Source: Blepharisma stoltei ATCC 30299 | Taxonomy: Eukaryota > Protista > Ciliophora | Length of the DNA stretch: 64,000 bases | NCBI GenBank assembly: GCA_965603825.1 | Contig: CBFDEM010000028.1 | Span: 496,001-560,000, forward strand | Direction: 5' to 3' | Part shown: piece by piece, positions 1-64,000 of the stretch | Numbering within the stretch: position 1 is the stretch's first letter | How the letters are laid out: each line of letters starts with the position of its first letter | Notes under the pieces: model-generated | What the model was told of the DNA's origin: nothing | The model's input: only the letters and a program-made list of their open reading frames with translations | The model's database searches: none | Translations under genes and position numbers: made by a program

Positions 1-22
1 TTATATAAAATTGATAATTTAA

Positions 23-1603
23 ATGTCTTATTCTAAAACTGGGAAAAAGACCCAAAGACCTCAGCCAATCCGAAACAGAGCAGCTCCACCTTTAGAGCAA
101 TTTCAGCTTAACGACAACTATGATCTACAAAGATGAAATGTTATCAACATGCAATATAACTCCTTATTCAGAGAAAAGCCAGAAAACCCTAATAAATCCA
201 ATCAATCTCCAAACTCGTCTTTTTCTAAATCTCTTGACAGATCAGCAAAGCGCTTTGATAATCTTCCAAAGCCTACTTCTGAAGAACTCAAAGCAAGATA
301 TTATCATATTCCTCAATTGGTGGTAGAGAATGGAGAATTTAATGACCTTCCTAAACCGAAATTTATTTTGGAAGAAGCTGAGCGAAAGGTCGCCAAAAGG
401 ACAGAAGGGATTGACCAAAATAGTTTACCTTATGAGGTATATCTGAGAAGAATGGTCCAAGAAATTCATTTAATAAAGCTAGAAGATAAAGAAAATCAAT
501 GGAAAAATGAACTAGCCCAAGCTGAAGAAGCACTCAGAAGAGTCAAAGAAAGAAAAGACGAGCTCGAAAGCTTAGTGAAAAACAGGCAAGCCCACAAGCT
601 TATTGAGTCTGAAGGCAGCAAAGAGATATCAAAGCTGCTTGAATTAAAAGCAAAAGTTCAAAATGATATCGAAAAAATCGATGAAGCTAAAGGAATCCTA
701 AATAGCGAAGTAGACAACTTGCATAAAGAACTCGAAGAACTCTCAGATCAATTCTCTCATAGAGAAGCCCATTTATCTGATCAAATAGAAGCTATAAGCA
801 AAAGATTGACTATGAGTGATAATGAAAGGATTGAAAATATGGCTAAAGAAAAAACTCTTCTTTTAAGCAAGCAAAATGAGTTAATTTTACGAAAACAAGA
901 AGTCTATGAAAAATGAGAACAAGAAAATAAACAGCTTGTCGCGATTTATGAACAAACTGAAGATAAAAAAGCAGTTATTACTCAAGAGCTGCAAGAGCTG
1001 CAGATGCAGAAAGACAAACTGGAAGCAGAAAGAGAAGAATTTGAAAGAGAAAACGCGAAGTTTGAAGAAGAAATGCAGATTATTACAAATAATCAGCACA
1101 CTTTAATTTTACATAATAAATTTCAAGAAAAAGCTAAATCTCCAGAACTTGCACAAAAAATAACCGAAACAGTCCAAAAAGCAGCTGGGATGATATTAGA
1201 AATAATGAAAGAAAATAACTATATAAGTCCATCTCAGATTTCATCAGCTCTTTATACAGAAGACGATAGAAATGAAACTGCTATTTCGAGTAAGCAAGGA
1301 ATTTTGAAAGATATTCTTCTACAGCTAAAGCTTAAGCAAGACTCTCGTATGGAAGAAATTGATAAAAACAGCAGTGAACAAGCGTCAGTATTAAATTCGA
1401 GAATTGAAGAAGAAAAAACCAGACGGTCAAGATCTCCGTCACCCATTTCTAGAACTCCTAAAACCCCAATAAATGAAGGAAAAACTACTGCGTCTTTGAG
1501 GCTTAATAATTTATCTCAAAGGATTAATAATTCTATGTCAAAAAGCCTGAACTCCACATTTAATATGAAGAGCAACCGATCAATGATTAACCTTGATCTC
1601 TAA
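23..1603 (+). CDS. Hypothetical coiled-coil protein (~526 aa; 2 TGA=Trp)
   Basis: ATG at 23 is in frame with ORFs 149..916 and 1004..1603; only TGA interrupts; ends TAA; E/K-rich heptads. Confidence 0.75.
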
Positions 1604-1629
1604 ATTTTAATATAGACCTATTATAATAT

Positions 1630-2337
1630 ATGGAAATCACTATTACTGATCCTGATGATTACACACAAAGGCCAAGAATCTTTAGTCTTAATAGCATTGA
1701 TACTAGGAAGTCCACGAATTCTTTAAATATTCATTTGCCTACCCCCAAAGGCAGCCTATCTAGCTACTCTCGGATTAGTTTATTTTCACCAAAAACACCA
1801 AAAACACCGAAATCAACAAGAATCAAGTATAAGAATAAATCACATGGAAAAATAGATTTTCATACAAAAGAATTTTACGACAAAAACTTTTCACCTAAAA
1901 ACGTCGATTCTGAAATCATCAAAAGTGTTTTGGCCAAGACTTCTCATCCTACAACCGCCAATATTTTAGAAAAGAATCGACAAAAATTATATGAGAAACC
2001 TGCGCTGCCAAAAATCATAAAGGACCATATTAAGCTTCCAAAACACCCAGTGGAGCCTTCTAAAACTATAGATGCTGATGGCTATTTAACTAAAATCCAC
2101 AGCGCTGAAAGCTTAAAAAAGCTAAAATTTATGGTACGAGCAACAGAGTCAGATTTATCAGCAAAAATTGATGATTTAAAGAAATTAACAAAGGCTGATC
2201 TACAGGAGTTTAAAGAAATAAGGGCAAGAAGATGAAATCGCACGAAGTTCAGGGATTTTGAAAACGAATTAACTGGTAAAGAAATTTACAATATTTTGAA
2301 AAGACTGAAAAATCAACTTAAAAAGTTTGTTTACTAG
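1630..2337 (+). CDS. Hypothetical basic low-complexity protein (~235 aa; 1 TGA=Trp)
   Basis: ORF 1630..2235 reads through TGA and ends at TAG 2335-2337. Confidence 0.65.
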
Positions 2338-2383
2338 CTGTCGATATATAATTAAAAATCGTGTTTATATAATCGCTTATTAA

Positions 2384-2923
2384 TTAACTCTGGGCTTTTT
2401 GTGTATACTTTGCTTTTCCAATATCAAATGGCAAATATCCGTGCTTATACATGTGTGCGATTTGTCTTCTCATCGTCGCTATAAATAGCACAACAAAATA
2501 GATAACTAATATAGGCCAAAATACCATGATATCGAAAGCATCAATAAAAGTGCAAAATATAGCAGCCACAGTCCCAATTACAGTGCTTCGCCAAAAATTG
2601 AATTCTCCTAATTTCCTTATAAATGGTTTATACTCATCTGATTCTCGTATCGGCAGCACTGGATTATCAAAATCCTCGTCTTCCATATCTGAGCTTATCG
2701 GAGTCAAGAATCCTAAGAACAAATTGAGTATAAAAATAGCCAAACAATAAGAAACTACATAATAGCCTATATAAATGATACCTCCTCTTACGACAACTCT
2801 CAGTGTGTATAAAAAAAGAAGAGAAACAGCGAAGATTCACCTTTTCCCAATATGAGGAATCGCTTTGTCTCGATAAGTTTGCAGGCGCTGCCAGAGTTTA
2901 TGTTTGAGACCTGAGTTTTCCAT
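2384..2923 (-). CDS. RER1: Rer1 Golgi-to-ER retrieval receptor; probable 15-nt intron 2767..2781
   Basis: Motifs DKAIPHIGKR(W=TGA), LNLFLGFLTP, EYKPFIRKLGEFNFW, FWPILVIYF, TMRRQIAHMYKHGYLPFDIGK; ATG at 2923. Confidence 0.93.
2767..2781 (-). other. 15-nt spliceosomal intron (in frame, no stop) GTATCATTTATATAG
   Basis: Matches the window's intron consensus; removal gives RVVVRGGYYVVSY, which fits Rer1 spacing. Confidence 0.75.
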
Positions 2924-2964
2924 ATATAAACTTATAAGTTAATTAGCTAAATTTGTTGTTAAGG

Positions 2965-3285
2965 TTACTTATGGCGTAATCTCTGCATGACTGCTCTCAT
3001 GTATTCTCTTTTGCGCATGCCTCTTCTGTGAGTTCCAACCCTTCTCTTTGCAACTTTGAGGGCTTTCTTTTCATCTTTGGAGCTGCCAGCCTGTAAAAGT
3101 TCAAGAATTTTTCTTTCATAAGGTGCAAACCCAGTGACATCTCTGATCACAGCTCTTACGGTCTCAGTGCGTTTGCTGAGCTTCCCTTTTCTGTTAGAAG
3201 GTCTTGCCTTTTTCTCAAGTTTCGTCACAACATGACCTTTGGTGAGTTGCTTAGCCTTCTTAGCTGCCTTTCCAGGTTTAGCCAT
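2965..3285 (-). CDS. RPL36: 60S ribosomal protein L36 (eL36)
   Basis: [41 protein letters not shown]. Confidence 0.97.
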
Positions 3286-3387
3286 TATATATAATATCCT
3301 GACCTTTCATTTCTATTAACACAACTAATTCCAAAAATACTTATATTTTTATCTCGTTATGATTTATAATTCAAATTTAAAGAATTA

Positions 3388-3999
3388 TTACTTTCCGCAG
3401 CAGCCTTTTTTGGCTTTTGGCTCAGCTGTTTTTTGGACCCTTATACTTCCAGTTGTCCCTAAAGCTTCACCTAGCCTTTTATCTTTAATTTCTTTGGCGA
3501 TATGATAAAATGTTTCATTGACATTAATATTTGTCTTGGCACTGGCTTCAAAGAACTTGATTCCGAGCTCCCTCGCTAAAGCTTCACCTTGCTCAGTGCT
3601 GATTTTCTTATCAGGCCTATCGCATTTATTTCCAATAAGAACCTTAGCTACGTTTTCATTGGCATGCATTTTGATTTGTTGGACCCAGTTACGAATGTTA
3701 TTAAAGGATTTTTCATCAGTGCAGTCATAGGCAAGAATAATTCCCATGGCTCCTTTATAATAAGTCTGCGTAATAGTTCGAAACCGCTCTTGGCCTGCAG
3801 TATCCCAGATCTGAAGTTTAATGGTTTTTCCTTCAATATCTATTGTTTTTAGTTTGAAATCAATTCCAATTGTTGTAAGATGCGATGCTGTAAAATTGTC
3901 ATCAGAAAAACGAAGCAAAAAGCAGGTTTTGCCTACACCTGAGTCTCCAATGATCAACAGTTTTATTAGGTAGTCGTATTGTGCTGCGCTCCTAGCCAT
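3388..3999 (-). CDS. RAB8: Rab8/Sec4-family small GTPase
   Basis: [50 protein letters not shown]-terminal CC prenylation site. Confidence 0.93.
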
Positions 4000-4067
4000 A
4001 TATTTTTATAAGACACTGAATTTTTTGTTACAAATAAAGGATTATTTATTAAGCAACCATGTGGAGA

Positions 4068-4658
4068 TTAAAAATTATCATTTTTTGGATGCAGGCGCTT
4101 TGGAGGAAGCATAGGTTCATCTAGTGAAATCCGTTTCCTTTTTAGACTGCTGAAACTCACTGTTTCTAGTGCGCTAGGCAAAGAATATTTTTTTGAAAAT
4201 GAAGTTCTTTGGCTTGCAGATGGTGTTACCCCATATGAACTTCTTGAAAGCATTGAAAGTTTTCTCCCTTCATATAAGAACTCTCTGTTTTCCTTGCTGC
4301 AGTCTGGAGTTGGGCCTTTGCTCGTTAAATATGCACTATCCTTGCTGCATTGTGAGAAGTCTTTTCTTTTTTCTTTGTAAGCGGTTGATCCTGTCTCGTG
4401 GTATTCTTTAATTTCTTTGGAATCTTCTATAAATTTAACAGGCTTTTTTATACTCCTGCTTAAACTTTGCCGCATTCCTGATGGAGTTTTTGCCCTGGCT
4501 TTAAGCTTTTCTGTATCAGCATTTCCAGATAGAAAAAACCTCCTTTGTGACTGTGTTTCTTTGCGTTTCTTGGACAGTTTAAAAATAATTTCTTCATTTC
4601 TTTTGGCCAATTCTTTGTCTCTACCTTTTTCTTTAATAGTAAATCTGCTAACTGGCAT
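4068..4658 (-). CDS. Hypothetical basic S/K/R-rich protein (196 aa)
   Basis: Uninterrupted ATG-TAA ORF filling the gap between neighbours; no domain recognised. Confidence 0.6.
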   Translation of the reverse strand: MPVSRFTIKEKGRDKELAKRNEEIIFKLSKKRKETQSQRRFFLSGNADTEKLKARAKTPSGMRQSLSRSIKKPVKFIEDSKEIKEYHETGSTAYKEKRKDFSQCSKDSAYLTSKGPTPDCSKENREFLYEGRKLSMLSRSSYGVTPSASQRTSFSKKYSLPSALETVSFSSLKRKRISLDEPMLPPKRLHPKNDNF

Positions 4659-4793
4659 TTTGAATTTAATTATGTCATATCCCGCTATATGAGATCTGAC
4701 ATTACCTATTTCTGAAGAAAATGGGATATATAATATTGTTATTCAATTTTATGATATTTAGATATTAGTGCATTTTTTATAATAAATATTAGC

Positions 4794-5345
4794 ATGATCA
4801 AAATATTTGGACCAAAAGCTTCTAAGCGTGACGAAGAAGAAAAGAAAGAAGAAGGAGGAGCCAGACGCAGAACCGCTGGTGAAATCCGACTTCAAAAAGA
4901 GCTGGGCGAGCTAGATCTCCCAAGAAACGTAAGAATTACTTTCCCTAATGACAATGACATTATGAATTTCGTTATTGACTTGACTGTTGACGACAATACT
5001 TCACTTTGGTATGGAGCTTCTTATAATTTTACCTTTACAGTCCCAATCGCTTACCCTCATGAGCCGCCACGTGTCCATTGCAACACAAAGATTTATCACC
5101 CAAATATTGACCTTAGAGGGAATGTTTGTCTGAATATTTTGAGGGGCGACTGAAAGCCAGTTCTTTGCATTAGTGCTGTCATTTTGGGGCTTAATTTCTT
5201 GTTTTTAGAGCCAAATCCGAATGACCCATTGAATCAGCAAGCAGCAGAGTTGATGAGAAATAATATTGAGAGATTTAATGATAATGTAAGAAGATCATTA
5301 AGAGGAGGAGCAGTTGATGGAGAGCAGTACCCAAGACTTCTATAG
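4794..5345 (+). CDS. UBC12: NEDD8-conjugating E2 enzyme Ubc12 (183 aa)
   Basis: N-terminal MIKIF, GEIRLQKELGEL, YHPNIDLRGNVCLNILRGD(W=TGA)KPVL, EPNPNDPLN; stop TAG 5343-5345. Confidence 0.95.
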
Positions 5346-5900
5346 ATAAGCTAATCTTTTTAGTATTTATGATAGCATAAGAATAATAATAATCCCATAA
5401 GTTTATTGAAGTTGAATTAAGATTGATAGTAAATATTGGAAATATGCGTGGTTTATGATTTGTAGAACACTGAGCAAGAAATTCTATTAATAGAATTATA
5501 GGAAAAATATTTATGTTTTTTGTTTTAGTATTTTGCTTAAGTCTAAATAATTATTATGAGACCAATCACCTTTAGAAAATTTAATTTTGCAAGAAATCTT
5601 GGATATACTTATTCATACTTATTTTAAAATTTTAAGAATTCTATTAATAGTCTGAATAAATAAAAAAAAGTGCAGCTGTTTATAAGCAGAAGTTCTAGAA
5701 GTCTTGATAAATTGAAATTTTAAGCATTGAATTAAGTTGTTCACTTATAATAATATATAAGGGTTATCTTTACTACTGAAATTTTTCAAGGAACCCAAAA
5801 ACATAAAAAAATTCTGACAAATCTAATTAATCATCGATTTATTAGTCCCATATTTTTTGTATATCATAATTATTTAGGCATTAATCATACACTTATAATT

Positions 5901-7559
5901 ATGGATCAAAAATTAAGCACTAGAGTCCAACTATTCATAAGTGGAAGAAATCTTAAAGATCTTGACGTATGGAGTAAAAGTGACCCAATCTGCATAGTTT
6001 CAATGCATGATAGCAACAATTCTTCCCCTATAGAGGTAGGCAGGACAGAATTAATTCAAAACAATCTCAACCCAAATTGGACCACTTCAATTCCATTGGA
6101 CTACTATTTTGAAGTGCAGCAACACCTAACATTTACTATATATGATAGTGATGGCAGTTCATATGAGCATATTGGAAGTTTTGAAACCACTCTTGGATAT
6201 CTCGTAGGCAAAGGTACAGCTGTAGAAGATTTACATGGAAAGCATAAGCATCATCATCGTAACGAGAAACCTACAGGAAAAATTATTATTAGAGCTGAAG
6301 AAGTTAAATTTTCAAGAGATGTGGTATTTTTCCAATTTTGTGCACATCACGTTGACAAAATGGACACATTTGGGAAAAGTGACCCATATCTTCATATATA
6401 TAGAATGAGAGATGATGGACAATGGATAAAGGTCTACTCTACTGAGGTCATCAAAAAAACTTTAGATCCTATATGAAAACCTTTTGAAATTTCAAGCGAA
6501 AAGCTATGTGCAGGAGATGAGAATAAACCTCTAAGAATTGAGTGCTGGGACTGGGATAGCAACTCTTCAGATGACTTAATAGGGCAGTGCAATACTACAC
6601 TTGCTGACCTGCTTCAGCCACATTTTCAGATAGATATAATTAATCCTAAAAAACAAGCCAAAAAGAAATACAAAAATTCAGGAGTTTTAGAAGTTTTGCA
6701 GGTCGCAAAAAAGAAAGTATATTCTTTTATTGACTATTTGAGAGGTGGGACTCAGTTTACGATGATGGTTGCAATTGATTTTACAGGCAGCAATGGGGAC
6801 TATACCATGCCGAATTCACTGCATTATTTAAGCAATACAAATCAAAATGAATATGAAAGAGCTATATGGGCTGTTGGAAGCATTCTTGACAATTATGATA
6901 TGAGCAAAATGTACCCAGTTTTCGGCTTTGGAGGAAAACCTGAATGGATTGGGCATGTAGATCACTGCTTTCCTCTTAATGGAAATCCTCAGAACCCCTT
7001 TATACTTAGCGTCCAAGGGATTGTTCAAGCTTACCACCAGGCCCTTCCACGAGTCCAACTCTCAGGTCCTACCCTTTTCCAGCACGTCATAAGAAATGCA
7101 ATGAATATTGCTCAAATGACTCCTCCAGGACAATTTTACCATGTATTACTACTTATGACAGATGGAGAAATCCACGATATGGATATCACGTTATCCCTTG
7201 TGGTCCAAGCTTCTGCATTACCTTTAAGTATCATAATTGTTGGCCTTGGCAATGAAGATTTCAGAAACATGGAAATTCTTGACTCTGATACTGGGCTTCT
7301 TAGAGATCGTGAAGGAAGACAAGCTTCAAGAGATATTGTCCAGTTTGTGCCTTTTAGAAAGTATGGTGGCAATCCTCACTTGCTTGCTCAAGAAGTCCTT
7401 GCTGAGATACCTAAGCAGATTACGGATTATATGCAAAGGATTGGGCATGTTCCTATTCTGCCTGAAGAAATGCCGCTAGAAATGATGATGCCAATTTCTT
7501 CCACTCCTCCGCCTCCACCTCCTCCAGAAGGTAGCGCTCCTTCTATAGAGGAATCTTAG
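5901..7559 (+). CDS. Copine (C2-C2-vWA, proline-rich tail; 552 aa)
   Basis: KSDP motifs in two C2 domains, LDPI(W=TGA)KPF, AIDFTGSNG, LSGPTLF, SIIIVGLG, RDIVQFVPF. Confidence 0.95.
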
Positions 7560-7703
7560 TTTAATTTTCTTATATCAAATCATTTTAAGAAACTACATCT
7601 TCGCATGCCAAAAGAAACTTGGCAATTAGAAAAATTTTAAATTTATCATATAAACCTCTAAAAAATAGCAAAAATCCATGAAATCGGTCTGTTTATTGAT
7701 AAG

Positions 7704-7907
7704 TTACTTCAATCTTCTAGCTTCTCTTTCACTTTCCAACAAAGCAAGCATATCTCCTTCTTTAACAGGGCCTTTTACATTTCTCACAAGGGTTCTCCCA
7801 CTTTCATCACCATGAAGAACAACACGGACTTGTGTAATTCCACCTCGTGATCCTGTCCTTCCAAGTAATTTTTGTACGGTGGCAAGAATGTGAGTTTGTT
7901 CTTCCAT
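7704..7907 (-). CDS. RPS28: 40S ribosomal protein S28
   Basis: [33 protein letters not shown]. Confidence 0.98.
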
Positions 7908-7994
7908 TATTTATTAACTACCCATTAATCTCATTTCTGACTTTAAACAATATAAAAGGTATAGGAAATTATTTATTAGTTAATTTCTTAGTGT

Positions 7995-8510
7995 TTATGT
8001 GCAAAAAGATCTCCTGATTTTGGCTGGGACTTTATCAATAGGTGTTTCTTGAAAAGTGATATCAGGATCTGGCTTATGCTTTCCATAAGGTGATCGAGGG
8101 AACAAAGGCACTTTCATTGTAGTGACTGACACTGATTTCTGTCGATTGACAAGATCAATTTTTAATGAATCTTTCAATATTTTGTAAGGAATCGCAAAGC
8201 GGAACAGCTTTGAGCTGTGGTTCGAGCTTTGGTCAAATGTAGAGCCATGCCGTGGCGGATTGATCGTATTTTTTATTAAGTTTACGGTCATCAGATATGG
8301 AGAGATTTTGTTTTTTATTGAAGGCAATTTCATAGCTTTTTGGGGTTTATTGGCAGTAATTTCTTGGGAAGCTGATTTCGTATGGCTTATTAATTGTTTT
8401 TGGGGCTGTTTAGGCATCCGCTTGCGTTTTCAGGTTTGAGCTTGTAGAATATTTTCAATATCGCTTGAACTTTGAGTCGGCTGTTCTTGATTAGCAGTTT
8501 TCATTTCCAT
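7995..8510 (-). CDS. Hypothetical basic protein (~171 aa; 1 TGA=Trp)
   Basis: ORF 7995..8417 extends through one TGA to ATG at 8510 (MEMKTANQE). Confidence 0.55.
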
Positions 8511-9492
8511 TTTAGAAAGAAAGTTGCAACTTTGATGTCCAAAAATATTTAATATATTACAAATGTGAAAATCAAAAAGTTAAGAAAAAGAAGAGATTCA
8601 GCAGCTTTAGTTAATTATGAATAAATTCAGAAGTTCAGAGATAATTTATAAGAAGCATCTCTATTTATCTTTGTATTTAGGCTATGCGACTTTATATATG
8701 GTGTAATTAATAATTGCCATCTGCTGAAAGTCAACCCACACAAACTCGAATGAGAAGGTTATCAATTATATGAAGACTGCATTATAAAAGAAAAAGACCT
8801 GCATATGTAATAAATTAATTGCATGCTTTGGATAGCCTGAAATTATTATATTGAAGTTAACAACTTTAAAGCCAATAGCACTTATTTTGCATCGTAGCAT
8901 AAATTCTTGAATTCAAAAGCTATAATATTATATAATAGCAATAGCTTTTCACAGTATAAATAAGCTTGAGTCTTTAAGTTTGCGCTGCCTCAACAATTTT
9001 TTGAATTTTTGCTTGAATTCTATTATTTTTTTACAAAAGCGATATTTAGATCAATATCAATATATACCTCAAATGGATTTCAAAATATTAAATTAATCTT
9101 TCATAAGACTTAGGCAATTTTAATAAAAATTGCAAATTATAATAAAAGAAAAATGGTCTTTTTCTTTCTTAAACTAATTATTTTAGATCTTCAGATCTGA
9201 ATAGACGGTTCTCCTATCCAAATAAACTTTAGGGTCAACAATTTTAAAACTAATTTCCATCATAGTTAAAGCCTAAAATTAAGTAGCCTATAAAACTAAA
9301 CGAATGATCCTAATATGACAGCTCCCATTTTGTCTATTTTTGAAAGCTTTTCCCTATTGTAATTTATTTCATATATCAGTTTTGCATTCTTGTTCCTTTA
9401 ATTCTTTTATGTATTTTCAGACATTTTAGGTCTGTCAGTTTATCAATCATTAATTTTTAGCCATAATAGGAGAGTTATTAATAAAAGCAATT

Positions 9493-11226
9493 ATGTCGAA
9501 AAAGGCAAAAATATTAAGACAATCTCATATAAAATTGGAAGATCTCCCTCAGGAGATCCTAGTGAAGATATATACAGATTTCTTAGACTTTAGTGATTGA
9601 GGAAGAATAGCTTGCTCTAGCAGCTGGCAGTGAAATATTATAGAGATATGTTGATCAACTGTTCGCGTTCTCAATTTCTACAGTCTTCCTCTTATGAGAC
9701 CATCAGATTTCAAAACTGTTATAAAAAAATGCACTCGGCTGAAGAAACTCAGATTAGATTGTACTTATTTAGACTTGAGCTCACTTGCTTATATTCCCAC
9801 AGGACTTCAAGAGTTTAGACTTGAGTCTTTGGATCGGCTTATAAGCGACCCTGAATTTTTACCCGTTCTAGAGAGATTTCAGTTTCTAAATGTCTTAAAG
9901 CTCTCAGTATTTAACAAATCTTTAAGCTACAAGATAGTTCAAGACCAATGGCTTAATTTTCTTTCAACTACAAATATAGCTTCTTTTGAAATCGAAAATA
10001 TCCCGATAGTCCCTTTTAATCAGCTGAAAAATGTCCCTGGTTTGAGTATGGACATAATTGAAAATTTTCTTGGGCTTAAAAAACTTAAAATTTGGAATTC
10101 TGTTGTACAAAAATTTCCTTCAGGTCTAGAAAAGTTAAAGATCACATCAAGTCAAGATTCTAAAGTAAATTGCCTAGGACTAAACGATATGACTTTTAGA
10201 ATTCTAGAAAATTCTTGCTCAAGGATTAAAAAGCTAAAAATTGTTGACTCTAAAACCAGGATAAATGATAATGATTCTTTAACCAATGCTTCTATAGCGC
10301 TAATATGCAAAAAATGGAGTAAAATAAAGCACTTGTGGCTGACTTCATATTCAGAAGTAGGGGTCAATTACGTTGACGAAAATTCAATTATAGACTTATT
10401 TAATACATGTTGTGATATGCGGACGCTAGGTCTTGATAACTTTAAGCAGCTTTCTGATATATGTGTAGAAGCATTATGTAATAAAAGCCCAAATCTAGAA
10501 ACATTATCACTCTCTTTTACCCGTATTTCTGATTCATCTCTAATTCATATTTCTTCACTTAAAAAACTTCAATATTTAAGCTTAAGGAACTGTAAGAAAT
10601 TATCTGAACCAGGATTGATTGAGCTGCTCCGTGATCTACCAGAACTTGAAGCTCTTAATTTTTCAGCGACATCTAATATCACTGATCAAGTGATATCTGT
10701 GTTGGCAAGTAATTGCAGAAATCTTAAGCAGCTAGTATTGAATGATGCAAGAATAACCTCTCTAGAACCCATTTCAAATATGGCAAACCTCAGTGATTTA
10801 TCAATAGTTGGCTGTAAAGGCTTAAATAATTCAGAAAATTTCAGATTTTTAGTGAGGCTGCATAACCTTTGTAATCTGACAATTGTTGGGAGTAAAATAT
10901 TGACTCATGATGATTTTGCTTTTTTGATGGATGGAATTGGGAAAAACTTAAGAAAGCTGAGGTTTGATGGCTGCCAAAACCTGAATGATCAAAGCTTTCT
11001 TAAAATTGCCCAAGTAGGTAAAAGAGTCAGAATTCTTACGATGAAAAATATTGTTCTTACAAATCAAATTCTGGGGTATCTTGGATTAATGTGGTCGAAC
11101 TTAAAACAAATTTCTGTGTCTAATCTGCTTTCGAATGGGCAAAATAAAGAAATTACCCATCATGGCCATGAGTTTAGAATAGTGTTGGAAGTCAATGGAG
11201 AGACCTTGTATTTTTCATCATCATAA
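9493..11226 (+). CDS. F-box/LRR-repeat protein (FBXL-like, ~577 aa)
   Basis: ATG 9493; F-box LEDLPQEILVKIYTDFLDFSD(W)GRIACSSSWQ(W) with 3 TGA in this N-terminal region; followed by cysteine-containing LRRs (LxxLxLxxCxxLSD type). Confidence 0.88.
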
Positions 11227-11502
11227 TGTCTTATAAATAGTAAATTTAAATAGTAAATAATAAATTATTGTGCGAGATTGGAGCTTTTGAGACTGAAAGT
11301 ATATAAAATTCAAAAAAATCGTCAACTATTATAAATGCTCAATTTTTTTTAAGAATTTTTGGAAATAATTTCAGGTGATAGATTTTAAAACAAATTGCAA
11401 AATTAGTGGCTAGTCATGATGATATAATTTTAGTCATCATGCTTTTTTTAATACTTTAATTATGATAGCTTAAAATGATTTTTCTATGCATACAGAATTA
11501 AA

Positions 11503-12369
11503 ATGGATACTCATAGTGCTGGGGAATGGGATATTCATGCTCTGCAAGGAAGAATGCTTGGATCAGAAGAATTAGATGCTCTTAGTAATCAATTAGGCAT
11601 TAAGATCCCAGACTGCGTTTTTGGTAACAGCATTGTATCTTTCCAAAATCCTGCATCGGGCTTTATATATAAGTTTTCTGCTGATAAAGCCCTCGAAATG
11701 TGCGGATTTGAAGCAAGAACCCAAAAACTCTACACAGAAGGCGAGCTTAAATTCGACCACATAAATGTGATCCCAAATGAAGTCCAAGTATCAATGGCAT
11801 CTAAATGGGCAGCCAAAACAATCCCAAGGGACGCAGCTTTTGCAACCCCTCATACTCCTCAAGTCCCTGCAGAAATATGCAGTCGCGGAAGAGATTGGAC
11901 ATATTCATCTCCATATAAAGGGACAGTCGAAGGAATTGATGGAAATCCAATACCTGAGACCGTAAGAATTGCAATTACAGAAGAGGCTATCCCTTATAAT
12001 ATGTTAGGAATTGAAAATCCGATCTTATGGGCACATGAGGTGATATTTTTCGAAGATGAGCTTGATGACAATGGGCAGTCAAAATTCCATATCAGGGTTA
12101 GAGCAATGCAGGACTGCTTTTATGCGCTTATTAGAAGTTATTTGAGAGTAGACCATGTGGTTGTAAGAATTATGGACACAAGAGTATTTCATAAGTTTGA
12201 CGAGAGGAAAATATTAAGAGAATTCCAAATGAGAGAAGCGTCGTATGATGAACTAAGAGCAAGAGGGTTTAATTTTCCTCCACAATGGGCCATTGATCCT
12301 AGAGAGAGTGACTTAATTTATGAAAGATTGCCGGTGATTGGAATTTTCAGGGATGAAATCACTTATTAA
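11503..12369 (+). CDS. TIPRL: TIP41-like PP2A/TOR regulator
   Basis: PDCVFG, DWTYSSPYKG, FFEDELDDNG, RVRAM, LRVDHVVVRIMDTRVFH. Confidence 0.93.
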   Translation: MDTHSAGEWDIHALQGRMLGSEELDALSNQLGIKIPDCVFGNSIVSFQNPASGFIYKFSADKALEMCGFEARTQKLYTEGELKFDHINVIPNEVQVSMASKWAAKTIPRDAAFATPHTPQVPAEICSRGRDWTYSSPYKGTVEGIDGNPIPETVRIAITEEAIPYNMLGIENPILWAHEVIFFEDELDDNGQSKFHIRVRAMQDCFYALIRSYLRVDHVVVRIMDTRVFHKFDERKILREFQMREASYDELRARGFNFPPQWAIDPRESDLIYERLPVIGIFRDEITY

Positions 12370-12504
12370 AAAATTATTTCTAAATACCAAATATTACCTT
12401 TTTCCAATAATTTAACAATTATAGCTGCATCCTTAACATCTAAAGTATGCAAAAAAACAATAATTTAAAAATATTTCGCTCAAATTGATTAAACTATTAG
12501 CCAT

Positions 12505-13281
12505 TTAAGCATTAGCAGCTGGCTTTTGAGTCTTTGCACCTCTCAGTCTTCCAGTTCTCCTAGCTGCAATAAGTCCGACCTTTTGTCCAGGTGGTGCGCT
12601 TCTCTTAACAGTGCTAGGATGTCCAATGTGTTGATGATTTCCACCTCCATGTGGATGTTCTACAGGGTTCATGGCCACACCTCTAACCTTTGGCCAGCAA
12701 TTTCTTTTGACTCTGTATTTGTGGTAAGCTCTTCCAGCCTTCATGATTGGTTTTTCGTTTCTTCCGCCTCCAGCGACAATTCCAATCATAGCTCTGCATG
12801 AAGAATCAACAGTTTTTCTGGCTCCACTTGGAAGTCTAATTCTGGTCCTGGTCCCATCATCAGATTGTCCAATAACAGCGCAGGCAGTCCCTGAAGTTCT
12901 TCCTATTGTGCCTCTGTCTCCGTATCTCCCTTCAACATTGCAAACTTCGGTACCTTCTGGCATCTGTGAGAGTGGAAGGACATTGCCAACAGTGAGTTGA
13001 GCGTCTTGGCCACAATAAATGTATTGGCCTGAGTACATACCTTCTGTTGCAATAAAAGTTTCAATATGTTGACGATAACGATATGGATCTCTGAAAACTA
13101 CTCTCGCTAATGGTGCACCACGACCTGGGTCATGAATAATTTCTTTTACTACTCCTCTGATATAGCCATTTCGTTCTGAATAATCTAAAGCTCGGAATTT
13201 AGGGACACCTTTGCGGTGGGCTACGTGGGCTTTGAAAATTGCCGCACCTCCTTTACGTTGAGCTCTGATTCTGCGACCCAT
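12505..13281 (-). CDS. RPL8: 60S ribosomal protein L8 (uL2)
   Basis: [46 protein letters not shown]. Confidence 0.99.
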
Positions 13282-13349
13282 ATTTTATAGCCACTGATAG
13301 ATGTTAATATGGAAATGGATAAGTTTGGATTATTTATCAATAGATTAAG

Positions 13350-16300
13350 CTAATATCGACCTTTACAGCGGATTTTTAAGATTTCTTGCTCTTTTAGTGT
13401 GAGAATTTCTTGAAATTCATATTCACGGGTTTGGATAAATCTTCGTTTGTTTTCAAGCTCGATAAGTAGTTCATCGATTAGGTCGCATTTCTGGGAAAGC
13501 TCAGATTCAAGCTCTTGTCTGAGGTTTTGTTCTTCGTATAGAGCTTGAAGGAGTTCTTGATGAGAAGATCGAGAAATATTTGAAAGGTATTTAGAGTGGT
13601 TAAGAAGTTTAGCTTGAAGTGTAGGCTTGCTTTGTTTGTATTCTTTTATTAGTTCTTGTGTGTATTTACTTTGAGATTCTAGCTCTTCTAAGGTTAATTT
13701 TTCTTTAATTTTAGATCCTAAAGATAAATTTTCTGAGTAGCTGAGACGACTTTCTCTTTTGGGACTATCCCTCTTTCTCCTGCCACCATTTTGACTATTA
13801 GAAGCAATTTTATAAAAATCTAGCTGCTTCCTTAAATTTTGGAGCTCTTTTTCGTAGTCCTCCACACTTTTTATTAAGTATCTCTTTTCAATTGTGAGTG
13901 ACTCAATTGTTTGCATATACGCATCTTCTTTCTGAGACCACTTTTTAGGAGTTTCTGTCTCTCCTACATCTTCTTTGCCACTCAAAGCATCAAATATTTT
14001 TTTAATTGCTTCTTTTGGCGAGACATCTCCTATTTTTTCTCTAGGATTTTTTTTTACATGACTATAAAGTTCTAATAAAGATTTTTTCCATTCATCACAG
14101 TCTTCACGAAATATTTTGATTGTATTTTTTAGATTTGTATTTTCCTCTTCTAAGATCTTTAAAGCCTCACTAAGATGAGAATTTTCATTCTTTAGCAGTT
14201 TTACTACATCTTCTATTGGAATTTCTTTAAGAAAAGTTTGATCTATTGAGTTTTGTAACTGAGAACTCTCTTTAGATTCTTCAAGATTTGGCAATGGAAT
14301 ATTTGAAAGCAAATTTGATACTTTAGATTGAAAAATTGGTTTTGCATTGACGTTTATTTGTTTGCTACTTTCGGCAGGAAAGGCTTTTAATTGAATTTTT
14401 TCTGGATCTGGAGGAAAACTTGATTTATTTTTTTCTCCACTTTTTGGATTTTCAAGCTGGTTTAATGCTGAGCCTTTTGAATACAGCTTTTGGCCAGTAT
14501 ATGATGAAAAAGATTCACTTCCAAAAGCTGTCATGCAGGATTTGGGACTAATTTTCGGTTTATTTAAGCTTTCATCTGATATATTTATAGATTGTGATCT
14601 TTCATCATTAATATGCTGAAAAGTAATGCTAAATTTTTCACTATCTCTCAATTTCTTATATTCTTCAATAAGAAGATTGATAAAAGCATCAGCATCTCTA
14701 ATATCAGAAAATGAAATCTGATGCTTTATATCAAATTCAGCGTTCCATTTTTCAAATTTCTCTTTTATACTCTCCATTATATTTTTAATCTCATTGGTTT
14801 CTTCAGTCTGCGATTCCTTTTCTATATAAGATTTTGCTTTATATTTGATTAACTTTTCTTCAAAATCTTTAATTTGATTATAAAGCAATTCTTTTTCATG
14901 TATTAACTGAGAATTTAATATTTGAAACTTTGCTTTTTCTTCGTTTAGTTTTGCGCACTCTTTTTGAGAGTTTTCATAATCGTTTATTAGTGAAGAATAT
15001 CTCTTTTCGAAGTCATCAAATCTAGACATGTATTCTTTGAGGTGTTTATCTTCTAAGGTGTGTGGAGCTGATGACTCTTTTAATTTTTTGAAATTAATTT
15101 CAGAGGAGATGAGCTCGTTTTGCAACTTTGCAATCTCGTTTTTAAGATGTTCGATTGATTCTATATTTTTTCTATCTTTCTCTTTGATTTCTTCATTTTC
15201 TCTTTTTAATTCGAAATTTTCAGTTTCTACTTCTTCAATCCCTACATTTTTCTTGAATCTGCTAATTATATTATCTTTTAATTGAATTTTATAATCCAAA
15301 TTCACAATTTCATTTTTCAGTCTACGATTAATTTCAATTAGATTTTCTATAGCCTCTTCTTTTTCTTGCAAAATTCTTGCTTGAGACTCTACATGCTGGG
15401 AACATTTTTTAGTTTCTCTATAAACTTCTGGCTTACTAGTAGTTCAATTGCATTCAATTTCTTTGGATTTTTTGCTTAATTTTGTTTGTTTTGAATAATT
15501 TTTTTCATTTAATTTTATTTCTAAATTTTTAATGGTCTCAAAACTTTTGCTAATTTCATCTTCTAATTCATTAATTTTTTGGGTTTTTTCTGATACTTTT
15601 GCTGATTCTTCATTCAGTTTTAGTATAATTTCGTTATTATTGTCTAAAAGTTTTTTTAATTGCTCTTTTGTTTTTTCATGATTTGATTTTTCTTTAGAAA
15701 AATGCTCAGCAATCTCTTTTTTCGTTTCATGCTCTTTTTTTAATCTTCCAGCTACTTCTCTGATTCTATAATTTAATTGGTCTTTAAGCTCTGATATTTC
15801 TTTGATTTGGCTTGAATTTCTATCAGATAGCTCTTTAATGCATTTATTGAGCTCCAAATTTTGATCTTCATACGCTTTCTCAATCCTTTCAATGCTTTCA
15901 TTTCTAATTTTTTTCCATTCATTACTTTCATAACCCTCTTTGCTCATCCTTTTTATATCTTGGTTAATAATTTTTTCATTTTCCAATAACTTATTTAGCT
16001 TTTTGATTTCTGAATTAAGTTTTAAGCATTCTACTTCCTTAATAATTTTTTCATTCTGATATGACTCATTATGAGTTTTCCAAGAATCAAGCATTGATGA
16101 TTGAATAAATTCAAGCTGCTCATTAATTTTGTAGTCAATGATTTCTGATATATTAAAATTTATTTTTGCAATTTCATCTTCTCCCAGCCCTGCCTTATTT
16201 AATAATTGTAGCAAATGATCACGAAGATCATATATTTCGCCTTTCTTGATCTTAATAATCTTTAGCTCTGATTCTAAATACTGATTTTTTAATGAGTATT

Positions 16301-16919
16301 CAAAGCAGATTTGCTTTAGATATACTAATTCTTCATCTATTTTATGATTTTTTTGAAAATAAAATCCATCTGACCTTGATTTTATTTCATCTGAGGTTTT
16401 TGTTAAAATTTCTTTTAAATTCCTGTTTTCTTCTTCTATTTCGTTAAACTTATATTGAAGGGTTTCAATTTCTTTCATTAATTCTTTAATTTCATTATTT
16501 TTACCTTGTATTTCTGACTCAAAAGTAGATTTAGATGCCTTAAATAATTCATCCAATTCAGGATTTTGAGTGTCTTTTTGTGCTAAAGTATTTCTCAATA
16601 TCTCAATTTCATATTCTTTTTCTTTAAGAATTTTTTTATATTTATTTCTTGAAAGAAGCCTTAATTCAGCTTCTAGCTGAGCTATAGTGTTGTCTCTAAT
16701 TTTCGTAATAGACCTAATGAGTTCGAAATTTTGCCTTGGTTTTAAAGGTTCCAAAAATATGTATCCGTATTTCTTTCAGAGTCTAGATGCGTTTTCTAAA
16801 TTTCCTGATGTAAGAGATTTATATAAATTTTGAGACTCTTCAAGACTAATCGAAATATCAGGCATGCATTCTCTTATAGGACTTCCTGAACGCTGAGCTT
16901 GGTCAGTCACTTTACTCAT
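13350..16919 (-). CDS. Large coiled-coil protein (~1,189 aa; 2 TGA=Trp)
   Basis: ORFs 15444..16754 and 13350..15371 share a frame and join through TGA; extends to ATG 16919 (MSKVTDQ). Confidence 0.75.
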
Positions 16920-17042
16920 ACTAATTTATAACTCCATTATTATTCTTAAAATTTTAATAAATTATTTAATATTTTATTAACGACATATATTAATTATTTA
17001 GGTTGTTATATATAATTTATAAATATAATTTTTTCAATTACA

Positions 17043-18620
17043 TTATGGCTTATTTATTTGGCTCTTTGCTGAACTCCTTCTTGATTTTTTTAGAGTTTCT
17101 TCTAATACAAGCGATTCATCTAATCCAACTAAGTCTTTAAGTTCGATTTCTTCCTCTGGAGTAATCTTAATAGATTTTCCTACCTCAGGAGCTTTATTAA
17201 TAATTATTGCCATACTCTCTCTTTTTACCTCAGACAAAAATTCTGGGATTTTTTCTTTATGAGAATAAACGCCTTGAAGAGCTTGCCTTACATCATTCCT
17301 TATTTTTCGTAAATTCTCTATAAACTCATTAGACACTACAATTTCTTCTGAATTTTCATTTTCCGTTAAAAATACGCCTGACCTTGCCGATTTGTGTATA
17401 CCACTAGCCATTTTTTCAGCCCATATTTTGATTTTGTTAGTAGTTTTATATAACTTTAGCCTCTTTGCTTCAAGTTCTTCAACCCTTTTTTTTGCTTTCA
17501 AAATTTCATTTCTTTTTTTTTCTTCTTCATTCGTCTTTGATTTCGGCTCGCTTTCTTCTTTATTTAAAATATCAATTTTTACCTGTAAACCTTCAATTTT
17601 TTGTTTATAGCCTGTGCATTCTGTTTCTTTTTGCTTTACAGAAACTAAAAGTTCTTGATATGACTGTTCCTTGGTTAAAAATCTCTCTACCATTGTTTCT
17701 ATATCTTTAAGCCCTGTCGAGATTTTCATTTTTATAAAAGCCTCTTCAAGAATTTTTCACTTTTCGTGCTCTTTTTGAAACTGAAAAGTCATCAAATTAA
17801 ACCACATCTTATGAATAAGGTATTTTTCTCTCAGACCAACTGAATGGGCACATTGGTCATCAATAATTGCTTTTTCAAGATATTCTTCTTGTCGTTTTTT
17901 ATTTTCCTCTTTTTTTATTATAGAGAGTTCTCTGTTTTTTAAGTCTTTTTCAGCATTATTTATAGCATTCAGTCTTTCCTGACTTTCATAATTAAGATTT
18001 GATTGGAATTTTGTCAAGGCAAAGCGACTTTGCAGCTTAGCTTCTTTAGATTTTAAACTTTTGTCAAATTCTAATTTCAAAACAGAGTTTTGAGACTGCA
18101 AGGTAGCTTTGAAATTTAAACTTTTTTTTTCAAGATGAAATAAAGCAGATTTCATTCTGTCTATTATGTGTAAATAAATTTGTCTATTTTTCTCTTCTTC
18201 GTCTTGCTGCTTTTTGGTTCATTCAATCCTGCTCTCAAGTTTTTCTGAATTTTTCAGGGTTTCTTCAACGCTGCTTTGCTTTTTAATTTTAAGCTCAGCT
18301 AAGTTATTCAGCTCCCTTCTCATAACAGACAAGACTTTATCTTCTTTTAAAAACGACTGTTTGCTTTTATCTAATCTTTTTCTAAGCAAAATGAGCCTAG
18401 CGGAAGCCTCCACTTTTTCTTGGCTTGGAAGAAAACATCTGACCTTCGGTATTGAATACGAAACATCAAGTAATTGTCCAGACTCATGATTATTCATAAA
18501 AAGCTTGATTTTTCTTTCAGTAGTCGAAGATATTGAAGTTTTATTTAAAGCTGTATTTGCCCTCCTCTGAGTTGTTCTCTTGACTGAAGAAGATCGTTTA
18601 TGTGCCGGTGATATTTCCAT
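17043..18620 (-). CDS. Outer dynein arm docking complex-like coiled-coil protein (ODAD1/CCDC114/CCDC151 family-like, ~525 aa)
   Basis: Three in-frame ORFs joined by TGA; EEAFIKMKISTGLKDIETMVERFLTKEQSYQELL resembles the ODA-DC core motif. Confidence 0.6.
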
Positions 18621-18711
18621 TAAGAATAATAAGCTAAGATAATAATAATAATTTGAATACGCCTTTTACTTTTAATCAAAAAACCTGCTTCATATTATCA
18701 AATAACTGAAG

Positions 18712-19563
18712 ATGAACATGGATAACTTAATAGCGTATATATTAAGCAACCCAGGCAGATACCCTGGAAGTCATCTTTATCCTCAGCCAAGGTCAAATCA
18801 GTCCGTCAAACCATTAGAGCCCGCCTCACAAATGCAACTGATATGGAAGGCAACAGTTGAGTACATCCACGAAAAAATATTAGAAGGCAAAGGAGTCAAT
18901 ATAAAAGGATTTGGAGCTTTCACCTTTGACATAGAGACGAAGCTTGCACCAGTCACTGCTATAAACCCTACAAGTGGCGAAATAGACGACCAGAGGCTTG
19001 ACCGCAAACACCTGCATAAAAACCGTCCAGTATTTATTCCTGACCCATCTTTACAAAGTGTTCTATTAAGATATCACGGAAAAAATCAGGTCGAAAAACC
19101 AGCAAGTCAACGGTCGGTTTTCCAAAGAGGATTCCAAATGATATTTTGCAACCCTGTCCCAATAGCCCAAGCGTGCTATATAGATAAAAATGTAGTTGTA
19201 GATACCCATAGAGCTATATTTTCCGCTATAAAAGAATTGGCGACTGCTGGAAGGTCAATTACGATTCCCTTTAACTTTGCAGTGATTATTATAAGCAATT
19301 TAACATTAGAAACGAGATTTAACCAGAATTTTGCTCAAAATACGAACAGCAAGTATTATGAAGCAAAAATGAGGAAATCTGATGTACCGTGTGCAACCTT
19401 CTGGCAGACAACGTCACAAGATAAATGGAGATCATCAGCTCTTTCGTCATTGTGGTCAAAGCCAGATAGAAGAGAAGTCCAGACTATGAACGAAAAAACT
19501 TTAGCGTTAAAAATCATGAGTTTAGATCTAGCAAGCTCAGTGAGACCAAAAACAACCCTTTAA
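18712..19563 (+). CDS. CCDC81: CCDC81-like HU-fold centrosomal/ciliary protein
   Basis: IWKATVEYIHEKILEGKGVNIKGFGAFTF, RPVFI and a second HU-like segment. Confidence 0.72.
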   Translation: MNMDNLIAYILSNPGRYPGSHLYPQPRSNQSVKPLEPASQMQLIWKATVEYIHEKILEGKGVNIKGFGAFTFDIETKLAPVTAINPTSGEIDDQRLDRKHLHKNRPVFIPDPSLQSVLLRYHGKNQVEKPASQRSVFQRGFQMIFCNPVPIAQACYIDKNVVVDTHRAIFSAIKELATAGRSITIPFNFAVIIISNLTLETRFNQNFAQNTNSKYYEAKMRKSDVPCATFWQTTSQDKWRSSALSSLWSKPDRREVQTMNEKTLALKIMSLDLASSVRPKTTL

Positions 19564-19663
19564 TATACTGATTAATGGAATTATCTTAATGATAAATTTA
19601 CTTGATAGTAAATAGAGAAATGGCTTAAGTTTTTATAGTCTCATAATAAAATTAATTTAAATT

Positions 19664-21991
19664 CTAGATATTGCTTCTATCATTATTTGGACATCCTTGA
19701 GTCAAAATATGGTTTTTCCATCCTTCGATACCTGGCTCTACATCTTCGTGGCATAGCGGACATCTTGTCGCAATTTTTGGAGGTTTCGCTGCATAGCATG
19801 ACTGCTCTTCGACATGCTGCTCAAATTCATCAGCATGAATCGCTTCTTTGCACCTTGGGCATTGTGACATTACGCTTTTTAGATCGCATTCTTTCATTAA
19901 ATGGCTATTTAAATCAAAGATTTCTATAACTTGACTGCAATATGGACAAGACACCAGCATAGGGCAATCTTTTCAGTAGTGGATATCTAAATTGTCCTCA
20001 TTCGCAAAAATCGTATCTTTTTTCCCACAGAACTGGCAAAATGGCATAGCAGCTGGAGGATTTGTAGACTTTCTTTTAGGAGCATTAATAGGCTGCTGCC
20101 TGGGAGGTGGCTGGGACACCATTATATTAGGAGCGTTCCCTCCATCAATATCCTGCATCCCTTTTTCCAGCATTTCTAGCTGTGCTGGTCTTAAATCTGA
20201 CAAATAAGGCTGAAGTTTTTGTCCTATACATGCATAAATCGACATAAGCAAATTAAACGCTGCATTTCTTACATCTTGGCTAGTATTTTTAAACCCATTA
20301 AGTGCATATTCAGCTACAGGCTGAAATGGTACATAGGAGTTATCAATTTGGAACTCTTTTACAATATTATCCAACAAATTAAGTCTCCCAATTATATGCT
20401 TTTGCGATGTTGATTTATCTTTCATAGGCTTCAAAATGCTTTGTACAGCTGGGCCTACTCCTACCACATCACTTCTTGTAAGTGATATAAAGGTTTGTTC
20501 AGCGCTTTCTCTTACCCTTGCATTATTATCTCCAACTTTATCTAGAAGTGAGCTAAGGATACTTTGTATATGCTCAGGGACATCACCTCTTACAACTGCA
20601 CGTGTTGGAGCGATACTGTTAAGTAAAGTATTTATAAGACCCATTGATTTTAAAGAGACTTGGGCAACTTTGTCACCTACTGTGTATCTAACAGCTCCGA
20701 GAACTCCTGAATATATGTTTGAGTTATCAGAGCCTCCAAAAATCTGGCTTGAAGACCCTTGAGAAACTTCATTTTGGATTATCCCAAGCCCATCCTCTCG
20801 AAACTGCCAAGCTTTAGAAAAAATTCTTCTGCAAAGATCTTCCCCTAGTATAGGGAGCAGCGGGTCGGCAAATTTAGACTGTTGGACACCTAAAGGCTCT
20901 GGAGGGTTATCAAGATTAGGAGGCAAATTTTCTTCTTCTTCGCCGCCAAAAATTTGTCCTGGGGCTCTGCCGTTGCTCATTGTAGGGATTACTTGTTCAT
21001 CGTGGGATACTTTGGATTTGGGCTCAGGCAAGAGCTGGTTGGTTCTTCGTTCAAAAGGATCATAGTCAGGCATGCTGCCTATCTGTTGAGGAGGAGGAAA
21101 TTGAGAAGGTTGAGGCCTTGATGAAGGGCGGCCTCCTATACCTAAAGGCTGAGGACCACCTGAAAACGGTCTATGCGAGCTCTGCTGTACTGGTGCAAAA
21201 TAAGTATCAGGCATTGGAGGCAAAACGGCATTTCTCATTCTTTCTATTTCAATTTTCAAAATTTTTGCCCCATCATAATCTTCACTTGCAATTGCATTTC
21301 TTTTTCTGTCTTCTAGCATCAAAAGTTCATATCCAACCGACTTTAGTCTTTCAATGGCGTCTTTAATTCGTTTAGCTTCATCAAAATCTTCGTTTTCAAT
21401 AGCTCTATCTTTAGCTTCATATAATTGTTTAAGCCTGTCATTTGTAGCTGAGTCGAATTCCATTTCATTTTCTAGTCTAGGCTGAATTCCTTTTGATGGT
21501 CCTTTAATGCTACCAAGTTCTTCACCTAAACAATTAATTGCAATTAGCCCAACCTGGTTGAAAATATTATACTTGTTAACGTGGCACTTATTCAGAGAAA
21601 CTTTTAGAAATAAAGCTTGGGAGTCAATATAAACTGATTTTAGCTCTCGTGCCTGAAATCCTGATTTTTCGTTATTATCTAATGAGAGATATCCAAGACG
21701 ATTTCATTTGAAATTTTCTAATGGAGGGATTGAGCTAGGGTTTTCAGGCAAATATGTAAAAAGCTCAATTCTTGTGGCAATTTTTGACTGATGTGATAAA
21801 AATTGAAGCTGCTGGATTCGAACTGGAGCTATGAACTGTAAAATTATTATTTGAGGAAAATCTTGAAATCGGGCTGATTGTCAGCCTGTGCTGTGTGGTC
21901 CATGGTTTAACAGTTGAGTTACTGGGAATTCATTATCTTCGCTGCTACAAAATACAATGCGGAATTTAAGTTTAGAGAGCTGGCTGCTCAT
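19664..21991 (-). CDS. CEP104: Centrosomal protein CEP104 (jelly-roll, TOG, zinc-finger array; ~775 aa)
   Basis: G(W=TGA)QSARFQDFPQ, RLGYLSLDNNEKSGFQARELKSVYID, NKYNIFNQVGLIAIN, TOG FSKAWQFRE, LDIHY(W=TGA)KDCPML, RCPLCH. Confidence 0.95.
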
Positions 21992-22066
21992 TTTTATTTA
22001 AAAATGAAATTAGGTAAACACTTAACAGTTACAGATAAGAATAATAATATAATAGATCTAATAGAT

Positions 22067-22300
22067 ATGCAAAATACCGAAAATATGGAAAGAAATATCG
22101 ATTATGCAATAAAAATTGCACTGGTAGCAGACAATTAAACTGAAAAATCATGTCTAATGACACTTTATGTAGATGCAGGCTTCTGTGAACATTATAATTG
22201 ATTTTAAAAAAATTAATTGGAATTCAAGGAAAAAGAATCAGGCTGCAGCTATGAGATAGCGGATAGAAGCATTCCCAATGAGATTCAAAACACAAAAATT
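22067..22300 (+). pseudogene. Decayed Rab GTPase N-terminal fragment
   Basis: Across two frameshifts and in-frame stops reads DYAIKIALVADN*TEKSCLMTLY...IDFKK/LIGIQGKRIRLQL(W)DSG*...RFKT, collinear with Rab G1-G3; end coordinate approximate. Confidence 0.65.
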
Positions 22301-22379
22301 ATACGTTATCCAGTTACACCATATTAGTAAATATAAGATTGATAAAGAATTTCTATATATGATTATGATAAAATCTTAA

Positions 22380-23648
22380 TTATCTTCTGTGCTTCTTTTC
22401 TTTATGCTTGTGCCTTTTAGGGCTTTCTCTATTCCGATACTTAGACTCAGGCGATTTTCTTTCTTTCGACCTTTTTCTGCTTCTATGTGGGCTGCTTTTC
22501 CTTTTCTCTTCTGGGCTTCTGCTTCTTTTTCTCTTTGTCTCTTCTTCTTTTACAATTTCTTCAATCTCCATCTTACCTTCTTCTTTAGCAGTCTGATTTT
22601 CTACTTCAAAAACCTGATAATCAGGGACTTCTTTTTGTTCAGCTTGCTCTATTTTTAAGCACAGCTCCAATCCGCTATTGCTATCAAGCTCTTCAACAGG
22701 TTGTGTCAATGAATTATGAGGAATCGGATGATCTAGATGCTGGGTATCCACAAAGCTTACATCAGCCCTTCTAAGCCACTTTACACTGATAAACTCACTT
22801 GAGCCTCATATATCATTTTTCTTATGAATGATAGGTGACATCATAACGCCACAGCCATGAAATTGTCCAGCAGCGCTATTAACAAAAATAACTATAACAT
22901 TTTTGCCTGGCTGGAAGCTTGAATTTAGCTTAAATGAGTTATCTGGAGGAATAGGGTAGGTTGAGGTCTTTAAAGAGGTTTCAAGGGTTTGAGGATTATA
23001 GACTTGCAATAAGAAATATTTAGCTGATTCCAGAAATTCAGTAATCCCTGCAGACTTGTCTCTGACTTCTCTCAGCTTGTCTTCAATACTTAGTAAGAAT
23101 TTTTCTAGCTGCTTATCGCTGATAATTTCTAAATCTTTGCTGCAAGCTGGACATTTTGTAGTAAAACAAGTCTGACAAGCTGTATATCCACAGCACGTAG
23201 TGATATATGGATTTTTCAGGATTTTGTTACATAGCTGGCAGGCTAAAATGCTTGGGAGTTTTCCAGTAATAATTATTTTTGCTAGTTTTGAGGAAACTGT
23301 TTCTTCTTCTCTTGGCTTTATTGTTTGATTATTTTGTGCTGGGCCAGCTTCAGCAGGAATGATAGGTATAGGTGTTGGTATGGCGCTAGACACTCTTTTC
23401 CCAATAATATAAGTCCCAGCTGGTATCAGCTCATTTTCTTCTTTATATTCTTCTTCATTTGTACTATGCAATAATGATAAGCTGTAATTTTGGTTAGGGC
23501 CTTTTTTCTTCTGAGTCCCATCATCTTTAAGCTTTTTTATTTCAGCGATTTTGTCTTTAAGCTCTCTGACTGAGATTTCTGCACCTTCAATAGGAATGAT
23601 GCATCTCTCTCTTTCACTTTTAAACCTGAAGAAAATTGCAGCACTCAT
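22380..23648 (-). CDS. RBBP6: RBBP6/Mpe1-like protein: DWNN - RING - YTH-like - RS-rich tail (~422 aa)
   Basis: DWNN IFFRFKS...EEYKEENELIP; RING CQLC...CCGYTACQTC...CPAC; YTH-like AKYFLL...KLNSSF...NVIVIF...GQFHG...VKWL; joined via TGA 22806. Confidence 0.8.
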
Positions 23649-23697
23649 CTATTTAATAATCATATTTTAATTTAAGGGTTTATGTAAATATATAAAG

Positions 23698-24600
23698 TTA
23701 TTTATTCTGCATTGATTTTTCTAAGAATGCTCGGATTGTCTCTGTGGTGCTCATCATGATAGCGACGTTAGGGGTATGGAATAATATCCTTGCTAAGGAG
23801 CCTTGAAATAAGGCTAGAAATCCTTCATTCTTAAAAATTAACAAAATCCCATGAAACATATTGTTGTATTTAAAAAGCTTTACTTCTGAATTTTGGCTTG
23901 CTCTTACACATTGCATCCTAACTTTTGCCATATCAAGTGGGTTTGTGATAACAGAGGAAATCGATCCTGCTGCTGCAGAACACAGCAAGCTAGGCCAAAA
24001 GCTAATTTCTTTCTGTGCCCCAACAGTTCAATACTTAAACTTCTCATAAAACATAAAATATAGTGCTGAAAAAGGTCCAAAAGAGCACACTGTAGCTCCA
24101 TATGCTCGATAAATCCCTCTTAGTCCTTCTGTGTTTAGGATTATTTTGAAAGCGTCAATGCCTCCTTTATAGTTATAAATATTCAAATTGCTTTGAACTT
24201 GAAGCCTCTCTTTAACTACATCTATAGGAACGAAGATTGCACATGATACAGTTTCAGCAAAAATCCCTGAACAAAAGTGTGCTCAAAAAGTGCTTTTTTG
24301 TGCAGCTTCAGACTTTAATAATTTTTTCTTAGCAAATTCATAAGCTGACATATAAACACAAACCCCAGGAGCAGATCCAGCAGATGCTATAAAAAAGCCT
24401 CGATAAAGACCTCTTACTCCTTCTTCAGCCAAAGTTTTACTTACAGTCGACCTTATTGTTATCTTTTGGTTTGTTAAGGAAGCTTGCTGGACTTGAAGTT
24501 TTGCTTTAAGAGTGTCTATAGGGTGGACAAATAAGCGGGAAAGACTTCCTGCTATTATGCTTGAAAGAGAAGTGATTAGAATAGGATATTGGTCTGACAT
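23698..24600 (-). CDS. Mitochondrial carrier (SLC25 family, 300 aa; 2 TGA=Trp)
   Basis: Three Px[DE]xx[KR] signatures: PIDTLKAKLQ, PIDVVKERLQ, PLDMAKVRMQ. Confidence 0.93.
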
Positions 24601-25034
24601 GTTCTATTAGTTGATTTAATAATGATAAAGTAACACGCATGTAACAAAGTTTTTTAATTAATTTAGCCTAATTCAAAAATTATATCAATAAAATTATTGG
24701 AGTAAAATGTTTTGGGAATTGTTGCGGTTTAAACTGATTTGAATAGCAAGGATTAGCAAACCATTAAATAATTAACCAAAACAGAGCAATTGCTAGAAAT
24801 TTAAGAAGCCATAAACTGCAAATATGCAATTTGGTGGGAAAAATTTTGGTTGAAAGAAACCTTGGACAACCTAAAAATATATAAATACTCTTGGAGATAC
24901 GCCTATTTCTCCAAATAAGCCACAAATTTAGCCTCTAGCCTCCATTTCCTAAGACCCGTTATCTTTTTGACGACTCTTGTAAAAGTTTGAAGATTAAGAA
25001 GGATACGGAAATTATATGAATTATGAAGACTGGA

Positions 25035-25115
25035 GACTATGAAGATTATTAAAACTATGAAAACTATGAAGATCATGAGAACTGCAATGATTGCGTGGAC
25101 TTTGAGGATTATGAT
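25035..25115 (+). repeat. Degenerate 9-bp tandem repeat, 9 copies (consensus ~RAYTATGAA)
   Basis: GACTATGAA GATTATTAA AACTATGAA AACTATGAA GATCATGAG AACTGCAAT GATTGCGTG GACTTTGAG GATTATGAT. Confidence 0.6.
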
Positions 25116-25349
25116 TGATTGGTAAAACAAATAAAGAAATATAGGAGTCATTAAAACAAGAAAAAATAGCTGAAGAAGATTAGTCCAGTTGATGGACCTA
25201 AAAATAAATAAATATAAAAGAAACCATAAACTGTAAAAGGTTTTTCAATTTTTTTTTAGAATTCGATTTCAATTGCTGAAGCTGTGAATAATTGAGATTT
25301 CTAATATTATAAGGCATAATTATGTTTCATATGGTTTTCATCTTATAAA

Positions 25350-25955
25350 ATGGCAGACGAAGAATCAGACGAGATAGACTTCTCTAAGATGAAAAAAAAG
25401 AAAAAGGCAAAGCCAGGTCCTGCTCCTGCAAAGAAAGAGGCAAACCTTGTTCAAGACGCAGATAACAAATATGATGAAATGCTTGCACGCATTTTCGAAA
25501 GACTAAGAAAGCAAAAAGGAGTCGTTGGAAGCATTGATAATCAGCGCTGCGTTGTAAAACAGCCAGAAGTCGTCAAAATTGGTTCAAAGAAAACCGGCTG
25601 GGTCAATTTCCAAGACATCTGCGATATGCTTAAACGTCCATCAGACCACATGTCCCGATTCTTCTTCGTAGAACTTGGCACTGATGGCAGCATTACCCAA
25701 GACCAGCAGCTTATATTTAAAGGCAGATATCTAGAAAAACAAATAGAATTTCTACTAAAAAAATACATCACCGAGTACGTTCTCTGTCAAAACTGCAAGA
25801 GTATGCAGACTACCCTCACAAAAGATTCAAGCATCAGAATGTTTACCATGAAGTGTGAAAAGTGCGAATGTACCCGAAGTGTCCAGCCTATTAAAGAAGG
25901 ATACCATCATCAGACCAAAGCAGACAGAAAGAAAGCAAAAAATATGGCTAATTAA
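25350..25955 (+). CDS. EIF2S2: Translation initiation factor eIF2 beta
   Basis: Poly-Lys box, GSKKTGWVNF, ELGTDGS, EYVLCQNCKS...CEKC zinc ribbon. Confidence 0.95.
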   Translation: MADEESDEIDFSKMKKKKKAKPGPAPAKKEANLVQDADNKYDEMLARIFERLRKQKGVVGSIDNQRCVVKQPEVVKIGSKKTGWVNFQDICDMLKRPSDHMSRFFFVELGTDGSITQDQQLIFKGRYLEKQIEFLLKKYITEYVLCQNCKSMQTTLTKDSSIRMFTMKCEKCECTRSVQPIKEGYHHQTKADRKKAKNMAN

Positions 25956-25983
25956 ATTCTTAGTTAGAATAGTGCTATAAATA

Positions 25984-27267
25984 TTATGATAGACCTGTGA
26001 ATGCGTAGCTTGCTGAGGAGACACCTAAAAGGATAAGTAAAACACTCCAAAGAGATATAGATATAACTACTGGGTAGTTATTAGAAACATTTCAATATAC
26101 CAAGGTGGGGATTATAATGTCAAAAAGTATCACTGTGGTTCCTCCTATCACTTTGTAGTATGTAAATGGGATTGAGAAAAAGTAAGCACAAACTCCTAGG
26201 TGGATACATATAAGCAATTTAATGAGAAAATAGGAGGTAGGGCTAAAGCTAATGCATGGAAATATGTCGACCACCATCATAGCGAATTGGTGCAAGTTTA
26301 TAACTGTGTTTACTGTCAATATTATAATAAATAGCATTTTTGCGATAATTAAAAGCCAATTTGCTTCTGTGCTTAAGCTTTCAGCGATGCTGTTGTAATA
26401 GTAAAATAAAAATAAAATAGAAAATAAAATACAGCTAAACCCAAACTGAGCATATTTCATACTTTCAGTAGCTGCATATGCCCCTTTCTTAAAATTCTCA
26501 TATGCCATTGGAATAGTAAACAGTGCATGAAAAGTATAAACAACCACTGTTGCACTATCAGCAAATCCTGCATTTATCGTTATTGGTTTAGATTCTGTCA
26601 GCATCTCAATGATTCCTTCAAAATAAAATGGAATTTGCACCAATACAATTGATGTCAAATAGAAAACTGAAATCCAGCAAACCACTGAAAAATATTTTAT
26701 TATTGTCTTCTGTTTAAATACCCCTAAGGCTAGAACTATTAATACCAGGCAAAAATTCAGAAGCATCTGATAGTAATTATTTTCAATCTGATAGCTACTT
26801 GCTGTAAATAAAATTTCCTTAAAAAATCCTGCTGCAAATGCTTGATTGGAACACAGCAGTCCAAAAATGCTTAAGCCTAAGCAGATTTTCATAAATTTCC
26901 TTGTCCTTTTTCCATAGAGATGATAAATCATAGTCATTAAGTTTGATTCATGAGTAGAATTCAGACCCCACCTAATCACATCTTGAAAATACACAAAAGT
27001 CAGTCCTGTTGTCGTAAAAATTATTGATCCAAGGATTAATCCACACTCTCTAAATAAAAAGTCCAAACAATAAAACCCTGCCCCTATGCATCCTGAGCTT
27101 AAAAGACTGATTTCTGCTTTTCTTGAAGAAGAAAATAAGCATGAAAAAATTCTTTGTCTGCATGACACATTTGGAGTGGTTTTTATCTCCTCGTGGTCTG
27201 TTGAGGCAGACTCAGTTTGATCAGCATATAAAGGTTGTGTTAAGTCCGAAACTTTTATAAGGGACAT
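25984..27267 (-). CDS. Divergent amino-acid transporter (Aa_trans/SLC38-like, ~427 aa)
   Basis: Multiple TM segments, SGCIGAGFYCL near N-terminus; reads through TGA 26092 to TAA 25984. Confidence 0.75.
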
Positions 27268-27857
27268 TAATATGAAATATATAAAAAGAAGCAGATATTG
27301 GATAAATAAAATTTTCGAAAGGAATTACAAAGGAAATTTGCTGGATGGAGATATTTGATTATGCTGAGAAAGGAAAGATATTTGGTGGTCAAGTATGTAA
27401 ATAAAAAAATGGCATAGTGATTCTGAAAGATATTGATTTATAATAAAAGGATGGATATCAGGCTGAGTTTTTTATTATTTAATCATTATTTTATTTCATT
27501 TTTATTCTTTTATCTATAATTTCAGCTTGTTTTTTAAGTCTAATATCATGCTCTTGCTTTATTATTTAATCGTTTGTTTCCTCGATTATTAACTTGTTTA
27601 AAACTATATATTTTTCCCGAATCTTCTTATATTTCATTTTTGGAAAAAAATTTATAGTAAGCAGTTTTGTATAGAAAGATTTCCTATAAATATTGATATT
27701 TTGTAAAATGCTCATACTAAAGCTTCTGCTAATTTCAATGCCTTATCAAAGCACTTAATCGATTAAATTACTCTAAATCTAAAAATTGTTTACTTATTTT
27801 TCATTTTATAATATCTTCCATTTCTATTGATATGTTCTGACTTCCTCTATTATAAAA

Positions 27858-29330
27858 ATGGGAAACAAAGGATCAAACTCAAGCCTTTCTGATATCTTCA
27901 GTGGCTATAGCGATGATGAAAACATAGAAATTATCCAAGAAGAAACTAAAGTCTCCGTAGCAGCTACTTCTAATCCTCAAAGATTGCAATTATCAATGAA
28001 AGCAGCCTTAAGTTACCTTCAGCTGAACAGTTCGGCAGCCCAAGAACTGCCTTGTTCTTTTTCTATGCAAGCTTTGGAATCATCTCCAACTGAAGGAGGA
28101 GTACGCCAGGGTATTGATATTGTATGTGTTATTGATGTAAGTGGAAGCATGCAAGGAGATAAGATTGAACTAACCAAAAAAACATTAGAGTTCATGGTAG
28201 GCAAGCTAGAACCAAAGGATCGCATGAGTTTAGTGTTATTTAGCTCCGAAGTAAGAAGAATACTCCCTTTGATCAAAATGACAGAAGTCGGTAAGCAGAG
28301 AGCCTTATCAAAAATAGCTGAAATCCACGCTGGAGGAGGCACAGAACTTGTTGAAGGTTTAGATCACGGGCTAAAAGTAATTGAAGATAGAAGGATTGTC
28401 AATCAAATAACCTCTATTATTCTACTTACTGATGGGCAAGATAATAACGGCAGCACCGCCTTAGATCGTGCTAAACTCAGAGTCGATTCAGCCAAAACCA
28501 AAAACTATTCAATCCATACATTTGGCTATGGCTCCGATCATGATGCCAAGCTTTTAAATGCCATTTCTGAATGGAGAAACGGGGGTTTCTATTATATTGA
28601 AAAAAATGACTCAATCCCAATGGCTTTTTCTAACTGTCTTGGAGAACTCATGTCAACTGTCGCTGACCAAATCCAAGTAAGATTCCAAACTCAAGCTGCA
28701 GATATTCCATTTGCCCTCACCAAGGTATACTCAGAAAGCGGTGACTCTGTATTTTCAATGCCTCCTGTCCTCACAGGTGACAAAAAAGAAGCCATTTTTG
28801 TATTAAATTTCCCTCCTTGTCAACAACAAGTACCAGAAGGCCATTCAATTAGCCCAGTTAAAGGTTTTATTACATATAAGCAAATTCAGACAGGGGAAAC
28901 TGTGGAAGAAGAATGCACAATTAATATCCCAATTTTTAATGAGAGCGCCCAAATAGACTCTATTGAGCTTGATGAAGATGTAATGGTCAACTTTTATAGA
29001 GTCAAAGCGGCAGCTATATTAAAAGAAGCTGCAGAGTTCGGGGAAAGATCAGATATGGAAGGAGCAAGAAACTTGCTGCAAAGAGGAGCAGATGAACTGA
29101 GAAATTCAGTTGTAGCAGGCAATGAAATTGTGAAGCTGTTAATAAGTGACTTGGATGGAGCAAAAGCTAGATTTGTGGACTATCAGGCATATGAGTATGG
29201 AGGAAGGGCTGAAATAAAGAGCAAGGCAAGAGGACATTGGAATAAAAGAGCACAAAATGCTGAGTGCTATATGAATAGCTGCCAAAAAGCTATGAACTTT
29301 TCTTCTCAAGAACATTTCAGCAAAAATTAA
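27858..29330 (+). CDS. vWA-domain protein with putative N-myristoylation (490 aa)
   Basis: MGNKGS N-terminus; MIDAS DVSGSM, GGGT, LLTDG, HTFGYGSDHD. Confidence 0.88.
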   Translation: MGNKGSNSSLSDIFSGYSDDENIEIIQEETKVSVAATSNPQRLQLSMKAALSYLQLNSSAAQELPCSFSMQALESSPTEGGVRQGIDIVCVIDVSGSMQGDKIELTKKTLEFMVGKLEPKDRMSLVLFSSEVRRILPLIKMTEVGKQRALSKIAEIHAGGGTELVEGLDHGLKVIEDRRIVNQITSIILLTDGQDNNGSTALDRAKLRVDSAKTKNYSIHTFGYGSDHDAKLLNAISEWRNGGFYYIEKNDSIPMAFSNCLGELMSTVADQIQVRFQTQAADIPFALTKVYSESGDSVFSMPPVLTGDKKEAIFVLNFPPCQQQVPEGHSISPVKGFITYKQIQTGETVEEECTINIPIFNESAQIDSIELDEDVMVNFYRVKAAAILKEAAEFGERSDMEGARNLLQRGADELRNSVVAGNEIVKLLISDLDGAKARFVDYQAYEYGGRAEIKSKARGHWNKRAQNAECYMNSCQKAMNFSSQEHFSKN

Positions 29331-29370
29331 TTAATAAAAACTCTCTAATAAAAGACTCCACTTAAAATAA

Positions 29371-29961
29371 TTACTCTTTTAACCTCAAAAATTTATATAC
29401 CTTCTCTACAAGCAAATCTTTGTAAAATGATATGCTATTATGTGTCGCATATGACATAAAAGTGTCTGATATGATACAAAAAATTGAGCTAAATATCAGC
29501 CGGTATTTCATGGATACCAAATAAAAACAGATAAAAGATGCTGGAAACCAATATAAAGATCCACCAATAAATACAGGCATGAAGTCTTCCTGCAGCTTCT
29601 TTTCAAGTGAAGTGTCAGATCTCTCAAAAACGTTGGTTCAAGTCATAAACATTGCAATTTCAAAAGGTCCGAATAAAAACATATCCAGACCTGTTTTTAT
29701 CAAAGCTTTAGGGGCAGTCAGCTGGTGTCCTACGATTCTGTCTAATAGATGAAGCCAGTAATATCCTTCTATTATAGTTTCAAAAACCCCATATGTATTC
29801 ACTACAAGTGATCTCCTAATGCTAAAAGGGTGCTTTTCGACAAAAACCTGAGCAATGCCATCTCCAACCCAGCCCATGAAAACAGCAGTCATGAGCTGGG
29901 TTTTAAATGGTTGGGATTCGAGAAGTTTATTGTAAGCAATCCACGCTCGAATTAATACCAT
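29371..29961 (-). CDS. Mpv17/PMP22 family membrane protein
   Basis: YNKLLESQPFKTQ, GDGIAQ, KTGLDMFLFGP, YWFPASFICFYLV; joined via TGA 29638. Confidence 0.88.
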
Positions 29962-30025
29962 TTCTATTGGAAATTTCTGCGATATTTAAGAAAACACAAT
30001 TAAAGCTTATTATAATTTATCATCT

Positions 30026-31138
30026 TTAGACCTTAGTTTTAGCTCTTTTGATATGCAGGCCTTTGTTTTCTGATAGATATTTCAAATAAGGTTCATTATA
30101 AAATTGTGAAATGTCATCTGGCTGGGTTGAGACTTCTTGAGTTTTCTCAGTTGAGGAGTCTGGCTTTTGTTGGAACTCTTTTGAATTTTCAAATGTTTTT
30201 AAATATCTTTTGCCGGGGCTTGTGGATTTTGGCCGAGATAGCTTTCATCCAGTTACTCCTGTCCTGTATACTGGTGTTTCTACAGGTTTTTGTTTACTTA
30301 AATCAAACCTTCTTTTCATTTGTATAAATTTCGAGTTAAAAGCTTCTAAATCAATGAAATTCTGGTCATGCTCATTTGGAAAATCTTTTTGCTGGGTGAT
30401 AAGCCCTCTTGGCCTAGCATATGTATGAATAATATATTTATTATAAGCCTCTGGGTTTGGATACAAAGTTTCATCAATCACAATAGTCTGTTCTGATTTC
30501 TTTATATTAGATAATATCGGCGATGGTGACGTAAAATTTTCTGGAGGCTTATATTCAAACCTCTCATTAGATTTACTCGTAGGACGTGTGATAATTTGAT
30601 TTATAATACTATTAGATATACGTGTATCTTTAGAGGTAGAATAAATCAATGGCAATGGCACATCTTTGCAGGACTCCAAAGGAGAAAGCTGAGGAATAGG
30701 CGCTCGCTTAGAAAGGATGCCAATTTGTCCATTTGTGATGCCTAGGTATTTAATAGAATAGCAAGGCGACTGGATTTCTTTGTTAAATTCAGGCTTGATA
30801 ACTTCAGTTTTTTGGTCTTCGGAGTATTGGTAAAGTTGATTATATTTGAAGTTTTCGTCAGAAAAATCGTTATTGAGCTTTAAAAGCCTGTCCTCGTATT
30901 CTGCGAAGTTTGTGGTGTGAGGACGAGTTTTAAGAGGATTTGCAGTAGATGCTCTTTGTTTTATCCGTTGCCGATTGGTAGGAGAAGCTGTTTTAGGGGG
31001 ATTAATTCTTAAAAATTTGTGCCAGCCTTCAGGAACTGAACTTTCCCATCTGAATCTGGAGCCTTCTTGTTTGGATTCTTCTTCTTTGCTTGCTTTTCGC
31101 TTCGCAGTGGCTTGGGCTATGAGTTTTGGGTTATTCAT
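30026..31138 (-). CDS. Hypothetical protein (~370 aa; 1 TGA=Trp)
   Basis: ORF 30245..31138 continues through TGA to TAA 30026. Confidence 0.65.
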
Positions 31139-31478
31139 TATAAATTTACTGGAAAATGAAAATTAAAATTGTTTTGATGCTAGAGAATTTAGTAAATTTT
31201 TTAAAAGGAATTTAAAAGAAGAATGATAAGACTACAACTCCAAAATTTATTTTATTTAGACATATTGCGAGTCATTTTAAGCTCTTTCTAAATAATCATA
31301 GTTAATAGTTATTTTATTTGAATTTTAGATTGCTTGATGATTTGATGTATTCTCTTTTATTATTAAAACCTTAACCTAAGATCAACCATCCTTTCTCTAT
31401 AAACTTATTGCTATATCTTATTTTCAAAAAACCTCATAAAATTTCTTAAATTTCCATTTCTTTGGTATTGATTAATTT

Positions 31479-32312
31479 ATGTTAAGGACTTTACTAAAGA
31501 GATCATTTGCCTCCAAGGTAGACTATTACCAAATCCTAGGAATCGAGCCATCCGCCAAGCCAGCTGAGGTAAAACAAGCTTATAGAGAATTAGCCAAAAA
31601 GTTTCACCCTGATATTGCAAAAGACCCTACATCCCAAGACAAATTCAGACTGATAACTGAGGCTTACACTGTCCTTCACAACTTAGAGACCAGGACCACA
31701 TACGATCTCACCAAAGGCAGCAAGGACGAAATTAAGTCAATTTTAGAAAAAAGAAAAGACCATCTCAACCTTGGTGCTACAATCCCCAACTACCAGCCTC
31801 ACGAATACGGCTACAAGCGCCTCAAAGAGCTCGCAGAAGAAAGGAAAAAATATAACCTTGACAAGTTCTATAACTTCCGTGGTGGAGTCCCACAAAAAGG
31901 AATGGAAGCAGTCAGAGGAAATTCTGTAGGACAGACTGGAGAAAGAGTCAATACATGGGCTATGAACAATTACGCAAAAGATTGGCTAGCTATTCCAAGG
32001 GATTCTGATTATGTAGGGGAAACTGAAGCCCAGTCATTCAAGATGTATAAAGATCTAGACTATCATGTTCTTTCTAAAAGAAAACCTTATATGCCAGCTG
32101 AAATTGATTATACGCTGACTGAGTTTAGAGTTATTAAGAGCTATGCGCTGTTTTGGACTATCTTTGTAGCATTCTTCGGAGGGATTTATTTCCATGATGA
32201 GATTTTTAAGGCAGCAAATAGACTGAAGATTGAGAAGCTGAAAGAAGTTGCCAAGCATGGAGGCGAAAAAATTGAATTGGTGGGGCTTAAAGCTGCAGCG
32301 TTTAAAGCTTAA
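31479..32312 (+). CDS. J-domain (DnaJ) protein, likely mitochondrial, with C-terminal TM helix
   Basis: MLRTLLKRSF presequence-like N-terminus; DYYQILG...HPD; hydrophobic YALFWTIFVAFFGGIYF. Confidence 0.88.
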   Translation: MLRTLLKRSFASKVDYYQILGIEPSAKPAEVKQAYRELAKKFHPDIAKDPTSQDKFRLITEAYTVLHNLETRTTYDLTKGSKDEIKSILEKRKDHLNLGATIPNYQPHEYGYKRLKELAEERKKYNLDKFYNFRGGVPQKGMEAVRGNSVGQTGERVNTWAMNNYAKDWLAIPRDSDYVGETEAQSFKMYKDLDYHVLSKRKPYMPAEIDYTLTEFRVIKSYALFWTIFVAFFGGIYFHDEIFKAANRLKIEKLKEVAKHGGEKIELVGLKAAAFKA

Positions 32313-32371
32313 GTTAAGACAGTATTGTCTCTGAGATTAATAGCTAGGATATATCAGAAATTTTAGTATAA

Positions 32372-35300
32372 TTAATCGTCAAGCTGAGTAAATAAAGCAG
32401 TTCCTCGCTTAACCCAGTGGGTGTTTTTATATAATGAAGGCAATAAAACTGGCATAATGAAGTTTGTGGAATGCCCAGTTGTGGATAATGTGCCTGCTCG
32501 AGTAAGGGTTCGATACATTGGGCATTCATAAATAAAGTCATTTTTAGTCTTTCTTTCTGATTTTACCTCAGGCTTTAGTCATAGCTAAATAAAACTTACA
32601 ATTGGTAATTCAGAATATAGCATTCTTGGTAAGCATTCAACTAGTCCATTACCATCCCACATTGCGGCTTCTAAATAAAGTCCATCAACATAAGCTCCTA
32701 CTTGAGGTGGCTCTGGGGCTGTATTTTTTATAATATCAAAAGAAAATGTTAAGGAATCTATTGAGTTTTTGCTGAGCCTTGCAAATTCTTGCAAAATCGA
32801 CGTTAAAAAGGACTGAGTAAAAAAGAACCCAGAGATCCAAAACACAGCTGGTCTTCCTTCTGATATCCAAGTATTAAAAAACTGGATCCTTTTGTTTAAA
32901 TCTTCAACCCACGATACTAAATTTTTATTGGTTGGGTAGGAAATTTGTTTCCATTTCTTGGGGATCTGGTTTTTCAGCATGCTTTCTCCTAAAGATTCCT
33001 GCTCAACAGTAATTAAAATAGTCCCATCGTGGGCTTTTTTTAGCTCTTCAAGAGATTTCATGATGCATTCAAGCAGATTATTATATCTCGCTACTTCTTG
33101 TAAGAGAACAGTATTTAAGGTATCGTTATAGCTCAATGGGTATTTTTTTTCGATTTCTTCTATGTCGAATTTCTTATTCAGCTTATTGATGATTTTTTCT
33201 GATAAGGATAATAACTGTTCTTTCTTTGCTTCAAATGTAGACTCTACTGCTCTTGGCTTTAAGGACAATAAACGGTTGCATAGGTCATAGGCTTCGTTTC
33301 TTGATCTTGAGATTTCAGCATTTGGGTGAAGCCCAAAAACTTCAGGGCTTTCCATTTCAGGAAAAGTCCTAATGTGGTCTAAAATAAATTCTAGAGAACT
33401 CAGCTCTGAAGGAAGATGATAACCATCTACAAGGTCAGTTAAACTGAAATTTTGGTCACCTAAGATTCCAGGCTTATAAAATGATGTAAGAATTTCTTTT
33501 AGAAGTCTTCGATCTCAGTCATCAGTAACTCGTCCTCCATAATTGCACTCTGCAGTTAAATGTATCAATGCTTCATATGGAATATTGTCGCTATTATTGA
33601 TCATAAGCATAAGTTGCCTCGAAGAAATCCTAAGGTCGCTTTCATTGAATTCATATGGGATGTTAAATCCAATTGCTCCATATTTTGTGCGTTCTTTTAT
33701 AACGCAGTGGAAAAAGCAAAGCCCAAAAAATAATTTTCCCCATATATTAGGCTTTGCTGAGGAAAAATAAAATTGGCTTTCTTCTTTAGAAGCAGAGATC
33801 CCTTGGTAGGTATTGACCATACTGTCCAGTAAACCATTAGGAGATTGGCTTCTTGCCTTTATACACCTATGAAGCAAATTAGAAGGAAAATCTGATGTAG
33901 GGCTGCTTGTCAGAATTAGTCTGAAACTGGGGTTGATTGGGACTGTCGATCTTTCGTTTTCTACTTGCAGCTTATCTATTAAGCTGTCTAGGGTAGGAAG
34001 TCATGATATAGCTAAATGGCAGTTCTGAAGAAGCACCCAGTTTCCTGTTTGTGTGGACTCTTTAATTGCTTTTTGAGCTCTTTCGCCTTGTCCTTTTCCA
34101 AGAGAAAGTGTGGTTAAGTAGATGGCGTGCTCTGTTGTATATCTTTTTATCAAGGCTTGAGGGTCATTTCCGCTGCTGAGGATAAAAATTAAGGGCTTTA
34201 GAGGGGAAGTTTCGTTGTAAGCGTTTTGGAAGCTAAATAATGGAGGATGTAAGTAGCTTTCTCCTAATACAGTTTTTATGAAAGCTTTAATAGCTACTCC
34301 TAGTGATTCTGGCTTGACTGCTCTTAATATCAAAAGTTTCATGAAATCTGGCTGCTCTTGATAAGGATGAGGAATTTGCTTAGAAAATTCTTCAAAGCTA
34401 GGGATAAATGTCCAATTGTTATCAGAATTTACAAAATTTCTCCATGCATTGCTATGTTTCAACAAATGCTCTTCAAACCCTTCAACTTTTTCAGATAACT
34501 GACAAACTTCTCGCCATTGTTTATCACTAATAAACTCCAGTGGGCTTTCTCTCGCCTCAGCTATTTTCCACATCCCAGTTAAGAAAAATCTCCATTCCCA
34601 AGGATTTATTTCTCCATTATGTTTCATAATCCTAATAGCCATTAAAAACACAAATAAAAATTTATCTTCTTCACACAAAGATGAGCAGATCGTCTGAAAC
34701 AATTTTTCTCTAAATTTCAAGACTATATGTTTAACTCTATCATGAATTTCTTTCGCTTTTTCAGCTTCACTCAGAGCCTTTTTAAACAGTGCCAAAAATC
34801 AATCCATAGAAAATTGATACATTGGGTCTAAATTTGCTAAATCAGCTACACAGAAATATAAAACCGAGCTTAAAGCTGCAGCTGGCTCATAGTTTGCTTG
34901 GAATTGCTGAATTTTGTGCTCTGATTGTTTAGCAGTCGTAAGCTTCCTTTCTACTTCTTCAGACATTTTTTTTGACTCTGTTAAAGAGTTGATGAGTTCT
35001 TCATTATCAAGAATAGTGTCTCCACCAGATTGAAGCATTTCAAGGATTTTGTCTTCAAAAGCTTGCATGTTTTTCATGTACTCTGCTGATTGGATTATTA
35101 GTCTGTTTCTTTCTTCTGTGTCTCGAGGGATCTCTTTTCTGCAGACAAATGCTAAAAGCTGCTCACTGAGGCCTTCTTCAGTGATAGTGAAGTTGAGGAT
35201 TGTTACTTTTGTTGAAGTTTCAGGGGTATAATGAGGATTGGGGAGGTTAGTTAGCATGTATAAAGCAAAATCGTCATCGTATTGCTTAGTAACTTCTCCT

Positions 35301-38300
35301 ATTTTTATAGACTTCATTCCATCTTCCATAAACACTTGTTTTTGCAATACAGACTCCAAAATTGGATCTAGTGTTTCTCCAGTGTCTTCAATAATCAAAG
35401 AAGCTCCTAAAAACAACGCATTTTCTAATACAGATAAAAAGTCTTCAGAACCAACTTTTACCCTTAAAAGCTTTTTATCTCCTTGATATACCATTTTCCT
35501 AAGCCATTTAGCAGCTTGTCCTTGTGGGTCAATAATTAAAGGCCAATTTGTAGAATGGTTCAAAATTATCGCATTTTCTATTGACACTTTATCAGATGGA
35601 AGCCCATGTATCGTCCAATTTTGAATTTTGATCGGATCGCCTACAGTTTCTATCAGCGAAAAATTCTTTGAGCAGTCTATAAAAGCTGATGACTGTACAT
35701 ACGGAATCCATTTCGAAATAATTAACTGATCTCTATAATTCCACATAAATGGCCCCATATACGACACAACTCCAGCCGACAGCAAAATATCCCCTAACAG
35801 ATTTTTCATATCATTAGACAATGCGTCTACTTTTTGTCCCCATCGTTCTCTTTCTCCTCCTAGTTTTTCTATCAATTTAACAGCTCTTTCTTTCTTAATT
35901 TCACAGAGCTGGATCTCATTCTGCAAGGCTTCTTTTTCTTGATTTTGTATCATAAGTTTTTCTTTAAGTTCCTTTATATACATTTCCACTCTGTCTAATT
36001 TCTCTTGTTTTTCTTTAAGCAGAAGCAGTTTTTCTTTCATTATTTCTTTAGCTGTTTTTAATGCTTCTTGTTTAGGCTTTACTTCATTATTTACGTGGTA
36101 GAAGTTGTACATAGCCCTTATTCATTTACAGAGACCTTCTGCTGCACTTGAAGCATTTTTGACCATGCTTGGCTGGAATTTGGGATTGTCCATATACTCT
36201 GTAAGAGGGTTAATCGCAGTGTCTGTAAGAGCGTCTCTATTGAATTTTTTCAGTTTTTTAATAAATTTGGGATTATTTAGCATTCTTTTGCCTGTCTCAA
36301 AATAGTCAAGAATATAGTTATTTTTATCACTTGTATCTTTTACCCTTGTTGGAGATTCCCCACACATAATAGCAAGAGCTTCAAGAGTCAGTCTAATCGG
36401 ATCAGGAGGGTGCTGCATTGTTTTAACCAAATTCAAATCTTCTCTTTTTAAGGTATCCAGTGCTTTTATTGCACTTTCCAGCTCAGGCAAAGCAATTGCT
36501 AAAGCTTCTTCACATTCTTTTTTGATCCTTTCAGCTTTTGCGGCTTGCTCTTGTGATGCTTGTTGTTCAGACTCTACAATGATTCTTGTCTGGTCAGCGT
36601 CTTCATTTTCTTTTTGGATTTGCTGGACAATTTGTTCGGCAGCCACCGTTTTTTGCTCAAGTATGGGCTTTAAGGCAATTAAATCTTCTCTCAGTTTTTC
36701 TACGTGCTGCTGGGCTTGGTTTAGCTGATAAATGCCTTGTGAGTATTTATTTTTTAGCTTTATAGTGGTTTCTTCTTTGATTCGGAAGAGGTTTTTGAGG
36801 TTGTTTAGGAGCTGGAGATAGTGTGTAGGGGTGACGTAGTTGTATCGTCTGTATTCTTGTAAGTATTCTTGAGAGAGTTCTCTTACTGATTGATGGAAAT
36901 ATACACAGACTTTGGAAGCGTTTTTTAGACCTTGTGTATATCCAGAAAATCCTTCCTCTTCCATAAAGTGTGCTGCTACATCCGATAATGCTTCAGATGG
37001 TCACTCACTAAACCAGTCAATTGTACAGCAGTTAACTAAAGATGGAAACTGTCTCAACCTTGATTTTAAAGTATCCCCTATCGGAGACATACAAAGTACA
37101 ATATGCAAGTTCTTTTTAACTAGCTCTAAAAATGCTTCCCATTTCTGCTGTTCATTTTTCAAACTAAACGCCCTGTTTTGTCTCATTTTGTCAGTCAGTC
37201 CTTGCATTTCATCATTAGTAAACAAATTCGGGACTTGTCCAGAGTTCAGCAGATTATTGATGCTTTCCAAAAAGCTTTCCTGAATAATTTCATTATCCCT
37301 CAAAATAAAAACCACATGTTTGCACTCCACCCCTGATATATTGATGAGCTGTTTTAAATCAGCTGACCAATCAGAAAACCCATAAGATTTCGTTAATTTA
37401 ATCTGGAAAACTTTATACTCTAGCACAAATGAGCACAATTTTGTCAAACTTTGCCTGCCACTGCCTCCTACCCCAATAAGTAGCAAATTTCCGCAGTTTC
37501 AAGTCAAAACTCTGCTGATTCTCGTTATATGCCTTACTGCAAAGTCAAATAAAACTAAATTCATTTTAGCAGTTGTCGCACTGTTGTAATCTTCTAAAGA
37601 GTTTTCAAGCGAATCTTTAAGTCTTTTTATGTTTGATACTTCTTGGTATATTTTATCATCAAGAAAGCTGCAAAATATTGGTTCTGCTTCTATTGCATTA
37701 TCATAATACACCTTAAAGCCTAAGTTTAGATTTCTTTTTACCAATGACATAAACTTTCTACGGTCATCGTCACAAATTAAGCGGTCAGAAAATGCTCGTA
37801 AGCACTCATGGACCCAAATTTTGTAAAGAGTTTCTACTTTATATAGCTTTTGAGGAGGCGCTGCTGTGATCCCTTTGACAACGTTCATTAGATCTCTTAT
37901 GTTGAATGTGTAGTGAGATTTCATAGGTGTTGGAGGCAGAGTTTGTAGAGTTTCAAGGTAAACTTTTATGCTTGCGTTGGCTATTTGTGGGATTGAGTCT
38001 GCGATTACTCTTGCGTACTCGTTAAGACTGCTTGAGAGGGCTGTGCTTATGATGGTAAATAAAGAATTGGTGTCGTAGTTTGAAAAATTCATGAGGACAA
38101 AGTGGGAAGAAAACCTGGATGATATGTGGTTTCGTCCTCCTCCAGGGTGTCCCATTATGCCGATGTAGGTTAAATCTTCAAGAATTTTGAGTTCAAGAGT
38201 TTTTCTGTCATAAAGCTCGTTTCTGTCTATTGCTTGGCGCAGAACTTCAATTGCAGGCTGGGCACCATATGAGTCTTTAGAAGGCATATTCAAGTCATCG

Positions 38301-41300
38301 ATAATTAGCAGGCCGTTTTTGCCGACTTCAGGGCCAAAGTGGCCTTTTTTCCGCTTAACAAGCTTAGACTCTATAAATTCCTGAGACTGGTCTGAGCTGC
38401 TTCTGGCACTAAAAATAGTTGTCCCAATCATATAAGCTTTTTCATTTAACTTTTCTGTGTATGCTTTAATTATCACACTTTTCCCTGTCCCAGTTTCCCC
38501 AGTAATCAAAATATGTATTTTTCTAGGTATAAGCTCATTTAATAAATAATCATAAGATAAAGTAAGCACAGTCGGTACCAAAATATTTTTTTCTTCTTTC
38601 AGCATAAGTGTAGATAGCAAATTTTTCCATGGGATCCATCTTTTTTCGTTTTTGTTATAATAAGATTCACAAAGGTTTGAAGGCAGCCCTACGTAGCCTC
38701 AGTTAACCATTTCGGCTCTAAGTTTTTCAGATAGCATTTTTTTGCCATCTTCGTCACAGGTTCCACCTAGGCTTCATACCACTGCTAAGGTTGCTAGATT
38801 TGCTAAGTGCTCTTCGTCTTTTTGTTGTTTTTCTCTTGATGCAATGCTAGCTGTTACCTCTTGCTTTATGCTTACACTTCTAATTGTTTTTCTTTTTGAG
38901 GATAAATTGATAAGATTTCCTTCAATTTCTTCATTTTTTTTCTGGTCAAGCTTTTCTTGTTCTTTTCGTCTTTCTTCTTGTATTTCTTGGTCGTGCTGAA
39001 GACGAGATTTTCCGCCTCTGATCAGTAGTGATTCAAAAATTTTTAAAAAGCTTGAAACTACAGAAGAGGATGTGCTTTGTATGGACTGTCTGGATTTTAG
39101 CTCAGTTTTCCAAAACTCTAAGCAAGGCAATAAGATTTTTTCAAATGCTAGTTCAAAAAAATCTGCATAAGAATTAGTATCATATCCAAGCGGAAGGCTA
39201 TTTAGCCATCTTTTTAATAAAGAATGAGGTCCAAGGGTTTCATTTGGGTCCATATAAACCATCCCACATCTACTAACAGTAGCAGGGCTTGCTTGTGATA
39301 GATCATCAACTTCAAAAAGCAGCCTCATGGTTGGTGTTAGCTTAATGATTTCTCCACTGCTTAAGCACAATTTTTTATTATCGTCTAGTACAGTGTTCAT
39401 ATTTTCAATCCAAATCACATCTACAGGCCCATCCAAAACAATTCACTGATGTGCATCGGTAGTATTTTCTGAATAATTCCTTATGTATCTTGCAAGTATT
39501 CCATCATTCCAATCATGAGTGACTGGGTCAGGGCTTCCGTAAAGCTGCTCTAATGTTAAACCTTTAGGGTTTATATATCCAATTGTTATGCTTTCTTTTA
39601 GTTTGACTGATTTTGTTAAGACTTTAATCACTGAGCTTTTTCCTGCCATGGTAGAACCAACTATCATAACTCCATGTCGAATTTGTAAAGCGTTATAGAG
39701 CTGAACTACCTTTTCTGAAAATTCTGGCTTATTGATAAAGCCTAGCTCCATTATAGCTATATTTATTCTATCCCCAATATTTGCATTTTCTACAATTTTG
39801 TCTTCAAAATTAGGAAACAAATCATGCAGTATTCCCTGGAAAAGTGGCCTATCCTGTGCTGTAAATTTCGGATAATTTGACTCAGATATTGCTTTCATGA
39901 TCAATTTTTCTTCATATTCATCAGGGCTTATCTGTTTATGATACCCAGCAGCCCTAATTACTGTGGTAACAGCTCTCATTCCATAATCATAATGATGTTG
40001 GGTGCTTAATTGTTCACTTGACAATTTCAGACTATTCACAAGCTTTATTGCGAGTGGTCTTGCAGCTCGAAATCCATATGAGTATAAATAAATTTCAGCA
40101 ATCATTGCATAGTCAGGGATCATCATTGCGACTGGCCGAAATAGCGCTTTTAAGTTATCAGGCAGCTGAGATCTCCCAGCATAGTCTGGATTCATAGTAA
40201 TAAAGACTGCACAGCTGTGGTCTAATGATATTAATTCTTCGTCCAGTACAAAGACCTGTGATTTTCTTTGTACTGCCATTTGGATGCTTAAGATCTGTTC
40301 TGCAATTACAGATAAGACTTCTAGCTCAATTCTGTTAAATTCGTCAAAACAAGCCCAAGCTCCACAATAGCAAAGACCAGTAAAAAATTTAGCCATATAG
40401 ACGTGGTCAAGCCTGTCTGAGCAGTTGAAGACTACACATTTTTTGGCCATGCTTTTGGCTAGATCTTTGGTGGTTTCAGTTTTTCCTGTGCCTGCAGGAC
40501 CTTCTGGAGCGCCTCCTAAGCTCATGTGGAGGGCACACATTAGGGTTCGATAGCATCTATCTGTTAATGGGGTTATAACTAAGCGGCTTTGAATTCCAAG
40601 ATATTCATAGCCATAGTCTCTTTGTGTATCGAGCATTTTAACTTCGATAGAATTGTTGTTGAGATAATAGCGAAGGTGGCAGTTTCATTGGAATTCTTCA
40701 ATGCTGACTACTTTATTTTCAATCAAATTTTGTATAATGTCTTTACAGTGCACATCCAATACGACTAAAGTTCCAAGTGTCATTCTAGCTTGTGCTGGAA
40801 GATCGCTTCTGACTAATTCTACTAAAATATCTAGCCTCTGCTCTTTTTCTCTCAAAGCCAAAGCCAATTTTCGGGTAATTATAGCGTTTTCTACATCAGA
40901 TGTCCATAGCATCATACTGCATGCATAAATGACTTGACTGGGCCATTTTTCAGTCCACCCTTTAAGATTCTCTTGAGAATAATCCTGCACGCTATCAACT
41001 AAAATCATCTTTAATGATTTTCTCATTTCTTGCTCTACTTCAAGCAGCCAGCACTCAATATTTTTAAGCTCCTCCCCTTCATATAAGGCTATAGGATTGC
41101 AAAAATTCACGATCTCATCTTCAGGTGAGTCCATCCCAATGATAAAATTTTCATTAATAATTAGAGACCGAATCCCTTCAAAACATTTTACGATATATTT
41201 TTGTACTGAAGGAATGTCACGAGAGTTGGATAAAATTACAAGCAGCTCGTCATTTGACAAGAAATAAAATCTTGGGAAGGTTTTTCGTTTGGAATTCAGG

Positions 41301-44300
41301 TAATCTTTTAAGGATTTCAAAATAGCGTCAAGGGAGTCATTTGCATATTTTAGTTGCTCTAGGAGTTTTAGGTGAGAAAGGCAGGTTTCAAGGACATGCG
41401 GATTAGAGTGGACTGAAATCATAAGGTTTTCTCATTGAGAGTTGATGCTTTTAAATCTCAATGCAGCATTTGGTAGCTGTTTTGAAATATCTTTGCTTAA
41501 AAAAATAGGCTGTAAATATTGCCAATTTTTTTGAAGCTTTTCCCATTCATCAAGAACGTCTTGTATCCTTAATAAATTATTTTTCCACACCAGTATTTCC
41601 TTTTCCATAAAGGCAATATATGGTGAAGAGCACATAGAAATAGTTTTCATGATTTGCTCGTCTAGCATTTCCCAAATCCCTTCATTATTGACCAGAATAT
41701 AGCTTCCTTTAAAAGGAATTATTTGCAAATTTACATTGTCCCAATCGCTTTCCATTTTTGCTTTGGCGTTTTCTAAAGACTGCTCCCTTGTAGCCTGTTC
41801 TGAGATTTCTTCAATTAATTCTTGGTGCTTCATAATTCCATTCTCAATAGCCCATTCTAATGAAAAATTAAGCTGCCTCGAAAGCTGCAGACCAGCTCTT
41901 TTTTCTAAATCAGCCCAATGCCTATCTCTAAGCCCAGGATTGCTTAAATGTCTGATAATCGGCAAATAAGGCTTAAATTCATTGACATTTTTTAGAAGTT
42001 CCTGGGTAAGTTTTAATGCTTGTGGGTGTTCTTTAAATACAGTCCTTTCCATCTGTAATACTTCTTTTAATATAGTTGACAGCTCAGTACTTATAGCTTC
42101 TCTATCAAGCTCATTCATATGTCCTTTATACCATTTTGGAGAATGATAAAAGAAATCTCTGATATGGAACCACAGCTTGCAATAAGGGTTAAATTCTTTT
42201 TTTACCTGCTCCAGCTGTTTAAAATCAGTCGGTTTCGCCCCTACCAGGCCTTCTCTAAAGTTAATAACTTTAGTTTTTTCATTGGCGTTCTGAATACGGT
42301 TTTTAAGGATCCCAAACAGATAGGAATAGTCTTCAAATTTCATGATATCGTCAGCTTTTTTCAGCTCTTTTAACTCCTCTTCTATTTGGTCAATTTTTTC
42401 GAGCATGCTTGTCTGGTCTTTTATCAGCTGCTGTGCAAAAACGCCTTGATTTTTTGCTATTGATTTCATGCAGGAGTCCTTAATTGTTTCTAGCTGGTTT
42501 CTGTAGCCGTAGCAGTTTCACATTTGTTTGAACATTTCTCAAGGGATTTGTCGGAGATAGCCTTCAAGGACTTCTATGTCTGTAAATAAAGTTTCAAATT
42601 CCTGCTTAATGAAATCAAGTCTGGCTGGGAGTTGGACGTTAAGGAAAGTTCTCATCCCATCAAGCTCTTCTAGGTTTCTTGGCTCGTGTCCAATCACTTG
42701 TATGCTTTCTTCGTGGAGTTCTTGCAGGCCATTCATTCGTTTTTGGACGTCTTCTTCTATTAAGGACAGTAAGACATCTACACATCTGCGGATTTTTTCT
42801 AGGATTTCTTCTTTGGCGTTCGCTACTTTTATGCTCCAAACTCCTAATTTTAGGATCCCGGAGTCTAAGAATTCTCCTATTTCTATTTCAGTTCTTTTCA
42901 TTTTAAAAATTTCATCTTCAATAGCGTCTACATTTAAATCTTTGCTGAACCTTTTTCTTACTTTATGAGGATCTAAAGATATGCAATAAGAATATGGCTC
43001 AAGGATTACTTCAAAACAATGCAAAATATATAACTGTTTTTTTAGAGCATTGCTAATATTTTCCATCATTTTGTGATGCTTTTTTTGGTTTATTTCAAAA
43101 ATATGTAGAGAGTTATGAGACCGAACTGGCCCTGTTAAGGTTGTTTCAAGAGTAGGAAGTAGTGAAAGATCCTGAATGACTGTATTTAAGACGTCCATAA
43201 TATTTTCCTGCAAATCAGTACCATTAGGCTCAATTGAAAATTTGCGGTCAATTATAATAAGTTCACATTTAATACACCCTTGAGATTTCCCTTTAATTTT
43301 CCTAAAAATTCTGAATTCTTCGCCGTTTAAGTCTTCAAAACTGTCAGGAAGTAGATCTAAAGACTCACTTAGTCTTTTTAAAAATAAATTAAAAGAATTC
43401 AGCATCACATCTCTCAGTTTATTTTCTATTTGTGTATTTAGAACAGACAGAAGCCGTTGCATAAGCTGTATAAATTCAGTAGGAAGGCACTCTTCTAAAT
43501 CTAAATGCTGCTGCTCATATGCCCTGGCTTGGATTTTGTCTTCATTTCTCTTCATTCTTTGTAAGTTTGCTTGATTTATGATATCCTGGACGTCATATTG
43601 GGCATCAAACATCACATTTCTGGCTTCTTTTAAAAATTTTATAGATTCTAGCTTATGAGCTCTCACGAATTTTTCTAATTTTAGAGGCTTGGTCTGGATT
43701 TTTGGGAATAGGAGTAAGGGTCCGAGTTCTAGTAGCTGGGTATTGATTTTGTTGAGAATTGTAATATGGTCAGGGAATGACTGATGCAAAAGCCCATTCA
43801 TTGAGCCTAGCAGCTTTAAGAAATTTTTAGGCTTTGGCAGAGGCTGTGATGCAGATGGCGAAATATAAGGAAGTTTGGATGGAGGAACTAACTTGCTAGG
43901 AGGAAGGATCCCTGAGAGTAGCTCCTGCTTTTGTGTGTTGAATGGTAAGTCAGCTTCAAAATCCATTTGTTTCGAAGCAAAAGTCCAAGTTTCTTCGATT
44001 TCTCTGACTAGAGAAAAAATCTGATCTTTTGGGATTTGTCTTCTTTTAGAATAAAAATAAATTACAATTTCAGGAAGTTTTTTAAGATAATCTTCTTTAT
44101 ATTCGCTACAGCTTGCAAATCCTTTTTTCTTGAATTCTGCAGACTCATCAATAAGATGTGTCCTTTCTTTTTTCCATAGATATCGTCTTGGCTGATGCCT
44201 TACTTCAAGGTCAATCAAAGCATAAAACAATGGATTTCTTAATTGAAATTTATTTTTCTTTGAAAATCCTTGCAAAAATTGTATAATTTTTTTAAGCATC

Positions 44301-45421
44301 CTCAGTGGCATATCTGGAGAATCCTTTTTGGTAATTTGTACCATATAGTTAAATCTCAGCACCTTTTCAGCATTTTCTCTATGCCTTCAGGCTTCGTCAA
44401 TCCTTTTTTCATAATCTTCTTCATTGTCATAAGGGAACCTCAGATTGATTCTTGAAACCCTTTTAATTTTCCCAGATGGCCATATAATAATAAACCTATC
44501 ATTTTCTACGTCATATTCCTGTGCAATGCAGTCTCTTCATTCATAAGTCCCATCAGCAAAAAATCATTTAGAATGTGCATGGACCAAGCCATCTTTACTT
44601 TCAATTTTTAGCTGCTCTAATAGCTTTCTGGGGGTTTCTGGATCCAATATGGGGTCATATAGCTCTAATGGTAGAAATTTGGTCATTTCGTATATAGACA
44701 CTTCTTTCTGGTTTTCTTCTAAAAATTGTGGCAGAGGAACTGTTATTGAGTAGCCACTTGTGCCGTCATCTGGCTTTCGTTTTTTAGGGGACATAGTTCG
44801 GTTTAGTGATGAGTTTAGGCTTAGATTTAAATCTTTATTGGTAGGGGTAGATGTCCGCTTGTGCTTCATTGCAGGTTTTCTTTTGATTATTAAATTTGAG
44901 TCCGCTTGTTTAAGCTTTCTTGCTGCTGGATCTGTGATTACCGGGTTATTTATAATTTGTTGGGGTATTTGGGTTATGGTTCCTGATTTTTTTTCTAGCT
45001 CTAATTTGTCTATTTTATTATCAATAATGCCTGGCAGTCTTCTTTTCTTGATATTTGCTTTTGGTTTCACTAAAGATAAAACTGATGTATCATTTGAATT
45101 CGTCAAACTCATATCAAGCTTATGACTATCATAGTTTCCTGGCATTTGTGATATAGAAAACGACGAATTTAGCTTCCCTAATGTCACTTTTTGTTTAAAT
45201 TGTTCTAAGGTTAATATTTTAGGTTTTGGGATTTTTGCGAAACTTGAGTCATTCATATTGGGAAGTCCTGATAATACAGGAGTAGAAGAAATACGGTTTA
45301 GTCTGTCTCTTATATTTCTTTTGGCTTCATAACTATCAAATTGATCAATTGCTTCTTGGTATCGCTTTTGCTTTGAGCTTGATGAGCTTCTTTCATTGGA
45401 TTTTGTTTTCACTTCTGACAT
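32372..45421 (-). CDS. DNAH1: Axonemal inner-arm dynein heavy chain, DNAH1-like (~4,344 aa); exons 45421..32600 and 32584..32372
   Basis: P-loops GPAGTGKT, GSTMAGKS, GETGTGKS, GVGGSGRQS; stalk/MTBD; C-terminal YECPMYRT...STTGHSTNF...HWVKRG; DNAH1-type N-terminus FLPLELYDP...VSRINLRF; one frame with ~17 TGA=Trp. Confidence 0.93.
32585..32599 (-). other. 15-nt intron GTAAGTTTTATTTAG in the dynein gene
   Basis: Contains the only in-frame TAG; removal restores LPIL(W)LKP and the conserved C-terminus. Confidence 0.92.
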
Positions 45422-45448
45422 AATTGAGGGAATTACTATAATTAATAA

Positions 45449-45625
45449 ATGGATCAAGAAAAAATTGCAAGGGTTCTGGGATTTTTAAAAGAAAAAGTAG
45501 GAGCGAGAGGAGTCAGTTTGCATCCGAAATATGGGTGGGGAGGGTTTTCTGGGGCTCTTGAAAAGCTAAGACATAATGGGGAAACAAATAGAGTGCAAGC
45601 CCAAGTCAGTTCAACACAAAAATAA
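45449..45625 (+). CDS. Candidate 58-aa microprotein (MDQEKIARVLGFLKEKVGARGVSLHPKYGWGGFSGALEKLRHNGETNRVQAQVSSTQK)
   Basis: ATG in A-rich context (taataaATG), TAA stop, G-rich composition matching the ORF limits against AT-rich flanks. Confidence 0.45.
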   Translation: MDQEKIARVLGFLKEKVGARGVSLHPKYGWGGFSGALEKLRHNGETNRVQAQVSSTQK

Positions 45626-45933
45626 AGAAATTGTTTATGGTGTTTTAAGTAAAAATATTGATTATCATAAAAATACTTTATTTATTATATATAAATGCGA
45701 ATAATCATGCTTGCATCAAATTTTTAAAGCTTTTAAATTATTAATTATAAATGAGAGCTAGCAGCTGCTTAAGGATATTAAAATAGGTTTTTAATTGGCC
45801 ATTGGTCCAGATAAAGTATACTTATCATTAAATCTCTTCTAATTTTAAAAAATATTAAAATTATTTTAAATTTCCTGTATCTGCTATATAGAATAAATCT
45901 ATTTTTCCATACTTGCAACATATTATTTTAAAT

Positions 45934-46611
45934 ATGATCAGAAATTTCTGTGATGGAATGAATTTTCCACACTTACATTGGATATCCTATGGAAACAGCA
46001 GGAATGATTTTGAAATCGGAGACGATGGCCGAAAAATTACATTAATCAGGAAATCAGGATCAAACATCTTTGTATCCGCTTATTCTAAAGAGAGTTTTCC
46101 ACTTAAAACAGTAAGCTATTTTGAGGTACAATATACAATGCCAACCAAAGGAAGGACTTTTACACTTAAAGATCAGATAAAAATTGGCGTTTGCATGAAT
46201 GTAGAAAATGAATTATCTAATGCTTTTTCAGATCACTCAAATGGTTGGGCATTCTATCCTTATGACTCAGCCTTAAGGCACCAAAGTAGTGGCTCAGGAA
46301 TTAAATATGGCAAAGAAATTAAAAATGGAGGAACAATTGGTGTAATTGTTGATACTTTGAATGGTGAAATTAGCTTTTGCATTGATGGAGAAAACTTTGG
46401 TGTTGCTTTTAAAGAAGAAGCTTTTATTAACAATAAGCTATATGCTGCAATTGCAGTTTTAGAAATTGGTACTTGCTTTGAGCTTGCTACTTTGGCAGAT
46501 AAATTGTGGGAACGAAGAAAAGGGATAATATATGCTAGAATGATATGCAGGCTCCCCATTTTTAGGAGGCTGCCGGATGGGATTTTCCGTGAGATTACAC
46601 ATTATTTATAA
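45934..46611 (+). CDS. SPRY/B30.2-domain protein with C-terminal F-box/SOCS-like motif
   Basis: YFEV, IKIGV, GGTIGVIVD...GEISFCIDGENFGVAF, LYAAI; C-terminal FRRLPDGIFREITHYL; first ATG at 45934. Confidence 0.82.
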   Translation: MIRNFCDGMNFPHLHWISYGNSRNDFEIGDDGRKITLIRKSGSNIFVSAYSKESFPLKTVSYFEVQYTMPTKGRTFTLKDQIKIGVCMNVENELSNAFSDHSNGWAFYPYDSALRHQSSGSGIKYGKEIKNGGTIGVIVDTLNGEISFCIDGENFGVAFKEEAFINNKLYAAIAVLEIGTCFELATLADKLWERRKGIIYARMICRLPIFRRLPDGIFREITHYL

Positions 46612-47186
46612 ATATATAAAATAAATAGGCTTTAACTTTATTATGGCATATCAGATCACTTATTTATGAAATAATCTTGCAGATTCTTTATCAAGTAAAT
46701 AAAGTTTCAGCATTAATATGCTTTTAATATCATTATAAAATATACCATTGTGCTCTAAGAGCCTTAATTGGTCATGAGGCGTTAGACATATACATATAAT
46801 TAATATGATATCATAATCTAAAAGAAACAAGAAAGAAAAATTTAAGAATCCTCGATAAATATTTAAAAAAATATTTAATTTCAAATTTACCTTAAAAATA
46901 ATATAGTCATTTATTATTCCTTCTTTAAAACATTATTTTCATTAATTCTATTTATGAGCTCTATGTTGTTATAAATTTGAATATTTTAAAATGAAAATTA
47001 AAAGATGTATTTTTCATTTATCATAGATCTTCAATAATTTTTAAATTAATCACTCCCAACTTTTAAATTGGAATAGATAGTTTTTAAGAATCAATAACAA
47101 AATCTGTTATATTTAATTATTCTTTATTATTAATATCAATTTTATTACCTTCAGATATTTAAACAGAGAACTACATAATTGTCAAA

Positions 47187-47744
47187 ATGGATAGAAATGA
47201 ATGTGAATTGCTGCCAACCACAGTCTCAAGTGTCACTATGGTGGGTGAAAGGCCTTGCCCTTGCTATATTACTTTAACATTCAGAACGCCAGGGCCACTA
47301 GAATACATTGTTTTCCAAAATCATTATACCGCCTCCATTTCAATAAAACAAAAACAAAATGAACTCTGAAGAACAATCCTCCACGACTTCAAGCTAACCC
47401 AATGGCCTCATTTTGAAAACGACTCTCAAAACTGGTGCATAATTCCCTCCCATTTCTTCAATACAAATTATGACCCTTCCTCCCTCACTGAATTTCGTAT
47501 TTATTTAACCCAGCCAAGTCCTAACTGAAAAGAATTTTCTCTAAAAAACATCAGTTGCTACACAATCTTACAAAAACCCAAAAAATTGAGCAGAGAGTCC
47601 AGAACTCCTTTTGCAGAGTTTAAAGCCAAAATTCAAGAAAAATTAGACGTTTTGAATTCGACGTCAGGGACTGAAATGCTGACATATGACGAAACCCTCA
47701 TAGGGATTTCAGAAGTAAACCGTCTTGAAGCTACCCAAATGTAA
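47187..47744 (+). CDS. NICN1: Nicolin-1 (tubulin polyglutamylase complex subunit PGs5)-like (185 aa)
   Basis: IVFQNHYTASISIK, (W=TGA)RTILHDFKL..PHFENDSQ, RIYLTQPSPN(W=TGA)KEF match recalled NICN1 motifs FKNYYTA/W/QPSPxW. Confidence 0.8.
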
Positions 47745-47763
47745 TTAATTCAAGATATTAATA

Positions 47764-48537
47764 TTATAATTCTTCTACCCCTTTAGTAGAGTCAAGAAGA
47801 GTTTTCGACTCCTTCATCTCTGCTAATACATAACATTTCACTAGATTCGCAGGGGCAATTACTGTATTATAATGATGAATCGCTATCTGTCTTAACGTTT
47901 TAGCATTTACCATCATTTTTAGCTCCTCTTTTGAAAACATGTTAACGAAATCGTCATATGAGAGCTCGGCTTCTTTGTCTCGGTGAATCATGACCACGTA
48001 AAACTTCTTCACAATGGGTTTAGCGATTTCAAGCCTCCTCATGTATTTTCCTAACAAAAATTTCTCGTCTTCTGCAGCTAGCTCCCAAGCCAGTTTCGGG
48101 ATCCTTGTTAAGCCGATTTCTATGAGCTCATTCAGCATGATTACAAATTCATCATAATCAATAGACTTCGACAAATCAACGTCATAATTTTGAAATAAAA
48201 GGGAAGCTTTATCTTTAGCGCTGCCTTTTCCAAGCAAAATCCCAAGCGAGCTGAGCTGTTGTGCAGAATAAGTTAAGCTGTCATCATTTAAGAATCCACT
48301 ATAAAACTTTTTAAACGGGGTCATATCTTCTTCAAAATTCGCCAAATCAATGCTTAATTCATTAAAAGCAGCAGAAAACTGGGCTTCAGAAAGCTTATTA
48401 GATATAGAATATCGGTGGATCGTCCTATCAATTCATTGGGCATTTAAAAATTTAAACCCAAGCCTATCCTCTGCAACTGCAATAATTCTTTCTTCTTCTG
48501 GCGAGGATGTTTTTTCTCTGCTATCTGCGCAGCCCAT
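47764..48537 (-). CDS. EF-hand Ca2+-binding protein with MGC dual-acylation N-terminus (~257 aa)
   Basis: ATG 48537 MGCADSRE; one TGA; KASLLFQNYDVDLSKSIDYDEF EF-hand. Confidence 0.75.
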
Positions 48538-48574
48538 TTATTATTTTCATATTGGCGTTTTTGATATAAATATC

Positions 48575-50110
48575 ATGGCAGCAAATCAGCTATCTAAAAT
48601 ACTAATTTCAATTGATAATTCAGGACAAGTCGCCTCAGCTTTGCAGAGTATCAATAAAAAATTCGCAATGAAATTTGAAGAGGCAAAAGAAGTCCCAAAA
48701 GAATTATTGAAACCTCCCATTGAGGCTATCATAAATGAAATCGGGCCTGAAGAAATTGAGGCAAAGCTGAAAAAAGCACAAATTAGAGAAGCAAAAAGAC
48801 AGAAAAAAGAGCTGGAAGAGAAGCTAAATAAAGTTACAGGGAAAATTGAAGTTTTGTATAACCCAGAATCACCGTCGTTTAAGCCAAACTCTTTAAGGCC
48901 AAATCTTCAAAATTCACAAGTTCGGCAAGAGTTCTTTGACAATGAGAAGAAAAAAGCAAAAGAAACCACAAAAAAGCTACAAAAATACTACTTGCAGCAG
49001 CAAAGGCTTAAGCAGCAAATAGAAAGCAATATTGAAAAAATTGAAAAGCTAGCTAATAAAGATAAAGAGGTTGAAAATAAAGAAAAAGAATTAGCACAAA
49101 AGCAAAAAGAAGAGCAGTATATGAGAGAGCTCGAAAAAATGCAAGAAAAAAAACTGCAGCGGCAAAAGGAATTCGAGGAAGCAAAAAAAAGAAAAATTGA
49201 GTTTGAAGAGCTACAAAAGAAAAAGCCGCTATTTGTAAAACTTGAAGAAAAGTACAAAGCAGAAATAGAAATGCCGGAATTAGAAAAAAGAAAAGAAGAA
49301 TTAGCGAAAAAAAGAATGCTTTATCAGCCTATCAATTTAGAACAGTTACAAGATCATGCAAGAAAATATGAAACAATTAGGAAAGAACAAATTAAGAAAA
49401 TTGAAGAAGACTTGAAAAAGAGCATTGAAAATACTAAAGGGAATATGAATTGAAACTCTACAATGTGAAATGCAAGAGCTTTAGAAGAAGAAAAACAGCT
49501 GAGAAAAGCTTCTTCACAGTCAAATTTAGAAAAGATTAAAAAAATAGAAAAAAGAAATAAATATGCAGAGCTTGTCAAAGAGGTTTTCAGCCCCACAATT
49601 GATAAATTTAAGCAGCAAGAGCTGGAGGATAGGATTTCTAAGCTAAAGCACCCAGTAGAAAAATGGAATGAGAAAAATAATCGTATTTCACTAAACCAAA
49701 GCTTATCAGATACAGAAAAGAAAATTAAGAAAAAAAAAATTAAGGTAAAGAAAATTGAGACACCTGCAATAACAGAAGTAAAAACTACTAGAGAACCTAA
49801 ATTTATTGACTATTTGGGAGAAAGAAGAAAGGCAAGAGAAGAACAGGAAAAAAATGGCTCCAAAGTGAGCAATGAAATAGACGTGAACTGGGAAGACGAG
49901 TTGATGAGTGCAGATAATTCCAAAGAAAAGTTTAAAAAAATAAAGAAAAAGGCAGAATTATTAGAAAAAGAAGCCAGGAAAAAAGAACTGCTGCTAATTC
50001 CAAAAAATGTTGGAGATTACAAAACGATTGAAACAGCAGAAAATGTAGATAAATTGATTATTGGGTCTATAAAAGCAAAGCTGGCTGTTTTAGAGCATGT
50101 TGAAACTTAA
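48575..50110 (+). CDS. E/K-rich coiled-coil protein (~511 aa; 2 TGA=Trp)
   Basis: ORFs 48350..49453 and 49814..50110 share a frame and join via TGAs; first plausible ATG 48575. Confidence 0.72.
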
Positions 50111-50165
50111 ATACCGTATTTTAATCATATTTAGCTTAAAATTATATGTAAATATTAATTAATCT

Positions 50166-50804
50166 TTAAAATCGCCTTTCAGGTCTATTTGCTAGATAAT
50201 TTTTAAGTGAAAGTGAAGAATTCAAAAAATTTTCTGCAAATTCTAATAGTTTTGGTGCATGATTTCTAAGAAATGGCATCATTTTTTCAGATCAAGGCGA
50301 GATCATGAAATGATCATAAAGCGACCTAAAAGTGCAAAAATCTCCTAAAGTCGTAGAGTTTCCTACAAAGTGGCCATTGCATCCATTATTTATATATCTT
50401 GCTTCTATTGATTGTATAATTCTCGGTAATTCATTATCACACCAATTATCCCATCCTTCTAAGTCTTTTTTAATTCACGTTCATTCTACTTTATGCTGAA
50501 TGAAATCTTGCCAAATATTTTGTAAAGACTCTGTGAGATGAATTTCATAAGGATCACTAGGGTAATACCCAAATTTTTGGCATAAATATCTTTCTATAGA
50601 TAAGCTTTGAACCAGTCTAAGTCCATCTATTTCAAGCATCGGCAATTGTTCGAACTCAAAAAGTCCTGATTTTTTATATTGTAGCCATGTATCATCGTCG
50701 CTGTAAATTCGATCATTAAAAGGAGTATTGGTATAATGCAGGATCATTCGAGTTACTTCTGCTTTTGCATATAAGCCAAAGTAATGAAGGGTTACTTCGC
50801 TCAT
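50166..50804 (-). CDS. Glutathione S-transferase, sigma/alpha-like (212 aa; 3 TGA=Trp)
   Basis: LHYFGLYAKAE, FEQLPMLEIDG, QSLSIERYL, FVGNSTTLGDF, YLANRP. Confidence 0.93.
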
Positions 50805-50927
50805 TATGCTAAATATTTATTATCAATTGTAAACCCAATAAAATGGCCTTAGTTCACTGATTGTAAAAAGCTATAAATTAAATGCAAAAACATATAAAAA
50901 ACATTAAATATTAAATAATTCCAAGAA

Positions 50928-52289
50928 TTAAACATCATCAATAGGCATTTCAGCGCTCTCTTCATTTTCTACATTAACAGCCCTGCTTTGATTATTCCCA
51001 TCATTAAATGTAGCATTGAGATGAAATGTAGCCCCAACAGTATCCTCATCCCTTCTTGTCATCATAGTAGTATCACAATTTTTCCAATCTCTTTTGCAGA
51101 GGCAGCAATAAGCTTTCCTTGAAAACCATTCATCTATACATTTTTTATGATAAACATGTTCACAAGGAAGGACCCTTATTTTATCATTTTTTAAAAAGCT
51201 TTCTAAACAGATAGGACAAGGAAATGACTCAGAGTTGGTGGGACGATACTCTTTTTCAGGGAAATTTTCTTCTATTGTAGTTAGCTCTATGGCCCTTTCT
51301 GGGTTGTGATTTTCTTCTTCAAGAATTGCTATAGAAGTGGACCTTCTCCAGGTTCTAATCAGGGCAAATACGACTCAGCCAACGATAATGAGGGAGGAAC
51401 AGGCGATTATGATATAAAATATCAAAGGGTCTGAGCCACTGCCACTGCTAGTTGCTTGAGAAAGCAGAAATTTAGCTGTTATAAAATTTTCTGAGTCATT
51501 TTCAAGTGAAAAATAGAACGCTGTGTTTCCGTTTTTACTGAAGGTAAATGTAAATGAGTTGCCTGTTTTTTTAATTTTATTTTCGTAAATAGTTGGCAAT
51601 AAAGTGTCATATCCTGAAGAAGGTTTGGCATAAATTGTGATTGTGCTTGCGTCAGCGTTGGCGAGCTCAACTTGCACTTGAATTTCATCGTCAGTTGACG
51701 TGAATTTGTAATATGCATATGCCAAACTATTTTCATATATATCGACATTTTGATACCCTGACAGATAAACTAAATCTGCATTAACATGGCAATCAACACC
51801 AATTCAGTTATCATTACATCCACATGTCGTTTTATTACAATTTCCTTTACCTGAACAATCATTAGGACAGGCATTATTATACTTTTGGACCGCTGAAAGT
51901 CTATAAGATACAGCAGCTGTTGTATTTGTATAAACACCAATATAAAAAGTTTGAGAATCATAAGTTAAAGGCTCAAGAACGATATTGTGAGAGGAGTACG
52001 ATAAATAGTAATTATCCATATCAGCCCAATCAGTTTTAAAACCTTTTTTTTCTAAACTAGGAGGTTTATTTCTTCTAGCAAGTAAAGCTAAGTGGAATCC
52101 AGAGTCAAGCTGAAGCTTTATAGATAAATAATAAATATCTTGTGAAACGATTCCTTGTAGTATAAAATATTTTCAGCTTTCAGTTTGGATAACATAGCGG
52201 GTTATGCCAACTGAAACAGTTTCGTAGGTTTCATCTCCACTTGTGGTAAGCACTAATAAAGTGCAAACTATCAGAAAGAGCCATCCCAT
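50928..52289 (-). CDS. Signal peptide - EGF - TM - RING-H2 membrane E3 ligase (~453 aa; 3 TGA=Trp)
   Basis: MGWLFLIVCTLLVLTTS signal; CPNDCSGKGNCNKTTCGCNDN(W)IGVDC; TM LIFYIIIACSSLIIVG(W)VVFALI; CPICLESF...LPCEHVYHKKCIDEWF...CCLC. Confidence 0.88.
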
Positions 52290-52573
52290 TGATAGGAATT
52301 TTATATTTTAATTAATGCTAAATGTATAAAAAAATAAATAATTATTGTTATTATAAGAGAAAACTTTGCCTATTTTTAAGAATATCCCTAATATTTACGT
52401 TATGCACTTATTAGTCCTCTACAGTTAAACTTTAGCAGTTTGCAATAAATTCCTAAGCTGAGACTTTGCCTTTATATTTATTTTATAAAAATAATTTCAT
52501 TATCATTTTATTTCTCAAGATTTAAATTAAAATCAGCTTAATCCTTCTTAATTCTCTTTAAATAATTTACAAA

Positions 52574-54865
52574 ATGGTAAAATCTATGTAGAGTATCATA
52601 AGTATACTTCGTAAACGAAACCAAAAAGTGATACCCGTTGACTTTTCAAAAATTTCTATGGAGGAAGACTCGTTTGTCCCCAGAACTAGAAGAAATTCTA
52701 TTAAAAACGACAGTTTTAAGCCTCATGACAGCTATGTTTTGACTCTTTCAACTGAGCCTGCAGAACAAATTCAAAATGACCAGCAGCCTACTTCTAAATA
52801 TAAGAGAATTTGGCAGAGAATTAAATGGAAAGTGATGATGGATATCCGAATGAGAAACCTTATGAATGATATAAAAAAGTACGGACAAGACGAAAGTGCA
52901 TTTTTCTCCCCAACCAGTGACGGCTTACTTCAAGATGAATATTATAAGGCAAAGGCAGATTCTATGCTCCAATCTAAATGGAGTACCCGTGACAACCCAA
53001 TAATTCCAAAATATATAATTAACCCGAGTGGATGATTTAAATTATTTTGGGATTTATATATAGGCATTTGGCTGCTTTATACAGCACTAGTCACACCATT
53101 TGTTATTGCATTTTTGGTTACAAAAACTTGGGATGTTTGGTTTTGAATTGATTTTGTAACAGATATGTCATTTCTTGCTGACACTATAATTCAATTAAAT
53201 ACTGCTTATCTGAATAAGGACGATATTCTTATTACATCAAGAAAGTCTATTTTTTTGAATTATTTATGCGGGTGACTTCTACTTGATTTAATTGCTTCAA
53301 TCCCATTTGGGATGATTGAAGTCCTATTAGATTATGAAAGCCATGGGCGGATGATGAACCAGCTTGTCAAAATTTTTAAAATTAAATCCGTCCCAAGGCT
53401 ATTTAGGCTTACCAAACTGTCAAAATTATTTAAAGAAAAAACATCAAGTGAAAACTTTGAAAATATTCAAATAATCTTGAATATCAATCATAGCATTACT
53501 CGCCTAATAAGCGCTTTATCAGTTATTGCAGTATCTCTTCACCTGGTAGGATGTATGTGATTTTATTCAGCTCGATTTGATGATTTCAGCCCAGATACTT
53601 GGGTTGTAAGACTGGGATATATGGACAAGCCTATCAAAGAGCTATATCTTGCCAGTATTTATTGAGGAATGACAACTTTAGCAACTGTAGGATATGGCGA
53701 TATAAATCCTCGTACAAATTTCGAAAAAGGCATAGCTATGGTTTGGATGATTTGTGCTGTCTATTTTATATCATTTAGCATAGGAAGTTTATCGTCAATG
53801 TACTCTAATATTGATATTATGAAAAATATAATAGACCACAAAATACAGGTATCTGATAATTATGCGAGGGAGACTGAAATATCTAGTGATATTAAAAGAA
53901 AAATGATCAAAACAATTCGAGTGAGAACGGAAAAAGTTGTTATTTCTTCTGATGATAAAGAAGATTTGCTTAATGAATTCCCCAAAAAATTGAAATATGA
54001 TATAGCTTTGACTATGCATAAAGGCATCATAAAAAAATTTTCATTTTTCACTTTAAAAGACTACACATTTATTGCTGGGACTGTGCCATATTTACAACCA
54101 ATGATAGCAGGAATAAATGAAATGATTTGCCGCAAAGGGGAAGTTCCTCATAATATATATTTTATTGCCTCAGGCAGAGCATGCTTTATTTATGGAGAGG
54201 ACAATATTGTATACAGAGTTCTCCAAGAAGGCCATTATTTTGGAGACGCAGAAGTTGTTAGAAATGTCCTTAGGAAATATAATATTTGTGCAGGAGCTGA
54301 TGCTGTCATATTAGTTATGACCAAAAAGGTAACACCTATTTAGCTTATCGAAAAAATTCAGCTTGAATTTCCTGCAATCTGAAAAGAGATCGTTGAATTT
54401 GCTGATGAAAGAGAAAAGAAAATAATCAAAGCTCTTGCAGAAATGAAAGCTTTGCTTAAAGCAAATCACAGTGGGCTTATTAAGACTTTAAGTGCAGCTG
54501 AATTTAAAGAAATAATAGCAAAGGAAATTGCTGATATAGAAACAGAAATAAATGAAGAATCTGAAAGGGAGGATTTTAAGTATAGCGAAAAAATGAAATA
54601 TAAACAAATGGTCACTATAAGGAGACAATTAGATGAAAATACAAACTTAATAGACCGAGTGCAGAATTTGATAAAAAAAATAGATAGCGATAATCAAGAA
54701 AAGCAAGACCATTTGCCACCAATAAATCAAATAAGCCTAGAAACTTTAACAACAGCTAGAAGATTCCTAAATATAAATTTTGATATTTTGGAAAATCAAA
54801 ATATAGCAGAGTCCTTGGATATCCCAGAATCCGAAAATAAAGATAAAGAGACAGGAAATAAATAA
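52574..54865 (+). CDS. Voltage-gated K+ channel with cyclic-nucleotide-binding domain (KCNH/HCN-like); introns 52577..52591 and 54329..54343
   Basis: YLCG(W)LLLDLIASIPF, basic S4, Y(W)GMTTLATVGYGD filter, CNBD IYFIASG...EGHYFGD; 6 TGA=Trp. Confidence 0.93.
52577..52591 (+). other. 15-nt intron GTAAAATCTATGTAG directly after the start ATG
   Basis: Consensus match; contains an in-frame TAG; removal links ATG 52574 to the channel ORF. Confidence 0.75.
54329..54343 (+). other. 15-nt intron GTAACACCTATTTAG
   Basis: In-frame TAG inside the CNBD; removal gives LVMTKKLIEKIQLEFPAI(W). Confidence 0.92.
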
Positions 54866-55000
54866 TGTATAATACTATTTGTCAGATGCCTGCTTACAAA
54901 TTATAATGGTTTTCTTTAGTTTTAACAAAATATAGGCTTTTCTATATTTTTTCTTAAATTCTTATGAAAAATATCTAAGCCCGGCATTAGAATTAAATAA

Positions 55001-56344
55001 ATGGGTGAAACTTCAGTCGGATCATATGACAATTCCAGAGATTATTTACTTCAACCGCTTAATGATAATGAAGAACCAACCAGACCAGAGCGCAAGTGGA
55101 CAGACAGAGTCATCGGCAAAATGGAGCCTGGGTCTATGCGAGGCTCTATTTTCGCCTTAATTTCTACAGCAATCGGTGCAGGCTGTTTGACAATCCCTTT
55201 AATCTTTAAATGACTAGGCATCACTTTAGGACTTTTTATGATATTTATGGGAGCTTTTTCAAGCTACTATGGTCTAATTGGGATTGCTCTTGCAGCTGAT
55301 AAGCATAGAAACTACAATTACCCCAATTTAGTTCGGACAATCCTAGGGAAGAATTGGGGTCTACTTATGGACATTACGATTATTTTATACGTTTATGGTA
55401 CTTTAATAGGCTATCAAATTATGATAGGAACTTTTGTTCCGAGCATAGCAAGGTCTCTTAGCATCAATACAAGCCCAGATGAGACGAGAATTGTAATAAT
55501 GTGCGCATCTTGTATCTTTATTATGATCCCGTTAGGCTTGATGAAGAATCTAAGCTCACTCAGATTTGTTGCGATGCTAAGTGCGTTTACACTGGTGTAT
55601 ATCACGTTTTTGCTGGTATCAGAATATTACTTCTTTGAAGAACACAATAATATTGGAGAAGTCAATTATTTTGATATAAATGTCAATGTTTTTTCAGGGT
55701 ACGCATTTTGCCTCTATGCATTTACGTGCCATACCAACATTGCTCAGGTCCAAGGAGAACTTAAATATAGCAACCTCCGCCGCATCAAAAAAATTTCTTT
55801 CCGAACAATTCTCAGTATCATGATTCCTTATATTTTCCTAGGACTTTATGGCTATTTATCAGCACTAGATGATACTCCAACTTTGATTATTATGAGAGAC
55901 ACCCCAGCAGATATCAAAAATGACTGAGCAATGGTAATCTCCAAAATTTTTATGTCAATTACATTAATATTCGCAGTTCCCATCAACATCCACCCTTGCC
56001 GCACAACTATAATCAAGAACATGCTAAAGATAGAAACCCCTTCAACCAAACTGTAAAAACTATCTAGACACGTATCAGTCACCCTTCTCTTACTACTGAC
56101 CTCCTTAGGGATCGCAATTGTGTATCCTGCAATCACAGTATTATTCGGATTTTTAGGAGGTTTTTGCTGCGGTATAATCGTGCTTATACTCCCAGGTAAT
56201 TTTTATATAGCCTTATTACGGTGCAAGATCATGGGATATCAGCCAAATAGCTGGCAGTTCATAATAATCTTTGGAGGCTTTTTTGTCCTATTTCTAGTCG
56301 GCTCCATCAGTTCAGTTCTCTCTATTGCAGGAATTGGAGGCTAA
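55001..56344 (+). CDS. Amino-acid transporter (SLC38/AVT-like); intron 56053..56067, probable intron 56196..56210
   Basis: GSIFALISTAIGAGCLTIP, PLGLMKNLSSLRF, YAFTCHTN, PINIHPCR; 2 TGA=Trp. Confidence 0.9.
56053..56067 (+). other. 15-nt intron GTAAAAACTATCTAG
   Basis: Unspliced frame hits TAA; removal gives KLHVSVTLLLL and continues the TM segments. Confidence 0.9.
56196..56210 (+). other. Probable stopless 15-nt intron GTAATTTTTATATAG
   Basis: Full consensus match; in frame, no stop. Confidence 0.6.
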
Positions 56345-56392
56345 GTTAACTTAAAAATCCTTATTTAAAATAACATAATTTATTATTTGTAA

Positions 56393-58342
56393 CTAATACC
56401 CTTTTTCTGTTTCACAAGTGGTTTCTGGGTTCTTTGTGTCTATAGGTGACAGTTTAAGGTTGGATCTTCTTGACGAGTTTAATTCATACCCTTTAGGGGT
56501 AAGTTCATTATTGGAATCAATAATCCCAGCTAGCTCTTTGCTCAGACTGATATTGGTCCTTGTAAGTCTTCTATGTTTAATAGTAGTTGACCTTTCTGAT
56601 TTCCTTTTGGCGATCTCAAAAACATTGATAGGGGGTGAGGTCACAGCTGCCATCCTGACCTCTTCTATATCTTCAAAGCCAAAATTGCTCCTCATAGTCT
56701 TTATTTCGCCAAGCTGGTTAAGCTTGTTCATTGATTTTAATTTGGAGGTTACTTCATTAGACATGTTCCCCATCCTGTCCCTTCTTCTTTTAGCTAATAC
56801 AATTCGGTCGAGCTCTTCTGTTTGGCTTACATTGCTTCGAGCATTTGGATCTTTAGGACATTGGCTAGGCAAGTGTCCGATTTCTCTGCAGCTCGGGCAT
56901 CTTTTATTGTATTTTTTCTTTTCAATTTCTTCTGTGGGCTCGTTTTCTTCTTCTTCGTCTTCATCTCTGCTTTCGTGCTTAGAAGTCACGCAGCCAGGGG
57001 TGTCTTCTTTAATATTTCCACAGCACCAGTACATCATTCCATTCCATTTGCCAGCATGTCTTAGACAAGATCAATTGTAATTGTCCTTTTCAAAAAAAGG
57101 TCTATTGCAATTTTTGCATAACTTTTCTTCATTTAAGCCAAACTGTTTCCTCTTAGCGTTCATTTCTTTAATTTGGAGCCTCACTTTTGCATAGCTTTCA
57201 TTTATTTCTTTGAACTTTTTTTCCATTTGTGAGCATTTTTCTTCATATGTGTCTCTTTCATCTTTGGCTTGGGAGACTTTTTTGCCCATAGCGCCTAATA
57301 TTTCTTTCATAGTGTTTTTTAATCGTCTGACTTCATCTCTATATCCTAGCCTTTTCGTAGAAGTTGTATCATTTTGAAATATAAATTCTATGCAGCTCTT
57401 AGTTGTCTGTAAAGCATCTTCTTCAGTTTTCACTCAAAAACCAAACAAATCGTCGCATCGTTTTCTGATAATTTGATGTTCATTATCAATTTTTTCAGTG
57501 CTTTTTTCGCTGCCACACAAGTCTTCACAAGCTCCATAAAGCCCTTTGAGCCTTTCTCCCATGATATCATTTTGCATTTGTAAGGCTGCGTTCCAGTGTT
57601 GAAGTTCATTAGCTTTGTCGCCAAGCATTTTATTTCGAATTCTTTCTTTATTGAGTTGATCAATATTTTCAATTCGATCTGCTTCTTTTTTGATATTAAG
57701 CTGCCTATATTCGTTGATTTGTTGATTGACTAAGCTTGCATTGAGCTGCTCAGACTTCATTGATTTGTTGGTTTCTTGGATTTGGTATTTTAGATTATTC
57801 AGCGTGCAAATGCTGCCTATTAAGTTTCCTTTAACTTCATCAATCTCAGCTTGGATTCGCTTTTTTTCTAGCTCTGCATCAGTTCATCGGTTTTTTAGAT
57901 TTTCAAGCTCTTTATTAGTCATGTTTAATTGTTTTGAAATAATATCACTAAGCTTGCATTTCGCTGTTCTTTCTGAGTTTTCTTTAGAATTGACCCCAAA
58001 TAGAGATGATCTGCTTTTAGCAGCTATGTTACGGCCATCTGCTTCAAACATAGGAAGGAGAAATTGTTTAATTACTTGAGAAGCAAGCTCTGGGGTAACT
58101 TGGATATCTTGATGTATATTCCGGTTTTTAATTTTACTAGAAATAGTCACTGGGGATGGAGATGCTATTCTTCCTGCCGATCTTGTAGACAATTGGCTTC
58201 GCTTTTCTCGTTTTTCAAAAAGAGGAGTTGATATTGTTTTATAAATCATGTTTCTATTTGTTGATGATTCACTTGTTGACTCGAAAAATGTGCGGTATGA
58301 CTGCAAAGATATTAGATTTTCTTGAGAAACCACTTTTTTCAT
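56393..58342 (-). CDS. Coiled-coil protein with Cys/His (Btk-motif-like) zinc module and CCHC zinc knuckle (~649 aa)
   Basis: Four in-frame ORFs joined by 3 TGA; CKNC...N(W)SCLRH...WCC...GC...H; CPSCREIGHLPSQC. Confidence 0.75.
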
Positions 58343-58602
58343 TTTTATATTATTTATTACACATTCATGTTTGGTGAAAATTCAAATTATTTTCACTAAG
58401 AGTATCTCAAATGACCTTTCCAAGGCTGAATACTAGATCTTATTTTTGAAACTTCAACAATTGCCTAATAAATTGGTTTAATAGCCAAATAAGCAATCTA
58501 TTTTTAATTATTTTAAATAAATAATCCTAAACCACTTATTAATACAATAAAATTTATTACAAAGTGATTATTCTCTATCTAATTTGACGATAAGAAGATC
58601 TA

Positions 58603-59058
58603 TTACTTATTATAGTCTGATATCTCCATAGCTCTCTGATAAGTGAGATTGTCTATATCTTCATATCTCTTCGCAACTTTTTTCTTCAGAGCTAAATTCT
58701 CTACAACCCAGTGAGGGCATTCTTCAAAAATAACACCTTTCCATTGATTGCATTGAGGAACATCATCAGCAGGGCTGTGAACTCCGTAGCTAGCTTTGCA
58801 TTGGACCAGTTTATTAATTTGTTTTGCGCACTCTCGTGGGTATGGAATACCTCTAGGTGGGGCATAAAGTCTGGCCTCTTGTCTTTTGGTTGATGGGGCT
58901 GATGTGACGTACTTCAAATCATGAGAATCAACTTCTCCCCATAAATGGCTTCTATGAATGAGTCCGCTTCTGAATTTTGAGTCCTTGTAGCTTGTATGCC
59001 AGAGCTTGAAGGCATTTTCCCAGTAGCCAGGTTCAGTGTCGAGTATTGTTCGCGACAT
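58603..59058 (-). CDS. Mitochondrial CX9C/CX10C protein, cytochrome c oxidase subunit 6B-like
   Basis: CAKQINKLVQC (CX9C) ... CNQWKGVIFEEC-PHW (CX10C-P-x-W); ends TAA TAG. Confidence 0.55.
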   Translation of the reverse strand: MSRTILDTEPGYWENAFKLWHTSYKDSKFRSGLIHRSHLWGEVDSHDLKYVTSAPSTKRQEARLYAPPRGIPYPRECAKQINKLVQCKASYGVHSPADDVPQCNQWKGVIFEECPHWVVENLALKKKVAKRYEDIDNLTYQRAMEISDYNK

Positions 59059-59244
59059 AAATATAATTAATGCTCTTTATTTCATAAAACTTAGAGATTT
59101 TTTACGAGCATCTAAATAATGACCTTTTTCTTGTAAAAAGATAAGAAAATTATGCTTGACATTTAAAATCAAAGAAATATTAAAAAGGCTCGATAATAAA
59201 TCTTATATTTGACACAAAAGTAATAGAAATATTTATATTTTTCC

Positions 59245-61959
59245 TTAAAGATAACTTCTTGATGTTTCTTGAATATCCAAAAACAATTTACTTGTATTTA
59301 TGCTTGGCAAGTCTATATGCTGGCTTTTTGATGCCCTATGTTTAGCACCCTTTGAGCCAGGCAAAATATCTGAATCATTCAAAGTTTTAAAAGACCCAGA
59401 GTCATAAGGCGGCTTTGTGCTCGCAGAATTCCATGCACTTCCTAAGAAGCTTCCCATTATTTGAATTAATTGCCTTCTGTTATAAGTTCTATACCTATAT
59501 TTTACAGGTGTAGGCGAGTAGTTTAAGCATGCCAATTTAAAGGCATTTAAAAGCAATGGGTTTTGTCCTGTGCATGTAATACACTCAGGTTTTAAAGAAA
59601 CAACTCCTTTTGATAGTCTTGGAGTAGAGCTGTCAGAATACCCCGTTAATTGAATAGATTGCCTATCTTCTTCATCTTGAAGTATCAACGTATGCATCAC
59701 CCTACAAAATTCGCTTAAGCTAGCTACAAGCTCACTAATATTTTCTACCTGGCTTATTATAGTTGCCATTAATTTTTCACGATCCCTTGACTCTTGTTGG
59801 GTCTGGGAAATCATTTTTTGTATATCATATCTGTCTTGTTTTCTTTCTTTTAGCATAATTTTGAATTCACTATTAAATAAATCAAAATTTGAGTCAATTT
59901 CGCTTTTGAATTGTTCTAGAGATGCTTTGCAGAATAAAACGGTGGATTCTAGGTCGTTTTTGAGATTCTCGAAGTCAGCTTTATAGATGAAGTCAATTTT
60001 TAGAGCCTCGAATTCTTCTTTGAAAATTAAGAGATGGCTGAGGGAGAGTTTAAGGTCATCAAGCTGGACATAAATTTCATCAAGGCTGTTTGAAGACTCT
60101 TCTGAGGAAAGATCAGTTTCAGTCAAATTAAGGTTTTCTGGCTTTGGATTGTTGCTTTCGGTTGAAAATTCTTCGATATTGATATTTTCTTTTAGCTCTT
60201 CTATTGGATGATTAGTATCTAATTTGTGCTGAAATACAAAACTAGCGTCTGAAAGTTGAGTATTTTTTGCAGATTGGTTAGGCTTTTCATTTTCTGGGTT
60301 CAAGCTTATGGGTTTATCCTGGCTTTGTTTTAGAGACACTGTTTTTGGTAGTTTTTCTTTATCAAGTCTGTCCATTTGATTTTCAGATTTTTTAGGAATT
60401 TCATTTAAAGATTCAGTTTGGTCTTCTTGAGCTCGCAAGTTCGATGGTTTTTTCTGAATGGGAGCCTCTGTAAAGCTGATTTGCAAATTTGAAGAATTTA
60501 GAAGTTTGTTTTTTGGATTATTTTCTGGTGATTGAATATAATCATCACTTTTATTTTCCTGATAATTGTCTATATGATCTGTTTCTTGCACAGCTAAACC
60601 AGGCAGAATTTTTTCCTTAGCTGCTTTTGTAGGCCTTATTCTTTTAGGCCTGTTTTTTGTTTTTTTGTTTTGCATATATTCAGATATTTCAAGAACTTGA
60701 GAATTTGAAGGCAATTCATCTATAATTTCTTGGTCTTCTTTGAATTTTCCAGCCAAATTTTCATTGATATGTGAGCTAAGATCTCTTATTTTTTTATTTT
60801 CATAGGTCTCCTCAATTATTTCTTTAATTGGCAGACTATTTTCTGATGAATTTATGTTATTTTTTATTTGACTTGATGAATTTTCATTTTTTAATGATCT
60901 GTGGCTTTTATGACTTCTAATAATAGCTTCATTTTCTTTCTTTAGCAGAGCCTTTTTAGATTCATCAGCAGCCTTGGCATTATTTAATCGTAAATTTCTG
61001 ACTTCGTCAATTTTTTCAACATTATTTTTTGTTTTTTCTATTATCTCACCTATTGTCAGTTTATTCCCATCCTCAGTTTTTAGCTTTTCCAATTTGGAAT
61101 TTTCATAATTTATGAAATTTACTAAATCCTCATAGCCTAGAAAAACGCTCAGCGACTCAGAAATATCATGCAGCCTTTCTATAGGCAGTTGAGTTTGGAT
61201 ATACCCTAATATTTTATTTTTAAAATCTCTAAGCTCAACAATCTCTTCATATAAGACACCTATTTCTTTTTGTATTTGTTTCTTAAGCCTTATCAATTCC
61301 TTATCCTCGATTTCTTCATTTTTATTTTCTATTTTCTGTTTTACTTCTCTTATCTTAATTTTAAGCATCTCTACATCTTTATTTACTGCAGGCAAAACAT
61401 TTTCATTAATATCAACCATTTGTCTTTTATTATCTTCAATGCGATCTCTAAATTTTTCTCAATCCTCTCGAATTAAATTGCAACAATTTCAAATTTCTTC
61501 TCTATTTTTATTATTTTCTTCAGTAATTGATTTTCTATCATTTTGAAAGCTATACTTAAATTCCTCAACTAAACTTCGAATTCCCAATTGAGAATCTTGC
61601 AAAGAAGAAAAGTTGACTAAAATATTTTCAAATAAATGATTTATATTGTCAACACTAGTCTGAAGGCTTTCAAACCTAAACATATTATGTGCATCTTGGG
61701 TATTTTTTTGGTTTCTCAGTTCTGTAAGTGATTTGCTCAGCTCATCAATAGTGATTACTTTTTTCAATGTTTTATCAGTCATAAAATCAAGTTCATCTAG
61801 TCTTTTTTGAGCAGAATTATCATGCTTTATCAGCTTGTCAATAGATTCTTCATGATTTGTAACTCTCCTTAATGTAGGCGCTATAAGTTCTGATACAATT
61901 CCTCTTATTTTGGTTTCGAAATTAAAAAAATCAAACTCAGAGGTACGCGTATTTTCCAT
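59245..61959 (-). CDS. Coiled-coil protein with disordered middle and Cys-containing C-terminal domain (~904 aa; 2 TGA=Trp)
   Basis: ORFs 61489..61959 and 59245..61419 joined via TGAs; C-terminal CITCTG...AFKLACLNYSP. Confidence 0.75.
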
Positions 61960-61967
61960 TTAATTAG

Positions 61968-63176
61968 TTATAATTTACGTTTAGTTTTGCCTATCGATTT
62001 AAGCTCATTTTCTTCATCTATATCTGGAGGGACATCCAAAGCTAATTGGATTTTTGAGAAAAATAGTGGTAAAAGTCCTGCACATATATAAGCAATTAAA
62101 AATAACGGAAAGGCGTATTTTCACATGTACTCTGTTGTGGTGTCCTCTGCTACTATTAAGCTGAACAGCTTATATATTCCAATGCTAATACCAGCAGAAA
62201 TCGCATACCTGAGAAAACTTTTCCATAAACTTGTGCACCCCCAAAACATCGATAAATATTTTGCAGTAAACATAGACCCAGTCACAAACCCTAAATTATA
62301 AAAAATCCAAGCAGACTTATAAAATGTAGACGCCCCGCCTACATCATAATTCCAGTTACAATGTGTCGTCGCATTTTTTATCCATGAAATATCAGTCGCA
62401 TGATTTAGTGTAACAATATCATATATAGATACTACCCCTAGCAATAAAAACATAGTCACAATAAATCAATAAACCACATAAACTCTATTAGTTTTGTAAT
62501 TAAAGCAGCTTTTTAATGTAAAATCCATCATAAGTTTGTCAAACACAAATAAAGCTGTCAAATAAATAAAAGCATAGCAAAATGTAATAAAAATTTGATG
62601 CGGGAAATATTCTCCTAGATATACGGTGCCGCAGCTTAAAAGGATAAGCAGAGTTACTGTCAAAGAATAAGCAAGAATTCGAAATCTGCTGCGGTGAAAA
62701 AATTCAATCGCAGTGGTGCAGTATAATACGGAACCTAATAAAATTTCTGCAGCTGGATTCGCATAGCCTGACCTGCATAGCACACTTCTTAAATCATCAT
62801 CAACCCAAAATGGCCGTGGCTCTTTGTAAAATAAAGCAATAAAGCTATACAAGTACATTGAGAAGCAAGAAATAAATATCACTTTAATTCCTCTCCTTGG
62901 ATCACATAGGTGATAAAAAGCTGGTGCTACAGCAATCAGCATTCATTCTGTGCCGAGATAAGAAACCAGCCTAAAAAAATCTTTTCCACTATCAGTTCGG
63001 TCTTGTTGGAGATCATAAATAAATCCTGTTCCTCAATTTGATAAGACTTCTCTTAAGAGACCTTCTAGAGGAATTATAAAAAGTAAGGTAACTAATGCTA
63101 AAATACGGACGAGGATTGAGGTTTTCACTAAAGTGTCATCAGCTATTTTTGGCACAAAAGCATTGCCTCGTTTCAT
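61968..63176 (-). CDS. PAP2-superfamily multi-pass membrane protein, probably catalytically inactive (~402 aa; 4 TGA=Trp)
   Basis: YKEPRPFW, C..GYANP, VYLGEYFPHQI occupy the C1/C2/C3 positions; ATG 63176, TAA 61968. Confidence 0.8.
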
Positions 63177-63214
63177 TTATATTTTAATAATAATTTTATA
63201 TTAAACTAAGCTGG

Positions 63215-64000
63215 CTAATCAAGTCTATATGCCAACATAGGCTTCGCGTTCTTTTTAAATGAACTTTCGTTGAACCCAGTTTTGAACTTAAACTGCTTCG
63301 TGACTGGAGTAATTGGAGTATACTTCATATTAGGCATAGTGACTTGTAAAGAATCAGTCAAAACATCAGATTTCTCATCATAAGGGCCTTTTGCTAAAAA
63401 TCTGGCTAAACCTGACATTTCTTCTTCATTCTGCTGTGGTGCTATACCAGACATAGAATGTGTATGCTTCTTTTCATAGTCTTTTTTTCTTGAGTAAAAT
63501 GAGGTGAATGATGTTTGAGAGATTTTGGAGTCCGATAGCATTGACATAGAAGATGCATCTGGGAGAATTCTTTCATAGAGCTGAGGCTGAAATGTGCACT
63601 CGTCTAATTCTTTGTTTTTATTTTTGCTTTTCTTTTCTTCGATTTTAGAATTTTTCTTTTCAAGCCAGATGTGAGTGCGGTCAATGACACTTAAATTTGA
63701 CTTGTCAATTGATTCATTTTTGGCTTCTACTGTAGGGTTTTTTTGGTCTGTTTCGTTAGTGCCAAAAGAATGAGGGCGGGCTTTCAATGAGTCCAGAAGG
63801 CTTTCTGTTGATATTCTAAGCGATCCAGATGCTCGATTGGATTTTTCAATAACTTCAATTTTCTTTTGTACTTTAATTTCGACGTTCTGCTTATCTTTTA
63901 TTTTTGCAGCAAGTTTTCTCGACCTAGGATTAATTTCTGGAGCTTGTCGTAGCTCACTTACTTCTTTGGCCTGCTTTTCTAAAACTTTAAGATTGAGTTT
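63215..64000 (-). CDS. Hypothetical protein, 5'-truncated by the window edge
   Basis: Frame of ORF 63215..63787 appears open to the window end; contains ELDECTFQPQL, a motif type seen in ciliary microtubule-associated proteins. Confidence 0.65.
   Translation of the reverse strand, partial: KLNLKVLEKQAKEVSELRQAPEINPRSRKLAAKIKDKQNVEIKVQKKIEVIEKSNRASGSLRISTESLLDSLKARPHSFGTNETDQKNPTVEAKNESIDKSNLSVIDRTHIWLEKKNSKIEEKKSKNKNKELDECTFQPQLYERILPDASSMSMLSDSKISQTSFTSFYSRKKDYEKKHTHSMSGIAPQQNEEEMSGLARFLAKGPYDEKSDVLTDSLQVTMPNMKYTPITPVTKQFKFKTGFNESSFKKNAKPMLAYRLD

Follow-up and report, generated by a model that had tools for sequence, protein, structure and literature searches.

The 64,000-nucleotide stretch of Blepharisma stoltei DNA analysed here (the window; contig CBFDEM010000028.1, positions 496,001 to 560,000) carries on its minus strand a gene whose 422-residue product contains, in this order, a DWNN domain, an RBBP6-type RING, a complete YTH domain and finally an RS/KR tail. 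We propose that RBBP6/Mpe1, the CPSF73 activator, is partitioned here and that this gene supplies its endonuclease-docking half, extended by a fused YTH domain and RS tail. Judged from sequence, this reading has a probability of about 0.6. The features of the gene, in window positions, are as follows.

22380..23648, minus strand: complete coding sequence without intron, 422 codons plus a TAA stop (product P0001)
23388..23648, minus strand: DWNN/ubiquitin-like domain, residues 1–87 (Pfam DWNN)
23244..23318, minus strand: linker motif KPxEEETV...LAK.I.TG.LP.IL, residues 111–135, leading into the RING (invariant columns, nine relatives)
23139..23240, minus strand: RBBP6-type eight-cysteine RING/U-box-like finger, residues 137–170 (invariant cysteines and match to 3ztg)
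22635..23036, minus strand: YTH domain with a remodelled ligand pocket, residues 205–338 (Pfam, AlphaFold2, Foldseek)
22806..22808, minus strand: in-frame TGA read as Trp281, which falls on the second Trp of the aromatic cage (YTHDC1 W428; YTHDC2 'QDWGS')
22383..22535, minus strand: Arg/Ser/Lys-rich tail, residues 372–422, preceded by an acidic linker, residues 339–371

The DWNN domain scores 64.3 bits against Pfam PF08783 (cut-off 26) and aligns end to end with residues 1–78 of Mpe1 (phmmer E 6.6e-6; family profile E 6.7e-10). It contains a lineage-specific insertion of 8 residues in the K47–N54 region, and is the sole DWNN match in a scan of the whole genome. The RING gives weak matches, with scores under the curated cut-offs, when searched as a single sequence or with Pfam. 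Its eight cysteines (137, 140, 152, 153, 158, 161, 166 and 169) are all invariant across nine relatives with RBBP6-like spacing, and the top RING match of the family profile in the PDB is the RING of RBBP6 itself (3ztg, E 0.0016). In the tail, the blocks RKRSRSP and SPKR.KHK are kept among relatives; an Arg/Ser-rich region occurs in human RBBP6 as well. An earlier interpretation made from the letters alone (the sequence-only reading) had recognized the DWNN domain, the RING and the RS-rich tail and assigned a single DWNN-RING-YTH-RS gene to the RBBP6/Mpe1 family, and these searches bear it out. The resemblance to Mpe1 and RBBP6 lies in the N-terminal ubiquitin-like (UBL) DWNN domain, in the eight-cysteine RING and in the status of the gene as the only DWNN gene of the genome. 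The protein differs from them in having a YTH domain added after the RING, in being far shorter than metazoan RBBP6, and in lacking the zinc knuckle and the PSR (pre-mRNA-sensing region), which reside in a separate 196-residue protein that has its own RING.

Residues 87–136 of the 422-residue protein contain neither Cys nor His and a Pfam search gave no zf-CCHC match, hence the knuckle is absent from this chain. By HMMER, it also has no alignable counterpart of the PSR (the R.R..TGIP..F loop, Mpe1 residues 207–218). The segment TGKLPSIL was considered as a PSR remnant (compare TGIP.SFL) and rejected, since HMMER places LPSILAC on the lead-in to the Mpe1 RING, LPDDLKC, and since the true PSR is found in the 196-residue protein. 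The latter (P0276) is encoded on contig 33 by a separate gene with an RBBP6 zinc knuckle, a PSR with the motif GIP..FL, an EEDRIK linker motif and a second RBBP6-type RING, and without a DWNN domain. The knuckle is matched by zf-CCHC_2 with 39.2 bits in the genome scan and 35.4 bits in the protein, and the protein aligns in one stretch with Mpe1 175–350 (E 8.6e-21), including the PSR residues R207, R209 and P215. Its PSR, KRLKRPSGIPTTFL, is aligned with Mpe1 206–219. It also aligns with the RBBP6 knuckle (2ysa, E 9e-11) and RING (3ztg, E 1e-7), and the two Blepharisma RINGs match each other by BLASTP with E 4e-6. An annotated B. stoltei protein is identical to the 196-residue protein, and all 12 of its relatives (171–200 residues) are without DWNN. 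A hidden upstream DWNN exon was rejected, as a 55-residue ORF that lies upstream in environmental contigs is unrelated, and in B. stoltei the region is an AT-rich spacer and the genome scan gives a single DWNN. The sequence-only reading was thus right that the CCHC knuckle is missing from the 422-residue protein and wrong that it was lost. Its suggestion that the YTH domain replaces a lost knuckle is unsupported, because knuckle and PSR are encoded by a separate conserved gene.

The YTH domain was detected in a six-frame scan of the genome with 61.6 bits (E 1.9e-15) over profile positions 1–131 of 135, running across the TGA. The piece before the TGA alone scores 39.6 bits (profile positions 1–69 of 135), and the piece after it alone matches positions 83–131. 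In searches of PDB chains, phmmer returned YTHDC2 for this domain (E 7.9e-11) and HMMER reproduced the gap-free alignment to the human YTHDC1 YTH domain that the sequence-only reading had given. The AlphaFold2 model of the domain has a pLDDT of 90.6, and its best Foldseek match is the YTH domain of AtCPSF30 (5zuu, E 1.5e-9, TM 0.75), followed by YTHDC1, Mmi1 and YTHDC2, with a probability of 1.00 and TM scores of 0.75–0.78 to YTH structures. In Arabidopsis CPSF30-L and apicomplexan CPSF4, a DC-type YTH domain is likewise fused to a core cleavage and polyadenylation subunit. The Blepharisma protein differs in that the carrier is RBBP6 instead of CPSF30, CCCH zinc fingers are absent (Pfam search) and the pocket has been altered. 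On contig 23 this genome encodes a separate CPSF30-YTH protein, which brings its YTH-bearing subunits to two, so that the RBBP6-type gene is a second route, as had been anticipated, by which a YTH domain is placed on the 3′-end machinery. In Toxoplasma gondii, YTH2 pulls down the RBBP6 homologue TGGT1_268900 and CFIm25 (PMC8354455). The partnership of YTH and RBBP6 in the 3′-end machinery is the same, with two co-purifying proteins there and one chain in the ciliate, and the ciliate gene looks like its fused ('Rosetta stone') form. If so, the fusion lends independent, comparative support to an association seen biochemically in Toxoplasma.

The DWNN-RING-YTH fusion is widespread in ciliate-like sequences. 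Stentor coeruleus SteCoe_12744 (P0006, 'DWNN domain-containing protein') has the same architecture at 55–57% identity, at least 45 further environmental 90%-identity clusters share it, and a 94-member Atlas cluster with the same fusion has been automatically named 'DWNN/YT521-B-like domain-containing protein'. No named orthologues from Tetrahymena, Paramecium or Oxytricha surfaced in word-indexed and representative searches; metagenome gene calls miss genes in which TAA and TAG encode Gln, and the lack of hits therefore does not speak for absence. A full-text literature search together with eLife e68312 gave no published description of a DWNN-YTH protein. The statement that no such fusion had been described holds for the literature searched, and the architecture itself is far from unique to Blepharisma.

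The ligand pocket of the domain departs from that of other YTH domains, as the sequence-only reading had noted. Where YTHDC1 has W377, its first cage Trp, the Blepharisma protein has Tyr231 (22956..22958, minus strand); QVYN stands in place of the KSNN of YTHDC1, and QP in place of the RD in GRDG. In YTHDC1 numbering, verified against the titles of PDB mutants S378A, T379V and M438A, residues K361, S362, N367, T379, R475 and D476 correspond to Q215, V216, T221, I233, Q316 and P317. Among 92 other YTH domains compared, K361, W377, T379 and D476 are conserved in every one, N367 and R475 in 87 each, W428 in 84 and S362 in 82. At the equivalents of K361, S362, N363, T379 and D476, the nine heterotrich sequences without exception carry Q, V, Y, I and P, and at that of R475 eight of the nine carry Q; SteCoe_12744 shares the remodelled Q, V, Y, I, Q and P. 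The cage (W377, W428 and L439 in YTHDC1) differs within the group. Blepharisma has Y231 and W281, the latter encoded by the TGA and aligned, as predicted, with the second cage Trp of YTHDC2 and YTHDC1, whereas the Stentor-type proteins keep the first Trp and have lost the loop that bears the other two cage residues, the reverse of Blepharisma for the two Trp residues. The loop with W428 and L439 is deleted in seven of the nine orthologues. By alignment, the heterotrich pocket is hence remodelled at about eight otherwise near-invariant positions, with the replacements fixed.

The domain as a whole shows no corresponding loss of constraint: between Blepharisma and the Stentor-type proteins the YTH domain is 55.5% identical, compared with 60.0% for DWNN and 58.0% for RING, and by this measure is conserved as much as they are. 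In a variant contig, six positions within codons 316–341 are changed, each of them synonymously. Because the replacements themselves are fixed in heterotrichs, the pocket suggests a new ligand rather than decay. Most fusion relatives, in the Atlas cluster and among the metagenome members, have a canonical pocket in contrast to Blepharisma (the label 'Ciliophora' is known for three members of the Atlas cluster; the other canonical-pocket relatives are metagenome proteins), so the altered pocket is a feature of the heterotrich lineage and not a property of the fusion. Most likely, the heterotrich domain now recognizes a target other than m6A, for example an unmodified RNA element, much as Schizosaccharomyces pombe Mmi1 does. 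Mmi1 serves as a model of YTH recognition of a sequence element that carries no modification, and it resembles the Blepharisma domain in fold (Foldseek E 6e-9) and in not keeping the canonical m6A-contact residues, which makes Mmi1-like reading of sequence instead of m6A plausible. There is no sign that the pocket changes of the two share descent, nor is Mmi1 part of a fusion with a CPSF subunit.

The most serious competitor to a changed ligand, somewhat unlikely in our judgement yet with an appreciable chance, is that the domain still reads m6A, or 6mA in DNA, through a cage of Tyr, Trp and perhaps Phe, so that activation of cleavage would remain coupled to adenine methylation, like that of CPSF30-YTH systems. 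Trp281 lies exactly on the second cage Trp, position 231 has kept an aromatic residue, and the pocket is clearly retained in canonical members of the fusion family. At position 217 the Blepharisma protein has a Tyr, as YTHDF proteins do. Phe286 falls on the cage Leu of YTHDC2 in the HMMER alignment, but MAFFT places it at V442 and not at L439. Against continued m6A reading, K361, N367, T379, R475 and D476, each present in 87–92 of the 92 domains elsewhere, are replaced in every heterotrich sequence, and the entire W428/L439 loop is missing from seven of the nine orthologues. The methylases of the genome point both ways. YTH domains can bind 6mA DNA (PDB titles 9szp, 6wea and 7l4y) and an AMT1/MTA1-type DNA 6mA methylase is encoded, but neither of the MT-A70 loci found (at least two, a lower bound: one AMT1-like and one with DPPW and a ZZ finger) is clearly METTL3 or METTL14. 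The supposition that METTL3 and METTL14 are missing from ciliates is wrong for Tetrahymena, where the orthologues are AMT4 and AMT3 (PMC7145601).

The remodelled yet strongly conserved heterotrich pocket is a candidate case of a YTH domain with a new ligand specificity, which could be tested by RNAi in Stentor, a suitable organism for it.

In the coupling model for yeast and human, one and the same Mpe1/RBBP6 chain links poly(A)-signal recognition, by way of knuckle and PSR bound to the polymerase module, with nuclease firing, by way of the UBL bound to CPSF73. The yeast Mpe1 UBL docks on Ysh1, and the PSR touches the poly(A) signal (PMC6436931, PMC9380774). By analogy, the DWNN domain of the 422-residue protein would dock on CPSF73, for which there is a gene on contig 28, and the knuckle and PSR of the 196-residue paralogue would dock on the WDR33/CPSF30-RNA module. 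Human RBBP6 homodimerizes through its RING, and we therefore suggest that RING-RING pairing may be the simplest means of bridging the two Blepharisma proteins. Bridged in this way, the pair would regain the coupling of poly(A)-signal sensing to the nuclease, which in yeast is the work of the one Mpe1 chain. From these homologies we infer an association of the 422-residue protein with both CPSF73 and the 196-residue paralogue. The YTH domain and RS tail could then supply an extra nucleic-acid contact close to the cleavage site. This contact may have read m6A in an ancestral ciliate, as would fit the CPSF30-YTH proteins of plants and apicomplexans and the Toxoplasma YTH2-RBBP6 pair, before shifting in heterotrichs to another target such as an unmodified RNA element. 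A more elaborate scenario, speculative and on balance doubtful, is that in heterotrichs RBBP6 was split into two RING half-proteins, DWNN-RING-YTH-RS and knuckle-PSR-RING, rejoined through their RINGs on CPSF, with the ancestral m6A-reading YTH domain re-tooled to read another signal, for instance unmodified RNA, for cleavage-site choice in genomes of extremely short 3′ UTRs; the CPSF30-YTH pocket may have decayed and METTL3/METTL14 been lost in parallel. The natural division of the two ends of Mpe1/RBBP6 between two genes offers a ready-made test of the coupling model, and the YTH domain that the nuclease-docking half has gained allows a test of how the reading of methyl-adenine came to be wired into 3′-end formation.

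It is quite improbable that the protein is instead not a 3′-end factor and serves as an RNA-tethered E3 ubiquitin ligase, or in another RBBP6-like activity, with the YTH domain and RS tail localizing the RING. The eight-cysteine RING is intact and metazoan RBBP6 also acts outside 3′ processing, with p53- and Rb-binding regions mentioned in part of one account (PMC9380774). However, DWNN has no known occurrence outside the RBBP6/Mpe1 family, in which its role is to bind the nuclease (PMC6436931), 3′-end cleavage requires DWNN function and this genome has no second DWNN gene to provide it, and the Toxoplasma RBBP6 homologue was found with YTH2 and CFIm25 (PMC8354455). A role in 3′-end processing, as the nuclease-docking half of RBBP6/Mpe1, is accordingly the reading we retain.

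The reconstruction depends on the TGA being read through. The minus-strand frame from 23648 to 22380 is open over 422 codons with one in-frame TGA, at codon 281, and the terminal TAA, and a public protein collection holds an identical 422-residue entry annotated with PF08783 and PF04146. Contigs assembled from three runs, presumed to be RNA, cover the gene from 22389/22395 to 23635/23645 without gap, joint or mismatch, and a contig of a fourth run, also presumed RNA, bridges the TGA. The guess that the runs are RNA is supported, without proof, by the contigs ending at the gene borders. They indicate that the DWNN-RING-YTH gene yields a single intronless transcript, and an intron or two transcripts, including separate transcripts on either side of 22806, were rejected on the strength of contigs that span the TGA without joints or gaps. 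A single gene broken up by standard-code annotation, as the sequence-only reading had it, accounts for the split into pieces of 280 and 123 residues in the standard-code ORF listing. That the TGA is instead a true stop, the long frame being an artefact and two products being made (DWNN-RING with half a YTH domain, and a tail protein), fits that listing but is scarcely credible, given that the YTH profile runs on in frame past the TGA, that the TGA residue aligns with a conserved Trp which a relative of 79% identity has at the position equivalent to codon 281, that UGA encodes Trp in Blepharisma stoltei (PMC9942806), that in-frame TGA also occurs within conserved domains of other genes of this genome, and that assembled contigs bridge the site.

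P0001, the 422-residue DWNN-RING-YTH protein with an Arg/Ser-rich tail, is encoded on the minus strand from 23648 to 22380 as 422 open codons followed by a TAA stop. Its single in-frame TGA, codon 281 (22806–22808), is a sense codon because B. stoltei, whose 41 Mbp macronuclear genome has tiny introns and short UTRs, uses UGA for tryptophan (PMC9942806). The sequence-only reading had expected standard-code annotation to split the gene at this TGA, and a bacterial/standard-code ORF list indeed breaks it into pieces of 280 and 123 amino acids; the read-through product is already in a public protein collection as one 422-residue entry with both Pfam domains. Each proposed domain was found, in the following order:

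Residues 5–86, DWNN domain (Pfam, 64.3 bits)
RING, with eight cysteines, all invariant in nine relatives; the family profile's top PDB RING match is RBBP6's own RING
YTH domain, first half before the TGA (Pfam, 39.6 bits), second half matched after it
C-terminal end, an acidic linker followed by an Arg/Ser/Lys tail

The DWNN domain aligns end to end with the ubiquitin-like domain of yeast Mpe1, the part required for binding the Ysh1 nuclease (PMC6436931). In a six-frame genome scan, the whole YTH domain, in frame across the TGA, scored 61.6 bits. Its structure model, built on 101 YTH sequences (pLDDT 90.6), has as best solved-structure matches the YTH domains of AtCPSF30, YTHDC1, Mmi1 and YTHDC2 (E∼1e-9, TM 0.68–0.78). 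Residues 87–136 contain no cysteine or histidine, and the CCHC zinc knuckle is thus absent from this chain, as had been noticed. The earlier observation is confirmed in every structural detail and its interpretation is partly right.

Four runs of a single study gave assembled contigs that cover the gene; the runs are presumed, not established, to be RNA, and exact transcript ends lie beyond the reach of contigs. In three of the four, contigs reach from 22389 or 22395 to 23635 or 23645 with no mismatches, gaps or joints, and in the fourth a contig bridges the TGA; separate transcripts on either side of 22806, a check suggested earlier, were not seen. The contigs end at the gene borders and the adjoining gene is covered by its own. 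Contigs that lack joints, end at the borders and bridge the TGA fit a single intronless mRNA, with the runs presumed to be RNA. A variant contig from one run (X2), at 22596–22731, departs from the window sequence at six positions (22626, 22647, 22664, 22671, 22674 and 22701), all synonymous, in codons 316–341; the contig represents an allele, a strain or a copy of very recent origin, kept under purifying selection.

Profile scans of the whole genome (41.46 Mb, 64 contigs) yielded only one DWNN match. The RBBP6-type knuckle (PF13696), which had been taken as lost, was found with 39 bits in a separate gene:

Contig 33, ∼491769–492359 (L010:1054–1644), minus strand, P0276, 196 amino acids, no DWNN

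P0276 is 100% identical to an annotated B. stoltei 'unnamed protein product'. [quoted passage not shown] A single continuous alignment with Mpe1 residues 175–350 (E 8.6e-21) takes in R207, R209 and P215, the PSR residues that in yeast touch Pfs2 and poly(A)-signal RNA (PMC9380774), and P0276 can also be aligned with the solved knuckle and RING of human RBBP6. Its build is shared by twelve relatives of 171–200 residues, with the length conserved at about 195; 10 of the 11 aligned relatives start at the EEDRIK motif and P0286 starts just after it, and no DWNN exon was found upstream of genes of this type. The RINGs of P0001 and P0276 are recognisably related, and environmental assemblies of one series yield relatives of both proteins. 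The parts of RBBP6/Mpe1 are divided over two genes in this lineage, each with a RING. In an apicomplexan ESM Atlas cluster named 'Zinc knuckle family protein', 57% of members have the RBBP6 knuckle and only 16% a DWNN; heterotrich ciliates may not be the only organisms with RBBP6-like proteins that lack a DWNN.

The fusion itself is not unique to this genome. A word-indexed search gave eight full-length DWNN plus YTH relatives of 51–79% identity, including SteCoe_12744 of Stentor coeruleus. An exhaustive profile search of 1.8 billion representatives added at least 14 more clusters at 50% identity in which YTH accompanies a DWNN, and seven in which it accompanies a RING, and a profile made from these relatives found about 45 90%-identity clusters with both Pfam domains. 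The automatically named ESM Atlas cluster 'DWNN/YT521-B-like domain-containing protein' has 94 members, whose labels, where there are any, are Ciliophora. Stentor aside, the relatives from these searches are environmental sequences. A zinc knuckle occurs in none of the scanned fusion proteins. Among ciliate-like sequences the DWNN-RING-YTH fusion is common; as far as the literature was searched it is undescribed, as the first reading had supposed, though database entries exist. On one environmental contig (L005:1–6774; GC 31%) whose DWNN-RING-YTH gene is of the canonical kind, TAA or TAG closes each of the eight called genes and TGA closes none, which would fit an organism in which TGA is not a stop codon.

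The altered YTH pocket that had been claimed was borne out when nine heterotrich sequences were compared with 92 other YTH domains, with YTHDC1 numbering fixed by the mutants named in PDB titles (S378A, T379V, M438A).

Pocket positions in other YTH domains and in heterotrichs
K361: K in 92/92; Q in 9/9
S362: S in 82/92; V in 9/9
N363: variable, N in 48/92 and S in 17/92; Y in 9/9
N367: N in 87/92; T, S, A or Q
W377: W in 92/92; Y in two Blepharisma, W in seven
T379: T in 92/92; I in 9/9
W428: W in 84/92; W in two Blepharisma (TGA in this genome), deleted with its loop in seven
R475: R in 87/92; Q in 8/9
D476: D in 92/92; P in 9/9

P0001 itself has Y for W377, Q/V/Y for K361/S362/N363 and Q/P for R475/D476, and the predicted second cage tryptophan, W428, is the TGA-encoded residue. 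Its pocket holds a Tyr231/Trp281 pair, joined by Phe286 in one alignment and not in the other; with or without Phe286, this pair may still accommodate a methyl-adenine. Fusion members with a canonical pocket retain KSSN, EWATT, the loop Trp, KLGG and SRD. Identity between Blepharisma and Stentor-type proteins is 55.5% in the YTH domain, 60.0% in the DWNN and 58.0% in the RING, so conservation of the YTH domain matches that of the other two. The fixed replacement residues speak for a surface that has been re-tooled and is under constraint, not for a decaying one.

The genome has three YTH genes, that of P0001 and two others:

Contig 23, ∼637402–638175 (L003:1216–1989), plus strand, CPSF30-YTH with CCCH fingers, YTH domain and one in-frame TGA
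Contig 21 (L002:1417–2157), minus strand, YTHDF-like, 246 amino acids, Pfam YTH 111 bits

Two subunits of the 3'-end machinery thus have YTH domains here. Several CPSF30-YTH pocket positions are non-canonical (IACGT for IKS.N, Phe for the loop Trp, KEAQE for SRD.QE). The YTHDF-like pocket is largely canonical (KS..EDD, WTSS, loop Trp), and this protein is the genome's most plausible conventional m6A reader. Two MT-A70 loci, a lower bound, were detected in the whole genome:

L008:1495–2142, minus strand, AMT1/MTA1 orthologue (DNA 6mA methylase type), 285 bits to Tetrahymena MTA1
L009:994–2505, minus strand, DPPW enzyme, 504 amino acids, two in-frame TGA codons, C-terminal ZZ fingers

In this lower-bound scan no locus was clearly a METTL3 or a METTL14; Tetrahymena has both (PMC7145601).

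We propose that the DWNN of P0001 would dock on CPSF73, the gene for which lies on contig 28, and that P0276 would provide the knuckle and PSR, sensing the polymerase module bound to the poly(A) signal. The two proteins would be bridged, most simply RING to RING, and the YTH domain and RS tail would supply an extra RNA contact, in heterotrichs probably shifted away from m6A, judging by the pocket residues. The route already described for bringing a YTH domain onto the cleavage complex is CPSF30-YTH, in plants and apicomplexans. In Toxoplasma, a pull-down with a second reader, YTH2, recovered an RBBP6 homologue and CFIm25 (PMC8354455); YTH2 and the RBBP6 homologue are there a co-purified pair, whereas the ciliate P0001 looks like their fused counterpart. 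P0001 belongs with the known RBBP6/Mpe1 family and the YTH-tagged CPSF subunits, the new points being the heterotrich RBBP6 split and the remodelling of the YTH pocket.

The upstream neighbour of the P0001 gene lies close by:

23698–23988, minus strand (as P0001), mitochondrial-carrier-like ORF

Only ∼47 bases (23649–23697) separate its stop from the P0001 ATG, and neither gene's contigs run into those of the other; promoter and terminator signals must therefore share very little space.
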